Shown here: positions 1 through 64,000 of the stretch, in pieces
Position numbering within the stretch: position 1 is the first letter of the stretch
How the letters are laid out: every line of letters starts with the position of its first letter
Source: an uncultured Gammaproteobacteria bacterium
Lineage (GTDB): Bacteria; Pseudomonadota; Gammaproteobacteria; JAURND01
Direction of reading: 5' to 3'
Length of the DNA stretch: 64,000 bases
NCBI GenBank assembly: GCA_963813895.1
Contig: CAWFAS010000001.1
Coordinates: 473,290 to 537,289 of the forward strand
Program-made: the position numbers and the translations under genes
Notes under the pieces: model-generated
Seen by the model: the letters and a program-made list of their open reading frames with translations, nothing else
Database searches by the model: none
What the model was told of the DNA's origin: nothing

Positions 1-45
1 CCGGTTCAGATGTAACCCCTGCAAGCGGTATTCTGGAGGCACATT
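1..45 (+). ncRNA. ssrS: 6S RNA (ssrS), 3' terminal fragment; 5' part lies outside the window
   Basis: Bases 1-45 (CCGGTTCAGATGTAACCCCTGCAAGCGGTATTCTGGAGGCACA) align at roughly 75% identity with the 3' end of E. coli 6S RNA (GGUUCAAGGGUUACAGCCUGCGGCGGCAUCUCGGAGAUUCC). The position directly upstream of a 5-formyl-THF cyclo-ligase gene reproduces the conserved ssrS-ygfA arrangement. Alignment was by eye only. Confidence 0.45.
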
Positions 46-50
46 TCTGA

Positions 51-653
51 GTGACTTCTCGACAGTCTATAAGACGCGTTATTCAACATCAGCGCCGTCA
101 ATTATCCCTAATGGTTCGTCAGCAGGCTTCTTTAGCAATCAGTCGTCATATCGCTACCTCCTCCTGGTTTTTGCGTAGTCGGCATATTGCTTTTTATTGG
201 GCGGTACGTGGTGAAATTGATCCTTATCCGCTACTGCAGCGTGCCTGGTCAATGGGAAAAACTTGCTACTTGCCACTATGCCACCCCTTGGATAAACAAA
301 CTCTGGTATTTGTGCCATATTATCCAGGCGAACCCCTGGCGCCTAATGGTTATGGTATTTTTGAGCCGCCTATAAAAAACTTATATCTGGCTCGCAAGCC
401 GTATTCGCTGGATTTAGTTTTTACTCCGCTGGTTGCTTTTGATATTGAGAGAAACCGTTTGGGTTCTGGTAAAGGTTATTACGATAAGACTTTTAGCTAT
501 TTAAATCAGCGTGTATACCAGCATAAACCTGCTTTAATTGGTTTGGCGTATCAATTCCAGCAGTGCGAGCAAATTTTAGCCAAGGTCTGGGATGTACCTT
601 TGGATAAGGTAGTTGTGTACGATACTGAACGACAATGGGTAACGGATAAATAG
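51..653 (+). CDS. ygfA: 5-formyltetrahydrofolate cyclo-ligase (MTHFS/YgfA family)
   Basis: 200-aa ORF with a GTG start. It has the MTHFS motifs GEIDP, LPLCHP, GYGIFEP and GSGKGYYD, and it is collinear with E. coli YgfA. Confidence 0.8.
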   Translation: MTSRQSIRRVIQHQRRQLSLMVRQQASLAISRHIATSSWFLRSRHIAFYWAVRGEIDPYPLLQRAWSMGKTCYLPLCHPLDKQTLVFVPYYPGEPLAPNGYGIFEPPIKNLYLARKPYSLDLVFTPLVAFDIERNRLGSGKGYYDKTFSYLNQRVYQHKPALIGLAYQFQQCEQILAKVWDVPLDKVVVYDTERQWVTDK

Positions 654-664
654 AACTACTTTGA

Positions 665-715
665 AATTACCTTGATAATTGGAAGTCGTAGTTCCAATTA
701 TCAAGGTAATTTTCA
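665..715 (+). terminator. Hairpin terminator after ygfA: 18-bp perfect stem AATTACCTTGATAATTGG / CCAATTATCAAGGTAATT with an 11-nt loop and a following TTTT
   Basis: Inverted repeat read directly in the sequence, followed by a short T tract. Confidence 0.45.
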
Positions 716-799
716 GAAAATGTCACTGGCCAAGGTCTCTAGAAAGATAGATTGAAATTTTGTAACAAAAGTAGCGGGTATGGAACATCATCCTGGTTA

Positions 800-834
800 C
801 GGTTATTTCCTGTAGGGAATGGTATAATTTTGCA
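800..834 (+). promoter_or_regulatory. Probable rnpB promoter, with a TATAAT -10 element at about 823-828
   Basis: TTTCCT...GGTATAATTTTGCA lies immediately 5' of the conserved RNase P RNA 5' end (GAGTCAGCC). Confidence 0.4.
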
Positions 835-1213
835 GAGTCAGCCAGGCAGTCGCTGTGCTGTGCCTAAAGGCAATAGCATAGAGGAAAGTCCGGGCTCCAT
901 AGGGTAAGGCGCCAGGTAACGCCTGGGAGGCGTGAGTCTACGGAAAGTGCAACAGAAAAAATACCGCCTGCTGTCTTTTGGCAGTAGGTAAGGGTGAAAT
1001 GGTGCGGTAAGAGCGCACCGCGCGGGTGGTAACATCCGTGGCAAGGTAAACCCCGCCTGGAGCAAGACCAAATAGGGATTCGAGTGGCTAAGGCTTAGCT
1101 TTAGCAACAGGCGTGACCCACGTCCGAATCCGGGTAGGTCGCTAGAGGTGTGTGGTGACACACATCCCAGATAGATGATTGTCCAAGACAGAACCCGGCT
1201 TATCGGCTGACTC
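835..1213 (+). ncRNA. rnpB: RNase P RNA, bacterial type A (M1 RNA)
   Basis: Contains universally conserved blocks: GAGGAAAGTCCGGGCTCCATAGGGTAAGGCGCCAGGTAACGCCTGGGAGGCGTGAG, GGTGAAATGGTGCGGTAAGAGCGCACCGCGCGGGTGGTAACA..GTGGCAAGGTAAACCCCGCCTGGAGCAAGACCAAATAGGG, and the 3' ACAGAACCCGGCTTATCGGCTGACTC. The 5' AGTCAGCC pairs with the 3' GGCTGACT to form the P1 stem. A T-run follows. The minus-strand ORF 838..1161 lies entirely inside this RNA and is spurious. Confidence 0.9.
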
Positions 1214-1330
1214 TTTTTTATTTTTGGAGCAGGGGGCCATTATTAAGCCTATAGGGTCCCCTTTTCCCAGTACACCATGAAGATCCTAATGTGTGGTATG
1301 AGTGTGATTGGATATGTGCCATCGGAGGCT

Positions 1331-1380
1331 ACCCCCTTCCTAACCTTCCCCCGCAAGCGGTGGAAGGTTAGGAAGGGGGC
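1331..1380. repeat. Short palindromic element, family A half-unit (ACCCCCTTCCTAACCTTCCcccgcaagcggtGGAAGGTTAGGAAGGGGGC)
   Basis: A 19-bp inverted repeat around a CCCGCAAGCGG core. The same arm sequence recurs in the long family A elements at 29832 and 42347. Confidence 0.7.
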
Positions 1381-1421
1381 AGCTTCTAGTGGCGCACACG
1401 TCGAAAACCCTTCTGGCAATC

Positions 1422-3716
1422 TCATTCCTGCTCCGCCTCCACCGCTTCTTTAAACCCACATTCTTTCTGCGGACAGACTTTCTCTGTGCCCCAGCGTTTG
1501 GTGACTTTAAGCGTTAGAATAGGCCAACCACATTGCGGACATTTCTCTGTTAGAGGTTCATTCCAAATGGCATATTTACAGGTGGGGTAGGTAGAACAAG
1601 AGTAAAAAATCTTGCCGTAGCGCGATTTGCGCTTTAACAAACTCCCTTTTTTACACTCGGGACACTCAACTCCTGTATCAGCCGGTTTCTCCAATGGCTC
1701 AATGTGTTTACAGTTGGGATAGTTGCTACAGCCAATAAATTTGCCATAACGACCGACTTTAATCACTAAAGGAGATTCGCAGAGGGGGCAGGTTCGGCCT
1801 TCTACAATTTCCGGTTCTGTGGGTTGTTCTTCACCTTCCATGCTGCGGGTATAATCACAGTCGGGATAACCGGTGCAGCCTACAAAGCGGCCGCGGCGGC
1901 CCAGTCGAGTAGCCAAGGGTTTGCCACATTTGGGACAATTTTCGTCCATCAATTCCTGGGTGACATCACTGCGTTTAACAGTTTCCTGAGTTTCTGCTAC
2001 TTTTTGCTTAAAGGGATCCCAAAAATGTTCCAACATGGGTGTCCAAGCTTCTTCACCGCGAGAAATGGCATCCAATTGATCTTCTAATTTTGCGGTAAAA
2101 TCATAGTCTACATATTGGGTAAAATATTGCGTTAAAAATCGATTAACTACCCGACCAACATCGGTTGGTTTAAAGCGCTTTTGGTCTAAAGTGACATATT
2201 CTCGATGTTTGAGGGTATAAATAATGCTTGAATAGGTCGAAGGTCGTCCTATGCCGTGTTCTTCTAATGCTTTTACCAGGCTAGCTTCGGAGTAGCGGGG
2301 TGGTGGCTCGGTGAAGTGTTGCACGCTTTGAATGCTTAGCAACTGTATTTTGTCACCTTCCTGCATGGGGGGTAACAGACGCAACTCACTATCATCGGTT
2401 TTCTTGGGATCGTCCACGCCCTCTTGATAAACAGCCATAAAACCTGGGTTGGCTATGACCGAGCCGTTAGCACGAAAACGGTTGCCATTGCCACAGCTTA
2501 AATCCACCGCCACCGTATCTATAGTCGCAGGAATCATCTGGCAGGCAACTGCTCTTTTCCAGATTAGATCATATAGTTTAAACTGTTCTGGATTGAGCGC
2601 CTCTTTAAGTTGTTCTGGAAGACGGGCAATATCAGTAGGTCGAATGGCTTCATGTGCTTCTTGCGCATTTTTAGCTTTGGTGTGATAAATGCGAGGGGCT
2701 TCAGGAACGTTATCTTTACCATAACGTTGCTGAATAAATTCCCGAATAGCCTCTATAGCCTCTTGGGCTAAGTTGACAGAGTCTGTACGCATATAGGTAA
2801 TTAAACCTACCGACCCTTCCTTACCCAGAGAAATACCTTCATAGAGCTGTTGAGCGATACGCATAGTGCGATCAGTAGTAAATCCCAATTTGCGGGCTGC
2901 TTCCTGTTGTAAAGTGGAGGTGATAAACGGGGGAGAGGGGTTACGCTTGCGTTGCTTCTTTTCAACTTTTATAACCAGCAATTCGCCCTTGGCTGCTTTA
3001 AGTAATGTTTTCTCAGTCGTTTTGGCTTGTTTTTCGGTGGTGATGGAAAATTGCTCAAGTTTTTCATTTTTATATTCGGCTAATTTTGCGGAAAAGACTT
3101 GTTGGTTGCTGCTGGCTTCGGCTTCGATTGTCCAGTATTCCTGGGTCTTGAAGCGCTCGATTTCTTCTTCACGTTCAGAGATCATGCGTAATGCAGGACT
3201 TTGAACTCGTCCTGCGGACAGACCGGGACGTACTTTGCGCCATAGAAGAGGCGAAAGACTGAAACCCACTAGAAAATCCAATGCCCGTCGGGCTTGTTGC
3301 GCATTAACCAGATCCATCGCAATATCGCGTGGATGGGTTACCGCCAGGTTAATGGCAGACTGGGTTATTTCATGGAACACAATACGGAAAGCCGGTTTTT
3401 TAGCCAGCGTTTTCTGCTCCCGCATCAGTTGCAAAATGTGCCAGGAGATAGCCTCGCCCTCTCTATCAGGGTCAGTTGCTAGGTAAAGGGCATCTGCCTG
3501 TTTCAGGGCTTTAGCAATGGCGGCGACATGTTTGGCGTTTTTTTCAACCAGTTCATATTTCATGGCAAAACCATGTTCTGTGTCGACAGCGCCTTCCTTG
3601 GGCACTAAATCGCGGACATGGCCATAGGAGGCGAGGACTTCAAAGTCTTTTCCCAGGTATTTTTTAATGGTTTTCGCTTTTGCAGGGGATTCTACGACGA
3701 CCAGGTTTTTAGCCAT
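1422..3716 (-). CDS. topA: DNA topoisomerase I
   Basis: 764 aa. Toprim N-terminus (VVVESPAKAKTIKKYLG), a catalytic Tyr region, and several C-terminal C4 zinc-ribbon repeats (CPKCG / CPLCESPL / CPECKKG / CPQCGWP). Confidence 0.95.
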   Translation of the reverse strand: MAKNLVVVESPAKAKTIKKYLGKDFEVLASYGHVRDLVPKEGAVDTEHGFAMKYELVEKNAKHVAAIAKALKQADALYLATDPDREGEAISWHILQLMREQKTLAKKPAFRIVFHEITQSAINLAVTHPRDIAMDLVNAQQARRALDFLVGFSLSPLLWRKVRPGLSAGRVQSPALRMISEREEEIERFKTQEYWTIEAEASSNQQVFSAKLAEYKNEKLEQFSITTEKQAKTTEKTLLKAAKGELLVIKVEKKQRKRNPSPPFITSTLQQEAARKLGFTTDRTMRIAQQLYEGISLGKEGSVGLITYMRTDSVNLAQEAIEAIREFIQQRYGKDNVPEAPRIYHTKAKNAQEAHEAIRPTDIARLPEQLKEALNPEQFKLYDLIWKRAVACQMIPATIDTVAVDLSCGNGNRFRANGSVIANPGFMAVYQEGVDDPKKTDDSELRLLPPMQEGDKIQLLSIQSVQHFTEPPPRYSEASLVKALEEHGIGRPSTYSSIIYTLKHREYVTLDQKRFKPTDVGRVVNRFLTQYFTQYVDYDFTAKLEDQLDAISRGEEAWTPMLEHFWDPFKQKVAETQETVKRSDVTQELMDENCPKCGKPLATRLGRRGRFVGCTGYPDCDYTRSMEGEEQPTEPEIVEGRTCPLCESPLVIKVGRYGKFIGCSNYPNCKHIEPLEKPADTGVECPECKKGSLLKRKSRYGKIFYSCSTYPTCKYAIWNEPLTEKCPQCGWPILTLKVTKRWGTEKVCPQKECGFKEAVEAEQE

Positions 3717-3874
3717 TGCATTACTCGAATGTGAAAAATTGAGATTGCACTAATTAGCATGAGATGGGATCAGTTGCAAGGTAAACCCCCTTTGGCTTAA
3801 ATATAAATCTAACCTGAGTCAGGAAATTTTCTCTCTGAGTCGCAGATATACGGTTCATGATTGATAGGCAGTCG

Positions 3875-4354
3875 TTAATGCAAACGATTCATCTCTGTAG
3901 TCAACAAAAAACGTTCCATGCAGGCTGCAGCTTTTTTATCAGGCTGATCACAGAGAATGCCTAATACCACCCATTTAACTCTGGAGATACTAATAGATTC
4001 CGGTTCCATCTGCAGTAGCTCATCGAGTACAAGTTCGCGTGTGGTTGCTGACAACACGCCTGATTGTTCTAAGGTTAATAGAAAACCTCGGCATTTGCGA
4101 CTTAAGTGTAGGCATTCTATGGGTGAAAAAATGCGTGTGCCTGTAGGGTTTACTTGTAGGGGGTATTCCTCAATCCGTTTTTCTGGTTCGGGTTGAATCA
4201 AATCCGTCATCCAGGTTAATACTCGCTGTATTTTATCTGGCGGAATGCCCAATTCTTTCAGTTCAGAAACCAAAAATTGTTCTTCTTTAGGGAAAGGAGA
4301 TCCAGTTTCAATTTTGTCAAAAAAATACATTAGTACTTGTAGAACATCGTTCAT
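3875..4354 (-). CDS. smg: Smg protein (DUF494)
   Basis: 159 aa, with the typical acidic Smg N-terminus (MNDVLQVLMYFFDKIET...). It sits between dprA and topA, as in many gammaproteobacteria. Confidence 0.8.
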   Translation of the reverse strand: MNDVLQVLMYFFDKIETGSPFPKEEQFLVSELKELGIPPDKIQRVLTWMTDLIQPEPEKRIEEYPLQVNPTGTRIFSPIECLHLSRKCRGFLLTLEQSGVLSATTRELVLDELLQMEPESISISRVKWVVLGILCDQPDKKAAACMERFLLTTEMNRLH

Positions 4355-4400
4355 AATTGATTTAAACCCTCAAAATTTAGTTTCCAGTTTTTCAAACCAG

Positions 4401-5564
4401 TCAGCTGGCCTGTTTTGGGATATTTTTTATATACCCGCCAGGGACAGCCGTTATAAAATCTTGCAGCTCTAAGACCAAGAGCCCGGAAAAAACCACTTGG
4501 GTCATCAATCCACTCCTTGCTACCATTTGATCGACAGTGGTAGCTTCGTACCCCACACACTCTAACAGCTGCTGGCAATTGGCATCAAGGAAATTTTTCT
4601 TGTTCGTCTCTTCAGTCTCCTGCAGGGGATCCTGTTTGGCAGCGGCAATAGCGCCTAATTCTTCTAAGATATCCGTCACGTTCTCGACTAACTTGGCTCC
4701 CTGGCGTATCAGCAAATGACAACCCTGTGCTAAGGGATTGTAAATGGAACCTGGAATTGCAAATACCTCTCGCCCCTGTTCAGATGCCAGTCGTGCCGTG
4801 ATTAATGAACCGCTACGCAAGGTGGCTTCCACCACCAGCACCCCCAGGCTCATACCGCTGACCAGTCGGTTACGACGCGGGAAATGGGCTGCCTTTATTC
4901 CAGTGCCTATTGGAAATTCTGAAACCAGTGCACCCTGTGCAGTAATCTGTTCCGCCAGTTGCCGGTGTGTGGGTGGATAAACCAGGTCAAGTCCACAGCC
5001 TTGCACTGCAATGGTCGGCTGCCCATTCTTTAATGCGCCTTTGTGGCTTGCCGCATCTATGCCTAAAGCCAGGCCGCTGGTGATGGTCAAACCAGACTGA
5101 GATAAATGGGCAGCAAATTGCCGTGCTGACTCTAATCCTGTGGGTGTTGGGTTTCTGCTCCCGACCATGGCAAACTGCCGAGTGTGCAATAATTTGGGAT
5201 CACCAGCGACAAATAAAATCGGTGGCGCATCGGGTATTTGCCTCAGCAAATAGGGGTAGCGGTCATCCGTCCAGGTGACGATATGGTGCTGGGGAGATTC
5301 AGCCCACTTAAGATCAATCTGCACACCAGTCCAATCCGGTTTTGTTACACCCTGAATGATCCCTTCTGGCAAACCCAAAGAGGACAAGCGCGCCACTGAG
5401 GTATTAAATAATGGGGATAGTTGCGGAAAAAGCTGCAATAACTTGAAAAACCGTAGAGGGCCTATGCCAGGAGTTCGCCACAAAGCCAGCCAGTAATGCA
5501 GATCTTCGGCGAGTTGTTTTGCGGTCTGTGGTTGAAGGGTAGTCTGTGAAGTGTGGGTTAGCAA
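4401..5564 (-). CDS. dprA: DNA processing protein DprA (Smf)
   Basis: 387 aa. Rossmann-like DprA core: VGSRNPTPTGLESARQFAAHLSQSGLTITSGLALGIDAASHKGAL. A C-terminal winged-helix region is present. Confidence 0.9.
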   Translation of the reverse strand: MLTHTSQTTLQPQTAKQLAEDLHYWLALWRTPGIGPLRFFKLLQLFPQLSPLFNTSVARLSSLGLPEGIIQGVTKPDWTGVQIDLKWAESPQHHIVTWTDDRYPYLLRQIPDAPPILFVAGDPKLLHTRQFAMVGSRNPTPTGLESARQFAAHLSQSGLTITSGLALGIDAASHKGALKNGQPTIAVQGCGLDLVYPPTHRQLAEQITAQGALVSEFPIGTGIKAAHFPRRNRLVSGMSLGVLVVEATLRSGSLITARLASEQGREVFAIPGSIYNPLAQGCHLLIRQGAKLVENVTDILEELGAIAAAKQDPLQETEETNKKNFLDANCQQLLECVGYEATTVDQMVARSGLMTQVVFSGLLVLELQDFITAVPGGYIKNIPKQAS

Positions 5565-5689
5565 AGGCAGTTCTTTTGACAGAGGGTTTTAAGGATGACC
5601 AAATGAACCATTGTTGCAGGACGTCGCACTAGGGGCAATACCGTAACCTCTTCTTCAGCTTCATTCAGCACTCCAGATTGAGGGTCGGC

Positions 5690-5806
5690 TTTCTCCCTTC
5701 TCCCGCTTGCGGGAGAAGGGTCGGGGATGAGGGTGTATCGATCTGCATTTGTGCCCGAGGAAACACCCTCACCCCCCGCCCCTCTCCCGCAAGCGGGAGA
5801 GGGGCG
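5690..5806. repeat. Composite palindromic element, a diverged family A member. Two inverted arms (CCCTTCTCCCGCTTGCGGGAGAAGGG and CGCCCCTCTCCCGCAAGCGGGAGAGGGGCG) flank a central hairpin GAGGGTGT...ACACCCTC.
   Basis: Three hairpins read directly from the sequence. The arm cores CTTCTCCCGCTTGCGGGAGAAG are one- or two-base variants of the family A core CTTCCCCCGCAAGCGGGGGAAG. The element lies in the dprA / glyS intergenic region. Confidence 0.65.
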
Positions 5807-5909
5807 AAAGCTAGCCTATACTGAATAGTTACTAAAATATTTTGTGTCGATCCTCAGCCTGGGAGAGGGGATTACACTGCATAATCTGGCATTATTCAAC
5901 AATCTAAAA

Positions 5910-7982
5910 TTACTGCGCCAATACCGAAATATCCGCCACCTGCAAAAACAACCGCTGCAGCTGATAAAGCAAAGCCAGGCGGTTGTTACGCAATTTTTCA
6001 TCCGCCACCATGACCATGACTTCATCAAAAAAGCGGTCTATAGGGGCGCGTAGCGCAGCGAGGTTAGTTAATACTTCTGTATATTGGGCTTTATGGAATA
6101 GAGGTTCTACTTCCTTATTTTTTTGCTCCATCGCTGCTAACAACTGGTGTTCGGCTGCATCGGTCAGTAGGGTAGGGTTAACAGGATGATTTCGCCACTC
6201 TCCGTCAGGGTCTTTTAAAATATTGCTGACACGTTTGTGAGCTGCGGCCAACGCTTTAGCTTCCGGTAAAGATTGAAAATGTTGAACGGCCTGGACTCGA
6301 TAATGAAAATCCAGTGCCTGCGTGGGCATACGGGCCAATACTGAAGAGAATACTTCGGGCTCCACACCACGGTCCAAATACCAGGCGCGTAGCCTTTCCA
6401 TCATGAAATCGAAAGTTTGTTCGACTGCGGAGGGATTAACCAGTTTAGGGCCATAACCCGCAGCGGCTTGATTCAGCATTTCAAGCAAATCTAAGGGCAG
6501 TTTTTTTTCGATTAGTATACGCAGCACCCCCAACGCGGCGCGACGTAAACCAAAGGGGTCTTTTTCTCCGCTGGGCGGTTGGTTAACACCAAACAAGCCA
6601 ATAAGGGTGTCAATTTTGTCAGCAATAGATACCAGGCAGCCCATGTCAGATTCAGGTAGTGTATCTCCCGAAAAACGGGGTTGGTAATGCTCGCGCACTG
6701 CTAGGGCGACTGCTTCAGATTCGCCATCTTTCGTAGCATAGTAATAGCCCATTACACCTTGTAGTTCAGGAAATTCGCTCACCATAGCTGTGACGAGATC
6801 GGCTTTTGCCAGCAGACCGGCACGTTGTGTTTGTTTAGTATCAGTGCCCAGCTGTTGTCCCAGATATCCGGCCAGCATTGAAATGCGCTGGGATTTGTCA
6901 AACAATGTGCCTAGCTTGTGTTGGAAAAGGACTTTTTTTAATTCCTCCAATCGCGATTCCAAGCGATGTTTTAAATCAGTATGATAAAAAAACTGCGCAT
7001 CTGACAATCGCGCACGAATCACACGCTGATTACCGGCAATCACCCGTGCCGGATCTTTGCTGGCAATATTGCTGATTATCACGAAATAGGGCAGAAGTTT
7101 ATGCTGGTCGTCCACCACTGGAAAATATTTCTGATGACTTTGCATGGCGGTAATAATCGCTTCAGGAGGTACTTCAAGAAATTGCGCTTCGAATTCGCCC
7201 AACAAGGCGACTGGCCATTCTACCAGGCTGTTCACTTCATCCAGTAACTCCTCATCTATCACGGCAATGCCTTTATGCCTAACCGTCTGTTGGATTAATT
7301 CCCGTATGCGCAGCTTGCGTTCATTGTAATCAGTCAGCACCTGTCCAGATTCTTTTAATAATGCTGCGTATTCGTGCGGGTTGGAAATAGTAATGGCATC
7401 AGGATGGTGAAAGCGATGACCATAGGTGAGGTTAGAGGTGGTCTGTCCTAAAATGTCAGCAGCTATTATCTCTTTATCAAACAACAGCACCATCCAATGC
7501 ACTGGCCTAATAAAGGAGAAGCTGTGATCACTCCAGCGCATAGGTTTGGCTACAGGCAGTTGTTGTAGTGCCTGAGTTAGAATGGCGGGTAATAATTTGG
7601 CTGTTGGCTCGCCAGATTGTTGTTGGCGGAAAAATAACCACGCGCCCTTGTCAGTTTCTTGGGTCATAAGCTGATCTACGGTGGTATTACAGGCATTAGC
7701 AAAACCCAAACAGGCCAAGGTGGGGTGACCTTCGCTATCAAATGCAGCTTTGACTGCCGGACCTCTTTTTTCCACCACGTGGCTCGGTTGTTCAGTGACT
7801 AGATCTTTGAGATAGACGGCCAGGCGGCGCGGTGTGGCAAATAGCTTGATTGCATTATAGCCTAGGCCGGCTTTTTCCAGGCCAGAGCATAAATTGGCGC
7901 CCAAAGCTTCAGAAAGCCTTTTTAATTGTTTGGGAGGCAGTTCTTCAGTACCGATTTCAACTAATAAATCACGCGAGTTCAT
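5910..7982 (-). CDS. glyS: Glycine--tRNA ligase beta subunit
   Basis: N-terminus [20 protein letters not shown] is the canonical GlyS start. The track ORF runs to 8117, but the upstream 45 codons overlap glyQ and have no homology. The chosen start overlaps the glyQ stop by 14 nt, as is usual for glyQS. Confidence 0.9.
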
Positions 7983-8904
7983 GCTTCTTGCTCCGTAGCA
8001 GGGGGAATCCCAATTGTTCACGCGACTGGTAATAAGCGGCCGCGACTGCGAATGCCAATTTACGTACCCGCAGAATATAGGCTTGCCGTTCAGTGACAGA
8101 AATGGCGTGACGAGCATCCAATAAGTTAAAACTGTGGGATGCCTTCAGCACCATATCATAGGCAGGTAAAGGCAGGTTGGTGGCGATCAATCGGTGACAT
8201 TCCTGCTCATAAAAATTAAAGTGTTCAAATAAGACCGGCACATTAGCTTGTTCAAAATTGTAGGCTGACATCTCCACTTCATTTTGATGGAAAACATCAC
8301 CATAAGTGACTATACCTTGTGGGCTTCGTGCCCATACTAAATCATACATGCTGTCCACGCCCTGTATATACATAGCCAGACGCTCTAATCCATAGGTCAT
8401 TTCTCCCGTCACGGGTTTGCATTCCAAGCCGCCCACTTGTTGAAAATAAGTAAACTGAGTGACCTCCATGCCGTTTTGCCACACCTCCCAGCCTAAACCC
8501 CAGGCGCCCAAAGTGGGCGATTCCCAATTGTCTTCCACAAAGCGGATGTCATCTGTTAGTGGGTCTATGCCCAATGCGCGTAAGGAATCTAAATACAATT
8601 CTTGTATGTTGTCGGGTGAGGGTTTTAATATGACTTGAAATTGATAGTAATGCTGACCACGGTTGGGATTATCGCCATAGCGACCATCAGTAGGCCGACG
8701 GCTAGGTTGCACGTAGGCAGTACGCCAGGGTTCTGGACCTATGGCACGCATAAAGGTAGCAGGATGAAAGGTGCCGGCGCCTACTTCAGTGTCCATAGGT
8801 TGCAATAGTACACAGCCCTCGGCAGACCAATATTGTTGCAAGGCCATGATCAAACCTTGAAAGGTTTTAATGTCCGAACTTTTTTGTGATGTGAGGAGGG
8901 TCAT
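7969..8904 (-). CDS. glyQ: Glycine--tRNA ligase alpha subunit
   Basis: 311 aa and highly conserved ([35 protein letters not shown]...). The real start may be a few codons inside the ORF. Confidence 0.93.
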
Positions 8905-8981
8905 AGTGCGCTCGAGGTTATTAAATGCGAGCAGGAAGTATAGCTGAGATTATGAGGTGTTTTCTATAAGGTAGGGTCTCA

Positions 8982-9062
8982 AGTGGGGTCAAGTCTGGTT
9001 TTGTGCTCTCGACTTTTTTACTATTCCGAAATCGAGAGCACAAAACCAGACTTGACCCCACT
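8982..9062. repeat. Perfect 31-bp stem hairpin (AGTGGGGTCAAGTCTGGTTTTGTGCTCTCGA / TCGAGAGCACAAAACCAGACTTGACCCCACT) with a 19-nt loop, placed between the ATP-grasp gene and glyQ
   Basis: Read directly from the sequence. It is immediately followed, at 9066-9077, by the motif GTCATCCTGAAC, which is the terminal inverted repeat of repeat family B. That motif here encodes the last four residues and stop of the upstream gene. Confidence 0.7.
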
Positions 9063-10271
9063 TCAGTCATCCTGAACCACCCGCACAGCGGTAAACCCAC
9101 CACCCCGAGTTCTAAAATTAGTTACCTGACCCTGATACAAGCGCGCGACAATATTTAATACCCGCCCTTGATAAGTATAATTGCGGATATCCATTTTAAA
9201 CGTGGTCGCTCCTTCTTCTTCCAATTGAACTATTTGCTCGCTAGGGGGCACTAGCTCTTGGGCAATATAGCTGCCCGCCAGGACCTCAGCAAACACTTTT
9301 TTGGTGATACTTTGCCCGCGATAAGCGCCTTTGCCCGCATAGCCAGCCACTGGTTTGAAGAACAGTTTCTTGCGTTCTGTCCATAAGAAATCCGCTAATA
9401 AGGGGTCGACCAGCAATGTATGTGGAACTCCCTGTTGTAAGCTTGCGATTATATCAGGACTGACCCCCCAACTACTTAACAATTCAGGATTAGACAAAAC
9501 CGTAAGGTTGCGTTTATCAGCATACAAAGCATGGGCATGGGGATCTGGAGTGACTACGACAGCATTCTCCCTATAAGCTTTTAATAATGTGGCATGGGCC
9601 GGTTCAGTCAGAGAAAAATCCGTTAAGCGATTATAAACCAGGTCGATATTTAAACCGTTTTGTTGCAGCTGTCCATTTTTGTAGGACAATGTAGCCGGGT
9701 CAGCGATGACGGTATCTATCCCTCTGGATTTAAACAGGGTCTGGAATAATACAAATTCTGGATAATAATATTGTTGTAGTGGTTGATGGTCGATGATGGC
9801 AATGCGCGTTAAAGGTGCGTTGGGATGCGCGCGACGCCACTCTTCTTGAAACATGGAGACATATTGTTCTTGCCACAGTGTGGGTCTGTCGAGAGGGAGT
9901 TGATTTTCTGCCCATAAGGCCATCTCTAATAAGGCAATGAAACCGGCACCGCCAGCATTAGTATTTATTTCAATCAGTTTGGGTCCGTGAGGTGTTAGAT
10001 GAAAGTCATAACCAAAAAAAACTCCTGGTACCTTGTGGTGTTTATTAACCTTTGAGGGGGCCCAGGATAGCACGTGCTGTTGGTATGCTGGCAATGCTAT
10101 AACCGTTTCTATAGCACTTATTAGCTGCTGCATGGCGGTAGCTTGCTCAGGTGATAGCTCAACCATTGCGTTTGAAAAGAGTTGCGGTCGCTCGCGCAGC
10201 CATTCTTCTGGCAAATGATAATCTGCCCCCACAAGCTGGAGTCGTTGGTATAGTTGGCTTAAATTAATCAT
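9063..10271 (-). CDS. ATP-grasp fold protein (circularly permuted ATP-grasp / glutathionylspermidine-synthase-like); function unknown
   Basis: 402 aa. The EINTNAGGAGF motif and overall pattern are consistent with the YgiC/YjfC-type ATP-grasp family. The assignment is from memory of that family, not a search. Confidence 0.55.
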   Translation of the reverse strand: MINLSQLYQRLQLVGADYHLPEEWLRERPQLFSNAMVELSPEQATAMQQLISAIETVIALPAYQQHVLSWAPSKVNKHHKVPGVFFGYDFHLTPHGPKLIEINTNAGGAGFIALLEMALWAENQLPLDRPTLWQEQYVSMFQEEWRRAHPNAPLTRIAIIDHQPLQQYYYPEFVLFQTLFKSRGIDTVIADPATLSYKNGQLQQNGLNIDLVYNRLTDFSLTEPAHATLLKAYRENAVVVTPDPHAHALYADKRNLTVLSNPELLSSWGVSPDIIASLQQGVPHTLLVDPLLADFLWTERKKLFFKPVAGYAGKGAYRGQSITKKVFAEVLAGSYIAQELVPPSEQIVQLEEEGATTFKMDIRNYTYQGRVLNIVARLYQGQVTNFRTRGGGFTAVRVVQDD

Positions 10272-10345
10272 GATTCCTGGGTTCCCAGCGTGAAGAGTTG
10301 TATGTAAGATTTCAAACTATTTATTATCCGCTTTCAAGGAGTTTC

Positions 10346-19974: not shown

Positions 19975-21318
19975 TTAGGCCTCACTGATACGAATCATAT
20001 TTAAGAGCGCTTTTTTTGCATCAGCAACTAATTGCTGTTGCTCAGCTTCACTTAGCCTTTGGCGGCGGCCAGTAAATTCATTGACCACATCTCCAGGCTT
20101 TACCTGATTGTAGGGAGGGGCTTTACCCTGTCGCAGCAGATCCAATAGCGCTACCAGATGGGGTGGATCATTGCGCGACATGGTGGCGCAGCCGCAACCC
20201 ATGCCACTCTCGTCAGATAGCTGAGCATTACCCACATTCACCACGGTGATCCCTTTAGCAGCAGCAGCTTGCTTTAAATTTTCAACCATATGATTTTCAG
20301 TCCCTATGGCATATTTTGCGGTGTGAGCGCGATCCTGCATGACTTGATCCCAGATGAAGGCAGTAGAGCCGGCTGTATCAGCGATATCCACCACAGTTTT
20401 TCTGCATTCCGGATGAGCAATGACGTGATAACCTTGTCGTTGCCAGTAGGTTACCATTTCCGGTTGATAATAAGTGTGTACACCACACTGGCTGGAAAAT
20501 AAAATAAGCTGCGCATTGTCAAAATGCTGCAAGGTAGTGGCGTCTTGCGTGGTTAAGCGGTAATGAGCCCCTTCCGTTCCCGCTGGCCAATAAGCGATTT
20601 TTTTTGCTGGAATACCCACCCAGCCGGCAGCATTTTCGCCCATGTGTCGGTCGGGGATAAACAGGATTTTTTTATTTTGTGCCATTGCCCAAGTAAAAAT
20701 TTTCTTAACGTTGCTACTGGTACATACCACACCCTCTTGTGCACCGGTTAAAGCTTTAACACGTCCTGAAGTATTCATGTAGCAGATGGGGAGAATATTT
20801 TCTTTCCCATAACGTTCATTTAATTCTAAAAAAGCGGGTTCTACCATGAAATCTTTAGCAAACATTTCCATAGTACAACCGGCTTTAGGATTGGTGATAT
20901 ACACTTGTTGGTGTGGCAGGGCCAGCAGGCTGACGGCTTCTGCCATAAAATGTACGGCGGATTTAACTATGATGGATTTTTCGGGCCTGCGAGATGCAAT
21001 GACAGATAATTGGTAAGAGTCACCGATATATCCCCCCAACTGCTCGATTAGTTTTACGATTTCACCGCCCATATAATAATGTGCGAGCAGCAACAACGAC
21101 TCACCAAAATGTTGTTGTGCAGCAGTGATATAAGGCCGCATCCAATTCAATACCGTTTGAAACTGGCGATTAGGTAATGCTAAATATTCTTCAGCATAGG
21201 GGATGAACTCAGCTTGATACCAATCCAGTGGATAATCGTTCTGACATAGCTCCATGTCAGCTGGAACTAACAATTGTGTTTGCGGGAGGGTGAATTCAGA
21301 GGTAGAACTAAGGGACAT
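19975..21318 (-). CDS. nadA: Quinolinate synthase NadA (long form with N- and C-terminal extensions)
   Basis: 447 aa. The NadA core is present (ICYMNTSGRVKALTG..VVCTSSN, HPECR, CATMSR). It has about 55 extra N-terminal residues and about 90 extra C-terminal residues relative to E. coli NadA. Confidence 0.85.
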   Translation of the reverse strand: MSLSSTSEFTLPQTQLLVPADMELCQNDYPLDWYQAEFIPYAEEYLALPNRQFQTVLNWMRPYITAAQQHFGESLLLLAHYYMGGEIVKLIEQLGGYIGDSYQLSVIASRRPEKSIIVKSAVHFMAEAVSLLALPHQQVYITNPKAGCTMEMFAKDFMVEPAFLELNERYGKENILPICYMNTSGRVKALTGAQEGVVCTSSNVKKIFTWAMAQNKKILFIPDRHMGENAAGWVGIPAKKIAYWPAGTEGAHYRLTTQDATTLQHFDNAQLILFSSQCGVHTYYQPEMVTYWQRQGYHVIAHPECRKTVVDIADTAGSTAFIWDQVMQDRAHTAKYAIGTENHMVENLKQAAAAKGITVVNVGNAQLSDESGMGCGCATMSRNDPPHLVALLDLLRQGKAPPYNQVKPGDVVNEFTGRRQRLSEAEQQQLVADAKKALLNMIRISEA

Positions 21319-21362
21319 AAGTATACTCCGGGCAGGTCGGTTAGGGCTTCTTACATAAGCCC

Positions 21363-23012
21363 TTAAACAGTATTCAATGCGAAATCATTATTAGATTGAA
21401 AAACAGTTTCCTCAAAACAGCTAGACTTCTGTGGAAAATCCTCGCGATAATGCCCACCCCTGCTTTCCCTGCGTTGTAGGGCTGAGCGTACAATCAGTTC
21501 GGATAGCAAGATAATATTTCGCAACTCCAGTAGGTCGCGAGTGATAACGTGCTTCCAATAATATTCCTCCACCATTTGCCGACGCGTCAAAATTAATTGT
21601 AATAAATCTTTTAATCCGGCTTCCGTGCGCACAATGCCAGCATAGGAGGTCATTTCCCCGCGCAAGCCATGCCAGTGGGCATTGATCTGGCTTGCGCGGC
21701 GCAGGTCAGTGACACCTTGTGAATCCCAGTCGCGCGGCAGATGATGCACAGCCAGCGGTCGTTCAATCCAGCTAAGACAATCTTTTGCAGCACTGCTGGC
21801 CATAACGCCCGCTTCCAGGAGGGAATTGCTAGCCAGCCGATTTGCGCCATGCAAACCAGAAAATGCGACTTCACCTATAGCATACAGACGATGTTTGTCA
21901 GTTCTGCCATGGGTATCAGCCAGAATACCGCCACAAAGGTAATGCGCAGCTGGTACTACGGGCACCATATCTTGGCTCATATCTATACCTAGCTCAAACA
22001 AGGTATTAAATATATTGGGGAAATGCTTTTCTAAAAAAGGCCTGGAGCGGTGAGTTATATCTAAATAGACATAATTGTGCGCGCTATTTTCGATTTCTGT
22101 GAATATGGCACGAGCGACTATATCACGAGTGGCAAGTTCTTTGCGCAGAGGAGCATAGCGCTGCATAAAACGCTCCCGGGTATCCGGCAAGCGTAAGTAT
22201 CCGCCCTCGCCGCGTACGGCTTCTGAAATTAAAAAGTTATGGTATTGGCGGTGATAAAGTAACGTCGGGTGAAATTGATAGAATTCCATATTGCCTACCC
22301 GGGCTCCCGCCCGATAGGCCATCGCGACACCATCGCCGGTAGCGACATCGGGATTAGTCGTATAACGATAAGTTTTACCCGCTCCACCTGTGGCCAAAAC
22401 CACTGCCGGCGCAAAAAAAGTGTGAATTAGTCCTTGACCTATATCCAACACATAAGCTCCTACCACTTCGCCATAGTCGCCAGGCTGATGGCGGGAAGTT
22501 TGTAGCAACAAATTAACGGCCACATGGTGCTCAAAACAGATAATATTAGGTTGACTCTTAACGCGGGCTGTAAGCGCGTTGATCATTTCACGACCGGTGT
22601 GGTCGCCGCAGTGGAAAATGCGGCGTTGGGTATGGCCGCCTTCTTGTGCTAGATCGGGTTGGCCTGCGGTATTAGTATCAAATTTTACACCATAATTTTG
22701 TAAGTTTTGGATAAGTTGTTTGCCTGCGGGCAGGATTTTTTGTATGGCCTCTTTATTGCCCAAGCCATCGCCGGAAGCCAAAGTGTCTTCAATATGCTGC
22801 GCTATAGAATCCTCTGGGCTGTAAACAGAAGCGATGCCTCCTTGGGCATAAAAACTATTAGACTCGCAAAGTGCGGTTTTACAAACTAATGCTATTCGGG
22901 TTAGGGGGCGCAAGCGCAGCAATTCGAGAGAAAATAACAATCCTGACAAGCCGCTACCTATCACTAATACATCAAAAAATTCACGGGCGCCCCGTTGGGA
23001 AATAGTATTCAT
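21363..23012 (-). CDS. nadB: L-aspartate oxidase
   Basis: 549 aa. FAD-binding N-terminus (DVLVIGSGLSGL) and a fumarate-reductase-like flavoprotein core. It overlaps nadC by 4 nt. Confidence 0.92.
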   Translation of the reverse strand: MNTISQRGAREFFDVLVIGSGLSGLLFSLELLRLRPLTRIALVCKTALCESNSFYAQGGIASVYSPEDSIAQHIEDTLASGDGLGNKEAIQKILPAGKQLIQNLQNYGVKFDTNTAGQPDLAQEGGHTQRRIFHCGDHTGREMINALTARVKSQPNIICFEHHVAVNLLLQTSRHQPGDYGEVVGAYVLDIGQGLIHTFFAPAVVLATGGAGKTYRYTTNPDVATGDGVAMAYRAGARVGNMEFYQFHPTLLYHRQYHNFLISEAVRGEGGYLRLPDTRERFMQRYAPLRKELATRDIVARAIFTEIENSAHNYVYLDITHRSRPFLEKHFPNIFNTLFELGIDMSQDMVPVVPAAHYLCGGILADTHGRTDKHRLYAIGEVAFSGLHGANRLASNSLLEAGVMASSAAKDCLSWIERPLAVHHLPRDWDSQGVTDLRRASQINAHWHGLRGEMTSYAGIVRTEAGLKDLLQLILTRRQMVEEYYWKHVITRDLLELRNIILLSELIVRSALQRRESRGGHYREDFPQKSSCFEETVFQSNNDFALNTV

Positions 23013-23887
23013 GCGAGTTGGCCTATGGATTGCATTGATAAATCAACTTGACCTGCGCCATAGGTTAATTCACCAACGGAAGCATAGTTAACGCCGGTCT
23101 CGGCGATATCCAGAATGGAATCCAGTGAAATGTTCCCCGACGCTTCCGTATCAAAAATGCGCTGACAAGCGGCAACGCAAGTCCGCATATTGGCAAGGGT
23201 CATGTTATCCAAAAGCACTCGATTGACTTTTGTTTGTCCTAGGGACAACACTGTGTCCAGTTCCTTTATAGTACGAACTTCGACGATGACTGGAAGAGAT
23301 TGTAGGGTAAGCTCGGGTAATTTTTTTATGGTTTGCTCCATGCCACCCAATAAATCGACGTGAGTATCTTTCACCATGATGGCATCAAACAAGCCCATAC
23401 GATGATTAACGCCGCCCCCACAATAAACTGCATATTTTTCCAAACGACGCAAACCAGGTGAGGTTTTGCGGGTGTCGAGTATTTTCAAAGCGCTGCCTTT
23501 AATACGGTCTACATACTTGGCTGTCAGTGTGGCTATGGCGCACAAATGCCGCAGGAAGTTTAATGCGGTTCGTTCTCCCTTTAAAAGTGTGATGGCATCA
23601 CCTTCAATAATTAACAATTCTTCATCGGGGTGTAACCGTTGGCCATCAACATATGAGGTGCGGATATTGCAGTGTGGAGAAAGCTGTGCGAACAGCAGGC
23701 GCAACCATTCAATACCGCAAATAGTGATGCATTCTTTGTGTTTGGAGAGAATTTTTGCCTGGTAGCGACGATTATCTGCTACGGGAAATAACCATTCGGA
23801 GGTATTATCCCGGCGCGGAACTCCCAAATCCTCATCTAAAGCAAGGTTAAGTACTGTGAGATCTAAATGATCGGGTTTCCAGGACAT
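23009..23887 (-). CDS. nadC: Nicotinate-nucleotide pyrophosphorylase (carboxylating) / quinolinate phosphoribosyltransferase
   Basis: QPRT motifs are present (LKGERTALNFLRHL, LDTRKTSPGLRRLEKYAV.CGGG.NHR). Start chosen at the internal Met (MSWKPDHLDL...), which aligns with the E. coli NadC N-terminus and avoids a 44-nt overlap with the upstream gene. The track ORF extends to 23935. Confidence 0.88.
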   Translation of the reverse strand: MSWKPDHLDLTVLNLALDEDLGVPRRDNTSEWLFPVADNRRYQAKILSKHKECITICGIEWLRLLFAQLSPHCNIRTSYVDGQRLHPDEELLIIEGDAITLLKGERTALNFLRHLCAIATLTAKYVDRIKGSALKILDTRKTSPGLRRLEKYAVYCGGGVNHRMGLFDAIMVKDTHVDLLGGMEQTIKKLPELTLQSLPVIVEVRTIKELDTVLSLGQTKVNRVLLDNMTLANMRTCVAACQRIFDTEASGNISLDSILDIAETGVNYASVGELTYGAGQVDLSMQSIGQLA

Positions 23888-23891
23888 GTAA

Positions 23892-24809
23892 TTAAATTCC
23901 TCGGTTATCGTTACACAAGCCCACCAGCCGTTCAAATGCGTTCAATACTTGATTGACTGTAATAAAATATTTCCAGCCGCGTTCCTTAAGTGGGCGTATT
24001 ATTAAGGGCATCCAGGGTAATACCACTTCACCCACTGCCCAGTCCGGTCGCCAGCGTTGCATAATTTTACGTCGTTGCATCAGCGAAACCGTGGGGATGC
24101 CGAGATTAGATGCCAAATGGCCTATGCCGGAATCATTACCAATAAACCATCCACAGCCGTATAAATATTGGGCCAGATTATCTAAAGAATCCGTGGTTGT
24201 AATAGTAAATCCTTGTTGTTCAATTTGTGAAACCTGAGATTTCTCTGTGGGGGCAATCACAAACTCGGGTTGGTAACCGCGCAGCTGTAATTGGGTCCCT
24301 AAGGCAATAAAGCGGTTGGGCAGCCAGCATTTGGATGGTTCTGATGCTGTTGGATGGATAATGATGCGTTGTCTATCTGCACGCAATTGTAACCCAGGGG
24401 GGGCAATTAAACCATTGTCGGACACTACGTCTGCAAGAGCTAACAGTTCGCTGCAGACGGCCATCTGTATGGCAACCATGGAAATTTGCTGCCGGTATAA
24501 TAAAAAATGGTCCAACACAACTACGCGAGGGTGCCATTGCTCCGCTTGAAATAAAACATCACGTGGGTAGCTGTGTAACAATAAATCAAATGTTAATAAG
24601 ACTTCTTTGCCATGAGCAGCCTCAGGATAAGGTTTTATACAGACTTCTGGAAACCAACGTTGTAATCCCAAAAGGTAATTGCTAAAAACAGTCACCTGGT
24701 AGCCATTGCGTCGCAAATTATTAACCACAATCATAGCTAATAAAGAATCCCCCAGGCGCGGGGACATGACAAAAGCAATTGACTTAACAGAAGTTAAAGA
24801 GATGCGCAT
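23892..24809 (-). CDS. Glycosyltransferase family 9 (ADP-heptose:LPS heptosyltransferase-like)
   Basis: 305 aa. N-terminus SIAFVMSPRLGDSL resembles the heptosyltransferase start. A C-terminal GNDSGIGHLASNLGIPTVSL motif is present. Confidence 0.8.
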   Translation of the reverse strand: MRISLTSVKSIAFVMSPRLGDSLLAMIVVNNLRRNGYQVTVFSNYLLGLQRWFPEVCIKPYPEAAHGKEVLLTFDLLLHSYPRDVLFQAEQWHPRVVVLDHFLLYRQQISMVAIQMAVCSELLALADVVSDNGLIAPPGLQLRADRQRIIIHPTASEPSKCWLPNRFIALGTQLQLRGYQPEFVIAPTEKSQVSQIEQQGFTITTTDSLDNLAQYLYGCGWFIGNDSGIGHLASNLGIPTVSLMQRRKIMQRWRPDWAVGEVVLPWMPLIIRPLKERGWKYFITVNQVLNAFERLVGLCNDNRGI

Positions 24810-24813
24810 GATC

Positions 24814-26109
24814 TTATGCCCATTTTTTTATTTTATTGTTTTCTTTTGGGGGGCAATACCCTGCAAAAAGCAAACTAGCACATAGCACATAAAAATGGCC
24901 GGTCACACTGGTGTATAAAAAAGCGTTGAAACAGCAACTTATCATTCCTGACAATATGAGTGCTTGCGCTATTTGCCAGTCTTCACGCATATGAAAACTC
25001 ACCAGCCACTGGCTCAAAAAAAAATACAACATTGCGCTCAGCCCAACTAATCCCCCCTGTACCAGCATCAGCAGATATTCATTATGAGGAGTGTTTAAAG
25101 TGCCCCAGCCTGGAACGATAGGATGTTTTTTATAGGCCGCCTGAAAGGAAGCTGTCCCCATGCCCATAATGGGATGCTCTTTGGACAAATCCAGAGAATA
25201 TTTAAAAAAGGTTATTCTTAATTCAGGCGCGTGATCTTTTGGTTTGGCGAGTTGTTGTGCGGAGCTATGCAGCAAATCCTGGGTTAGCCAATAAACACGT
25301 TTGTGGAATGAGGAGGATAAATTATAAACAATTACCGCAAGCAATAGCAGAGTTATAGTTCCCAGTGCAATACCGCGTAAAAATATCTTTTTATTATAAT
25401 ATCTTAAGGATTCATTGTTAGCGGCAGTGAATGCGCGTTGTACAAAAAAAAGTATTACCAGCCCAAAATAGACCATCCAACCCGTGCGGCCGGAATTTAT
25501 AAAGAATTCCTGGAAGGTAAACACGACTGCTAACATCGAGTATAGCCATCGATATTGTTTACCGTAGATTGCTCTTTGGGCAAAAATGTAAGTAGAAAAT
25601 GCTACGAAGTAACTGGTTTCAATATGGCTGTGAAATACATAACTTCCATTGTTTGCTTTCCCCATATGCAATCCAGCATATTGTTTTAAATAAGATAAGA
25701 CAATGGTAACCACCATCGCTAGTAGAAAGGCATTGATGGCTCTCTGGCGCCAACGGGGGTCAATGCAAAGTGGCAGCAAAAAAATAAAATATAACAGTTT
25801 TTGATATTTGTGAAATGCTTCCAACCTGTCATGCCAGCTTGCTATGCTCCAAAACATGGCAGCAAAAATAATAATAATTAGAATCAGAATGCTAAGAGTA
25901 ATGGGGTTGGTGCGCACCATTTGAAAGCGGACAAAGAATTCGCCCGAGATGAGGCAAAAGACCATTGCAGCTACTATGCTGATAGCGGTGCCGGTAATGG
26001 TAATGGGGCATAAGAAAGCGGTCATAACCATGCTAATGTAACCGGCTAATAACAAATATTGACGTAGACGGTTGGGGTAGCTTTCTTGGATCTGGGTAGT
26101 AGACATCAT
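24814..26109 (-). CDS. O-antigen ligase (WaaL/Wzy_C family) polytopic membrane protein
   Basis: 431 aa with at least 10 predicted TM helices, a large periplasmic loop, and a HNEYLLMLVQGGLVGL motif typical of Wzy_C ligases. Confidence 0.75.
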   Translation of the reverse strand: MMSTTQIQESYPNRLRQYLLLAGYISMVMTAFLCPITITGTAISIVAAMVFCLISGEFFVRFQMVRTNPITLSILILIIIIFAAMFWSIASWHDRLEAFHKYQKLLYFIFLLPLCIDPRWRQRAINAFLLAMVVTIVLSYLKQYAGLHMGKANNGSYVFHSHIETSYFVAFSTYIFAQRAIYGKQYRWLYSMLAVVFTFQEFFINSGRTGWMVYFGLVILFFVQRAFTAANNESLRYYNKKIFLRGIALGTITLLLLAVIVYNLSSSFHKRVYWLTQDLLHSSAQQLAKPKDHAPELRITFFKYSLDLSKEHPIMGMGTASFQAAYKKHPIVPGWGTLNTPHNEYLLMLVQGGLVGLSAMLYFFLSQWLVSFHMREDWQIAQALILSGMISCCFNAFLYTSVTGHFYVLCASLLFAGYCPPKENNKIKKWA

Positions 26110-26191
26110 GTTGAGTTTTAGCCTTTAACGGAGCGACTAACCTTAAAGTTCATTGAAGTCATCTTAAAAAATTAGCTTTCAGGACGGCTGC

Positions 26192-26263
26192 TACCGAGCC
26201 GCGACCGTTAGGGAGCGTTTAAATTAGATTGTTTAAACGCTCCCTAACGGTCGCGGCTCGGTA
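26192..26263. repeat. Palindromic element, family B core (TACCGAGCCGCGACCGTTAGGGAGCGTTT aaattagattgttt AAACGCTCCCTAACGGTCGCGGCTCGGTA)
   Basis: 29-bp near-perfect inverted arms. The same arms occur at 41303, 44064 and, as a half copy, at 51393. The ybhP stop codon lies inside the element. Confidence 0.75.
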
Positions 26264-27018
26264 CGTAAATCAAACTCTGCATAAAGTGGGGCATGATCGG
26301 AAAGCTTGCGCCAGGGTAGTTTAGTAAAACGTTCACAGTTTAATACTTCTATCCCCCGAAAATAAATGCGATCCACTGGTAATGCAGGGCCCCATACCGG
26401 AAAAGATCTGGCATATTTACCAGTTAATACTTTAAAAGCTTCTCGCAAATTCAAATGGGTTTCCAGGAAATGCTGTGCATGACTTTGCCAGTCATTAAAA
26501 TCACCAGCAATAATCAGGGGTTCATTTGCGGGCACATGCGACTCAATACGATCACAAAGTGTGCCTAATTGCTTTTCGCGTTCCGTCCTAAATAGCCCAA
26601 AGTGTATACAAATAGCATGAACAGGGGTAGTGAACCCAGGGATGTCCAAGACACCATGCAGCACACTGCGGCTGGCCATTTCATGCTGCGATACATCAAT
26701 ATTTTCCCATCGTATAAATGGAAATTTACTTAGAATGGCATTGCCATGATGCCCGCGCTCATAAATGGCGTTTTTTCCATAAATAAAATGCGGCCATAAC
26801 TGCGCGCCTAAAAATTCAAACTGCGATTGTTTGGGCCAGTTTTTTATAGTGATTTCATGACTAGTATGTTCGCCCTGTATTTCTTGAAGGAAAACCAGGT
26901 GGGGGTGAATTTCATCGATGGCTTCCTTAATATGATGTAAAACAAAGCGTGAGTGAGTAGTGCTAAAGCCTTTATGGATGTTATAAGTCATTATTTTTAA
27001 GATATTATTTTGTAACAT
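26233..27018 (-). CDS. ybhP: Endonuclease/exonuclease/phosphatase family protein (YbhP-like)
   Basis: 261 aa and collinear with E. coli YbhP (IMTYNIHKGF...FLQEI...GHHGNAILS...AGDFNDW...LSDHAPL). It sits adjacent to a clsB-type PLD gene, as in E. coli. Confidence 0.85.
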   Translation of the reverse strand: MLQNNILKIMTYNIHKGFSTTHSRFVLHHIKEAIDEIHPHLVFLQEIQGEHTSHEITIKNWPKQSQFEFLGAQLWPHFIYGKNAIYERGHHGNAILSKFPFIRWENIDVSQHEMASRSVLHGVLDIPGFTTPVHAICIHFGLFRTEREKQLGTLCDRIESHVPANEPLIIAGDFNDWQSHAQHFLETHLNLREAFKVLTGKYARSFPVWGPALPVDRIYFRGIEVLNCERFTKLPWRKLSDHAPLYAEFDLRTEPRPLGSV

Positions 27019-27019
27019 A

Positions 27020-28162
27020 TTAAATCCAATATTTTATATATAGTAACAATCGCCCTACCAGTTTTTGATGCCAGGGGCGTTTATACCAGTTACTTAACTG
27101 TATCTCTTTTGAATGGGATAAATCTTCAATAAATTGCTCTAGCAGCATTTGTCGCGAATGTCGTGAGCGTACATTGGCATCTACTTCCAGGTCATGCAAT
27201 AAACTACGGTGATTCAAATTGCTCGAGCCAACAATATGCCAGTCATCTAGAATCAGCGATTTGGCATGCAGCATGCTGGGCATATATTCAAAAATCCGCA
27301 CTCCAGAAGCCAGTAAACGTTCATAAAAAGTAGCGGACGCCCATGACATGATAAAAATATCGCTATTTTGTGGCAGCAGGATACGAACATCTACTTTTGC
27401 CTGGGCCAAATCAACCAATTTTCTTAATAAAATATTATCGGGTACAAAATAAGCGTTGGTTATCCATACCCGTCTGTGACATTTAGATAAGTGCCGTAAT
27501 AAATCTTTATATAACACACGACGTCGATGACGGGTGTTATTTAGCCGGATAATAGCATGGGTATCTACATGGCGGAAAACATTATGCAGCCGTTCCTGAA
27601 TGGCCGTATGAGTCCACGAGACTTCAAAGGCCATTGTTAAATCATCAACAGATGTGCCAATAAGTCTCACGCCTGTGTCGCGCCAGCCACCTCCGCCTTG
27701 AAGCAGGCTAAGATGGCAGAGGCTGATATTGGCACTGCCCAGGTAAACAATGCTGTTATCTATTATGCAGACTTTACGGTGGTTTCTTTTATTGATTTTA
27801 AAAATGAAATAGATGCTTTTAAACAGCAGCGATAGATGAAGAAAGCTGTGGCGTCGCCATTGCCAAAGATGCCAGGGGAAAGGATGAAAAATTCGCGTTT
27901 TTATGCCAGCAGCTTCCAGGGTATTTGCCAATGTTCCTCCCCAACCTGAGGTGCCGGCCCCATCGACTAATACTCTTACCCGTACTCCCCTCCTAGCCGC
28001 AGCAACCAAAGCCTCAGCCATCCGCTGCCCCATTGTATCATTGTCAAAAATATAGGTTTCCAATTCAATGCTGATCTTGGCGCGGCTGATGTCATCTAAT
28101 AGCGATATGAAATAATCATCTCCAGTTAAAAAAACGGTTTCTGATATATGGCGATCTTTCAT
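27020..28162 (-). CDS. clsB: Phospholipase D family protein / cardiolipin synthase B-like
   Basis: 380 aa with two HKD motifs (HRKVCIIDNSIVYLGSANIS and HAKSLILDDWHIVGSSNLNHRS). ybhP is its neighbour. Confidence 0.82.
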   Translation of the reverse strand: MKDRHISETVFLTGDDYFISLLDDISRAKISIELETYIFDNDTMGQRMAEALVAAARRGVRVRVLVDGAGTSGWGGTLANTLEAAGIKTRIFHPFPWHLWQWRRHSFLHLSLLFKSIYFIFKINKRNHRKVCIIDNSIVYLGSANISLCHLSLLQGGGGWRDTGVRLIGTSVDDLTMAFEVSWTHTAIQERLHNVFRHVDTHAIIRLNNTRHRRRVLYKDLLRHLSKCHRRVWITNAYFVPDNILLRKLVDLAQAKVDVRILLPQNSDIFIMSWASATFYERLLASGVRIFEYMPSMLHAKSLILDDWHIVGSSNLNHRSLLHDLEVDANVRSRHSRQMLLEQFIEDLSHSKEIQLSNWYKRPWHQKLVGRLLLYIKYWI

Positions 28163-28863
28163 GGTGTTCTATTAATATAAGCTAATGCGTCATCAGGGGA
28201 ATCTGTGACTAATAATCTTTCAATATCTTCAGGAAAAATAGTACCACTTTTCAATAAGGTATCGCGCATGAAATTAATAAGAGGGGACCAATAATCCGAG
28301 CCCATTAATATCAATGGAAAATTTTTTACTTTGTGGGTTTGTATCAGGGTCGACATCTCAAATAGCTCATCCAATGTCCCCAGTCCTCCCGGCAGAACGA
28401 TAAAAGCGGAGGAGTATTTGGTTAGCATGACTTTGCGGACAAAAAAATAGTGGAAAGTAATTTTTTTATCAACGAATAGATTGGGGCTCTCTAATGCGAG
28501 ATTGATGTTACAACTAATGGAGCGCCCTCCCCCCTCTTTTGCTCCTCGATTGGCAGCTTCCATAATTCCAGGCCCGCCACCTGTCATTACCGTATAGCGA
28601 TTCTTAGCTAGCAAGTAGCCTAGAGTGTGTGCCATTTGGTAATATTTGTGGGTTTCAGTAAAACGGGCGGAGCCGAAGATGGTAATGCAGTTATGAATAT
28701 TCCTAAAAACATAAAAACCGTGCATATACTCAAAGAATATACGTAGCGCACTCCATAGACCCGTGAAGAAATTCTCCCTGCGAGCTAAAAAATGCTCTTC
28801 CTGCGCCTGAAACGTGGGTTCTTGCAGGTGCGCTTTTGGCTTCGAGGGTCTGATTTTCTTCAT
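28159..28863 (-). CDS. LOG family protein (TIGR00730 Rossmann fold; cytokinin riboside 5'-monophosphate phosphoribohydrolase-like)
   Basis: 234 aa. The PGGxGTxxE motif is present (VLPGGLGTLDELFE), as is the GGGPGIMEA glycine-rich loop. Confidence 0.85.
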   Translation of the reverse strand: MKKIRPSKPKAHLQEPTFQAQEEHFLARRENFFTGLWSALRIFFEYMHGFYVFRNIHNCITIFGSARFTETHKYYQMAHTLGYLLAKNRYTVMTGGGPGIMEAANRGAKEGGGRSISCNINLALESPNLFVDKKITFHYFFVRKVMLTKYSSAFIVLPGGLGTLDELFEMSTLIQTHKVKNFPLILMGSDYWSPLINFMRDTLLKSGTIFPEDIERLLVTDSPDDALAYINRTP

Positions 28864-29022
28864 CGTTGATCTCTGTAATGCTCAGGATAAGGGGTTGTGC
28901 AACCCCTAAGTACCATTATAACCTTAAATTAACCTAACTGTTCAGTACAGTAACTTAGTCTGCCTTGACATCTCAGGGCGAAAAACTGTATTAATTAAGT
29001 CTCAGTAATCAGAGAGAATAGC

Positions 29023-29775
29023 ATGAGCACAGAAAACGATGGTTTACCCCGGGGGCGAGGAATATATCTGCTGCCTAATTTATTTACCCTAACTGCGTTA
29101 TTCGCAGGCTTTTATGCCATTGTAGCGGCCATGAAAGGCAATTTTGATTATGCGGGTATTGCTGTATTTATTGCTATGGTAATGGATACATTGGATGGTC
29201 GTGTGGCGCGGTTAACCCACACCCAAACTGCATTTGGCGCTGAATTAGACAGCCTGTCGGACATGGTATCATTTGGAGTAGCTCCCGCGTTGATTGTATA
29301 TACTTGGGGCTTAGGTACGCTTGGCAAAGCGGGGTGGTTGGTAGCGTTTATTTTTACTGCTGGCGTCGCCTTGCGTCTTGCGCGATTTAATACTCAGTTA
29401 GGTGTTGCGGATAAACGTTATTTCCGTGGTCTGCCTTGTCCGGCTGGAGCGGCATTAATAACCAGTCTGGTATGGAGTTTGCAGGAATTTGACCTGAATA
29501 ACCCTATGCTGCGTGTACTAGTTGCTATTGTTACTGCGATCACGGCGCTGCTGATGGTCAGTAACATAATGTATTACAGTTTCAAGGATTTCAATCTAAA
29601 AAATCGCGTGCCTTTTATTGTTATTATATTAATAGTATTAATTTATGTATTGATTTCTGTAGATCCCCCCTTGGTGGGGTTGGTTTTGTCCTGTGGTTTT
29701 GTAGTGTCGGGGCCGGCGTTATGGCTGTGGCGCTTTAAGCGTCATTGGCGCGGAAAGTCTGGAAAGGAAAAGTAA
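29023..29775 (+). CDS. pssA: CDP-diacylglycerol--serine O-phosphatidyltransferase
   Basis: 250 aa. CDP-alcohol phosphatidyltransferase motif D.LDGRVAR.......G.ELDSL.D, with multiple TM helices. Confidence 0.9.
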   Translation: MSTENDGLPRGRGIYLLPNLFTLTALFAGFYAIVAAMKGNFDYAGIAVFIAMVMDTLDGRVARLTHTQTAFGAELDSLSDMVSFGVAPALIVYTWGLGTLGKAGWLVAFIFTAGVALRLARFNTQLGVADKRYFRGLPCPAGAALITSLVWSLQEFDLNNPMLRVLVAIVTAITALLMVSNIMYYSFKDFNLKNRVPFIVIILIVLIYVLISVDPPLVGLVLSCGFVVSGPALWLWRFKRHWRGKSGKEK

Positions 29776-29831
29776 ATATTATAAAGAGGGTTCTGTTACT
29801 TAACTGATCAAATAACACTGATGGGCTCAGA

Positions 29832-29989
29832 GCCAGTAGAGGCTGCCCCCATCCTAACCTTCCCCCGCAAGCGGGGGAAGGGACTTGCTCGAGCCAGTAT
29901 GGGATTGGGCGCATAACTTAACTTATTGCCCAACCAGTTCCTTCCCCCGCTTGCGGGGGAAGGTTAGGATGGGGGCAGCCTCTACTGGC
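29832..29989. repeat. Long composite palindromic element, family A (about 158 bp). Inverted arms GCCAGTAGAGGCTGCCCCCATCCTAACCTTCCCCCGCAAGCGGGGGAAGG each contain an internal hairpin, and they are separated by a spacer of about 60 nt.
   Basis: Read directly from the sequence. It sits between the convergent pssA and parE genes. A second copy lies at 42347-42485. Confidence 0.8.
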
Positions 29990-30052
29990 ACTGGATTCGG
30001 CCATGTATCAGGTTCAATAAATATATGAGTCCCATCACCTAAGCAGCTGAAC

Positions 30053-31948
30053 TTATGTCTCCGCCAGATTCCCTTTCTGTTCCAGCCAAGCCTTCCTGTC
30101 AGAGGCACGTTTTTTCGCTAATAACATATCCATCAGGTCAAAGGTTGTCTCATCTCCCACCAGCAGTTGCACTAAGCGACGGGTATCGGGGGACATAGTC
30201 GTTTCACGTAATTGCGAGGGATTCATTTCCCCCAAGCCTTTGAAACGCTGAATATGTACGGTGCCTTTTTTCTTTTCTGCAGCGATCCGGTCCATAACGC
30301 CCTGCTTTTCTTCATCATCAAGCGCATAAAACACTTCTTTGCCAATATCAATGCGGTAAAGCGGCGGCATGGCCACATGGAGGTGGCCGGCAGCCACCAC
30401 GGGTAGGAAATGGCGGAAAAATAGGGCGCATAATAAGGTGGCAATGTGTAACCCATCCGAATCGGCATCAGCCAGAATGCAGACTTTACCATAGCGCAAG
30501 CCGGTTAAATCGTCCGCGCCTGGATCTACCCCGATGGCCACAGCGATATCATGAATCTCCTGGGACGCCAGCACCTGCGAGGAATCTACTTCCCATGAAT
30601 TGAGGATCTTGCCACGTAGGGGCATGACTGCCTGAAATTCTCGGTCTCTGGCTTGTTTGGCTGATCCGCCAGCGGAATCCCCTTCAACTAAAAACAATTC
30701 CGTGCGACCAGGATCTTGATTGGTACAATCAGCCAATTTGCCCGGTAGTGCAGGACCAGCGGTGACTTTTTTGCGTAGCACCTGCTTGCTGGCACGGCTG
30801 CGTTGTTGGGCATTTTGAATGACCATTTCCGCCAAAGCTTGACCCAGTGTTACATTTTCATTGAGCCATAGGCTGAAAGTATCTTTGACCACCCCAGTCA
30901 CAAACGCAGCACACTGTCGTGAAGTCAGGCGTTCTTTGGTTTGACCGGAGAATTGCGGGTCGCGCATTTTGATGGAGAGTACGAAATTACATTGATCCCA
31001 TACGTCTTCGCTAGAAAGCTTGATGCCTCTGGGTAATAACTTGTGGATTTCACAAAATTCCCGTAACGCTTCTAAAAGACCGGTGCGGAAGCCATTCACA
31101 TGTGTGCCACCTTGAATGGTCGGAATTAAGTTAACATAGCTTTCAGTGACGGTTTGGCTATCTTCAGGCAGCCAGGTCACCGCCCAATCCACCATTTCAG
31201 TATTTCCGGCTGCATGGCCCAGAAACAAATCTTCTGGCAGGCGTACCGCATCATTTAGGGCGTCATGTAAATAGGCTTTTAGTCCATCTTCATAGAACCA
31301 GGTTTCAGATTCGCCATTGGCTTCTTGGGTAAACCGCACGGTTAATCCCGGGCATAATACCGCTTTGGCGCGTAACAAATATTTTAAAGGTGCAATGGCA
31401 AATTTAACGGAATCAAAATATTTGGCATCAGGCCAAAAGTGCACGCTTGTGCCAGTCTCAAATTTGCCGCAACTTCCCGTTATTTTTAACGGCCCATCTG
31501 GATCGCCGCCTTTAAAAGACATTTGATGCACTTTGCCTTCGCGTTTTACCTTGACCTCCAATTGTTTTGATAGTGCATTAACCACGGAGATGCCAACGCC
31601 ATGCAGCCCTCCAGAGAACTGATAGTCTTTGTGGGAAAATTTGGCTCCCGCATGCAGACGGGTCAAGATCAGTTCTACGCCGGAAATCTTTTCTTCCGGA
31701 TGCATATCCACCGGCATGCCGCGGCCATCATCAATCACTTCTAGCGAGCCATCAGCATACAGGATTACGTCAATACTTTTAGCATGACCGGCAACTGCCT
31801 CGTCTACACTGTTGTCTACCGCCTCCATCGCTAGATGGTTGGGGTTGTGGGTGTCGGTATACATGCCGGGACGGACCCGCACGGGATCGAGCCCGCTGAG
31901 GACTTCGATAGATTCCGCGGAATATTGACGTGGGGCTTGGGGTGTCAT
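30053..31948 (-). CDS. parE: DNA topoisomerase IV subunit B
   Basis: 631 aa, which is ParE length and lacks the GyrB insert. GHKL ATPase N-terminus (EVLSGLDPVRVRPGMYT), Toprim domain (EGDSAGG), and a PLRGKILN motif. Confidence 0.9.
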   Translation of the reverse strand: MTPQAPRQYSAESIEVLSGLDPVRVRPGMYTDTHNPNHLAMEAVDNSVDEAVAGHAKSIDVILYADGSLEVIDDGRGMPVDMHPEEKISGVELILTRLHAGAKFSHKDYQFSGGLHGVGISVVNALSKQLEVKVKREGKVHQMSFKGGDPDGPLKITGSCGKFETGTSVHFWPDAKYFDSVKFAIAPLKYLLRAKAVLCPGLTVRFTQEANGESETWFYEDGLKAYLHDALNDAVRLPEDLFLGHAAGNTEMVDWAVTWLPEDSQTVTESYVNLIPTIQGGTHVNGFRTGLLEALREFCEIHKLLPRGIKLSSEDVWDQCNFVLSIKMRDPQFSGQTKERLTSRQCAAFVTGVVKDTFSLWLNENVTLGQALAEMVIQNAQQRSRASKQVLRKKVTAGPALPGKLADCTNQDPGRTELFLVEGDSAGGSAKQARDREFQAVMPLRGKILNSWEVDSSQVLASQEIHDIAVAIGVDPGADDLTGLRYGKVCILADADSDGLHIATLLCALFFRHFLPVVAAGHLHVAMPPLYRIDIGKEVFYALDDEEKQGVMDRIAAEKKKGTVHIQRFKGLGEMNPSQLRETTMSPDTRRLVQLLVGDETTFDLMDMLLAKKRASDRKAWLEQKGNLAET

Positions 31949-31969
31949 AAGGATTTCGCCGAGTAATTT

Positions 31970-33046
31970 TTAAAATCTTAGCTCAGCGAGGGAATTTTTA
32001 CTAGCATTAGTAGCCTTAAACCTATGCCATAACATCTGGGGGGTAATTTCTAGCAAGCAAAGGGGTTCTGGATTTATTTTATTGCCAAAATCACAGCTGT
32101 GCTTATAACAAAGCGTACATTTAAACGGTGAAACCTGATGCTGTTGATTTTGGCCAACTGTGCCATTGAGATTCTCGTCGGTGGGCCCATACATTGTCAC
32201 ATGGGGCACACCCAAGGCCGCCGCTAGATGACTTAAGCCGGTATCGCCGCCAATAGCACCAAAAGCTCCTTGCAAAATTCGTGCCTGCTGTGACAAGGTA
32301 CAAAATGGTAATACCTGGGCATGAGTCAGGCCATCACTAATGCGAATGGCGCGTTGTTTTTCAGCTTCGTTTCCCCAGGGTAGCAGCACATGGAGTCCTT
32401 CATTAGCTGCATAAGCTATCAGCTCGCGCCAGTATCGCTCTGGCCACATTTTAGTGGACCAACTGGCATTGTGTATCAAAACCAGATAAGGGGTGGGTAG
32501 TTCAAAGGGCAAGGGCGGGAAGGAGTAGTTGGCAATGCCGTAATCTGGCGGCGAAGTAGGACAAGGATAATTAAATGCGGCTGCGAATAATAAACGCAGA
32601 CGGGTAACGGCATGTAGGCTTCTGGGTGCGCGGTGACGTTTATGGTACGCCAGAGGTACGAGCTGTTCGCGGCAGGATTGCCGATCCAATCCGTGGCGTA
32701 CTCCTTTAGACAATAACGTAACGCCGGCACTTTTCAATGAGGACTGTCCATCAATAACTATATCGTAAGACTGTTGACGGAGTGCTTGCAAGAATTGCTG
32801 GATTTCACGGGTTTTCAAGGAGTGCCAAAAATTCTGCCGCCATTTACGGTGCGATGTGGGGATGATCCTATTAATGGCAGGATGCCACAGTGCAATATCG
32901 GAGAAACTTTTTTCAATGACCCAATCAAAAGATACATCAGGTATAAAATGACGAGCGTCAGTAAGAGCGGGCAGCGCTTGGATTAGGTCTCCCATCGAGG
33001 TGAGCTTAACGAACAACACTTGCATGAAGGGGTCTCGGCTAAACAC
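31970..33046 (-). CDS. waaC: Lipopolysaccharide heptosyltransferase I (GT9)
   Basis: 358 aa. The N-terminus VLFVKLTSMGDLIQALPALTDARHFIPDVSFDWVIEKSFSDIALWHPAINRIIP aligns closely with E. coli WaaC. A C-terminal GGDTGLSHLAAALGVP motif is also present. Confidence 0.88.
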   Translation of the reverse strand: MFSRDPFMQVLFVKLTSMGDLIQALPALTDARHFIPDVSFDWVIEKSFSDIALWHPAINRIIPTSHRKWRQNFWHSLKTREIQQFLQALRQQSYDIVIDGQSSLKSAGVTLLSKGVRHGLDRQSCREQLVPLAYHKRHRAPRSLHAVTRLRLLFAAAFNYPCPTSPPDYGIANYSFPPLPFELPTPYLVLIHNASWSTKMWPERYWRELIAYAANEGLHVLLPWGNEAEKQRAIRISDGLTHAQVLPFCTLSQQARILQGAFGAIGGDTGLSHLAAALGVPHVTMYGPTDENLNGTVGQNQQHQVSPFKCTLCYKHSCDFGNKINPEPLCLLEITPQMLWHRFKATNASKNSLAELRF

Positions 33047-33088
33047 AAGCCACTATTTTAGCATGAATTAACATGTTAATCTTTACCT

Positions 33089-33868
33089 ATGGACATATCT
33101 AACATTAGTGTAATCATTATTACCAAAAATGAATCCGCATGCATAAGGCGTTGCCTCGAATCTATATGCTGGGCAGGTGAAATTATTGTACTGGATTCTG
33201 GTAGTACTGATGATACAGTCGCTATCTGCCAAGAATATACTACCCAGGTTTACGTCACAGACTGGCCGGGTTTTGGTCCCCAAAAAAACCGCGCTTTAGA
33301 AAAGGCCCAAGGTCAATGGATATTTTCGATTGATGCAGATGAGTGGGTAGGTGAGGCATTGCGACAAGAGATTACTACCATCCTTGCTTCAGATGCTGGA
33401 AATTCAGTAGATGCTTTTTTTGTTCGCCGGCGCACAAAATATTTCGGACACTGGGTATACCATGGCGATGTGGGTAGGGATAAAGTCCTACGCTTGTTTC
33501 GTCGTGGACGAGCAAAATTTACCGATCATATAGTGCATGAAAGCGTGACTTTAGGTGAGAACGGTCCTATAGGTGAGTTAAAGCAGTTTTTGTTGCATGA
33601 CTCATATCAGACCATTGAAGAATTACAGGACCGGATGAATCACTACACCACGTTGACAGCTGAGATGCGTTATCAAAAGGGCCGGCGCTCTTCCCTGAAG
33701 AAAGCAATCACCAATGCAGTATGGGCATTTATTAAAGCCTATTTTCTACATGCTGGGTTCCTTGATGGCCGTATTGGCTTTGTTGTAGCTGTATCCAGCG
33801 CAGAAAGTAGTTATTACCGCAATTTAAAATTACTGTGGCTGGGAGAGGCCTCTGAAGAAAAAAATTAA
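33089..33868 (+). CDS. Glycosyltransferase family 2 (LPS core biosynthesis, WaaE/KdtX-like)
   Basis: 259 aa. N-terminus ISVIIITKNESACIRRCLES, with LDSGSTDDT and DADE motifs. It is divergent from waaC. Confidence 0.82.
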   Translation: MDISNISVIIITKNESACIRRCLESICWAGEIIVLDSGSTDDTVAICQEYTTQVYVTDWPGFGPQKNRALEKAQGQWIFSIDADEWVGEALRQEITTILASDAGNSVDAFFVRRRTKYFGHWVYHGDVGRDKVLRLFRRGRAKFTDHIVHESVTLGENGPIGELKQFLLHDSYQTIEELQDRMNHYTTLTAEMRYQKGRRSSLKKAITNAVWAFIKAYFLHAGFLDGRIGFVVAVSSAESSYYRNLKLLWLGEASEEKN

Positions 33869-33892
33869 ACTATTTACGGAGTATCTGTCTAC

Positions 33893-35098
33893 ATGATTAT
33901 ACAACCTAAAGTTCGTGGTTTTATCTGCACGACTGCACACCCTGCCGGCTGCTTTAAGTCCGTTGAAGAACAAAGTCATTACGTAAAATCAAAGGAGGCG
34001 CTACGCGGACCCAAGAATGTATTAGTGATTGGTTCTTCTACTGGCTATGGTTTAGCTAGCCGCATTGCTGCCACTTTTGGTGCAGGTGCCAATACAATAG
34101 GCGTATTTTATGAGCGTGAGGCCGATGCCAAGCGCACGGCCACTGCAGGCTGGTATAATACCGCCGCATTTGAAAAACTGGCGCATAGCAGCAATTTTTA
34201 CGCAAAAAGTATTAATGGTGATGCGTTTTCTAATGAAATAAAACACCAAGTCGCTGACCTAATTCGACGTGATTTAAAGCAAGTAGATCTAGTTATTCAC
34301 AGCCTGGCATCTCCCAGGCGCGTACACCCTGAGAACGGCCAAATATTTTCTTCCGTTTTAAAACCCATCGGTCGTTCCTTTACTAGTAAAACCGTGGATC
34401 CATTCCGCGGTGAAGTAAAAGAAATCACCATAGAACCCGCTTCTAAAGAGGAAGTGGAGGAGACCATTGAAGTAATGGGAGGTGATGATTGGGAGCTGTG
34501 GATTGATTTCCTGGAGCGAGAAAATTTGTTGGCTGAAGGGGTAACCACACTGGCATATAGCTACATTGGCCCTGAGCTCACCCACCCGATTTACAAAGAA
34601 GGGGCAATTGGTAAAGCAAAACAACATCTGCAGCAAACCGCAGACCGACTTCAGCTAAAGCTCAATAGTCACAAGGGGAGAGCGCTGGTTTCAATCAATA
34701 AAGCATTGGTTACTCAAGCTAGCGCTGCAATACCCGTAGTACCGCTATATATTTCCCTGCTATATAAAATCATGAAAGAAAATGGCACCCATGAGGGCTG
34801 TATCGAGCAGATTTATCGCCTATTTAATGATTATTTATACGCACAACATCCCCAGCCGCTGGATGCAGAAGGCCGCATCCGCTTGGATAATTTTGAAATG
34901 GAACCCGAAGTGCAACATAAAATTGCCGAATTGTGGCCGCAAATTTCTACGGAAAATTTGGAGCAGTTAACGGATATCAAAGGTTACCGTGATGATTTTT
35001 ATCGGCTATTTGGGTTCAATTTTGCCAATGTAGATTATAGCGCGGAGATAGATCCAGAAGTCGGTATTGATTCAATTGCCGCAAAGGAGAAAGTTTGA
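33893..35098 (+). CDS. fabV: Enoyl-[acyl-carrier-protein] reductase (NADH), FabV type
   Basis: 401 aa. The N-terminus MIIQPKVRGFICTTAHPAGC...VLVIGSSTGYGLASRIA...WYNTAAF..YAKSINGDAFS is nearly collinear with characterised FabV proteins. Confidence 0.9.
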   Translation: MIIQPKVRGFICTTAHPAGCFKSVEEQSHYVKSKEALRGPKNVLVIGSSTGYGLASRIAATFGAGANTIGVFYEREADAKRTATAGWYNTAAFEKLAHSSNFYAKSINGDAFSNEIKHQVADLIRRDLKQVDLVIHSLASPRRVHPENGQIFSSVLKPIGRSFTSKTVDPFRGEVKEITIEPASKEEVEETIEVMGGDDWELWIDFLERENLLAEGVTTLAYSYIGPELTHPIYKEGAIGKAKQHLQQTADRLQLKLNSHKGRALVSINKALVTQASAAIPVVPLYISLLYKIMKENGTHEGCIEQIYRLFNDYLYAQHPQPLDAEGRIRLDNFEMEPEVQHKIAELWPQISTENLEQLTDIKGYRDDFYRLFGFNFANVDYSAEIDPEVGIDSIAAKEKV

Positions 35099-35125
35099 TA
35101 TTGCATTCTCCTTGGAACAGCTCCA

Positions 35126-35180
35126 CTACGTCGTCCCGCGAACAATCCCGGATCAAGTCCGGGAGCAGGACGACGGACTG
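35126..35180. repeat. Hairpin CGTCGTCCCGCGAACAATCCCGGATCAAGTCCGGGAGCAGGACGACG. Its stem sequence is related to the inner arms of the family C2 element at 57165-57260.
   Basis: Nested stems read directly. It follows the fabV stop and precedes the AI-2E transporter gene. It may be a terminator or a repeat fragment. Confidence 0.5.
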
Positions 35181-35197
35181 ACAGATACAGGTAGCAT

Positions 35198-36319
35198 ATG
35201 AAAAATATCCCATCTCCTAGCTCAATACCTTTTTACATTAAATATCTTGCCGTGCTCGCCAGTGTAGTATTAACCTGCTATGCATTAGTCGTTTCAAAAC
35301 CGATTATAATCTCTTTGTTGCCAGCCATTATATTCGCACTTTTGCTAAGGCCGTTATGCACCAGGATGGAGCGGCTAAAAATTCCCCGTGCTCTTAGCAC
35401 TATCCTGTCAATTTTATTGGTCATAATAGTTTTCCTCAGCTTATCATTCTTTTTTTCATCACAGGTGGGAACCATCACTTCCAATATGGATTCACTGGTA
35501 AATACTTTTACCAGTTTGTTTGACAAACTACAGCAATGGACAGCCCATCAATTCGGAATCGAACCGCAAGAACAGATTGCCTATATAAAAAGTTCGTTAA
35601 CGGCGGTTTTAAAAAACAGTTCTGCTTTTTTCAGCTCCACATTGTCCGCGACCGCCGGATTTTTTACTGCCTTTTTTCTTTTTATTCTTGCGTTATTTTT
35701 CTTCATGTATTATCGAACGTTTTTGGTATCTTTTGTATATCAACTTTTTGCCAGAGAGCATCACAAAAGTCTTGGTGCAACTTTAACAAGAATTGAAGAA
35801 GTAGTAAGAAAATATGTGCTGGGATTATTCCTGGTAATCCTAACGATGGCAACATTGAACACCATTGGTCTTTTGCTGTTAGGTATAAAACACGCATTCT
35901 TTTTTGGAGGCTTGGCCGCATTATTGACGATCATTCCCTATGTTGGCATTCTGATTGGATCGATATTACCGATATTGTTTGCTTTGGCAACGACGGATTC
36001 TTTATGGTATCCCATCGGGGTGTTAATGGTGTTCGTAGTGGTGCAATTTCTCGAGGGAAATTTTATTACGCCGAATATTGTGGGCACACAGGTCAGTATC
36101 AACCCTTTTGCTGCCATTTTAGGCTTATTTATTGGGGGTATGTTGCTGGGGGTTATCGGCGTTATATTTGCCTTACCGATATTGGCCATCTTAAAAGTTA
36201 TTTGTGATGCGATAGACTCTTTAAAACCCATTGGTTATGTGTTGGGCAATCCTTCGCGGGCTGCGCCTAGATTACAGAAGAAGCTGGTTAAAATCGTGCG
36301 GAAAAAAATTAGTAAATAA
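35198..36319 (+). CDS. AI-2E family transporter (PerM/YdiK/UPF0118)
   Basis: 373 aa with about 8 TM helices and a C-terminal signature region (ITPNIVGTQVSINPFAAILGLFIGGMLLGVIGVIFALPILAILKV). Confidence 0.85.
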   Translation: MKNIPSPSSIPFYIKYLAVLASVVLTCYALVVSKPIIISLLPAIIFALLLRPLCTRMERLKIPRALSTILSILLVIIVFLSLSFFFSSQVGTITSNMDSLVNTFTSLFDKLQQWTAHQFGIEPQEQIAYIKSSLTAVLKNSSAFFSSTLSATAGFFTAFFLFILALFFFMYYRTFLVSFVYQLFAREHHKSLGATLTRIEEVVRKYVLGLFLVILTMATLNTIGLLLLGIKHAFFFGGLAALLTIIPYVGILIGSILPILFALATTDSLWYPIGVLMVFVVVQFLEGNFITPNIVGTQVSINPFAAILGLFIGGMLLGVIGVIFALPILAILKVICDAIDSLKPIGYVLGNPSRAAPRLQKKLVKIVRKKISK

Positions 36320-36327
36320 TGGTGCCC

Positions 36328-37065
36328 TTAAATCCTCATGATCCCTGTAGAAAAATTACCCTCGGGTGTTAACTCAACCCAACGGTATCCAGGAGTGGCC
36401 GAAGTATCAATGGCAAACTTTGCTAATCGAGGAGCAAACTGCACGCAAGTGGACGGTGCGCCTAAAAAATGCACCCCATTATGTAATAATGAAAATTCCT
36501 GATGGATATGGCCGAATAGCACTAGACGAATTTGTGGAAATAAGCTTAATAACTCCAAAAATCGATCTGCATTAATCACCTTTATGGCATCCATATAACA
36601 GTCAATCTGCACTGGATGGTGATGCATAACTATCACTGCTTCCCGATCTGGATATTGTGTCAAGCAACGTTGTAAATGCGCGAAATCCAGAGTGCCAAGA
36701 AAACCATCGTCCAGCCCTGGAGCAGTGGAATCGAGAAATATAATCTGCCATCCATCCAACAAAGCTGCTCCACCCGCTATCAAGTGGTTTGCGGTTAATC
36801 CAACATAAGCATTTTCCAGGTCATCATGATTTCCAGGCACCCAATAAATAGGACAGGTAAAATCAGAAACGCTTGCGGCAAGCCGACAATAAGAAGCTAA
36901 AGAACCCTCTTGCGATAGATCACCACTCATAACTATCAAATCTGGCTGCTGCAATCGTACCTTCTGCAGTACTGCCTCCAGCGACTGTTGTGTGTTGACC
37001 GCACCTAAGCAGTCTGTAGAATTTGCCAATAAATGCAGATCAGATATTTGGATAAGTCGAGTCAT
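36328..37065 (-). CDS. cpdA: 3',5'-cyclic-nucleotide phosphodiesterase CpdA (calcineurin-like metallophosphoesterase)
   Basis: 245 aa. Motifs ISDLHL, GDLSQEG, GNHDD and GHIH are present. It lies next to nudF, as in the E. coli nudF-cpdA cluster. Confidence 0.85.
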   Translation of the reverse strand: MTRLIQISDLHLLANSTDCLGAVNTQQSLEAVLQKVRLQQPDLIVMSGDLSQEGSLASYCRLAASVSDFTCPIYWVPGNHDDLENAYVGLTANHLIAGGAALLDGWQIIFLDSTAPGLDDGFLGTLDFAHLQRCLTQYPDREAVIVMHHHPVQIDCYMDAIKVINADRFLELLSLFPQIRLVLFGHIHQEFSLLHNGVHFLGAPSTCVQFAPRLAKFAIDTSATPGYRWVELTPEGNFSTGIMRI

Positions 37066-37780
37066 CGCTCAGCCTTGTCTCTTTCTGACTTAACCAGTTT
37101 GCTCTGAGTTCCTCTTTATGTAGTTGGAACCATAATAAGCCCATTAAACAAAGGGCATTTTTAATTTCTCCACGGTGCATTCGTTTCAGTGCCTCTGCTG
37201 CATCCACTACATGAACGCGAATATCTTCGTGCTCATCCGCTAGACCATGCACCCCGCCGGCATTGCTGGCGTCAACACGAGCGCAAAATAAAGACACATA
37301 TTCATTAGTTGCACCTGGACTGGCCCAATAATCAAAAATGGGTATCAGGTCCAAGGCTACTAAGCCAGCCTCTTCTTGCACTTCGCGACGCGCTAGTTCT
37401 TCAGGAGTTTCTCCCTCTTCCAATAATCCGGCCACTATCTCAATTAACCACGGGCTGGCCTTATCTTCGAAAGCCCCCAGGCGGAATTGCTCCAGCAAGA
37501 CAATTTTGTCTAATACTGGATCATAAGGCAAAACCGCAGCGGCATGATGACGTATGACTAATTCGCGGGAAAATGTCTGACTCCATCCTCCGGCAAATAG
37601 CTTATGTTGTAAAATGTATTTTTTTAGCGTGATAAAACCTTTATATAACAGGGATTCTTCAATAATTTTTACATCATTTCGGTTCATAAATACCTCTGAA
37701 GGTTTACCTCGGTCTGTTCCTGTCGTAATATACTCAAAACGTTTAAAATCTAGGTGTTGGAGTAGTTCAGGTGATTTCAA
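37040..37780 (-). CDS. nudF: ADP-ribose pyrophosphatase (NUDIX hydrolase NudF)
   Basis: Collinear with E. coli NudF (NDVKIIEE.LYKGF, Nudix box GLLEEGETPEELARREVQEEAGL, GLADEHEDIRVHVV). The true start may be at the internal Met 31 codons downstream (MNRNDVK...). The 3' end overlaps the cpdA start by 26 nt. Confidence 0.85.
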   Translation of the reverse strand: MKSPELLQHLDFKRFEYITTGTDRGKPSEVFMNRNDVKIIEESLLYKGFITLKKYILQHKLFAGGWSQTFSRELVIRHHAAAVLPYDPVLDKIVLLEQFRLGAFEDKASPWLIEIVAGLLEEGETPEELARREVQEEAGLVALDLIPIFDYWASPGATNEYVSLFCARVDASNAGGVHGLADEHEDIRVHVVDAAEALKRMHRGEIKNALCLMGLLWFQLHKEELRANWLSQKETRLSDDSTYPNI

Positions 37781-37828
37781 ATGCTTTTGAGTATTCTAGC
37801 AGCGTCCCTATCATGCTGCACTTTAAGG

Positions 37829-37857
37829 TACTGTAAAACAATAACCTATCTTTTTAC
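37829..37857. repeat. Solo copy of the family C2 terminal repeat (CTGTAAAACAATAACCTATCTTTTTACAG)
   Basis: 26 of 26 bases match the left terminal inverted repeat of the 290-bp element at 57064-57352, with a final CAG closing a short palindrome. It lies in the nudF / pcm intergenic region. Confidence 0.65.
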
Positions 37858-37901
37858 AGCACCTAACCCAGCCAACTTCTTCTACACTTAATGATAACTC
37901 A

Positions 37902-38555
37902 ATGAATATTGAACAAGCCCGCCAAAATATGATTTTTCAACAACTTCGAGCTTGGGGGGTTCTGAATGATCAGGTTTTGGATTTATTTGTGCGGTTACCG
38001 AGGGAAAATTTCGTGCCCTCAGCTTATCGCGATTTGGCTTTTGCCGATATAGCGATACCACTAAATAAAGACATTACCATGCTGGCGCCTGCGGAAGAAG
38101 CACGCATGGTGCAAGCTCTTGACCTCAAAACAACAGATAAGGCGCTGGTGCTAGGTACTGGAACTGGCTATATTACGGCATTATTAGCTAGTTTGGCACA
38201 TTGGGTATATAGCATTGATGATGCGATACGATTTACTAGAGGCGCGCAACAGAAATTAGCGGCGGTGCCGATTACCAATGTCACTTTGGAAACTGCTCCT
38301 GCAATAGAAGGTTGGGAAGTAGCAGCGCCGTATGATGTAATAGTATTAACAGGCTCGTTGCCGTGGGTGCCGAGGTCTTTAATGCGAATGCTGGCGAGCA
38401 ACGGTCGACTATTTGCTATTGTTGGTTCAGCGCCAGTGATGGAAGCTATGCTCATTACCCGTTCGACTAGCAATCATTGGCAAACTGAAAAACTCTTTGA
38501 AACTTTACGGCCGAGATTGCCTGGGGTAAAGGAACCGAACGTATTTATTTTTTGA
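37902..38555 (+). CDS. Protein-L-isoaspartate O-methyltransferase family protein (Pcm paralogue)
   Basis: 217 aa with a SAM-binding glycine-rich motif (VLGTGTGYITALLA). It is PCMT-like throughout and sits directly upstream of tolC. Confidence 0.75.
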   Translation: MNIEQARQNMIFQQLRAWGVLNDQVLDLFVRLPRENFVPSAYRDLAFADIAIPLNKDITMLAPAEEARMVQALDLKTTDKALVLGTGTGYITALLASLAHWVYSIDDAIRFTRGAQQKLAAVPITNVTLETAPAIEGWEVAAPYDVIVLTGSLPWVPRSLMRMLASNGRLFAIVGSAPVMEAMLITRSTSNHWQTEKLFETLRPRLPGVKEPNVFIF

Positions 38556-38623
38556 TGTAAAAGAAAGAACCTTATCCTTCAGGTGGAAGAAGGAATAAAC
38601 AGGGCAGTTCAATGAGAGGTTTT

Positions 38624-47256: not shown

Positions 47257-48917
47257 AACACTTACATATCAAACACTTTACGATCATTACGGAACATGAG
47301 TTGGAATTAGGCAGTGGGCTTACGGTACTGACAGGAGAAACTGGCGCGGGAAAATCTATCTTAATAGATGCCTTGGGCATTGTCCTGGGACAACGAGCGG
47401 ATGCCTCACTCATACAAAATAGTCGCGATCGCTGTGAAGTAACGGCTATTTTTGAGATAAGTAATATTAAAGCAGCTCAAGAATGGCTCACTGAGCAGGA
47501 ATTTGATGAAGGGGAAGAATGTTTGATCCGGCGGGTAATTAATCGTGATGGTCGTTCGCGCAATACTATCAATGGACGGCCATGCACGGTACAACAAGTG
47601 CGGGAATTGGCAACTTTATTAGTTCATATTCACGGCCAGAATCAGCATTCATTGCTATTAAAAGCCGATTATCAGCGCCAGATATTGGATAGTTTTGCGG
47701 GCCATGAGGACCTCTATCAGCCAGTGCGCGACTGTTATGCAAACTGGCGACAACTGCAACAAGCATTAGGGGCGATCGAGGCTGCTGACGATTATAGTTC
47801 CCAACAAGAACTGTTGAATTTTCAGTTACAGGAATTTATTCAATTGGATTTGCAGCCCGCGGAGCTAGTGAAGCTAAATCAGGAACAGCAGACTCTGGCG
47901 TATGCAGAGCAATGGCTTATGTCTTGTCAGCAAGTCATTGCCCTGCTCGCCGAAGATGAATGCAGTCCAGTATTAACGAGTTTATATTCCGCCAAGCAAC
48001 TATTGAACAATCTCTCAGGCGCCAACCCCAATCTGTCAGCCGCTGGTGAACTATTGCAGCAGGCCATTATTCAATCCGAAGAAGCTATCAACGAAGTCCG
48101 TAAAGCACAAAATACCATAGAACCCGATCCACAGCGTCTGACTGCAATTGATCAGCGTTTGGCCCTCATCCAGGATTTAGCTCGTAAACATCGCGTTGAA
48201 CCCGAAGCCCTATTGCAAAAACAACAAAAAATCAGTGAACAATTACAACAACTCTGCTCGCGGGATGAACGGCTAGCCCTGTTAAAGCTGCAAATCGCCG
48301 ATAAAGTTGCCCAATATAAAACTGCAGCTAAAAAACTCACCGCCAGCCGCGATAAGGCGGCGCAACGCTTAAGTAAGGCGGTTTCGGAGCAAATGCGTGT
48401 TCTGGGTATGCCTAATGGTCGATTCACCGTCCAATTAACCTCCCAAAATAGGGATAGTCCGCACCCTTATGGAGATGAGGGGGTGGAATTTTTAGTAACT
48501 GCCAATGCTGGGCAGCCCTTGCAACCCTTAAGTAAAGTAGTCTCTGGTGGCGAATTATCACGTATTTCTTTGGCCATGCAAGTAATAACTGCTAAAGCCA
48601 ATGCAGCTCCGACCCTTATTTTCGATGAGGTTGATGCGGGAGTAGGCGGTCGAACAGCGGAAATTGTAGGGCAACAATTGAAAAAATTAGGCCAAGCAGC
48701 CCAGGTGTTATGCGTGACCCACTTGCCCCAGGTGGCCGCTCAAGGAGACCTGCACCTATACATCCAAAAAGTGGAAAAAAATAATGCGGTAGAGACAGTG
48801 ATTCAGCCTTTAGGCTCTATGGAAAAAATTGCCGAGATTGCACGTATGCTGGGAGGAGTGACCATCACTGAGAAAACGCTGGCTCATGCTAGGGAGATGT
48901 TGGGGATAGAGGTTTAA
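47250..48917 (+). CDS. recN: DNA repair protein RecN
   Basis: 555 aa. Walker A (GETGAGKSILIDAL), a long coiled-coil, and a C-terminal signature LSKVVSGGELSRISLAM, plus Walker B (LIFDEVDAGVGG). Confidence 0.93.
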   Translation: MLKHLHIKHFTIITEHELELGSGLTVLTGETGAGKSILIDALGIVLGQRADASLIQNSRDRCEVTAIFEISNIKAAQEWLTEQEFDEGEECLIRRVINRDGRSRNTINGRPCTVQQVRELATLLVHIHGQNQHSLLLKADYQRQILDSFAGHEDLYQPVRDCYANWRQLQQALGAIEAADDYSSQQELLNFQLQEFIQLDLQPAELVKLNQEQQTLAYAEQWLMSCQQVIALLAEDECSPVLTSLYSAKQLLNNLSGANPNLSAAGELLQQAIIQSEEAINEVRKAQNTIEPDPQRLTAIDQRLALIQDLARKHRVEPEALLQKQQKISEQLQQLCSRDERLALLKLQIADKVAQYKTAAKKLTASRDKAAQRLSKAVSEQMRVLGMPNGRFTVQLTSQNRDSPHPYGDEGVEFLVTANAGQPLQPLSKVVSGGELSRISLAMQVITAKANAAPTLIFDEVDAGVGGRTAEIVGQQLKKLGQAAQVLCVTHLPQVAAQGDLHLYIQKVEKNNAVETVIQPLGSMEKIAEIARMLGGVTITEKTLAHAREMLGIEV

Positions 48918-49055
48918 AAGTAGACAGGCCGGGTACTACGGCCCCTCCTTTAACAAGCCTGTGAAATGGGTTATTATGCGGCAGCAATAAATAACTCACC
49001 CGATCAGAGATCGGACGCTCTACACGATTCAATAAAATTTTGTTTGGATACCATT

Positions 49056-49376
49056 ATGCGCAGGCTAACAATAATAAGTTTATGTTTAACTAGTTTTTTA
49101 CTGGCTTCCTGTTCGTGGATACATCCCTACCAACCCAGCGTACAACAAGGGAATATTTTAACCAATACACAATTGGAACGGGTGCGGGTGGGAATGAGTA
49201 AGGACCAAGTAGAAGAAGTATTGGGATCACCCGTTCTGGTAAATACTTTTAATGATAATTACTGGCCTTATGTTTATACCTACCAGCGTAATGGCGGCCC
49301 CATTATTAAAAAGCAGCTGGATTTGTATTTTAGTAATGACCGTTTGGTGCGCATAGAAGGAAATTATCGACAATAG
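49056..49376 (+). CDS. bamE: Outer membrane protein assembly factor BamE (SmpA/OmlA lipoprotein)
   Basis: Lipobox LLASC. BamE fold motifs present (GNILTNTQLERVRVGMSKDQVEEVLGSP, YWPYVY). Start chosen at MRRLTIISL. The track ORF begins 90 nt upstream with no support. Confidence 0.85.
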   Translation: MRRLTIISLCLTSFLLASCSWIHPYQPSVQQGNILTNTQLERVRVGMSKDQVEEVLGSPVLVNTFNDNYWPYVYTYQRNGGPIIKKQLDLYFSNDRLVRIEGNYRQ

Positions 49377-49380
49377 TGAT

Positions 49381-49492
49381 CTGTCATCCTGAACAAGCTG
49401 TCATCCTGAACGCAGTGAAGGATCTCCATAGGGTGGCTTTTCAGCAATATGTGCCACCATACGGAGATCCTTCACTGTGTTCAGGATGACAG
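49381..49492. repeat. Family B-type element with the same 14-bp terminal repeats but a different palindromic interior. The left terminal repeat is tandemly duplicated.
   Basis: Sequence is CTGTCATCCTGAAC aag CTGTCATCCTGAAC, then the palindrome GCAGTGAAGGATCTCCATAGGGTGGC ... GCCACCATACGGAGATCCTTCACTG, then GTTCAGGATGACAG. It begins 5 nt after the bamE stop. Confidence 0.75.
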
Positions 49493-49503
49493 CATACCCA
49501 ATC

Positions 49504-51333
49504 TCACTCCACCGTCACAGATTTAGCCAAATTGCGTGGCTGGTCTACATCAGTCCCCTTCAAAACTGCCACATGATAGGCCAGCATCTGTAACGGAATT
49601 GTATAGACGATGGGCGCAACAATGCTCCCTGTGTGCGGCATGGGAATTAGAGTTACATCAGCGGATTCTGCAAATGTTTGACCCGCTTCTCCGAACACAA
49701 TCAGCTGGCCGCCACGTGCGCGTACTTCTTGTAGATTGGAAGTTAATTTTTCTAATAAGCTATCATGTGGGGCAACCGCAATAACTAGCATATTTTCATC
49801 AACTAATGCCAAAGGCCCATGTTTAAGTTCACCTGCGGGATAGGCTTCAGCATGGATGTAGGACAATTCTTTAAGTTTCAGTGCGCCCTCCATGGCGATC
49901 GGATATTCAATGCCGCGTCCTAAAAATAAAGCGTGTTGTTTCTCCACAAATCTTTTAGCCAATTCAGCAATGGTTTTATCCAGCAATAAAACTTGTTTAA
50001 TTTGGGTTGCCAGATCACGTAATTGCGCAACAACCTCTGTTTCCTTGTCCGCAGTGACTTTATAACGCCTGCCCAATACAGTAGTTAACATTAAGAGCGC
50101 TACTAATTGCGTAGTAAATGCTTTTGTAGAAGCAACCCCAATTTCTGTCCCTGCTCTCGTCAGCAAGGTGAAATCTGCTTCACGCACAAGCGAGCTTTCT
50201 GGGGCATTGCAGATAGCTAGGGTGCTTTCATAACCTAATTCTTTTGCTTGGCGTAGCGCTGCTAATGTGTCTGCGGTTTCTCCTGATTGTGACAAAACCA
50301 CAAATAAACTTCCGGGCTGGACGACTGGCTGGCGGTAACGAAATTCGCTGGCAATTTCAACTTGGCAGGGAATTCCCGCTAGGCTTTCTAACCAATAACG
50401 CCCTACCATACCTGCATGATAGCTCGTTCCACAAGCGGCAATTTGTACTTGTTTAATTCGGTCGAAATGAGCTTCGGCTTCAATGCCAAAAGCGGGTTCC
50501 AGGATTCGGTTTTGGGTAATTCGCCCTTCCAGCGTATTGTCAACCGCAGTGGGTTGCTCAAAAATTTCTTTCAGCATAAAATGGCGATAATTGCCACGAT
50601 CTATTCCACTGTTGTCTTGTTGGGAAATATGTAGGTCGCGCTTGACCTCTTGTCCTTTGATATTATAAATAGTTACATTGTGCTGACTCACGTCAGCGAT
50701 GTCGCCATCCTGCAGAAACATAAACTGGTTGGTGACTGGTAATAAGGCGAAACTGTCAGAGGCAATAAAATTGGCCCTCTCGGTAATTCCAATGGCCAGG
50801 GGTGGCCCGTTGCGTATAGCAATCAATCGTTCCGGTTCGCGGCGATTTAACACCACTAATGCAAATGCGCCCTCCAATTGCTGCGCTACCAGCCGCACGG
50901 CGGTTAAAAAGTCATGTTGCTGCAGGTAATGATGTATGAGATGGGCAGCTACCTCCGTATCTGTTTCGGAGGAAAATTCATATCCTTGCTCAATTAATTT
51001 TGGCCGGAAATGATCATGGTTTTCAATGATACCATTGTGAACAATAGCAATATCACTCAGCGAAAGAATGGGGTGGGCGTTTTGTTCAGAAGGCACGCCA
51101 TGTGTTGCCCAGCGGGTATGGGCTATACCGGTACAACCGGTCACAGGATGCTCTTGCAGCGCTGCTTGCAATCGAGACACCTTACCCTCAATACGCACTC
51201 GCTGAATTTCTCCAGTAGAATCCAACACCGCTATTCCAGCTGAATCATAACCACGATAAGCCAGCCGTTTCAAACCTTCTAAGAGGATGGGTGCTACATT
51301 CTGCGCTGCCGCAGCTCCGACGATGCCACACAT
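49504..51333 (-). CDS. glmS: Glutamine--fructose-6-phosphate aminotransferase (isomerising)
   Basis: 609 aa. N-terminus MCGIVGA is the Ntn amidotransferase start. Two SIS domains follow, ending ...VDQPRNLAKSVTVE. Confidence 0.95.
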   Translation of the reverse strand: MCGIVGAAAAQNVAPILLEGLKRLAYRGYDSAGIAVLDSTGEIQRVRIEGKVSRLQAALQEHPVTGCTGIAHTRWATHGVPSEQNAHPILSLSDIAIVHNGIIENHDHFRPKLIEQGYEFSSETDTEVAAHLIHHYLQQHDFLTAVRLVAQQLEGAFALVVLNRREPERLIAIRNGPPLAIGITERANFIASDSFALLPVTNQFMFLQDGDIADVSQHNVTIYNIKGQEVKRDLHISQQDNSGIDRGNYRHFMLKEIFEQPTAVDNTLEGRITQNRILEPAFGIEAEAHFDRIKQVQIAACGTSYHAGMVGRYWLESLAGIPCQVEIASEFRYRQPVVQPGSLFVVLSQSGETADTLAALRQAKELGYESTLAICNAPESSLVREADFTLLTRAGTEIGVASTKAFTTQLVALLMLTTVLGRRYKVTADKETEVVAQLRDLATQIKQVLLLDKTIAELAKRFVEKQHALFLGRGIEYPIAMEGALKLKELSYIHAEAYPAGELKHGPLALVDENMLVIAVAPHDSLLEKLTSNLQEVRARGGQLIVFGEAGQTFAESADVTLIPMPHTGSIVAPIVYTIPLQMLAYHVAVLKGTDVDQPRNLAKSVTVE

Positions 51334-51392
51334 AGACTATCTCCTGTAAATTATGCTGTAGGATACCTTATAATATAGTTTTTTAGCAATTT

Positions 51393-51422
51393 CACCGAGC
51401 CGCAACCGTTACGGAGCGTTTA
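51393..51422. repeat. Family B half-element (CACCGAGCCGCAACCGTTACGGAGCGTTTA), a single arm
   Basis: Matches the left arm of the 26192 / 41303 / 44064 elements with 3 mismatches. No partner arm is present, so it is probably a decayed copy. Confidence 0.55.
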
Positions 51423-51470
51423 TTGTTAAACCTCGGCCATAACCTTAATTGAATTAGCGCGGATCTAGCA

Positions 51471-52544
51471 CTAGGATGAATGCAACACCCAGCCACATAG
51501 CTTATAGAGTAAGCGTGCTCCAACATTTGCATCCCATTCGGAGGCGGTATCTGGTTGTGTATTCGGGGAATTAGGAGGGGAGCCAGGAGCGATTTCATTC
51601 AAATCAAAGCCAATGATCCTGCGGCCTGATAAGGCAACTTGTTTAATTAAATATAAAGCTTCACTTAATTCAAGGCCCCCTGGTACTGGCGTGCCGGTAT
51701 GAGGGCAGAAGCGTGGGTCCAGGCCATCGATATCAAACGAAATGTAAACTTGTTGTGGCAATTGCGCGATAATCTGCTGACAGATATCAGACCAGCTAAT
51801 GCCGCTGAGTTTCTGCTCTACCATGGCTGTATCATAAAAAACTGCGACTCGCTCCGGAAAACGGCTCATAAATTCATATTCTTCTTCGCAAAAATCACGA
51901 ATACCCACTTGCACCAGTTTAGCTAGAGATGTTTTGGTTAAGACGTTGTACATGATAGAGGCATGGGAATACTCAAAGCCTTCATAAGCCTGGCGCATAT
52001 CCGCGTGGGCATCAAAATGTAGAATCCCCATATCAGGATATTGTTCCAAAAATGCTTTAATGGCACCCAAGGGAATAGCATGGTCACCACCCACAAGGCC
52101 CACGCATTTTCCTTGCTGCAGCAAATGCTGGGTTTGTGTGTAAACATAATCGTTTAAACGAGCGCTATAGTCATTTACTAGTTGAATGTCTGATTGTAGT
52201 TCGAAATCGTTTTCATCCAGATTACCGCCGACGGCAATAACCTTTTGGGCATGTTGGCGGGCTAAGGTATTCCACTGCTGCACATTGCTTGATTCCTCTG
52301 CCATAGCGATACCTGCGCTATAAAAATTACCTAAATCATAATCAAACAGATCAACCTGCTTGCTAGCCTGCATAATGGCTTGTGGGGCATTGGCTGTGCC
52401 ACCACCATAAGAGGTGGTTGCCTCCCAGGGGACTGGCAGCAATACTAATCGCGCTTCTTGCACGGTATAGGGTAAGCCGAAGATGCCGGAATTTTTAGTG
52501 GCGGCAGCGTTTGGGTCAAAAGTTTTCAAGGACTTCTTCTCCAA
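51471..52544 (-). CDS. Arginase/agmatinase/formiminoglutamase-family ureohydrolase (agmatinase-like)
   Basis: 357 aa. Binuclear-Mn ligand motifs are present in order (GGDHAIP, HFDAHADM, SFDIDGLDP). Confidence 0.75.
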   Translation of the reverse strand: MEKKSLKTFDPNAAATKNSGIFGLPYTVQEARLVLLPVPWEATTSYGGGTANAPQAIMQASKQVDLFDYDLGNFYSAGIAMAEESSNVQQWNTLARQHAQKVIAVGGNLDENDFELQSDIQLVNDYSARLNDYVYTQTQHLLQQGKCVGLVGGDHAIPLGAIKAFLEQYPDMGILHFDAHADMRQAYEGFEYSHASIMYNVLTKTSLAKLVQVGIRDFCEEEYEFMSRFPERVAVFYDTAMVEQKLSGISWSDICQQIIAQLPQQVYISFDIDGLDPRFCPHTGTPVPGGLELSEALYLIKQVALSGRRIIGFDLNEIAPGSPPNSPNTQPDTASEWDANVGARLLYKLCGWVLHSS

Positions 52545-52545
52545 T

Positions 52546-53880
52546 TTATAGAATATACCTGCTTAAATCCTCGTTCTTTAACAAAGTAGTTAGTTGTTTA
52601 TCAACGTAATCTGCCGTAACTGTTAAAGATTCCCCACTGCGGTCAGTTGCATCGAAAGAAATGCTCTCCAGCAGACGTTCCAGGATAGTATATAAACGTC
52701 TGGCACCAATATTTTCTGAGCGCTCATTCACTTGGAAGGCAATCTCTGCAATGCGGCGAATGCCGTCAGGAGCAAAGTCTAATTTAAATCCTTCAGTACC
52801 CATTAATTCAGTATATTGAGTGACCAAAGAGGCTTGGGGTTCGGTAAGGATGCGGGCAAAGTCATCTGTGGTTAGGGCCTTCAACTCAACGCGGATAGGC
52901 AACCTGCCTTGTAATTCTGGCACTAAATCTGAGGGCTTAGATAAGTGAAAAGCGCCGGAAGCGATAAACAAAATATGGTCCGATTTCACCATGCCATATT
53001 TGGTGGATACCGTTGATCCTTCTACCAATGGTAGCAGATCGCGTTGTACGCCTTCGCGTGAAACATCAGCGCCACCGTATTCACTGCCGCGGCGCACAAT
53101 TTTGTCAATTTCATCAATGAATACGATACCATTTTGTTCTACACTTTCAACGGCCAACTTGCGGATTTCATCTTCATTTACTAGTTTGGCGGCCTCTTCA
53201 TCACTTAATTGCTGCAATGCATCTTTAATCTTCATCTTGCGTCGTTTAGTGCGCTCTCCGGCCAGAGATTGGAACATGGTTTGTAGCTGGTTGGTCATTT
53301 CTTCCATACCAGGGGGGGCCATAATTTCTACGCCAACCTGCGAACTCACTTCGATTTCAATTTCCGTGTCATCTAATTGGCCTTCGCGCAATCTTTTGCG
53401 AAATAGTTGTCGAGTTGCGGAGTCTTTTTCTTTTTCAAGATCAATAGTGGGTTTGGTAGTAAGAGTGGAACGCGCTGGCGTGAGTAAAACGTCAAGAATA
53501 CGTTCTTCAGCAATTTCTTCGGCGCGGGTGCGTACTTTTTCCATTTCGCTTTCTCGTACCAGCTTTACAGCTACATCTGCCAAATCACGGATAATAGATT
53601 CAACGTCACGTCCCACATAGCCAACTTCGGTAAATTTCGTGGCCTCTACTTTGATGAAAGGTGCTTTGGCTAACTCTGCCAGGCGACGGGCAATCTCGGT
53701 TTTACCTACACCGGTCGGGCCGATCATTAGAATATTTTTTGGAGTGATTTCTTTAGCCAGTTCAGCGGGTAGCTGTATACGACGCCAGCGGTTACGCAAT
53801 GCAATAGCCACCGCGCGTTTTGCCTCATCCTGCCCTATGATATATTTGTTTAATTCTTCGACAATTTCTCGAGGGGTCAT
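52546..53880 (-). CDS. hslU: ATP-dependent protease ATPase subunit HslU
   Basis: [34 protein letters not shown], then [15 protein letters not shown], is nearly identical to the E. coli HslU N-terminus. The start could instead be the upstream ATG at 53925, which adds 15 aa and is what the track shows. Neither has a strong Shine-Dalgarno. Confidence 0.9.
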
Positions 53881-53990
53881 AGTAGATTGGATATCAATAG
53901 AAATTTGTCTATGTCTATATGCCATTTTATATTCTCTGTAGTGGGTTTAGGTTGGGCGGTTGCGTTTAGAATGACAAATAATTTTTTGAA

Positions 53991-54542
53991 CTAAACAGTC
54001 TCTGTAGGAAGCTCTTCTATCACGAAGTTTTTATTAGTAAAAATGCAAATTTCCGCTGCGACGGTCAATGATTTTTCGACAATGTCGCGCGCTCCTAGCT
54101 CAGTATGGCGTAGCAAAGCCCGGGCTGCAGACTCAGCAAAAGCGCCTCCTGAACCAATGGCCATGATGCCTTCTTCAGGTTCAATAACATCGCCAAGGCC
54201 TGTAATAACTAAAGAGTTTTTGGCATCAGCAACTGCAAGTAATGCTTCTAGCCTGCGCAACATTTTATCAGTGCGCCAATCCTTTGCTAACTCAACTGCA
54301 GCACGAGTCAGGTTTCCAGCGTGCTTTTCAAGTTTAGCCTCAAATAATTCCAATAAGGTGAAAGCATCTGCAGTGCCGCCTGCGAAACCAGCGATGACTT
54401 TGTCATTGTATAAGCGCCGTACTTTGCGGGCATTGCTTTTCATAACCATTGATTTGCCCATCGTCACTTGGCCATCACCGCCAATAACTACTCGATTGCC
54501 ACGTCTTACGGAAAGGATGGTGGTGCCCCTGAATTGTTCCAA
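53991..54542 (-). CDS. hslV: ATP-dependent protease peptidase subunit HslV
   Basis: 183 aa. The N-terminal Thr nucleophile is in context ([21 protein letters not shown]). Confidence 0.93.
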
Positions 54543-54690
54543 AGGAAGTCTCCTATGATTTTTTATAAAAGGGATCTATATCAACTATATATGGTCAGTA
54601 ATAGGGATTATTTCAAGAGCTTGGGCAGAGTTCAATTGAATTAGGGTTGGTTGGCATAGCGGGGGAGCTGTGACGACACACCCTAGTAGA

Positions 54691-55443
54691 CTAGGGTTGT
54701 TTAATCATAATGCTCGCAACATTGTTCTGTCGTAAAGCTTGTTGTTTCTCTAGCGCCAGCTGTTTAGAGGAAAAAGGCCCTACATAGACCCGGTTCCAAG
54801 GCTGACCATCTAAAGTATTTTTTTGAATAGTCACACTGAATCCAAGCATTGAAAGCTGGGCTTTAAGTCTGTCCGCATCGCTATAGTTTTTTACCGATGC
54901 TACTTGCAACACATAACTGCCAGCATGGGCCGAATTTTCTTCTTGCGACCTTATGGCTTTGGCAGAAGTTGGCGCAGGGGATGAAGAGGGTTCAGAAGGA
55001 GCAGTTGCTTCTCTGGGCACAATGGAAGTGGAAGGTCTGGTGGTCACTGCGGGAGTATTTGCTGTAGCAGCCACTGGTGGGGAAGACGGCTTTCTTGTTG
55101 GGGGCGTGGATGAATCAATGGGGATATTGCTAGAATCTACCTGCATTTTTGGCAGAACAGTGTAGAAGTCAAATTGTGGAGCGTGCGATTGACCGGCAAC
55201 TGTATCCGAGCTGGCGTTTTGTCTTTTAGAGGCTAAATGAGGGTGTCGCGGTTGAGGTGATTCTTGCTTGAGCGGGGCTATTTCATGGGCATACTCCCAA
55301 AAAATAGCTAAAGCTATAGTTACTCCAAGTAAAATTCCAATAATTGCCCATTTTAGGCCATTTGGAGCATTTTTGGCTGATGGTTTTTCATAACGGCGTG
55401 TTGTCGTGCGGCTTGGTCTGGTTTTGCGGTAATCTCTGGCCAT
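54691..55443 (-). CDS. ftsN: Cell division protein FtsN-like (SPOR domain)
   Basis: N-terminal MARDYRK...R-rich cytoplasmic tail, a single TM helix (WAIIGILLGVTIALAIF), a Pro/Ser/Thr-rich linker and a C-terminal SPOR domain (YVLQVASVKNYSDADRLKAQLSMLGF). It sits upstream of hslVU, as in E. coli. Confidence 0.8.
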   Translation of the reverse strand: MARDYRKTRPSRTTTRRYEKPSAKNAPNGLKWAIIGILLGVTIALAIFWEYAHEIAPLKQESPQPRHPHLASKRQNASSDTVAGQSHAPQFDFYTVLPKMQVDSSNIPIDSSTPPTRKPSSPPVAATANTPAVTTRPSTSIVPREATAPSEPSSSPAPTSAKAIRSQEENSAHAGSYVLQVASVKNYSDADRLKAQLSMLGFSVTIQKNTLDGQPWNRVYVGPFSSKQLALEKQQALRQNNVASIMIKQP

Positions 55444-55457
55444 ATAGGGTTTCACAT

Positions 55458-56867
55458 TTAATGTTGCAGCGGTGGTAGTACCGCAGCTTCCTGGGTGACG
55501 GGAACGCCATTCGCCATGAGCTGCTTATTTTTATAACTTATCTCTGACTGATAACTGTCATCTTCTGGGGTTAACCACTTATTTTGCACCCATTTTTTTA
55601 TTTGCTGATTAGCATGTTGTTCTACTGCGGTGGGGGTATTGGCTAAATTATCAGTAGCGGTGATCCCCAGTAAACGGCCCACAGCACTTTGGTTAAAGTA
55701 ACTTATGAGTCCTGAAAGCATCGGAGCGGGTATTTTTAAATGTGCTGTTGCCTCTAAATAATCTAAAAAAGTTTTCAAGTTGGTTGCCATAGCACTTTGC
55801 GGTGTTAACTTGAGCTGTATAGTTGCCGCAAAGATACCTGATGGCATGACTAAATTCAATTTGTCGATGTTAAAATCTAGGCCCTTGCTGACCAACATCA
55901 TAAATAAATCATTATATAATAAAAGTTGCGTGGTCGAGAGGGCTTCAGCACTTGTAATTTGCGTAAGTTCTTTACGTATGGCTAATAAAGTCGGCACGTC
56001 CAATTGATTGATAATCAATTTTATTTGGTGCGGTCCATAGCTACCGTTATCAAAAACAATTTTATTCAAAATGGCATTTAATCTATAACTCATTTTAGCG
56101 CTTTGCTCTGCACTTTGTGATTGCATCGTAAGTCCATCTAGCTGTATACGGGAGCTATGGTCGATGGTTTCCCAGGATACATTACCGATTTTCGTTGTTC
56201 TCCAGCCAAGAAAAAGGCCGCTTGGAGTTTTGCGTAAGCTGAATTGTTCGCTTAAATTAGTTATTTGTTGCAAAAATTCTGGGGTAGTGATGTTTCCCGT
56301 AGGGGATTCAATGCTGGCGAAGATTTGGTTCATGTTAGGTGATAAAAGTAAGGTGGCGGTGAGAGAGGTCAGCTGTGCAGTTATTCCTTTACCTTGATTA
56401 TTAAGATGTAAATTGGGTGCATTAATAGCAGTTAATAGGGACCCATCTAATTCGGCAAAAGTGATGGTATCAATCAGGCCCAGGGCGGTTTTGATAGTGC
56501 TTTTAATGACAGCTCTTCCCAATAAAAACCGATCTTTTGCTTCTTGTGGAGAAACCCATAGAAAAGGGCCGTGTTCTATGTGTTGATTAAGGGTGAGTGG
56601 AATGGCTCCGGGATTTTCATTGCCGAGCCATTTTTTGATTTCCATCAGGGTGGGATAGCTCAGGTCTACCTGAACTACTGCATCGGAGTTGAACCAGCCG
56701 CGTTTATAGCTCACCAGTTTCAGCTTTATATTTTCTTCCCTAGACCAAGTCTCTAAAACTTGTGAATATTTTTTTTCTACAGCCATTCCCATGGCAAGAG
56801 GAAGCAGGGCAGTGATAATAACAATGATAATCACAGCGACGGATGTCCATATCAACCATTTCTTCAT
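55458..56867 (-). CDS. YdgA-like (DUF945) protein, N-terminally membrane anchored
   Basis: 469 aa. N-terminal TM helix, then the YKRGWFNSD motif equivalent to E. coli YdgA YHRGVFSS. Overall length and periodicity are similar. Confidence 0.7.
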   Translation of the reverse strand: MKKWLIWTSVAVIIIVIITALLPLAMGMAVEKKYSQVLETWSREENIKLKLVSYKRGWFNSDAVVQVDLSYPTLMEIKKWLGNENPGAIPLTLNQHIEHGPFLWVSPQEAKDRFLLGRAVIKSTIKTALGLIDTITFAELDGSLLTAINAPNLHLNNQGKGITAQLTSLTATLLLSPNMNQIFASIESPTGNITTPEFLQQITNLSEQFSLRKTPSGLFLGWRTTKIGNVSWETIDHSSRIQLDGLTMQSQSAEQSAKMSYRLNAILNKIVFDNGSYGPHQIKLIINQLDVPTLLAIRKELTQITSAEALSTTQLLLYNDLFMMLVSKGLDFNIDKLNLVMPSGIFAATIQLKLTPQSAMATNLKTFLDYLEATAHLKIPAPMLSGLISYFNQSAVGRLLGITATDNLANTPTAVEQHANQQIKKWVQNKWLTPEDDSYQSEISYKNKQLMANGVPVTQEAAVLPPLQH

Positions 56868-56874
56868 TAGCTAA

Positions 56875-57066
56875 CCTCAGGGCTTGTGCAAGAATAATTC
56901 TTCACATTAGGCGCTCATTATGGCATCATCTTCAAGCGCTCCTCAATCGAAAAACCTCGAAAGACGTCAAGTATTCCTGCGATTTTTCGTGATGAAGGTG
57001 CGTTTAAATCTAATACCCTGACTTCCCGCCTAATGTGAAGAATTATTCTTGCACAAGCCCTTAGGC
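56875..57066. repeat. Family C1 element: 35-bp perfect terminal inverted repeats (AGGGCTTGTGCAAGAATAATTCTTCACATTAGGCG ... reverse complement) flanking about 113 bp of non-palindromic interior
   Basis: Read directly from the sequence. The interior contains a 33-codon ATG-initiated reading frame of doubtful significance. Confidence 0.75.
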
Positions 57067-57352
57067 TCTGTAAAACAATAACCTATCTTTTTAACATCCC
57101 ATCTAAGACCCATCTTCGCAGGCGGGAGGGGATAGAAAAACACTTACATAGAACAACCGACGTAGTCGTCCCGGCATGGAAGCCGGGATCCAGATCGCAG
57201 GAAGTGAAAGTTTCGCTTTCCTGCGCCCTGGATCCCGGCTTCCTGCCGGGACGACGTTCCGTCGACTATGCGCGCATTTTTCTACCCCCTCCCGTCTGCA
57301 AATCTGAGTCTCATCTGGGCGCTAAAAAGATAGGTTATTGTTTTACAGAGCC
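57064..57352. repeat. Family C2 element: a 290-bp multiply nested imperfect palindrome with 30-bp terminal inverted repeats GGCTCTGTAAAACAATAACCTATCTTTTTA
   Basis: Three tiers of inverted symmetry (outer repeats; GGCGGGAGGGGATAGAAAAA / TTTTTCTACCCCCTCCCGTC; inner CGACGTAGTCGTCCCGG...CCGGGACGACGTTCCGTCG) around a central GCAGGAAGTGAAAGTTTCGCTTTCCTGC hairpin. It abuts C1 and ends 11 nt before the argS start codon. Confidence 0.8.
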
Positions 57353-57362
57353 TTAATGCGAA

Positions 57363-64000: not shown

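Follow-up and report, generated by a model that had tools for sequence, protein, structure and literature searches.

The palindromic repeats of family A in the window (the whole 64,000-nucleotide stretch of DNA that was analysed) probably represent an untagged REP/BIME-type repeat, non-coding and non-autonomous, that is built from an asymmetric module of 39 nt. The ∼150-bp composite, which an earlier sequence-only reading had taken for the repeat, is not the unit; the unit is the module CCCCC[A/T]TCCTAACC-TTCCCCCGCAAGCGGGGGAA-GG[G/A]AC, which is common to several phyla. The anatomy of the elements, the multi-copy and sharply bounded occurrence of the module in many lineages and its absence from two sites in the nearest relative were all directly observed.

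The 39-nt module consists of a 14-nt C-rich arm, a 20-nt perfect hairpin (TTCCCCCG-CAAG-CGGGGGAA) and a GGRAC tail, and a CTAA is conserved within it. Comparison of 62 instances revealed that positions -7 to +30 are mostly at least 84% conserved, the less conserved two-state positions being [A/T] (60%) and [G/A] (47%). The edges of the module are sharp, with conservation of 63% at the last base (+31) and at background level beyond both sides. The G+C content of the module is ∼69%, compared with 45% for the window. The core CTTCCCCCGCWWGCGGGGGAAG, with up to three mismatches allowed, was found six times in the window against an expectation of 0 from 100 dinucleotide-preserving shuffles. Altogether, the 64 kb contain six 39-nt modules and one variant dimer, all extragenic, and a profile search detected no in-gene copy in the window. 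Module-arm variants from elsewhere, such as GGGGGAGGGNNGGGGAGGGGG, fit a G-quadruplex/i-motif pattern; in the window arm GGGGGAAGGTTAGGATGGGGG, the inner G tracts are only two-G.

Inspection of the sequence and an inverted-repeat search bore out the elements at the positions first reported, and, as had been proposed, all lie between gene ends, each beginning 3–120 nt past a stop codon or the 3′ end of rnpB, the RNase P RNA gene (Table 1). Two near-identical ∼150-bp copies had been described. Near-identity holds for the arms of copies 1 and 2, which are 93–95% mutually identical, but copy 1 is inverted with respect to copy 2, and the arms, given previously as 45 bp, measure 55–58 nt. Copy 1 reads in the order outer stem, C-arm, core hairpin, 52-nt spacer, core hairpin, G-arm and outer stem. 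The spacers of both copies have common ends, AACTG(G)TTGGGCA ... AGTCC, and part of the copy 1 spacer is similar to the spacers at loci L045 and L057. The outer stem is lineage-specific, being absent from the loci of other genomes, and its window-specific arm had no match in a JGI metagenome scan. The element at 5690-5806, previously assigned the same architecture, proved to have related but permuted blocks, its cores lying outermost and its G/C arms within, and is homologous to a family of the nearest relative (L066, L061). The suggested link to 6S RNA was not sustained, as CCCCTGCAAGCGG at 13-29 matched the module profile only at chance level (E = 4.3) and positions 1-120 had no Rfam or 6S match.

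Table 1. Family A elements of the window and their component parts
Feature	Positions	Strand	Make-up	Neighbouring genes	Inverted repeat	Folding energy (kcal/mol)
Family A copy 1	29828-29993		tail-to-tail dimer	between convergent 3′ ends of pssA (stop 29775) and parE (stop 30053)	29828-29885 / 29936-29993; 58 nt, 97% complementary, spacer 50 nt	-145
Copy 1 outer stem	29828-29845		(CAGA)GCCAGTAGAGGCTG, pairs with 29976-29993; compensatory changes between copies
Copy 1 left module	29846-29884	+	CCCCCATCCTAACC TTCCCCCGCAAGCGGGGGAA GGGAC; profile E = 1.3e-14
Copy 1 spacer between modules	29885-29936		holds small extra hairpin (TTGGGCGCATAACTTAACTTATTGCCCAA)
Copy 1 right module	29937-29975	-	reverse complement of CCCCCATCCTAACC...GGAAC; loop GCTTGC on + strand; profile E = 1.4e-14
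Family A copy 2	42345-42486		tail-to-tail dimer, 34-nt spacer between modules	S1/P1 nuclease gene (stop 42311), aldehyde dehydrogenase gene (start 42526)	42345-42401 / 42430-42486; 57 nt, 96% complementary, spacer 28 nt	-126
Copy 2 left module	42360-42398	+	found by profile search
Copy 2 right module	42433-42471	-	found by profile search
Collapsed form	1315-1396		single hairpin, one core + outer stem; full palindrome 1332-1379	RNase P RNA 3′ end (1218), topA 3′ end (1422)	1315-1354 / 1357-1396; 40 nt, 83% complementary	-69
Sister-variant dimer	5688-5811		head-to-head: core CCTTCTCCCGCTTGCGGGAGAAGG, G-arm GGGGATGAGGGTG, spacer, C-arm, core CCTCTCCCGCAAGCGGGAGAGG	glyS 3′ end (5910), dprA start (5564)	5688-5739 / 5760-5811; 52 nt, 87% complementary	-103/-105

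Each element folded as one long hairpin, with z-scores of -8 to -18 depending on the element and strand. The arms co-vary, with seven pairs altered on both sides, a number that was reached by only 7 of 500 shuffles. Folding energy showed no strand preference for copy 1 or the 5688 element and one of 5 kcal/mol for the short form, and folding of both strands of the window elements gave no useful asymmetry. A count of G·T versus A·C arm mismatches, considered as a sign of RNA-level selection, was dropped as circular because an anchor on the T-containing arm forces G·T in any dimer with two arm variants. Independent Logan contigs break off inside elements at window positions 29861 and 42461; these assembly breaks are indirect evidence, from 64 kb, for many copies in the source genome. 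Spurious open reading frames also arise in the elements, for example at 29735-29914 and 42325-42498.

The exact 22-mer was present at a minimum of 57 loci in the genome collection, distributed over Pseudomonadota (alpha, beta and gamma), Chloroflexota and Armatimonadota. The census therefore did not refute a repeat family: the core module is neither unique to the window nor part of an rRNA or tRNA flank. Stretches of 41–46 nt were 100% identical between window copies and unrelated loci and phyla, and such near letter-for-letter sharing of the module among three phyla is unusual. The module was also multi-copy within individual 8-kb loci, with three copies at L002, six at L009, five at L053 and six at L055 (within 2.3 kb). 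Adjacent module matches across the loci comprised 15 tail-to-tail, 3 head-to-head and 10 direct pairs. Longer module arrays were found at the DAITQM01 and L055 loci, those of the metagenome-assembled genome DAITQM01 being arrays of 27-nt hairpin units, whereas the window holds dimers only. In Cardiobacteriaceae and Eikenella, the module is embedded in a 290-nt MITE-like element that has its own terminal inverted repeats (ACCTGAGTTCGGGATAAG). It is also found in frame within genes, namely those for an E2 acyltransferase at L004 (PLPNLPPQAGEG) and MeaB at L047 (PHPNLPPQAGEG), in both of which it contributes the peptide P(H/L)PNLPPQAGEG; an open reading frame at L055 probably carries it in frame as well.

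Module variants related to those of the window occur on Rhizobium, Shinella and Azospirillum replicons. Phage and plasmid vectors were considered as carriers and rejected: the exact 22-mer had no match in viral contigs, blastn found none in phage records, and the plasmid matches were confined to chromid-like replicons of Rhizobiales and Azospirillum. No match was obtained in 5,426 E. coli genomes. Literature searches with the module sequence or its peptides retrieved only a Klebsiella CRISPR repeat variant, and a keyword search of the literature for cross-taxon palindromic repeats returned nothing.

Comparison with the nearest relative (ParE 89% identical in amino acids; orthologous genes ∼70–77% identical in DNA) revealed that the module is missing at both of the two comparable sites. 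At the copy 2 site of that relative, a 4-nt overlap (ATGA) joins the nuclease and ALDH genes, and the copy 1 site is occupied by sdaA. By contrast with the ∼70–77% identity of the orthologous genes, the window copies retain the mutual identity given above. Together with the high G+C content of the module, these differences speak for gain of the elements. The differences in gene order from the relative are located in the palindrome-carrying spacers. In a distant metagenome-assembled genome (L044), the gene after pssA is another one, def. The relatives compared, at ∼75% DNA identity, are too diverged to offer a clean empty site that would define the exact ends and the target.

Signs of a mobilising system were sought in the window and at the loci. 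When E. coli RayT served as a phmmer query, neither the window nor any of 58 loci yielded a homologue (best E = 0.65), the source genome being covered for 64 kb of a contig of at least 1.06 Mb; RAYTs are single-copy genes. In a control, a genuine RAYT from Chloroflexota was flanked by GTAG repeats and not by the module. Neither a GTAG nor a CGTC tag is part of the module consensus from the 62 instances; GTAG is confined to the copy 1 outer stem, and neither copy 2 nor the short form has kept it. Pfam scans of the window open reading frames found no transposase. Those adjoining 57 module loci fell into 160 Pfam families; none of the 25 most frequent ones, which were those listed, is a transposase family, and no protein family was enriched beside the modules. 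No open reading frame associated with the family A elements was found. Copies 1 and 2 are not flanked by a direct repeat, and target-site duplications of 3 nt or more were not above expectation in 57 instances from other genomes, where the sole signal, AC/AC, is part of the module consensus. In the window and the loci examined, neither an interrupted module nor any IS, including a parent IS that shares the ends of the elements, was seen.

Transcription-related features were likewise scarce. Neither composite has a terminator-like site or a downstream T-run that would indicate an intrinsic terminator, and no promoter consensus was found at the elements. In a search of the window against Rfam 15, only RNase P reached threshold; the best sub-threshold matches of the element were miRNA-like or CRISPR-DR hairpin noise. 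Rfam hits at 18 other loci were limited to tRNA, RNase P and TPP. The arrangement is not that of a CRISPR array, the repeats being inverted and two per site, with no unique spacers or regular spacing. No cas genes were identified among the window open reading frames examined by translation and Pfam scans, or by Pfam-annotated syntenic relatives for 21.6-40 kb.

The proposal that these elements belong among repeats of the REP, BIME or MITE kind is upheld in that they are dispersed, extragenic and hairpin-forming and include inverted dimers, a collapsed form and, in other genomes, alternating arrays. The suggested link to a RAYT and the suggested use as IS targets gained no support from the window and the loci examined. 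As in REPs and REPINs, a short hairpin that is rich in G+C and bordered by an unpaired stretch is present in many extragenic copies just 3′ of genes (the genome-wide number being inferred here), and inverted doublets fold as one long hairpin with no duplication of the target. Pseudomonas REPs, too, commonly have a G-C-rich stem with GCTTGC/GCAAGC at its centre. Unlike those systems, family A has a 14-nt arm in place of a 4-nt GTAG or CGTC tag, and no RAYT was found in the window or the 58 loci. The recurrence of one sequence in three phyla also sets family A apart from REPIN populations, which are described as lineage-specific and vertically inherited. REPs are known to form head-to-head and tail-to-tail dimers and arrays (Di Nocera et al., PMC3733652). 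Family A resembles enterobacterial BIMEs in being a mosaic whose hairpin units face in opposite directions and whose linker pieces are conserved, in having both kinds of junction and in forming arrays in other genomes; it differs from them in that the window holds no arrays and there is no sequence likeness to E. coli.

Other repeat classes offer partial parallels. Untagged stem-loop families for which no transposase is known include ∼100-bp palindromic intergenic repeats (PMC3733652, PMC2267715). Family A is like the untagged REP-like families (Bru-RS of Brucella and those of Bordetella, Mycobacterium, Deinococcus and cyanobacteria) in having neither a conserved tag nor a known transposase. 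We take Bru-RS and the Rhizobium mosaic elements (RIME) to be possible sequence relatives of the module. In-frame insertion into genes, followed by inheritance as a peptide segment, is shared with Rickettsia palindromic elements. These, however, are 100–150 bp long and restricted to Rickettsia, whereas the widespread module spans just 39 nt (13 codons) and has no in-gene copy in the window. Composite size, inverted ends and intergenic location recall bacterial MITEs such as Correia, ERIC and RUP; unlike them, family A shows no target duplication and no parent IS was found, and its conserved part is internal and also occurs alone.

The REP/BIME-type reading can be set out as the following minimal model. 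Two modules inverted tail-to-tail around a short spacer would yield the ∼150-bp composites, the equivalents of REPINs. The two palindromic cores are near-identical and are also mutual direct repeats; deletion between them would produce the collapsed form at 1315-1396, and the opposite, head-to-head pairing would produce the 5688-5811 type. A trans-acting enzyme that recognises both the flanking arm and the single-stranded hairpin in its folded state may make and spread the copies, and this enzyme might act by an HUH/Y1-type mechanism, as in RAYTs and IS200/IS605, that leaves no duplication. The location of all copies immediately 3′ of genes makes co-transcription of the elements probable. As such they may, like REPs, act as very stable 3′-UTR hairpins that block exonucleases or read-through, which would be a side effect rather than the role of a designed terminator.

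Counting against the REP-type reading are the failure to find a mobilising gene in the window or at the loci, the lack of a tag and the cross-phylum near-identity, which is unlike that of vertically inherited REPINs. A possible, though doubtful, alternative is that the module is a mobile unit in its own right that has spread across bacteria and is copied by undescribed non-RAYT machinery. Such a unit would multiply within genomes and invade intergenic DNA, other MITEs and, in frame, genes; the machinery might be a hairpin-specific enzyme, of the HUH type or otherwise, that has so far escaped recognition, or a process templated by RNA or by replication. The window composites would then be one lineage's packaging of the module. 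It is unlikely that the composites are ordinary MITEs, that is, deletion derivatives of an IS with a DDE transposase, moved by a parent IS elsewhere in the genome, with the 55–58-nt arms as terminal inverted repeats. The long inverted repeats, the size of 140–170 bp, the intergenic location and a lineage-specific outer stem, as is usual for MITE ends, would suit that origin, and in Cardiobacteriaceae and Eikenella the module does ride in a true MITE-like element. Against it, target-site duplication was lacking at copies 1 and 2 and in the 57 instances elsewhere, no transposase occurred in the window or was enriched near copies, and the conserved unit is internal and asymmetric, often occurring singly, in direct arrays or in genes, unlike the terminal repeat of an IS.

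Selection of non-mobile hairpins by the host at each locus, as terminators without a U-tract or as stabilisers of mRNA 3′ ends, would account for the position of every copy 3–120 nt past a gene 3′ end, for the extreme hairpin stability and for the co-varying arms. The loop on one strand, G(CUUG)C, is moreover a known stable RNA tetraloop. This origin is nevertheless improbable, given 41–46 nt of identity across unrelated loci and phyla when flanking genes are at most 77% identical to the nearest relative, the lack of a T-tract, the module's absence from both comparable sites in that relative and its presence in frame in coding sequence and in arrays. An RNA function is in any case compatible with mobility and no substitute for it. 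A primary role as a landing pad or recombination site, whether as a target of the IS110/IS1111 or IS5 type or as a rearrangement breakpoint, finds a precedent in Bru-RS1, a palindromic repeat of Brucella reported as an IS711 insertion site at YTAR (PMC3163539), and would fit the conserved CTAA of the module and the gene-order differences in palindrome-carrying spacers. We hold such a role to be improbable too: no interrupted module or IS was seen in the window or loci, the likeness of Bru-RS to the module is putative, and being a target leaves the module's own multiplication unexplained. Least credible, and very improbable, is the reading of the elements as a small RNA gene or as what is left of a CRISPR-type repeat that a hairpin-binding protein, for instance Cas6e, would process. 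The 18 nt TTCCCCCGCTTGCGGGGG do recur unchanged within a Klebsiella type I-E repeat variant (PMC8847753), and the 27-nt hairpin-unit arrays of DAITQM01 point the same way. By contrast, no Rfam family reached threshold (CRISPR-DR matches scored 14–15 bits against a threshold of 39), and neither a promoter consensus nor unique spacers, regular CRISPR spacing or cas genes were found in the window.

For annotation of the source genome, the elements can be treated as ordinary REP-like repeats that should be masked and that are a source of breaks in short-read assemblies and of spurious open reading frames. REP-type repeats have been seen as lineage-specific partners of a resident RAYT, and an untagged cross-phylum module departs from that picture. 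In Proteobacteria, Chloroflexota and Armatimonadota alike, the module is nearly unchanged and multi-copy. Other mobile elements harbour it, and some enzymes carry it as a peptide segment. It provides a concrete query for a co-occurrence search for the responsible enzyme across genomes. Should this distribution stem from active mobilisation and not from constraint of ancient date, it would imply an unrecognised and very widespread copying mechanism for small DNA hairpins, from which short protein insertions would repeatedly arise.

Composite palindromes were recovered where the sequence-only reading had noted them, with sequences matching its description, and every copy starts 3-120 nt past a 3′ end, which agrees with the location between gene ends that it reported. 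Repeat-finder analysis and alignment showed that the arms of copies 1 and 2 share 93-95% identity and that the two copies lie in opposite orientations. Each element folded into one long hairpin (-145, -126, -69, and about -104 kcal/mol); depending on the element and the strand, the z-score was between -8 and -18. The 22-nt core, with up to three mismatches allowed, occurs six times in the window against an expectation of zero (100 shuffles), and a profile of the conserved unit detected no additional copy in the 64 kb. Furthermore, the arms change together between copies, seven pairs being altered on both sides, a number reached in 7 of 500 shuffles.

Family A elements, other repeats, and associated features of the window
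Feature	Positions	Arms	Modules (tail to tail around spacer)	Setting
Copy 1	29828-29993	29828-29885 / 29936-29993; 58 nt, 97% complementary, 50-nt spacer	29846-29884 and 29937-29975	pssA and parE, convergent
Copy 2	42345-42486	42345-42401 / 42430-42486; 57 nt, 96% complementary, 28-nt spacer	42360-42398 and 42433-42471	S1/P1 nuclease and aldehyde dehydrogenase (ALDH) genes, tandem
Collapsed form	1315-1396	1315-1354 / 1357-1396; 40 nt, 83% complementary		RNase P RNA (rnpB) and topA, convergent
Sister-variant element	5688-5811	5688-5739 / 5760-5811; 52 nt, 87% complementary		glyS and dprA, tandem
Mechanical ORFs, 55-61 aa	29735-29914, 29923-30108, 42325-42498, 42447-42614			Through elements
Second palindromic family	26182-26266, 41299-41405, 44063-44145, 51383-51426			Directly 3′ of a gene
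Palindrome, different inner core	49397-49493			
Direct duplication of GCTGTCATCCTGAAC	49381-49410			
MITE-like element	57063-57365	31-nt perfect inverted ends		
CGTC-tagged REP-like pair	about 57166-57256			Inside MITE-like element
Third copy of AGGCTCTGTAAAACAATAACCTATCTTTTTA end	37826-37856			
Separate 39-nt inverted repeat	56875-57065			
Low-G+C island (35-38%)	11228-16720			
108-nt direct repeats	15638-16493			Sel1 repeats
Logan contig ends	26238, 29861, 42461, 44092, 57328			In palindromic repeats
Gene order differing from relative	29776-30052, 44050-51470			

Scanning of the genome collection with the 22-mer CCTAACCTTCCCCCGCAAGCGG returned at least 57 loci. Alignment of 62 instances revealed a sharply bounded unit: apart from the two two-state positions, most sites between -7 and +30 are conserved to at least 84%, the last base (+31) to 63%, and the sequence on either side only to background level. 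The resulting module of 39 nt, CCCCC[A/T]TCCTAACC + TTCCCCCG-CAAG-CGGGGGAA + GG[G/A]AC, is asymmetric: a C-rich arm is followed by a hairpin of 8 perfectly paired bp with a 4-nt loop and then by a short tail. Its G+C content is about 69%, compared with 45% for the window. Copies 1 and 2 additionally carry a 14-17-nt outer stem, GCCAGTAGAGGCTG, which was absent from the loci of other genomes and had no match in JGI metagenomes. The two cores of a composite stand in inverted orientation to each other (GCAAGC in the first, GCTTGC in the second), and their interpretation as a direct target duplication was rejected on this basis. Since each core is itself palindromic, they match in direct orientation as well, at 20/22 positions, and slippage from one to the other would generate exactly the collapsed form.

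Two details of the sequence-only reading did not hold. The element at 5688-5811 had been assigned the same architecture, but here the cores (CCTTCTCCCGCTTGCGGGAGAAGG) lie outermost and enclose the G arm and C arm (GGGGATGAGGGTG / CACCCTCACCCC), an arrangement that makes it a sister-variant dimer joined head to head. The proposed link to 6S RNA was dropped, since the CCCCTGCAAGCGG at 13-29 scored E=4.3 against the module profile, a chance value, and no 6S RNA match was obtained for 1-120. Positions 1-45 are presumably a 6S RNA 3′ fragment, too short for confirmation with Rfam, and the ORF at 51-653 may be the cyclo-ligase gene expected after 6S RNA.

The window ORFs examined comprise housekeeping genes and genes for ankyrin-repeat and Sel1-repeat proteins, with no transposase among them. 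The short ORFs running mechanically across the elements (peptides include PHPNLPPQAGEG and PSPACGGRLGWG) derive from the repeats and should be left out of gene annotation. ParE of Coxiella is 71% identical to that of the window, and ParE relatives place the organism among uncultured Legionellales/Coxiellales-like Gammaproteobacteria. Within the low-G+C island are genes for a 1335-aa protein with ankyrin repeats and a protein with Sel1 repeats, a finding typical of host-associated Legionellales/Coxiellales-like bacteria.

Other repeats are also present. A second palindromic family has the core ACCGAGCCGCGACCGTTAGGGAGCGTTT plus its complement, with arms 94-100% alike among the copies at 26182, 41299, and 44063 and arm pairs involving the 51383 copy 91-94% complementary. 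The palindrome at 49397-49493 has the outer arm GCTGTCATCCTGAAC in common with the 41299-41405 element; inner cores and outer arms look like modules that can be exchanged. The MITE-like element is bounded by AGGCTCTGTAAAACAATAACCTATCTTTTTA and contains nested palindromes, including the REP-like pair (GTCGTCCCGGCATGGAAGCCGGGATCCAG plus complement).

Comparison was made with the nearest relative, a genome represented by loci L061 and L066 that is syntenic with the window over about 30 kb (amino acid identity of 89% for ParE and 84% for ALDH); at about 70-77% DNA identity it is too distant for exact insertion boundaries to be drawn. At the site of copy 2, the nuclease and ALDH genes of the relative overlap by ATGA, and at that of copy 1 sdaA is found instead. 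No module was detected in 43 kb of this genome; its head-to-head dimers (CCTTCTCCCCTTGTGGGAGAAGG + GGGCGGATGAGGGG) belong to the sister family and are homologous to window 5688-5811. Similarity among the window copies (93-95%) is far above that between the genomes. In addition, three independent Logan contigs (L058, L070, and L069; run ERR11718638) end in palindromic repeats. De Bruijn assemblies break at multi-copy sequence, and these ends are consistent with the window repeats being multi-copy genome-wide. With regard to gene order, sdaA lies between parE and pssA in the relative, and glmS, bamE-recN, and nadK differ in order and orientation; the breakpoints fall in spacers where at least one of the two genomes has palindromic elements.

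The module was found in Gammaproteobacteria (MAG assemblies CAVZRN01 and JBGQKF01, Steroidobacter, and Cardiobacteriaceae), Betaproteobacteria (Burkholderiales, Nitrosomonadales, Eikenella, and others), Alphaproteobacteria (Azorhizobium, Xanthobacteraceae, and Rickettsiales), Chloroflexota (five Dehalococcoidia assemblies, one a complete 2.59-Mb chromosome), and Armatimonadota (one Fimbriimonadia MAG). Many loci are from MAGs; for several the contig is 0.5-2.6 Mb long, and an isolate is the source of one. Variants 86-88% identical occur on Rhizobium, Shinella, and Azospirillum replicons, and no match was found in 5,426 E. coli genomes, phage records, or viral contigs. Single 8-kb loci hold several modules (three in L002, six in L009, and five in L053; six within 2.3 kb in L055). 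In L045 and L057 the spacer of the tail-to-tail dimers shows partial homology to the copy 1 spacer, the DAITQM01 MAG has long mosaic arrays as well as head-to-head dimers, and in L027 and L044 a GTAG-type REP is nested in the spacer. The DAITQM01 loci (L033, L035, L010, L011, and L042) show a module followed by tandem 27-nt mini-hairpin units (CAAGGCGGGTTCCCGCAAGCGGGGGAA), whole composite units recurring about every 200 nt, so that BIME-like mosaics several hundred bases long result. In Cardiobacteriaceae (L005, L021, L025, L026, L029, L032, L037, and L051) and Eikenella (L038), a head-to-head module pair is enclosed in a MITE-like element of about 290 nt that has inverted ends of its own, ACCTGAGTTCGGGATAAG; the presence of this element in two oral genera of different proteobacterial classes suggests transfer between them.

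Other loci match the window copies at 100% identity over stretches of 41-46 nt. In the E2 homologue alignment, the alphaproteobacterial variant differs from that of the window by a few C/T changes, so some exact cross-phylum matches may be draws from a very large variant cloud and not recent transfers; the consensus of this cloud is the same in distant phyla. In L055 (Dehalococcoidia contig, 1-2292), the arms of at least six modules are invariant and the two central loop bases differ (AA, TT, CA, TC, and GA), as expected if constraint acts on the stem and arm but not on the loop tip.

The module also lies in frame within genes for an E2 acyltransferase (L004, 3919-5286; …GATG-PLPNLPPQAGEGT-AALK…) and MeaB (…MLT-PHPNLPPQAGEGN-ITYW…), and in an L055 ORF it probably encodes part of the C-terminal tail. 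Alignment showed the E2 insert to be present, with divergent amino acids, in homologues 80-94% identical and missing from four others (P0010, P0028, P0036, and P0058; 71-81%), which implies that it is old there and inherited as coding sequence. The inter-domain linkers of Xanthobacteraceae E2 contain further repeat-like segments (…PAKAGIQ…RFGGNE…, …PLAGEGRV…) besides PLPNLPPQAGEG, and these linkers appear to have been colonized repeatedly by palindromic repeats.

The REP/BIME-like interpretation was broadly right, as family A resembles REP/REPIN-RAYT systems in its hairpin unit, extragenic 3′ location, and both dimer orientations. The same dimer types, in-gene repeats, and untagged families have been described for REPs (Di Nocera et al., PMC3733652). 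By contrast, the module lacks the GTAG/CGTC tag and its distribution is not lineage-restricted. An E. coli RayT query found no RAYT in the window or 58 loci, a weak negative given that RAYTs are single-copy and only 64 kb of the genome is visible; classical GTAG dimers, and no copy of the module, flank a Chloroflexota RAYT examined as a control. A DDE-type MITE would account for the inverted ends, but no parent IS was found in the window or the loci and no target-site duplication flanks the window copies or exceeds expectation in 57 instances elsewhere. The ORFs adjoining the 57 module loci represent 160 different Pfam families, with no transposase among the 25 most frequent. The RAYT and IS-target roles proposed for family A are thus far unsupported. 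Defining features of an intrinsic terminator, Rfam RNA, or CRISPR array were also lacking: no promoter consensus or hairpin-plus-T-run coincides with the composites, Rfam returned only RNase P in the window and nothing above noise for the element and 18 other module-bearing loci, and 18 nt identical to part of a Klebsiella type I-E repeat variant were taken only as a resemblance between hairpins. No description of the module was found in the searchable literature.

Family A is a modular, dispersed, multi-copy palindromic repeat that is non-coding, without duplication, and missing at both comparable sites of the relative. HUH/Y1 transposases handle REPs and IS200/IS605 ends as folded single strands, and we propose with moderate confidence that family A is copied in trans by a candidate enzyme reading a folded single strand (hairpin plus adjacent arm), another mechanism being possible. 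Dimers and arrays would then arise by alternative joining of units and the short form by core-to-core deletion. Given their location in 3′ UTRs, the copies might, more tentatively, act like REPs as barriers to exonuclease or read-through, and copy 2 may have split a formerly overlapping, probably translationally coupled, nuclease/ALDH gene pair. As features of this genome the elements are ordinary; what is unexpected is an untagged 39-nt module common to several phyla and able to invade genes.

Follow-up and report, generated by a model that had tools for sequence, protein, structure and literature searches.

Two abutting palindromic elements, designated C1 and C2, form a 480-bp block beside the arginyl-tRNA synthetase gene argS and raise the question of what such sequences are, how they came to lie there and which of the neighboring genes they could affect. 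The initial annotation of the window (the whole 64-kb stretch of DNA analyzed here) had placed the block upstream of argS, with C2 ending 11 nt from the argS ATG, and had judged this placement before an essential synthetase gene unusual. The block proved to be real, its repeats being exact and far beyond chance, and its position relative to argS proved to be the reverse of that described.

Position and architecture of the block

According to the ORF list, argS (57363..59117, 584 aa; Pfam Arg_tRNA_synt_N, tRNA-synt_1d and DALR_1) lies on the minus strand with its TGA stop codon at 57365-57363, and the block therefore follows the stop codon, C2 ending 10 nt beyond it. A plus-strand ATG at 57367-57369 is antisense within the last argS codons (minus strand: ...ATC ATG TGA). 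At its other end the block reaches the ribosome-binding site of a DUF945 gene (55458..56867, minus strand, 469 aa) directly downstream, whose Shine-Dalgarno sequence GAGG (56875..56878, minus strand) stands at the outer foot of the C1 hairpin. Downstream of DUF945 follow a SPOR-domain gene (54691-55455), hslV (53991-54542) and hslU (52546-53925). The argS-to-DUF945 spacer is 495 bp long in the window and is filled by C1 and C2. With argS on the opposite strand, the seemingly unusual location is a spacer between genes of the same direction, 3' to argS and 5' to DUF945, and such spacers are the commonest location of REP/MITE-type repeats (PMC3733652; PMC10969869). An effect of the block on argS could be exerted via the argS 3' end only. 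In annotation the block should be treated as repeats inserted at an operon-like junction and not as a leader or regulator ahead of an essential synthetase gene.

Other genes of the window bear on its source. It encodes an ankyrin-repeat protein of 1335 aa (11228-15235) and a Sel1-repeat protein of 383 aa (15569-16720), the gene of the latter having internal DNA repeats spaced 108 nt at 15638-16493. Proteins with ankyrin or Sel1 repeats typically belong to bacteria that are host-associated or intracellular, and their presence suggests a host-associated lifestyle for the source gammaproteobacterium. Three further ORFs were without a Pfam family, namely 44160-45992 (610 aa), 9063-10271 (402 aa) and 62356-62946 (196 aa), the first of them giving only a sub-threshold hint of an H-NS C-terminal domain (E = 0.005).

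The element next to DUF945, C1, is a MITE-like sequence of 181 bp (56880..57060, no strand assigned), delimited by its inverted repeats and its fold. Inverted-repeat detection bore out both the 35-bp perfect terminal repeats and the 113-bp interior previously reported for it: the repeats at 56879..56913 (plus strand) and 57027..57061 (minus strand) are complementary at 35 of 35 positions, extend to 39 nt with one mismatch (56875/57065) and enclose an interior of 113 nt. The idea of an ARG-box operator in the C1 repeat was rejected because GAATAATTC appears to have the wrong spacing for one.

C2, likewise MITE-like, is an imperfect palindrome over its whole length (57064..57352, 289 bp, no strand assigned). 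Its left (57063..57093, plus strand) and right (57323..57353, minus strand) terminal inverted repeats of 31 nt are perfect complements of each other (31/31), a second tier consists of 63-nt arms at 57089-57151 and 57266-57328 (71% complementary), and the inner palindrome occupies 57165-57255. The three-tier organization first proposed for C2 was thus confirmed by inverted-repeat detection, with termini perfect over 31 nt and a length of 289 bp. The arm matches of C1 and C2, together with that of a solo C2 terminus described below, were reached in 0 of 100 dinucleotide shuffles. The terminal sequences of the two elements (GGGCTTGTGCAAGAATAATTCTTCAC and GGCTCTGTAAAACAATAACCTATC) are alike (GGGCTTGTGCAAGAA vs GGCTCTGTAAAACAA), while their interiors are unrelated.

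The core of C2 (57164..57256) is a head-to-head dimer of REP-like stem-loops with the tags outermost. Its left unit is composed of the tag AGTC (57164-57167), the stem GTCCCGGC (57168-57175), a loop (57176-57181), the returning stem GCCGGGAT (57182-57189) and the tail CCA (57190-57192), and its right unit, read on the minus strand, of the tag CGTC (57256-57253), a stem (57252-57245), the loop AGGAA (57244-57240), the returning stem (57239-57232) and again the tail CCA (57231-57229). The GTCCCGGC/GCCGGGAT stem comprises 8 bp, of which the first pair is G-T; the loops are AGGAA and ATGGAA, the CCA tail is present on both units, and the 36-nt spacer between them is itself palindromic. C2 is a composite, with long terminal arms on either side of two CGTC-tag REP-like hairpins placed head to head.

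Related sequences and origin

Within the 64-kb window C1 is present as a single copy, and C2 is single apart from one solo terminus. This solo copy, which the initial annotation had located near 37829, was recovered at 37826..37856 (plus strand, 31 nt) as a match of 29 of 31 bases, with 26 contiguous identical bases and 2 mismatches, about 19 kb from the block. It is preceded by TAA (37824-37826) and is situated in the intergenic region from which a NUDIX gene (37040-37780, minus strand) and pcm (37902-38555, plus strand) diverge; local alignment beside it revealed no further part of C2 and no second arm nearby. The solo copy itself makes up a small palindrome, CTGTAAAA-N12-TTTTACAG (37831-37859), in the NUDIX/pcm divergent promoter region, and it could serve as a binding site for a protein instead of being a dead transposon end. 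The hairpin reported around 35126-35180 does exist, as a single REP-like stem-loop at 35129..35175 (no strand assigned), and its supposed kinship to the inner arms of C2 was confirmed only weakly. In a motif scan it had in common with the C2 core the 8-mer (tag) CGTCGTCC and a TCCCGG..CCGGGA stem-loop, both found nowhere else in the window, and a profile of the C2 inner arms did not detect it at E<=10; because the profile search does not link the two, we rate the relation plausible but weak. Counting this hairpin, the window holds three units related to the C2 core, the other two being those of C2 itself.

At least a dozen other intergenic palindromes, belonging to several families and some of them nested, are present in the window, and the genome is therefore prone to such elements. 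One family is built on CCTTCCCCCGCAAGCGGGGGAAGG with outer arms GCCAGTAGAGGCTGCCCCC and comprises intergenic palindromes of 80-170 bp at 1315-1396, 5688-5811, 29828-29993 and 42345-42486, that is, four copies per 64 kb and more than either C1 or C2. A second has the core ACCGAGCCGCGACCGTTAGGGAGCGTTTA (26192-26263, 41299-41405, 44063-44142, 51383-51426, 49397-49493 and 9066-9075), which occurs either on its own or enclosed by TGTC-ATCCTGAAC outer arms; at 49400-49490 these outer arms enclose a different core. This modular nesting of ACCGAGCCGCGACCGTTAGGGAGCGTTTA and TGTC-ATCCTGAAC palindromes resembles that of CGTC/TGTC-tagged REPs. The C2 core stem starts with GT, and other palindromes of the window begin with TGTC-ATCCTGAAC.

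Searches beyond the window were carried out with the termini, the arms and the translations of the block. Exact scans of species-representative genomes (a collection evidently without the source genome) with a C2 terminus 20-mer and a C1 terminus 24-mer gave no match; nor did exact scans of viral contigs for both termini or blastn against plasmids and phages. In JGI metagenomes, scanned for the C2 terminus only, one bare 20-mer was found in a coding region and is a chance match, and a search of the window and of 10 related loci with nhmmer profiles built from the arms of C1 and C2 recovered the known copies only. The ORFs of the block are of 21-50 aa only: exact look-up of five of them was without a match, and the concatenated six-frame translation matched none of 5.8 billion protein clusters at E<=0.001. 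By Pfam, no transposase, recombinase or RAYT was encoded among the ORFs of the window that have at least 110 aa and do not overlap a larger ORF. Nothing in the block reached the Rfam gathering score, a permissive threshold yielding generic miRNA-type hairpins far below it, and RNase P (834-1218) was the only passing Rfam match in the window. An IHF consensus site was not found in the block. Among specific RNA classes considered, a T-box or argS leader was rejected as the block is on the wrong side of argS, a retron or other RT-linked ncRNA was rejected as there is no reverse transcriptase, and tRNA or tmRNA was ruled out by search.

The initial annotation had suggested comparing this junction across strains; the comparison made here covered six related loci, five at 67-80% ArgRS identity and one (L010) at 65%, and is accordingly one of relatives and not of strains. 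The best relatives (Gammaproteobacteria MAGs) have ArgRS orthologues of the same length and 80% identity, and the ArgRS and DUF945 proteins of the window are each alone in their own 90% cluster. The gene order argS-DUF945-SPOR-hslV of the window was also kept in five of the six loci, L010 being without DUF945. C1 or C2 sequence was found in none of the argS-to-DUF945 spacers of these relatives. The spacer is 9 bp long and without such content in L004, 71 bp with a short hairpin in L005, 90 bp with a short hairpin in L009, 141 bp with a 112-bp cluster of GGGAGCGCGGGC..GCCCGC hairpins in L008, and about 219 bp with an unrelated 132-bp palindrome in L002, so that the empty site expected of a MITE insertion is seen in the 9-bp spacer, next to 71-219 bp in the four others. 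Four relatives thereby have unrelated palindromes in this spacer. As judged from these loci, the block was added in this lineage only, to a spacer that measures just 9 bp in one close relative, and the argS-DUF945 junction is a recurrent landing site at which unrelated palindromes were gained in different lineages.

Several features of the related loci deserve mention in their own right. In L002, the 80%-identical relative, the palindrome (7795-7926, 132 bp) has 47-nt arms that are 94% complementary, and the deposited DUF945 gene call of 501 aa (7857-7977 region) starts inside it. Since the conserved start ATGAAAAAATGG is at 7977, this call is probably over-extended by about 40 codons, a palindrome similar to the block having led to it; we measured the L002 spacer from the ATGAAAAAATGG start at 7977 because of this over-extension. 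In the more distant relatives L008 (4256-4367, a cluster) and L009 (4250-4275, a single one), hairpins of the GGGAGCGCGGGC..GCCCGC REP type lie directly past the argS stop. Upstream of argS in L004, three tandem units of ~511 bp each (4619-5924) each include pairs of hairpins with inverted TGTCATTCCCGCGAAGGCGGGAAC (similar to Neisseria dRS3) and an ORF call of 43 aa, and adjoin a probable pseudogene of an M20 peptidase, which is annotated as two separate calls.

The immediate flanks of the elements suggest how they may have arrived. C2 is bordered by TTA at 57061-57063 and at 57353-57355, i.e. TAA on the mRNA strand, and C1 by TCA at 56877-56879 and TTA at 57061-57063, i.e. TGA and TAA on the mRNA strand. 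Read along the mRNA, the junction runs TGA (argS stop)-ttcgcat-TAA-C2-TAA-C1-TGA-GG-ttagcta-ATG (DUF945), so that C2 is flanked by TAA/TAA and C1, imperfectly, by TAA/TGA, three bases being weak evidence. When both elements are taken out, a 19-nt spacer with an AAGG ribosome-binding site remains. In the simplest history, a first insertion at a TAA target would have duplicated these 3 bp, and a second one would have entered one of the two TAA copies, followed by an A-to-G change in the last copy. As the termini of C1 and C2 are similar, one transposase encoded elsewhere may have moved both. Both elements, at 181 and 289 bp, are shorter than 500 bp, are without a transposase gene and have terminal inverted repeats, as MITEs do. 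Among the possibilities that the initial annotation had offered, a stacked MITE insertion is the best supported, by the inverted termini, the TAA flanks, the likeness of the termini, the absence in relatives, the occurrence of a solo terminus 19 kb away and the lack of any coding potential. We consider it probable, with good confidence, that the block consists of two non-coding palindromic repeats of the MITE/REP kind, side by side in the argS-DUF945 spacer.

Two other accounts of its origin were weighed. If the palindromes had been made locally by template-switching or duplication-inversion at replication and had never been mobile, a second full-length copy would not be expected, and none was detected in anything searched; such an origin is nevertheless very unlikely in view of the C2-terminus copy that has the same TAA flank 19 kb off, the related termini around unrelated interiors, and the REP-like unit of the C2 core that recurs at 35129-35175. 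Long palindromes are also a known class of assembly artefact, and the source is a contig of an uncultured organism, so a spurious palindrome in a metagenome-assembled genome had to be considered. This explanation is hardly credible, since the block is internal to a 1.06-Mb contig and the same junctions are present in a separate short-read assembly of the same organism (Logan, run ERR11718638). In the latter, one contig (L001) runs from argS and ends 26 nt into the right terminus of C2 and another (L007) comes from the DUF945 side and extends 30 nt into the left terminus of C1; these breaks are uninformative on copy number because a local inverted repeat alone explains them.

Possible effects on gene expression

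No intrinsic terminator was predicted, and transcription from argS therefore probably enters the block. The predicted fold of C2 has -218.8 kcal/mol on the minus strand vs -188.2 on the plus strand (z = -25.6), and that of C1 -104 kcal/mol on the minus strand vs -88.3 on the plus strand (z about -13.6), the single-strand z-scores of both elements ranging from -13.5 to -25.7 against shuffled controls. Among the arm mismatches of C2, 10 are G-U-compatible on the mRNA strand vs 2-3 on the other (one-sided binomial p about 0.05). The better folding on the mRNA strand may just mirror the founder copy, and it is at most a hint of selection because the other palindromes of the window, five of nine of which fold better on the transcribed strand, follow no general rule.

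In the predicted fold of the read-through RNA, base pairs form between the AGG of the Shine-Dalgarno sequence of DUF945 and the CCU where C2 and C1 meet. RNA continuing from argS into the block would give rise to two hairpins whose perfect basal stems measure 31 and 35 bp. Such hairpins are well known as targets of RNase III and as obstacles to 3' exonucleases. Transcripts of Correia elements are cut by RNase III at the paired terminal repeats, and inversion of these elements has been reported (PMC10969869); REP and ERIC elements affect mRNA stability (PMC10969869; PMC3733652). By analogy with Correia, REP and ERIC elements, the hairpins would be expected to protect the argS 3' end, RNase III-type cleavage would cut argS off from the downstream message, and the DUF945 Shine-Dalgarno sequence would be buried in the read-through RNA. 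The interior of C1 contains a promoter-like site facing DUF945 (56917..56946, minus strand), a consensus match only, with TTGAGG, an 18-nt spacing and TG-n-CATAAT, which gives 9 of 12 consensus matches plus the TG extension; ten promoter-like sites occur in the 1-kb region vs 1.7 expected. This sigma-70-like extended -10 site could restore expression of DUF945-SPOR-hslVU, and a transcript started there would lack the 5' arm and therefore leave the ribosome-binding site free. If the effects proposed here hold, they would add one more case of MITE/REP sequences uncoupling neighboring genes and donating promoters.

Taken to its end, this line of reasoning would make C1 and C2 a domesticated expression module and not mere junk, in which hairpins selected on the mRNA strand (10 G-U pairs vs 2 in C2) end and protect the argS mRNA and block read-through translation of DUF945, with C1 as a new and possibly invertible promoter for DUF945-SPOR-hslVU. 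We regard so elaborate a role as unlikely. Were it true, two stacked repeats would have rewired an operon junction in a gammaproteobacterium that is probably associated with a host.

Two further functional readings were weighed. The block might encode a structured RNA of its own, an sRNA derived from the 3' UTR or a cis-regulatory RNA, shaped in place by selection on RNA structure and not by transposition: C1 and C2 fold markedly better on the transcribed strand, the G-U-compatible mismatches of C2 are skewed to 10 vs 2-3, and MITE-derived sRNAs are known in Coxiella (PMC5896051). Against this, Rfam gives generic hairpins only, C1 and C2 are conserved in no relative and hence offer no covariation signal to draw on, the other palindromes of the window are without a consistent strand preference, and the perfect 31-35-bp termini with their TAA flanks look like transposon ends, all of which makes a dedicated RNA distinctly improbable. 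More improbable again is that C1 is an inverton whose 113-bp segment is flipped by a site-specific recombinase, switching DUF945-SPOR-hslVU on and off. Perfect 35-bp inverted repeats around a sigma-70-like extended -10 site that faces the adjacent gene, the position of C1 right against the DUF945 ribosome-binding site and the reported inversion of Correia elements (PMC10969869) are what such a switch would show; however, the 64-kb window yielded no gene for an invertase or recombinase, the promoter matches the consensus at just 9 of 12 positions, the adjoining C2 has termini of the same style without any such logic, and the second orientation was not seen in the short-read contigs, which end within the repeats.

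Comparison with known repeat systems

The closest parallels to C2 are found among short palindromic repeats that carry REP hairpins. QMITE2 of Coxiella burnetii has terminal repeats and a central REP and is located mostly in 3' UTRs (PMC5896051). Like C2 it is short and non-coding, with ~190 bp and 23-29-bp terminal inverted repeats round a central REP hairpin; most copies lie in 3' UTRs or intergenic spacers, the transcript adopts a very stable hairpin, and truncated copies resemble plain REPs. Unlike C2, with which it has no sequence similarity, QMITE2 contains a GTAG-type REP, makes 7-9-bp direct repeats, is present in 78 copies and is a target of IS1111, whereas C2 contains a CGTC-like REP dimer, has an apparent 3-bp TAA flank and is associated with no insertion sequence in the window.

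For the core of C2, the CGTC-tagged REPs described by Di Nocera et al. are the nearest counterpart; they form head-to-head dimers, also as dimers within longer palindromes, and lie downstream of genes (PMC3733652). Those compared here were dRS3 of Neisseria and the CGTC-1 dimers of Halothiobacillus neapolitanus, which are embedded in 41-bp palindromes (PMC3733652). The C2 core resembles them in its CGTC/AGTC tag, 8-bp stem, 5-6-nt loop and CCA tail, and in its head-to-head arrangement with tags outside, ~36 nt apart, within a longer palindrome. Its units conform to the 8-9-bp stem, 4-5-nt loop and short CCA tail by which CGTC REPs are recognized, and their tags are CGTC (right) and AGTC (left) vs the REP tag set CGTC/TGTC/CCTC. 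The difference is in the stem, which begins with GT instead of the complementary A-T that is near-invariant in CGTC REPs, and in number, with three units only in 64 kb. CGTC REP families have been described as mostly alphaproteobacterial, while the host here is gammaproteobacterial.

Further likenesses concern other repeat families of bacteria. Correia elements (NEMIS) of Neisseria, at 100-150 bp with 26-bp terminal inverted repeats, likewise lie beside genes and carry outward promoters (PMC10969869), but they differ from C1 and C2 in their TA duplication, IHF site and hundreds of copies, and the sequences are unrelated. The ERIC/IRU repeats of enterobacteria are, as C2 is, imperfect palindromes over their whole length, found in intergenic regions that are transcribed, where they affect mRNA stability according to their orientation; they differ in having ~127 bp, no sequence similarity to C2 and no embedded REP dimer. 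Clustering, mutual insertion and internal promoters have been described for MITEs (PMC10969869), and the bunched and mutually inserted small repeat families BOX, RUP and SPRITE of Streptococcus pneumoniae are comparable to the block in this respect (PMC10969869), although families and host phylum are unrelated. If the proposed effects hold, the present case would come from an uncultured lineage with many nested palindrome families and would be useful to those who catalogue bacterial repeats, while leaving current understanding unchanged. C1 and C2 represent sequence families that are new but of a well-known kind, in an uncultured gammaproteobacterium rich in repeats, and a block of this type is most likely an ordinary feature of such a genome.
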